Positions 1-12,172 of a DNA stretch of 12,172 nucleotides are shown one piece after another. The stretch's first letter is position 1. Every line of letters starts with the position of its first letter. The notes beneath the pieces are model-generated. The model was not told the origin of the DNA. It ran no database searches and saw only the letters and a list, made by a program, of their open reading frames with translations. The DNA is from Candidatus Hermodarchaeota archaeon (GTDB lineage Archaea; Asgardarchaeota; Lokiarchaeia; Sigyniarchaeales; SOKP01). Both the position numbers and the translations under genes were made by a program. The stretch covers positions 1 to 12,172 of the forward strand of contig JBHLLG010000086.1 of NCBI GenBank assembly GCA_048885925.1. Reading direction: 5' to 3'.

Positions 1-157
1 ATGGTCTATTTATTTTATACAGCCTTTCTTGTATTGATCCAGTGTGAAGGTACATTAAGTTAATAGTCTCTTTTTTTATACTATATTTAAAACACAAGTT
101 AGCTTATATTAACAAAAATATCCAAAATTACTTCAATTCAACAAGTTTTTCGAATAG

Positions 158-1852
158 ATGACTCAACCTGAAATTAAAGAATTGACTCAAGCAAAACACC
201 TTATGGAAGAAGGAAAACTTAAGGAAGCTTTCCAAATTATTTCGGATTTAGAAAAAAGAGTCGATCTTACTCATCAAGAACTACTTTCATGCAAACTTCT
301 TAAAGCTAATCTATTAGTTAAATTAGGAAACTACTTAGATGATATAAAAATTGCTGAGGAGATTTTTCAAGAATTTCAGAAACTAGGAGATTTAGTATCA
401 TCTTTAGATGCTTTACTCATTCAAGCTTATTCCTATACGATAATGGTCAATATAAATCAAAGTGAAAATCTAATTACCCAAGCAGAAAATTTATTTAAAA
501 CTATTAAAGAAACACTTTCAATAGATCTAAGAGAAAGAGAATCTTTTTTGGTAAGGATAAAGGCTATTATTTACGCTTTTAGAGGAGATATTCACACTGC
601 TCTTGAATTAAATAAAAAGGCTTATGAACTTGCAAGAGATGCAGGAAATAAAGCATTGATCGCTTCGTGTCTTAATAATATTGCTGACATATATTATCAT
701 ATGAAAGAATATGATAAAGCAATAAAGTATGCTAAAGAAGCTATTAAGGTTGCAGGTACGCTGCAACCTGCCCCAGGTGCATTAGGTACCTTAATTGAAA
801 TTTATGTTAGTAAGGGAGATATTAAAGAAGCGAAAGTTTATCTTGATCAGTTGCGTTATTTTTACAAGAAACATGATACTAAACGATATAAAACTCTTAA
901 TTATTATTTTAAGGCTAAGATATTAAAATCAAGTCTACGAGCAAGAGATCGTATTAAAGCAGAAGATATATTTAAAGAGTTAGCTTTGGACAATACCTTA
1001 GATGGTGGATCACGGATTGAAGCGATCATAAACTTATGTGATTTATACCTGACTGAACTTCGGATAACTAATGACCCAGAGATAATAAACGAGATACACC
1101 CAAATATTCAAGAGTTATTAAGTATTGCTAAAAAGCAACATTTATATTTATATTTAGCCGAAACTTATTTTTTGCAAGCAAAACTTTCATTATTAACATT
1201 AGATCTAAAGAAAGCTAAAAGATTTTTAACTCAAGCTCAAAGAATAGCGGAATCATATGGTATAAAACAATTGGCAATGAAAATTTCATACGAGCATGAT
1301 AAATTACTTAGACAAACTAAAATGTGGGAGAGTTTGAATATTTCAGAAGTATCTCTATCTGACCGTTTGGAGCTTAGTGGTTTGAACAAACAAATGGAAA
1401 ATATGGTAAAAAGACGAATGATTGAAGCTCTGGAGATATCAAAAGAAGACCCTGTTATGCTATTAATTTTAACGGAGGGAGGCAATCTTTTATTCTCTAA
1501 AAAATTTATAGAAGATTTTTCATTTGAGGATGACATTTTAGGAGGTTTTCTAACCACCATAAATTATATTATTAGTGAAGTATTTTCTGAAGGTCTTGAT
1601 AGGGCAGTTTTTGGACAATATACTCTTCTTATGATGCCCGTTGAACCATTTTTAATTTGTTACATCTTTAAGGGGCACTCTTATTTTGCTTATCATAAGA
1701 TTAAAAATTTTCTTGATTCAATAAAAAATGATAGTGTGATTTGGCAATCTTTACAGAATTTTTTCCAAAAGAGTAAATCTATTCAAATGAACGACATTCC
1801 CTCGCTTGAAACCATCATAACTGAGATTTTTTCCAAGAAAAATATTCAGTAG
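158..1852 (+). CDS. Tetratricopeptide-repeat protein with C-terminal longin-like domain (564 aa)
   Basis: Helical repeats with TPR-like consensus (e.g. ASCLNNIADIYYHMKEYDKAIKYAKEAIKV, LIEIYVSKGDIKEAKVYLDQL). The last ~130 aa (PVMLLILTEGGNLLFSKKF...DDILGGFLTTINYIISEVF...YTLLMMPVEPFLICYIFKG) follow the beta-beta-alpha-beta-beta-beta-alpha pattern of longin/roadblock-like domains seen in Asgard proteins. Confidence 0.85.
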   Translation: MTQPEIKELTQAKHLMEEGKLKEAFQIISDLEKRVDLTHQELLSCKLLKANLLVKLGNYLDDIKIAEEIFQEFQKLGDLVSSLDALLIQAYSYTIMVNINQSENLITQAENLFKTIKETLSIDLRERESFLVRIKAIIYAFRGDIHTALELNKKAYELARDAGNKALIASCLNNIADIYYHMKEYDKAIKYAKEAIKVAGTLQPAPGALGTLIEIYVSKGDIKEAKVYLDQLRYFYKKHDTKRYKTLNYYFKAKILKSSLRARDRIKAEDIFKELALDNTLDGGSRIEAIINLCDLYLTELRITNDPEIINEIHPNIQELLSIAKKQHLYLYLAETYFLQAKLSLLTLDLKKAKRFLTQAQRIAESYGIKQLAMKISYEHDKLLRQTKMWESLNISEVSLSDRLELSGLNKQMENMVKRRMIEALEISKEDPVMLLILTEGGNLLFSKKFIEDFSFEDDILGGFLTTINYIISEVFSEGLDRAVFGQYTLLMMPVEPFLICYIFKGHSYFAYHKIKNFLDSIKNDSVIWQSLQNFFQKSKSIQMNDIPSLETIITEIFSKKNIQ

Positions 1853-1882
1853 AACTCTATCATTCAATCACTTCAGCTCACA

Positions 1883-1896
1883 AAAATTTTATATTA
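1883..1896 (+). promoter_or_regulatory. Candidate BRE/TATA promoter for the Rab-like GTPase
   Basis: AAAAA followed by TTTTATATT about 60 nt upstream of the ATG at 1956; AT-rich background lowers specificity. Confidence 0.3.
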
Positions 1897-1955
1897 ATAT
1901 AAAACTGATCTTACATTAGAAAAAAATTATAAATTGATTATAATACAGAAATCTA

Positions 1956-2498
1956 ATGAAGAATTCTGAGGAATTTCGATTTAAGGTAGCAGTCGTTGGA
2001 GATGGGGCAGTAGGTAAAACATCCTTAATTAAAAAATACACCAAAGGAACATTTGATAAGGATTATGTAAAAACAATTGGGGCTCAACTTTCAAAATATA
2101 ATAAAGAAATTAATGGAGACATGATTAGATTAATATTCTGGGATATAGCAGGTCAAGATGATTTCAATTTTTTACATCATTTGTTTTATAAAGAGGCTAA
2201 AGCAGCAATTATAGTATATAGCCTTGAAGAAAATGAACTTGGTCAAAATAGCTTCACACATATAAAGAACTGGCATGAGGTTGTAGTAAAAAATTGTGGA
2301 AATATTCCTGTTGTTTTATTTGCTAATAAAGCTGATTTAGTAGATGAAAATAGTCTAACTACAACGGAAATCCAAAAACTTACTAAAGAATATAATTTTT
2401 TGAATTTCTTTTTCACATCAGCAAAAACAGGACAAGGGGTTGTAGAAGCATTTAATACAATTATAGAACGATTATATTTAAAATTTAAAGAGTTTTAA
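1956..2498 (+). CDS. Ras-superfamily small GTPase, Rab-like (180 aa)
   Basis: G1 GDGAVGKT, G2 YVKTIG, G3 WDIAGQ, G4 NKAD, G5 TSAK. KTIGAQL and LIFWDIAGQ resemble Rab switch regions. No C-terminal Cys prenylation motif. Confidence 0.93.
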   Translation: MKNSEEFRFKVAVVGDGAVGKTSLIKKYTKGTFDKDYVKTIGAQLSKYNKEINGDMIRLIFWDIAGQDDFNFLHHLFYKEAKAAIIVYSLEENELGQNSFTHIKNWHEVVVKNCGNIPVVLFANKADLVDENSLTTTEIQKLTKEYNFLNFFFTSAKTGQGVVEAFNTIIERLYLKFKEF

Positions 2499-2632
2499 TA
2501 ATTTATATGGTTTAATTTCTTCTTAGTACTATATTAGAGTTCTAATCTTTCCTTTAATTGATAAAAAAATTATTGGCTTTTTTAAAGGTATTTTTAAATT
2601 ATCAATTAAATAAATATTGCTTTGATTTAATC

Positions 2633-3226
2633 ATGATTATTGATCATTGCGCTAAAACAATTAGTATTAAAATTGTGTATTTTGGACCAGCATTATCCGG
2701 TAAAACAACCTCAATTAAAGCGTTATTCTCTCACTTTGGGAAAAAAGAGCATTTGACTTCTATCGAAAGCACTATTAATAGAACCTTATTTTTTGATTAT
2801 GGTACAATTACATTTCAAAATGAAGAATGGAAATTAAAAATTCATATATATACCACTACAGGACAAGACTTTTATTTTGTAACACGCCCAATTACATTGC
2901 GGGCTGTAGACGGAGTTATATTTGTCCTAGATTCACATAAAGATGTTTATGAACGAAATCTACTTTCTTGGAAGGAATTACTTTCTTATTTTAATGATTT
3001 AATAAAGGATCTACCAATTATCATTGCATTTAACAAACAAGATTTATCAAATAAATTCAATTCGATAGAATTCTTAAAAAAAATTGAATTTCATAAGTAT
3101 AAGAATATTGATACACGATATACGATAGCATTAAATGGAGAAGGAATTTTAGATTGCTTTGAAGATGCTTTACGATTAATTTTAAAAAAATATTATGATA
3201 ACCAATTAGTTTCAGCAGTTAATTGA
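2633..3226 (+). CDS. mglA: MglA-family small GTPase (197 aa; probable start ATG 2633 rather than TTG 2558)
   Basis: KIVYFGPALSGKTT (MglA-type G1), RTLFFD (intrinsic Arg finger/G2), TTTGQ in place of DxxGQ (MglA has TVPGQ), VDGVIFVLDS, NKQD. MIID..KTISIKIVY matches the usual MglA N-terminus; the 25 upstream codons look like AT-rich intergenic sequence. Confidence 0.85.
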   Translation: MIIDHCAKTISIKIVYFGPALSGKTTSIKALFSHFGKKEHLTSIESTINRTLFFDYGTITFQNEEWKLKIHIYTTTGQDFYFVTRPITLRAVDGVIFVLDSHKDVYERNLLSWKELLSYFNDLIKDLPIIIAFNKQDLSNKFNSIEFLKKIEFHKYKNIDTRYTIALNGEGILDCFEDALRLILKKYYDNQLVSAVN

Positions 3227-3247
3227 AAACTTTTACTTAATATTTAT

Positions 3248-4459
3248 TCAAAAGAAACTAACTTCTGATACAGGTGATTGAATTCTAATACTCTGTTGAC
3301 TATTATCCTCTAAAATTGAAATTAGAGCTGTGACATTTTGCTTAGTCTCATAGATAATTTCTTTCTCTTCCCCTTTAGACCAAAAATTAAAACCAGTTAT
3401 ACTTGGAGCAGTTTCAAAAAGACCCTCCTGTAATCCAGAAATCTTTACAGAAACTCCTTTAAGATCTTCTTTTGAGATATTTTTTATTCTTAATATATAT
3501 TTATCAATGTCAGAATCAATTGAAACAACTTTATAGGTCTTTTGGAATTTTGAAATACCCTCAAATAAAGAAGATGCTTTACCCACTCCTTCAACAAATA
3601 AGTTAATGCTTACCTTCTTCTCTGAAATAGGACCTGTTGAGATGGTTATAGGCACTTCAAGTTTAATTGGTTCTACCCCATATTCAGGCTTTTTATTTCC
3701 AATGAAAAGTAAGCTCCATTTTGTGTAAAACCCATATCTAAATCCAAACGCTTCCTTCTCAGAAGGTGACCACAGAAAATTTTGGCTTGGTTCAGCAACT
3801 TCCGGGACTTTTAACAATAAAAACTCTTTTTCAAAATTTTGAGTTCGAACATCACCGGCAATCGCGGGAGGAAGTTCTTCGACTTTGCGGCAATTTTGAC
3901 CATACGCTTCACAATAACAAATCAAGTTGGAATTTTGTAGTAATCTGACTTCAAGTTGTTTAAGTTCTTCTGAAGTATATCCAATTTTTATAGTTTCTCC
4001 AGGTTTATATATATCTTTAGTTAGCAAAACATTCAACCCTGAAAGTGAAAAAGAGACTGGTTTTGGTGATTTTGCTTGATCTCCTGAATCTCTTGCCTTT
4101 ATTACAACATCATGAGTTTTGTTAATTAATAAATCTTCTTCAGGATTAATTGGATTCGGTTGTCTTAAAATTAATTTTAATGAATATTTGAGATTTCTAT
4201 TTTTTATAGTTGGGACAATATTACTCTTAATAAGGATAGATTTTTCACGAATATATTCTCCCGCTTCAAAATGCCCTTTTGAAAAAATTTCTTCTTTTGA
4301 AACTTGAACTTCCTTCAAGCATGGTGGATTAGTTATTAATCTAATCCCACTCCAAAAAATATCTGATTCTTCTTCGAAATTGAATTTAGCCAATACTCCA
4401 AGTTTATCTCCAATAAAAATAGAACCTTCATTTAAGTCTCGTAATTCTAACTTTACCAA
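3248..4459 (-). CDS. Arrestin/Vps26/SpoOM-fold-like beta-sandwich protein with Cys cluster and extra C-terminal Ig-like domain (403 aa, TTG start)
   Basis: Long all-beta ORF. GHFEAGEY..K.ILI.SNIVPTI...NLKYSLKLIL resembles the arrestin-N end; LTKDIYKPGETIKI resembles the arrestin-C start (xYxPGExI); LEVPITI closes the second sandwich. The fold is inferred by eye, while the ORF itself is secure. Confidence 0.65.
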   Translation of the reverse strand: MVKLELRDLNEGSIFIGDKLGVLAKFNFEEESDIFWSGIRLITNPPCLKEVQVSKEEIFSKGHFEAGEYIREKSILIKSNIVPTIKNRNLKYSLKLILRQPNPINPEEDLLINKTHDVVIKARDSGDQAKSPKPVSFSLSGLNVLLTKDIYKPGETIKIGYTSEELKQLEVRLLQNSNLICYCEAYGQNCRKVEELPPAIAGDVRTQNFEKEFLLLKVPEVAEPSQNFLWSPSEKEAFGFRYGFYTKWSLLFIGNKKPEYGVEPIKLEVPITISTGPISEKKVSINLFVEGVGKASSLFEGISKFQKTYKVVSIDSDIDKYILRIKNISKEDLKGVSVKISGLQEGLFETAPSITGFNFWSKGEEKEIIYETKQNVTALISILEDNSQQSIRIQSPVSEVSFF

Positions 4460-4510
4460 GCCAAACAGATATAATGATGATTTTTCTATTAATTGTATAA
4501 AAAGATAGAA

Positions 4511-4527
4511 TTTTATAAAAACTTTTT
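4511..4527 (-). promoter_or_regulatory. Candidate BRE/TATA promoter for the arrestin-like gene
   Basis: Minus strand reads AAAAAGTTTTTATAAAA (purine-rich BRE then TTTATAAA) about 50 nt upstream of TTG 4459, in the divergent intergenic gap. Confidence 0.4.
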
Positions 4528-4675
4528 ATTATTAAATTAGAAATATGGAAATAGTTAATCTAATGTTTAATTATTTGCGCATTTGTTCAAGATTGTCAAT
4601 ATTTATGTTCATCTTAACACCCTAAAAAGTAAATATGATAAATCATTTTGTTAATAAGATTACAAACTTACATTA

Positions 4676-5407
4676 ATGGAAGTTATCGTATTGAAAAACA
4701 GTCTCGATGGTAAAATTAAAGCAATATTTTTTGATTTAGATAATACTTTGCTTGATATCGATTTGGATAAGTTCGTTCCACAATACTTAAAGTCTTTAGC
4801 AAAAAGTGTAGCTCACTTAATCCCTCCGCAAAAATTTATTCCTAAAATCTTGGAAGCTTCTAAAGCCATAGAACAAAATGACGGGACTATTACTAATGAA
4901 GAAGTATATGAAAAAATCTTTTTTCCTATAGAAGGCTACTCTCGTGAAGATCTTCAACCATATTTCGAGAAATACTACGAACAAGAGTTCTCTAAACTGC
5001 AAACGTATGCTCGTAAAAAGCCTGAAGCTCGGACAATTATGCAGATTGTCTTTGATAAAGGATATGATGTTATTATTGCAACTACCCCTCTTCTTCCAGC
5101 AACTGCGATCGAACAGAGATTAGAATGGGCAGATGTGGCAGATTTTCCATACTGCTTAATTACAACTATCGAGAATAGTTATGCTACTAAATCTTTAACC
5201 CACCTTCTTTATTATGAACAGATACTTAATAAAATTGGATATCCTGCACAAGCATGTTTAATGGTTGGTGACGAAGATAAGGATATGATTGCTGCCCGTC
5301 TTGAGATTCAAACATTTTTAATTGAAGGTAAAAAGATAGATTTTGATAATCATGTACCTGAACCAACCTATAAAGGTTCGTTGTGTGACTTAAAATATTT
5401 ACTTTAG
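4676..5407 (+). CDS. HAD-superfamily hydrolase (subfamily IA-like, with cap domain)
   Basis: Motif I FFDLDNTL (DxD), motif II IIATTP, motif III Lys in YATK, motif IV MVGDEDKDM. Confidence 0.92.
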   Translation: MEVIVLKNSLDGKIKAIFFDLDNTLLDIDLDKFVPQYLKSLAKSVAHLIPPQKFIPKILEASKAIEQNDGTITNEEVYEKIFFPIEGYSREDLQPYFEKYYEQEFSKLQTYARKKPEARTIMQIVFDKGYDVIIATTPLLPATAIEQRLEWADVADFPYCLITTIENSYATKSLTHLLYYEQILNKIGYPAQACLMVGDEDKDMIAARLEIQTFLIEGKKIDFDNHVPEPTYKGSLCDLKYLL

Positions 5408-5434
5408 GATTCTTTTAATTCATCAATCTTTTTT

Positions 5435-5593
5435 CTAAGTATAAGCAAGTTTGCTCATATTATAGATTGGAGGAAGAGGATCCTCTAATAGCATTTTACC
5501 AAGACATCTTGCACATAAGTAGACTTCTCTATTTTTATCTGTGAAAAAACACATATACAAATTTTCTTGATGAAGACATCCTTCGCACCTCAT
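5435..5593 (-). CDS. Small putative zinc-binding protein (52 aa), absent from the ORF track
   Basis: Manual translation: MRCEGCLHQENLYMCFFTDKNREVYLCARCLGKMLLEDPLPPIYNMSKLAYT*. Two CxxC pairs, fills an otherwise empty gap, and has a TATA-like CTTTTATAAG (5620-5611) shortly upstream. Confidence 0.7.
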   Translation of the reverse strand: MRCEGCLHQENLYMCFFTDKNREVYLCARCLGKMLLEDPLPPIYNMSKLAYT

Positions 5594-5754
5594 AATTCAT
5601 CTTACATTTTCTTATAAAAGCATAAAAATATTATTATTAAATTCTCAATAAACTTTTGATATATTACATCCATGTTAAAAATTAAAGGAGTTAAAATTAA
5701 ATACAAAATCTTTTACTTTTCATTAAAAAAAGTAAATTTTCATCCGTTCAAATT

Positions 5755-5768
5755 TTAAATTTATATTA
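5755..5768 (+). promoter_or_regulatory. Candidate TATA box for the sensor/receiver operon
   Basis: TTAAATTTATATTA ending about 26 nt upstream of ATG 5794, a spacing compatible with a leaderless or short-leader archaeal transcript. Confidence 0.35.
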
Positions 5769-5793
5769 ATTTTTTTTAAAAGGATGCTATTGT

Positions 5794-6642
5794 ATGCATG
5801 AGCTTATATTTTTCAGTATGTTTTTATTAGTTTTGATAAGAGTAGTTGGAGTGATTGTCTCTGTGAATTTTTATCATGAATCAAAATCTAATACATACAT
5901 TTATTTCATTATTGGATGGTTTTTTTGGATTATAGCAGGTATTGTTGCCTTACTTTCTGCCATTACTTATAATCAAATACAAGAAAAGATGTTTCTTTTA
6001 ATGAATTATATTATCGGACCGATTGCGATATTTTTTTTAGCAGTTGGACTAAGCTCCTATTACATTAAAATCTCTACTAATAAAATTAAGTATATTTCTG
6101 TGCTCTTAATAATTTTTCCGTTAATTGTTAATTTTTCTATAGGAATAGTCCTTGTAGGATTATATGCTCGGATCTTTCAATTTTTGGGAATTATTTTAGC
6201 ATTTCTATTACCTTTTTTGAAATATGATACTTTTAAGAAAAGAATAGGAAAAAGTATTAGATGGTATTATCTGACATGCTTTTCAATAGTTATCTATATT
6301 CCATTAGCAATTTCAAATATGATAAATTCTGCATTATCTGGTTCATTTCAAAGTCAAGACCTCGCTATTATCATCGGAGCATATTCCTCTATTATTTTAA
6401 TGACTATTTTACTTATAGCTTTTATAATTCATTTAGAATACACAATCTCTAACGAACAACATAGTCAGTTGAAGGATAAATACTCTCACGACCTAGGAAA
6501 TATTATGCAAGTAATTTATAGTTCAGCTGAGCTGTTTAAAAGAATTTTAAACATAGAGAAAATTGACAATGATAAATTGGATTTAATAGAAAAAAAATGT
6601 AGGGAAGCTTCAAAATTAATAAAAGAAATAAGAAACATCTAA
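5794..6642 (+). CDS. ~7-TM membrane sensor with C-terminal HisKA/DHp (H-box) domain, lacking the HATPase catalytic domain (282 aa)
   Basis: About seven hydrophobic segments in aa 1-215, then LKDKYSHDLGNIMQVIYSSAELF (H-box) and a second helix LDLIEKKCREASKLIKEIRNI, then the stop. No N/G1/F/G2 boxes. Confidence 0.8.
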   Translation: MHELIFFSMFLLVLIRVVGVIVSVNFYHESKSNTYIYFIIGWFFWIIAGIVALLSAITYNQIQEKMFLLMNYIIGPIAIFFLAVGLSSYYIKISTNKIKYISVLLIIFPLIVNFSIGIVLVGLYARIFQFLGIILAFLLPFLKYDTFKKRIGKSIRWYYLTCFSIVIYIPLAISNMINSALSGSFQSQDLAIIIGAYSSIILMTILLIAFIIHLEYTISNEQHSQLKDKYSHDLGNIMQVIYSSAELFKRILNIEKIDNDKLDLIEKKCREASKLIKEIRNI

Positions 6643-6677
6643 CTACTATGCAAAATACACATCTTTAGGGGATTATT

Positions 6678-7055
6678 ATAGCTAAAATCTTAATTGTTGA
6701 TGATGATATCGACATTGTCAACCTTTTTGAGCAATTTTTGAAGTTCAGGGAGCATGAAGTTGTTGCAAAGGCTTTCAATGGAGAGGAAGCGTTAGAAATT
6801 TATAAAAACTTTCAAAATTCGCTAGATATAATTCTGATGGATCATAGAATGCCCTCAAAAAATGGTTTAGAGGTAACAAAAGATATTTTAGCAATTAATC
6901 CTGATTGTAAAATAATTTTTGTGAGTGCTGATTATAGTGTTAGAGAAAAAGCTTTAACTGTTGGCGCGATTGATTTTTTAGAAAAACCTATAGATTTCAA
7001 CACTTTATTTAATATGATTAATAAATATACTCAGATTGAGGCTAAAATTCATTAA
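6678..7055 (+). CDS. Single-domain CheY-like response regulator receiver (125 aa if started at ATA 6678)
   Basis: The frame upstream of the called TTG 6738 reads AKILIVDDDIDIVNLFEQFL (beta1 and acidic pocket). Phospho-acceptor DIILMDHRMP, IIFVSA and FLEKP are present. In-frame TAG at 6666; SD-like AGGGGA at 6667-6672. Product secure, exact start inferred. Confidence 0.9.
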   Translation: MAKILIVDDDIDIVNLFEQFLKFREHEVVAKAFNGEEALEIYKNFQNSLDIILMDHRMPSKNGLEVTKDILAINPDCKIIFVSADYSVREKALTVGAIDFLEKPIDFNTLFNMINKYTQIEAKIH

Positions 7056-7063
7056 AATAAGTG

Positions 7064-7642
7064 TCATTTATATAATCCTTCATTAATTTCATTATATCTA
7101 AAACATACTATTATATGATCATTAACCATCCCTACTGCCTGCATAAAAGCATAACAAATAGTAGGGCCAACAAATTTGAATCCCCTCTTCTTTAAGTCTT
7201 TGCTCATCTGTTCTGATTGCTCAGTTTTAGAAGGTAATTCTGAAAGATCTTTAAATTTATTATTAATTGTTTTATAATTAACAAATTTCCAAATGTATTT
7301 ATTAAATGAACCGAATTCTTTTTGAACTTTTAAAAATGCTTTAGCATTTGTAATTACAGATTTGATTTTAAGTGTATTCCTTATTATACCTTTATTATTC
7401 ATTAACTCATCGATATTTTGTTCAGCATATTTAGCGATTTTATTATAATCAAAATTATCAAATGCCAATCTATAGTTTTCACGCTTTTGTAATATTGTAT
7501 TCCAACTTAATCCTGCTTGATTGCCCTCTAATATTAAAAATTCAAATAAAAGGCGATCGTCATGAAGAGGTGTACCCCATTCTTGATCGTGGTATCTTCT
7601 CATTAATTCGTCATTCTCAGCCCATCTACAGCGGGTAACCAC
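7064..7642 (-). CDS. tag: DNA-3-methyladenine glycosylase I
   Basis: RCRW, YHDQEWG, FEFLILEGNQAGLSWNTIL, IIRN.LKI, LKKRGFKFVGPTICYAFMQAVGMVNDH...C, the hallmark Tag motifs including the Zn ligands. GTG start. Confidence 0.96.
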   Translation of the reverse strand: MVTRCRWAENDELMRRYHDQEWGTPLHDDRLLFEFLILEGNQAGLSWNTILQKRENYRLAFDNFDYNKIAKYAEQNIDELMNNKGIIRNTLKIKSVITNAKAFLKVQKEFGSFNKYIWKFVNYKTINNKFKDLSELPSKTEQSEQMSKDLKKRGFKFVGPTICYAFMQAVGMVNDHIIVCFRYNEINEGLYK

Positions 7643-7885
7643 TTTTATCTCACGAGTTGATTATAATATTTGAGTTTTTTAATCTTATAAATATGTAAAA
7701 AAAATAAAATCTATTGATTTTAATTAGATAGATGGAATTTAAAGTTCCATCGGAATATTGATTCACTTTTTAAAATAAATCCAAACTTATTTAAATTCTC
7801 TTTTGCAATATTATTTTTGAATAGATTCGCTATAATTACAATTTTTTTATTTTAATTTAACCAAACTGAAAGAAGGGTTAGAAAA

Positions 7886-8641
7886 ATAAAAGTAGCAAGA
7901 ATAAAAAAAACCGATATAAAACTACATCCATCTATATTATTATTTATTGGCATAATATTCTATTATGCAATAGTCTTTTATGCTAAATCTAGAAATAATA
8001 TTCCTTTAAATGAACTCATAGTTTTTGGTATTGTAAACGCTATTATTATTTTATTTTCTATCTTTATTCATGAATTAGCACATTTAATAGTAGCTCAACG
8101 ATATGAACTAGAAATACCTGAAATTATATTGAGTTTTATTGGAGGAAGTTTTGATATGGAAGATGAACATAAAATACCTAACCATCTATTAAAAGTATAT
8201 GCTGCAGGTCCACTCTCTAATTTATTAATGGGTTTATCTTTATTACTAGTTTTAAGAATTCCATATATTAATTTTACTAATTTTATATTAATGTCATTAA
8301 ATTTGTCTGGATATGCCAATATAATTTTAGCCTTTTTTAATTTAATCCCAACTTTCCCCTTAGATGGTGGTCGAATTTTAAAAGCATTAATATTATCAGA
8401 TTCCGATGATCTATATCAAACTACAAAAATTGTTTTTGTGATTGGTAGCATATTTGATCTAGGATTTACTTTCTACGGATTCTACCTTATAGTTATTTCA
8501 AAATTTTCTAATGCTTTATGGTTAATTTTAATTGGTATTTTTTTGTATTTATCAGCACGGTACTCCTATAGATATGAGATTTCAAAATACAAGCAATATT
8601 TAGAAGAAAAGTTTAAAAAAATAGAAAAGACTACAGTATAA
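7886..8641 (+). CDS. Site-2 protease family (M50) intramembrane zinc metalloprotease without CBS domains (~251 aa; start inferred at ATA 7886)
   Basis: The frame is open from TAA 7853-7855. Upstream of the called TTG 8129 it reads KVARIKKTDIKLHPSILLFIG...LFSIFIHELAHLIVAQRY (HExxH). Downstream are AAGPLSN and FNLIPTFPLDGGRIL (NxxPxxxxDG). Product secure, exact start inferred. Confidence 0.88.
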   Translation: MKVARIKKTDIKLHPSILLFIGIIFYYAIVFYAKSRNNIPLNELIVFGIVNAIIILFSIFIHELAHLIVAQRYELEIPEIILSFIGGSFDMEDEHKIPNHLLKVYAAGPLSNLLMGLSLLLVLRIPYINFTNFILMSLNLSGYANIILAFFNLIPTFPLDGGRILKALILSDSDDLYQTTKIVFVIGSIFDLGFTFYGFYLIVISKFSNALWLILIGIFLYLSARYSYRYEISKYKQYLEEKFKKIEKTTV

Positions 8642-8786
8642 CTTACTATAAAGTCCTTTACTTCTATAAAAACTGAATAAAGGTTTAAATGATTATGAAA
8701 TTCATGATGAAAGCAATAAATTCAACTGATATTGTTATATATTCCACTTTCACCCTCAAATCCTTTAATAAAAAAAAAATAATTTG

Positions 8787-9683
8787 TTATAAATAAGCTT
8801 TAGATGTATTTTTTATAAATGCATCAATTACTCGTGGCCATACTTCAATTGGTAAACTGTGCCCCATTCCTTCAATTATGAGTAATTCTGCTCCAGGTAT
8901 TGAGGCAGCAGTATCTTTACCACCTTCAATTGAGACAAGAGGGTCATCTCCTCCATGAATTACAAGGGTTGGCACTTTTATAGATGTTAAAAATTGTTTG
9001 CGGTCTCCTGTAGCCAGAATTGCTGCCAATTGCCTTGAATAACCTGGTCGATAATTAGAACGATCATATGCTGCAGTAACAAATTTACGCGCTTTCTCTT
9101 CATCAAAAGGAAAACCAGAGCCATGAATAATTCTCATACGATTCACCCCATCCTCAATTATTGCATCACGTCCTTCAGGTGGAGGTTTTAAAAGTACTTG
9201 TAATGCTTGTGGTTTTGGTTGTGGGAGATCGGGATTACCTGTGCTACTCATAATAGAAGTGAGAGATAAAACACGGGAAGGATGTCTGTATGCAATAACC
9301 TGAGCAATCATTCCGCCCATTGAAGCACCACAGATATGCGCCTTATCAATATTTAAAGCATCCAATAACCCAACTGCATCATCGGCCATATCATTTAATG
9401 TATATGCCGACTCTATTTTTTCCCCTTTTTGTACAGCCATGAACATTTTCATTAAATCCGGGACACCGGTCTCATCAAATTTGGTGGATAATCCAACATC
9501 TCGATTGTCAAATCGAATTACATAAAATCCTGCTTCTGCAAGTTTCTCACAAAGTTCGATATCCCATCTGATCATTTGAGCACCAAGCCCCATTATCAGT
9601 AATAAGGGTTTTGATGAAGGATCCCCAAATGTATCATACTCAATTTCAATATTATTTGCTTTTGCTTTAGGCATATTTTTCAT
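8787..9683 (-). CDS. Alpha/beta-fold hydrolase (esterase/aminopeptidase-like); start may be the second Met (MPKAKAN, 9674)
   Basis: LLLIMGLG oxyanion region, RFDNRDVGLS, nucleophile elbow GASMGG, acid in HGGDDPLV, catalytic His in GMGH. Confidence 0.93.
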   Translation of the reverse strand: MKNMPKAKANNIEIEYDTFGDPSSKPLLLIMGLGAQMIRWDIELCEKLAEAGFYVIRFDNRDVGLSTKFDETGVPDLMKMFMAVQKGEKIESAYTLNDMADDAVGLLDALNIDKAHICGASMGGMIAQVIAYRHPSRVLSLTSIMSSTGNPDLPQPKPQALQVLLKPPPEGRDAIIEDGVNRMRIIHGSGFPFDEEKARKFVTAAYDRSNYRPGYSRQLAAILATGDRKQFLTSIKVPTLVIHGGDDPLVSIEGGKDTAASIPGAELLIIEGMGHSLPIEVWPRVIDAFIKNTSKAYL

Positions 9684-9893
9684 TCTCTTGATTTTAATTT
9701 GTTTTTATTTTGTGATTATATACTTTTATAAATTTAAAACTATAATAATTCTAAAAATTTCATATCCAATGTTTTTTCTTTTTATCTCTAAAAACTAGAT
9801 CATACAAATATATCTCTATTTGTACCAAAAAAATATAAAATTTTTTTTAAAAAATAGTGAAATTAAAAAAGATTTGGTTAGATTTATTGAATT

Positions 9894-10808
9894 TTAATCT
9901 GTATGCGCTGAAATAATCAAATCAGCAAATAATTTCATATCATTCAATAGCATGTTTAATTTGTCTTGAGAACTACGGTCTAATTCTCCAGATTTCATTA
10001 TAAGCACAGATATAATATATTTGAAAATATGAAGCTCGATCTCCTTACCATCTCCATCTCCTCCTCTAAACTTCGCACTGTCTGCCATAAAAATGTTCTC
10101 TCTAACAATGTTGCATGCATTAATGAAATCTCTTAAATCTCCTCTTAGAGTTAAACCACTACTGACTCCTTGAACATTATGAACTATAACATTACCAGAT
10201 ATGTCACAAATAATTATCTTTGCCTTAATTTCATCCAATTGCTTTTCTGCTTTTTCAACATGAGCTTTTAACTCACTATATTCTGAAATTAAGACATCTC
10301 TGAAAACTTTAGCTAATTTGTCTTCTTCATAAATACTTGTAAGCATATAATCAAAATCATAGTCCTTAAACATGTCCAGGAAGAGCTCCTTTGCCCTTTT
10401 AACGTTTGTATCAAGGAGCTCTTTCTGATAATCCTCAGTATCGTATTTATGTAAGAATAAAAATATTTTAGGTTTTTCATTATTCTTACGATATAAATCT
10501 AATAGACTTATAAAATAATTTTTTGCCTCTTCAAATGTTTTTGGGTCATGCAAATCGACTATTGGAATAAGAATGTCTGTTCCCCGAAAGATTTCAGGTT
10601 TTTCCATATATTCTTTACGAAATTCTTCTTGACCTCCAAAATCGAAGATTCCAACTTGTAATCCTAAGAAAGGATGTCTTCGAGTTTCATATAAAATAGT
10701 CGGAGCTAATCCTTTTGTCTCTTCGGGTCGTTTAGCTGCAAAAGCCACAGAGTAAACTGATGTCTTTCCGCAACCAGAAAGCCCTACCAACGAAATTTTC
10801 GTACTAAT
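9894..10808 (-). CDS. RagA/Gtr1-like small GTPase with C-terminal roadblock/longin-like domain (~302-304 aa; start upstream of the called TTG 10790)
   Basis: KISLVGLSGCGKTS, ETKGLAPT (switch I), FLGLQVGIFDFGGQ, IFRGTDILI, KIFLFLHKYD (Rag-type HKxD G4) and TSIYE (Rag-type G5), followed by a ~120-aa alpha/beta domain (KIIICDISGNVIVHN...LHIFKYIISVLIMK). Confidence 0.85.
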   Translation of the reverse strand: MSTKISLVGLSGCGKTSVYSVAFAAKRPEETKGLAPTILYETRRHPFLGLQVGIFDFGGQEEFRKEYMEKPEIFRGTDILIPIVDLHDPKTFEEAKNYFISLLDLYRKNNEKPKIFLFLHKYDTEDYQKELLDTNVKRAKELFLDMFKDYDFDYMLTSIYEEDKLAKVFRDVLISEYSELKAHVEKAEKQLDEIKAKIIICDISGNVIVHNVQGVSSGLTLRGDLRDFINACNIVRENIFMADSAKFRGGDGDGKEIELHIFKYIISVLIMKSGELDRSSQDKLNMLLNDMKLFADLIISAHTD

Positions 10809-10814
10809 TCACCT
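10809..10814 (-). promoter_or_regulatory. Archaeal Shine-Dalgarno-like site (AGGTGA) upstream of the Rag-like GTPase
   Basis: Minus strand reads AAAAAGGTGA ATT AGT ACG AAA ATT TCG TTG; GGTGA is the canonical archaeal SD core. Confidence 0.5.
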
Positions 10815-10891
10815 TTTTACTTTTCATTTTTTAATATTTTTTATAATAATTTATTTCATTTAACTTTTTTAATAAAATTTAATTTGGAATT

Positions 10892-12172
10892 TTATTCTTT
10901 TGGTGCTACTTTTATCGTTCTTGAAAAAATCTTGCCAAAAGCTTCTGTTGATGCTTCAACTAAAATGTTAGCCTTAATAGGCTCACCATCTGGTAGATCT
11001 AGAGGATATCCAATTTCAACGGTTTCAAAAGGGAATAATTCTCTTATATTTGTTATCCATGGTCTTTTTTCAAATAATTCTTCTACAGACACGATTCTAA
11101 TTTTCAAATCTTCTAAAACGTAACCAATGGTGTTTGTTAATGAGATGCTCAGAACTTTATCTTCTTCATTTAATTCATTTGAAACACTTAAGAATCTTCT
11201 TGTACCAAGAGGAGGTTTGACAACAACTTGGTCTTCTTCTGGTTTGGTTTCTATTCTTGGTTCCTCTGTATCTTCTAAGTCCCTTACTACAAAAACTTTC
11301 CTTTTTTGAACTGTGTATTGTGAAACTTTTTTCAATTTTGCTAAAAATAAAACAGCATTTAAGTTAATAGAATTAAAAGGTTCTATTTTTATGTATCCCT
11401 TCTTAGCAGCATCTTCCATGATTTCAGCACCTAAGCCAGTTCGAGCAAAAACTGTATTTCTATTGGCTCCACTCCCTACTGACCCTACTGAAATATCTGC
11501 TTTTTCAGCAGTCAAGTCTGTACAGAAATTACAACTTGATGATTTAAATTTGTCTAATTGCTTAATTGTATATGATTTGATAGGTTCTCCTTTTGGATCA
11601 TAATACAAGTTAAATTTCCCCTTACTAATATTCATCTTTTGAACTTTTGTTAAATTTATCCCCTCTTTTTCAAAAAAGGGATAGAGAGCCTCTGGAGCAA
11701 AACTATCCATACAGAAAAGTCCAATTTTTAATACATGGCATCTCATGAAATATTTCAACATACCAGTTGGACTGTCAAACATTTTCGCAACAGCATCTAT
11801 ATTACATGGTGTCCCCACGAATGCTATCGATCTAAAATCTTGTCTCACTGCATCCATTAATGCTTCTACTGTTTGAGAATGACTGTAAATCGATCCTGAG
11901 GCTTTAATAGTGTCATCTTTGTTGGTAATAATTTGAGCTACGGGATACCATGGTTTACTGGGATCTCGCATTGTTACCACAGCAGCATCTATTAAATGTT
12001 CATCAAATAAATAGCAGAGTAAACTAGTTACAGTTCCACCATCTTGACCTCCAACTACTTCTGGGATATTTGTGTTTGCTACATATCCAGTTTTAAAATC
12101 TCCCATGAGCTGATAAGGATCCGTGATCGTTCTTGGACATTGATTATAACAAATTCCGCATCCTGTGCATTT
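10892..12172 (-). CDS. Coenzyme F420 hydrogenase/dehydrogenase beta-subunit family (FrhB/FdhB/FpoF-like) protein with N-terminal 4Fe-4S ferredoxin motif and extra C-terminal beta-sandwich domain; 5'-truncated by the window edge
   Basis: GQDGGTVTSLL, FVGTPC, IGLFC, CNFCTD and ADISVGSVG are FrhB-family motifs. The frame stays open upstream of ATG 12106 to the window edge, reading KCTGCGICYNQCPRTITDPYQL (CxxCxxCxxxCP). About 135 extra C-terminal residues follow the core. Confidence 0.92.
   Translation of the reverse strand, partial: KCTGCGICYNQCPRTITDPYQLMGDFKTGYVANTNIPEVVGGQDGGTVTSLLCYLFDEHLIDAAVVTMRDPSKPWYPVAQIITNKDDTIKASGSIYSHSQTVEALMDAVRQDFRSIAFVGTPCNIDAVAKMFDSPTGMLKYFMRCHVLKIGLFCMDSFAPEALYPFFEKEGINLTKVQKMNISKGKFNLYYDPKGEPIKSYTIKQLDKFKSSSCNFCTDLTAEKADISVGSVGSGANRNTVFARTGLGAEIMEDAAKKGYIKIEPFNSINLNAVLFLAKLKKVSQYTVQKRKVFVVRDLEDTEEPRIETKPEEDQVVVKPPLGTRRFLSVSNELNEEDKVLSISLTNTIGYVLEDLKIRIVSVEELFEKRPWITNIRELFPFETVEIGYPLDLPDGEPIKANILVEASTEAFGKIFSRTIKVAPKE

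Follow-up and report, generated by a model that had tools for sequence, protein, structure and literature searches.

The window, by which we mean the whole stretch of 12,172 nucleotides analysed here, carries on its minus strand a FrhB-family gene, a RagA/Gtr1-like GTPase gene and an arrestin-like gene, and on its plus strand three further genes that were assigned by Pfam and serve as context only. The features are as follows:

158-1852, plus strand, TPR protein
1956-2498, plus strand, Ras-family GTPase
2558-3226, plus strand, second small GTPase
3248..4459, minus strand, arrestin-like ORF of 403 aa (stop at 3248-3250)
3251..3574, minus strand, predicted C-terminal beta-sandwich tail of the arrestin-like protein (last 108 codons; about 97 aa without a Pfam match)
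3575..4459, minus strand, body of the arrestin-like protein (residues ~136-277, at 3629-4054, resemble Arrestin_C)
9894..10802, minus strand, RagA/Gtr1-like GTPase gene (PF04670; score 84.7 bits, cut-off 22)
10892..12172, minus strand, FrhB-family ORF, truncated on its 5' side by the contig end (stop at 10892-10894)
10895..11218, minus strand, predicted C-terminal beta-sandwich tail of the FrhB-family protein (last 108 codons; about 105 aa without a Pfam match)
11219..11284, minus strand, acidic, Pro-containing linker from the FrhB core to the tail, in translation RDLEDTEEPRIETKPEEDQVVV
11372..12172, minus strand, FrhB-family Fe-S flavoprotein core (end of a ferredoxin domain with 2x[4Fe-4S], followed by FrhB_N and FrhB_C)

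The plus-strand trio (158..3226; TPR protein, Ras-family GTPase and second GTPase) is convergent with the arrestin-like gene, and in many related loci the second small GTPase gene likewise adjoins the arrestin-like gene.

The two tail-bearing proteins

The full length of the truncated FrhB-family protein is 496 aa, as given by the identical protein P0005. Its core scores above the cut-offs of PF04422 (69.8 bits against 22) and PF04432 (134.7 bits against 23.3), and Fer4 fragments are found by Pfam at residues 1-22 of the window ORF; both Pfam domains and the N-terminal 2x[4Fe-4S] domain are thus held in common with the FrhB/FpoF/FdhB family. The window protein differs from that family in its additional linker and tail and in its equivalog scores, which lie below the curated cut-offs for true FrhB (TIGR03289, 162.7 against 331.5) and for FpoF (NF040616, 118.6 against 475). 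Judged by these profile scores, it is a member of the FrhB/FdhB family and an orthologue of neither FrhB nor FpoF. The FrhB_C match stops at residue 267, and between there and the first strand of the tail model lies the linker, whose acidic, Pro-containing character, noted in an earlier sequence-only reading of this DNA, is seen in the translation. That canonical FrhB proteins have no such C-terminal domain, as the same reading stated, agrees with the nearby FrhB-family genes of loci L084 (472 aa) and L089 (485 aa), neither of which gives a tail match.

The label "arrestin-like" for the second protein is drawn from sub-threshold evidence. It is favoured by sub-threshold Arrestin_C matches in 7 of 16 family members (best E 0.0024, model positions 7-136), by Atlas leads to arrestin/Vps26 clusters at 0.85-0.86, and by the single PDB chain, an arrestin at a weak E = 1, that a search with the family profile returned. 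The window copy of the protein has no Pfam match, and the Arrestin_N model found nothing at E ≤ 10 in the same genome.

Homology and fold of the two tails

The sequence-only reading had proposed that the two proteins share a C-terminal domain, pointing to an ungapped block of 24 residues in which re-reading again gave 10 identities. Tested by pairwise alignment, the window pair does not rise above chance. BLASTP of tail against tail returned no alignment at E ≤ 100, the Smith-Waterman score of the tails (41, against 28.5 ± 4.9 for shuffled sequences) was reached by 52 of 2,000 shuffles, and that of the full proteins was reached by 202 of 500. Likewise, hhalign of the shallow FrhB-tail profile (A1) against the shallow arrestin-like-tail profile (A2) gave a probability of 4.7% (P 0.0085), and each single-family tail HMM, searched against its own genome, matched only itself at E ≤ 10.

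The homology becomes significant through the diverged relatives added to the profiles, the window pair alone being insufficient. A profile combining the FrhB tails with distant tails from an exhaustive HMM search seeded by FrhB tails alone (A3) aligned to A2 with a probability of 92.9% (P 3.7e-7, 70 columns), in the register proposed earlier, and to a widened arrestin-like set with 97.0% (P 8.4e-11, 94 columns). A1 alone against three diverged arrestin-like tails gave 94.8% (P 5.5e-8, 85 columns), and a strict profile restricted to FrhB-attached tails gave 82% (P 1e-5). Moreover, the FrhB-tail HMM matched the tails of arrestin-like orthologues from other Asgard families in HMMER at E 1.4e-10 and 7.1e-10 per genome, with further matches on such tails at E 1e-10 to 1e-11, and the reciprocal A2 HMM matched FrhB tails at E 2.4e-5 and 3.5e-4 in a small database. 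In a control panel (46 sequence windows, 10 families), the arrestin-like tail scored 42 and the next non-self score was at most 18.9, and column shuffling (n = 100) gave a mean of 11.7 and a maximum of 19.8. The two other sandwich domains of the arrestin-like protein score at background against the tail profile.

A merely generic resemblance between sandwiches had been considered as well, given that in the first panel the FrhB tail matched the middle domain of the arrestin-like protein (P 0.0024) slightly better than its tail (P 0.0078); the middle-domain signal lay at background after profile widening. P0250, P0255 and P0258, which are repetitive, with 8-19 short matched stretches, and were judged spurious, were left out of every alignment. 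Also excluded was P0099, an apparent assembly chimera that joins a TatD N-terminus to a FrhB C-terminus and a tail.

For both tails AlphaFold2 predicts seven strands in the same order, with a mean pLDDT of 87.2 for the FrhB tail and 79.4 for the arrestin-like tail. Among the top 50 VIA matches, 35 are common to both tails, often over the same chain range, and the best, 8oxv_A, is reached at Z 10.1 and 9.6 over ranges 475-594 and 474-596. With Z up to 10.1 and 9.9 over ~100 residues, both models have an Ig-like / E-set fold; modelling and fold search of the two tails thus returned one and the same fold, not two different ones. Chance or convergence of two unrelated beta sandwiches would fit the non-significant pairwise statistics of the window pair, but is very improbable given the profile-profile P values of 3.7e-7 to 8.4e-11 with their panel and shuffle controls, HMMER cross-matches near 1e-10, and the common fold and strand register. 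The two tails are thereby confirmed, from sequence profiles and predicted models, as homologous copies of one beta-sandwich domain.

The structural matches (Z ~10) are spread over many unrelated Ig-like domains and give no hint of a function. The best of them are generic E-set/Ig-like sandwiches, including transglutaminase C-terminal barrels (8oxv, 4kty), GH2 Ig-like domains, DUF3244, ApaG and WxLIP, from which the tails differ in having a sequence identity of 5-18%, with many unrelated families at similar Z. No Pfam family matched either tail at E ≤ 0.1. The possibility that the domain is a generic CARDB-like module, raised in the sequence-only reading, was not borne out, neither the tails nor the tail-bearing proteins scanned giving a CARDB (PF07705) match; the sole Pfam trace was a sub-threshold WxLIP_HBD match (21.1 bits, cut-off 28.9) in one distant tail.

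Foldseek matches of the FrhB tail to NPC2/ML, RhoGDI, PDE-delta and UNC119, and of the arrestin-like tail to RhoGDI and PDE-delta, speak for a membrane-, lipid- or small-ligand-binding sandwich of the ML/NPC2, RhoGDI, PDE-delta or UNC119 type, whose hosts would meet at the same membrane site. However, with E 4e-4 to 7e-3 and TMq 0.43-0.60 they are weak matches that stand among many unrelated Ig-like domains, and the conserved N, L, FE and E residues, judged from the alignment, carry no hydrophobic pocket signature. We consider such a lipid-type role quite unlikely.

Distribution and hosts of the tail family

A superfamily HMM, which recovers the window FrhB tail at E 4.2e-28 and the window arrestin-like tail at E 5.0e-29, was used to list the architectures that carry the domain in Asgard genomes, a listing that the sequence-only reading had suggested. 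As a result, 103 out of 300 Asgard genomes searched were found to harbor the tail, with one copy in 14 genomes, two in 8, three in 61, four in 17 and five in 3. The main hosts are the FrhB-like protein, the arrestin-like protein and an uncharacterised family of ~350 aa (X350); less often the tail is carried by a GltA/NfnB-like oxidoreductase or a CBS protein. The signature N-x5-L-x13/14-FE-x14-E is common to all members. The family is shown to consist of seven-strand Ig-like beta-sandwich domains that are restricted to Asgard archaea and unnamed, and it defines a domain family absent from the Pfam release used. No description of this domain or of the associated gene cluster was found in the literature, where supplementary ESP tables may list some of the proteins.

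The domain had also been called a mobile module. Its occurrence on several unrelated hosts agrees with this; on the other hand, the tails form three old subfamilies, each of which tracks its host protein and is usually present in one copy per genome, and later transfer is suggested only for the tails of the GltA-like and CBS hosts. In one genus, a GltA/NfnB-like oxidoreductase takes the place of the FrhB core while the FrhB-type tail and the gene cluster are kept. This GltA-like host scores above the TIGR01316 cut-off (591.7 against 471.75), and its tail groups within the FrhB tails. The exchange of the enzyme core with retention of tail and cluster argues for the tail, rather than any particular enzyme, as the constant element.

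In the genome under study, X350 is encoded on contig C23, and X350 genes often lie away from any Rag gene (loci L091 and L093). X350 has no Pfam match, its profile found nothing at E ≤ 10 among PDB sequences, and the profile shows no similarity to the Rag protein. Its strand-helix pattern and a conserved KSxRxKxRAG loop, both read by eye, together with one Atlas lead (NPR2 on 19% of one cluster, at 0.87), make it a candidate longin-like protein of the NPRL2/FLCN type. With the conserved arginines of that loop, X350 is also a candidate GAP.

The Rag-like GTPase and a possible role of the tail

The RagA/Gtr1-like gene lies ~90 bases downstream of the FrhB-like gene and probably starts at the ACG at 10800-10802 rather than at the first TTG at 10790. 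Its best solved relatives are 8yl2_A (1e-23), Gtr1 (5.2e-21), RagA (1.1e-19) and RagC (2e-11). With its domain above the Pfam cut-off and RagA/Gtr1 as the closest solved relatives, the predicted protein can be assigned to the Rag/Gtr1 GTPase family. Some 110 residues follow the G domain, and the Gtr1 profile matches reach only residue ~205.

Among the three GTPases of the window, it is the RagA/Gtr1-like one that gene order singles out. Of the 49 loci compared, 48 contain Rag, and in 45 it directly follows the FrhB-like gene on the same strand, no more than 300 bp away; the arrestin-like gene is found within 10 kb in 35 of 49, on the same strand every time. Several Asgard families have the one-strand order X350 ... 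FrhB-like, Rag, arrestin-like, and the cluster is contiguous in loci L046-L049, L083, L084, L089, L096 and L097; in the present window, other genes are inserted between Rag and the arrestin-like gene. The cluster is kept across at least six Asgard families. Of the 300 Asgard genomes, 89 have a Rag orthologue (E ≤ 1e-50), which is present in 7 of 8 taxonomic families with the tail but in none of the 22 without it; these counts overstate independence because genomes of the same family are kin. All three genomes of one family (f15) have the tailed FrhB-like protein, yet no Rag adjoins it and no orthologue reaches E ≤ 1e-50, so the tail does not always depend on this Rag.

We find it somewhat probable that the members of the shared tail family, on the FrhB-like protein, X350 and the arrestin-like protein, dock onto a Rag-based platform. 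The tail would act as a protein-protein docking module that gathers a redox enzyme, X350 as a candidate regulator, and the arrestin-like protein as adaptor or effector on one platform. The likeliest platform is the Rag-like GTPase itself or a complex assembled on it. The FrhB-like enzyme would be the input, reporting the state of ferredoxin/F420 or of NAD(P)H.

Alternatively, the tails may bind each other and not the GTPase, forming a hetero-oligomer with one tail from each subfamily, while Rag would be only co-regulated or would act on the assembly. The three old subfamilies, with exactly three copies in 61 of 103 genomes, are in keeping with this, as are the loci in which tail genes cluster together with Rag kilobases off (L085, L094 and L095) and the retention of the tail without a Rag orthologue in f15. 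However, the f15 genomes have a single copy, which makes a hetero-oligomer impossible there, and no two tail genes are paired as tightly as the FrhB-like gene and Rag. We regard tail-tail binding as unlikely.

The tail could also be an old structural appendage without a common partner, kept for folding or stability, with the cluster reflecting history and not joint function. Ig-like domains are common spacers, and local duplication could pass a domain between neighbouring genes. Yet the signature residues are conserved in all three subfamilies, FrhB tails are 63-91% identical within their class, the tail has survived a swap of the enzyme core, and the cluster has been kept in at least six Asgard families, which leaves the appendage reading improbable.

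Asgard archaea encode many Rag-, Rab- and Arf-like GTPases. Tran et al. state that a GTPase is rarely paired with its regulators by genome layout. The present findings provide a concrete and conserved candidate set for one Rag-like GTPase, comprising a Fe-S flavoenzyme, an arrestin-like protein and X350 with one common domain. As all three carry this domain and are encoded next to the GTPase, their partnership is directly testable.

Among known systems, the ear domains of adaptors and the GAE domains of the BBSome are C-terminal Ig-like docking platforms near machinery controlled by small GTPases. The tail resembles clathrin adaptor ear and BBSome GAE domains in being a small C-terminal Ig-like sandwich on a flexible linker. 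Among 17 arrestin-like members, two have tails with a weak GAE_BBS1 (PF23304) match (E 0.015 and 0.095; 16.0 and 13.4 bits, cut-off 27), which gives no membership by sequence, and the VIA Z scores to BBSome chains (8.7 for 6vbu_1 and 7.7 for 6vbu_9) are no higher than those to many unrelated folds. The hosts differ as well, being adaptor subunits there and a redox enzyme, an arrestin-like protein and X350 here.

The eukaryotic Rag/Gtr module comprises RagA/Gtr1, the longin-type GAPs GATOR1 and FLCN-FNIP, and the Ragulator scaffold; we know of no counterpart in it of the shared tail, the FrhB-like enzyme or the arrestin-like protein. The likeness to eukaryotic Rag signalling lies in a RagA/Gtr1-like GTPase whose gene keeps company with those of a candidate regulator and of redox enzymes and CBS proteins as candidate sensors of metabolic state. 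We offer only tentatively, and as less likely than not, the broader proposal of a Rag-centred metabolic-state hub in Loki-type and several other Asgard archaea, in which FrhB-like or NfnB/GltA-like redox enzymes, CBS energy sensors, an arrestin-like effector and a regulator of longin-like type would be joined through the ear-like domain. Such a hub would stand as an archaeal forerunner of eukaryotic Rag nutrient signalling or as its independent analogue; its input would be the redox state of the cell and not amino acids.

Homology of the two tails

The window is one entire contig (C86, 12,172 bases) of a 3.9-Mb, 95%-complete genome; closely related public records are MAGs of the Promethearchaeota (Loki-type Asgard archaea). 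It carries the following genes.

Genes of the window discussed here
10892..12172, -, FrhB-family protein, truncated by the contig end (identical full-length protein P0005, 496 aa)
9894..10802, -, RagA/Gtr1-like GTPase, ~90 bases downstream of the FrhB-like gene
past the RagA/Gtr1-like gene, -, alpha/beta hydrolase
3248..4459, -, 403-aa protein with zero Pfam matches
converging on the 403-aa protein gene, +, TPR protein and two small GTPases

Two further regions were noted. A 170-aa ORF at window 8129-8641 (+), with a Peptidase_M50 match confined to positions 159-196 of the 221-position model, could represent a site-2 protease relative that is short or truncated. At window 5794-7055 (+), a multi-pass membrane protein that matches HisKA only faintly (E 0.067) precedes a receiver-domain protein whose match begins at model position 24; some related loci have this pair between the Rag and arrestin-like genes, and others lack it.

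The FrhB-like protein consists of Fer4, FrhB_N and FrhB_C, an acidic linker and ~105 C-terminal residues without a family match, and the last ~97 residues of the 403-aa protein, which may be arrestin-like on sub-threshold evidence only, also lack a family match. The alignment of these tails proposed by the sequence-only reading is present in the sequence (a 24-residue ungapped block with 10 identities), and the window pair alone does not rise above chance: BLASTP of tail against tail gave zero alignments at E<=100, and the best Smith-Waterman score of 41 was equalled by 52/2000 tail shuffles and 202/500 full-protein shuffles. The alignments of 46 FrhB tails (A1) and of 33 arrestin-like tails (A2) had little depth (Neff about 1.8-2.0), and hhalign of one against the other gave a probability of 4.7% (P 0.0085), nevertheless in the proposed register. 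In the own-genome profile search at E<=10, A1 and A2 each matched only themselves.

With A1 as the only query, an exhaustive HMM search over 1.84 billion representative proteins returned 20 proteins at E<=0.001. These comprise fragments of the same family, four full-length but diverged members of the FrhB family that have the tail (P0253, P0254, P0257 and P0259), P0262 (349 aa), which has the tail at its C-end and no FrhB core, and three repetitive proteins, which were discarded. A3, which combines A1 with eleven diverged tails, aligned with A2 at a probability of 92.9% (P 3.7e-7, 70 columns), and a stricter profile containing only tails on a proven FrhB core gave 82% (P 1e-5). Set against no more than three diverged arrestin-like tails, the original narrow A1 reached 94.8% (P 5.5e-8, 85 columns), and widening both sides gave 97.0% (P 8.4e-11, 94 columns). 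Among 46 control windows of 108 residues from ten conserved families of related loci, the two arrestin-like tail windows scored about 42, and the next non-self windows, including the arrestin-like protein's own other two domains, scored <=18.9. Column-shuffled A2 (100 versions) scored 11.7 +/- 2.5, with a maximum of 19.8, and the reversed alignment 10.8. With HMMER, the A3 profile found arrestin-like orthologues of other Asgard families by their C-terminal tails, at per-genome E of 1.4e-10 and 7.1e-10, the orthologues themselves being 29-31% identical to the window protein (E 1e-52 to 1e-64); reciprocally, the A2 profile detected FrhB tails in other Asgard families at 2.4e-5 and 3.5e-4 in a small database. 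Homology of the FrhB-like and arrestin-like tails is close to certain, and the claim of a shared C-terminal domain is confirmed and enlarged.

AlphaFold2 modelled both tails with confidence (mean pLDDT 87.2 for the FrhB-like and 79.4 for the arrestin-like tail), and the models contain seven strands in the same order, equivalent strands being in register under the proposed alignment. The Foldseek matches of both tails were generic Ig-like domains and had RhoGDI, PDE-delta and the GH3 Fn3-like domain in common. In a structure search independent of Foldseek, over 48,161 chains, the top-50 lists of the two tails shared 35 entries, often over the same chain range (e.g. 8oxv_A 475-594 and 474-596). 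The Z scores, up to about 10, were scattered over many unrelated families, so that the fold indicates an Ig-like sandwich and nothing further. No Pfam family matched either tail at E<=0.1, which speaks against the alternative of a generic CARDB-like module.

Distribution and host proteins

The superfamily alignment A7, searched over 300 Asgard genomes at E<=1e-5, detected the tail in 103, with one copy in 14 genomes, two in 8, three in 61, four in 17 and five in 3. Of the three copies in the own genome, the window contains two and contig C23 the third; the tail-bearing architectures seen comprise five hosts.

Host proteins of the tail
FrhB-like protein, about 490-505 aa
Arrestin-like protein, 376-403 aa
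X350, an uncharacterised family, 312-392 aa
GltA/NfnB-like NADPH oxidoreductase, 577-588 aa, in part of one genus
CBS protein, L088:2487-3764, -, 426 aa, N-terminal tail domain followed by four CBS domains, once only

The 397 database relatives of X350 are all named hypothetical and contain no Pfam domains, and the GltA/NfnB-like host scores 591.7 bits against TIGR01316 (cut-off 471.75). Small CBS-pair genes also occur inside the L085 and L094 clusters. P0099 (253 aa, short contig), in which a TatD-like N-terminus precedes the last part of an FrhB core and the tail, was set aside as probably an assembly or gene-call chimera.

In a tree of 46 tails, the tails group by host: arrestin-like tails form one clade (support 94/91), FrhB tails and the GltA-like tail another (95/86), and X350 tails mostly cluster together with the CBS tail among them, which means that the domain was triplicated long ago and has since been kept with its hosts. 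N29, L35, F49, E50 and E65 (FrhB-tail numbering) are conserved across all three subfamilies. Later transfer seems likely for the GltA-like and CBS hosts only. The sequence-only reading of a mobile docking module is partly supported: the shared domain is homologous and sits on several unrelated hosts, but mobility would apply only to the GltA-like and CBS hosts, the tails being otherwise old and host-following.

The own-genome X350 gene (349 aa; G000:C23:41035-42093, L093:7048-8097), near a contig end, lies downstream of genes for a Ras-family GTPase, a 747-aa TPR protein and an MFS transporter, echoing the TPR and Ras pair in the window.

Gene order around the Rag-like GTPase

Of 49 loci taken from species genomes, 48 contain the Rag-like gene; in 45 it shares the strand of the FrhB-like gene and comes no more than 300 bases after it. 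The arrestin-like gene is within 10 kb in 35 loci and never on the opposite strand. A diverged lineage (L046-L049) has all three genes as direct neighbours, and the order X350 ... FrhB-like, Rag, arrestin-like recurs in other Asgard families (L083, L084, L089, L096 and L097). L094 and L095, from another family, have two X350, CBS and FrhB-like genes beside Rag and no arrestin-like gene. Other genomes of the same genus gave no match to the FrhB-type tail; there, Rag instead heads a row of NuoE-, NuoF-, NuoG- and PyrK-like genes that ends in a tail-bearing GltA-like gene, after which come one CBS and two X350 genes.

GltA/NfnB-like tail hosts in the Rag row
L085 (G184:C129:21000-29000), FrhB-like host replaced, FrhB-type tail carried
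L098 (13000-21200), FrhB-like host replaced, FrhB-type tail carried

The tail and the cluster have been kept through an exchange of the enzyme core. A Rag orthologue (E<=1e-50) occurs in 89/300 Asgard genomes, in 7/8 taxonomic families with the tail and 0/22 without it, counts that are descriptive rather than a test, since the genomes are kin. The exception is a family of three genomes, each with one FrhB-like tail protein and no Rag orthologue at E<=1e-50. Overall, the tails form one domain family whose three subfamilies are old and whose gene neighbourhood with the RagA/Gtr1-like GTPase is conserved.

Other genes recur in these loci. Two Asgard families have, between X350 and the FrhB-like gene, a gene for a large Peptidase_C25 (gingipain-type) protein whose ends are transmembrane (L083:6336-8408; L084:8642-11188; L089:7433-10045). 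In one family, a second FrhB-family gene with an N-terminal winged-helix (HTH_24/MarR-like) domain and no tail adjoins the arrestin-like gene (L084:3454-4869, +; L089:2129-3583, +).

At window 10790-10811 (-), the codons for KISLVG, the conserved first strand of the Rag-like protein, immediately follow a TGA stop and precede the first canonical start. Across related loci (L001-L049), the equivalent codon is ATG, TTG or GTG in some, ACG in the window, L004, L008 and L010, and ATA, ATT, GTT or TTT in others, with a GGTGA or AGGAG ribosome-binding site always a few bases upstream. This suggests non-canonical, probably weak translation starts for the GTPase.

Putative docking and relation to known families

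The tail may be a docking module on a flexible acidic linker, gathering the redox enzyme, the arrestin-like protein and X350 onto one platform. The Rag-like GTPase is the most likely candidate platform, and metabolic redox or energy state would thereby be coupled to the Rag switch. We lean slightly towards this reading of docking to a common platform as a whole; within it, the Rag protein is about evenly balanced as the candidate direct partner. The strand-strand-helix-strand pattern of X350 and its conserved KSxRxKxRAG loop make it possibly longin-like, with a candidate arginine finger. Its profile searches against PDB sequences and the Rag protein gave no matches, and the one Atlas lead for this reading, a weak one, was NPR2 on 19% of an Atlas cluster at 0.87.

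The enzyme core of the window protein is a member of the FrhB/FdhB family and not an orthologue of FrhB or FpoF, and the adjacent GTPase is a member of the Rag/Gtr1 family. No description of the domain or the cluster turned up in the literature searched, including PMC10933270, although supplementary tables may list some of the proteins as eukaryotic signature proteins. The tail is not a member of CARDB; adaptor and BBSome ear domains, which it resembles only weakly, are the closest functional analogy. The tail is a new domain family of known fold, and marks a conserved protein set, apparently undescribed in the literature searched, around an Asgard Rag-like GTPase.
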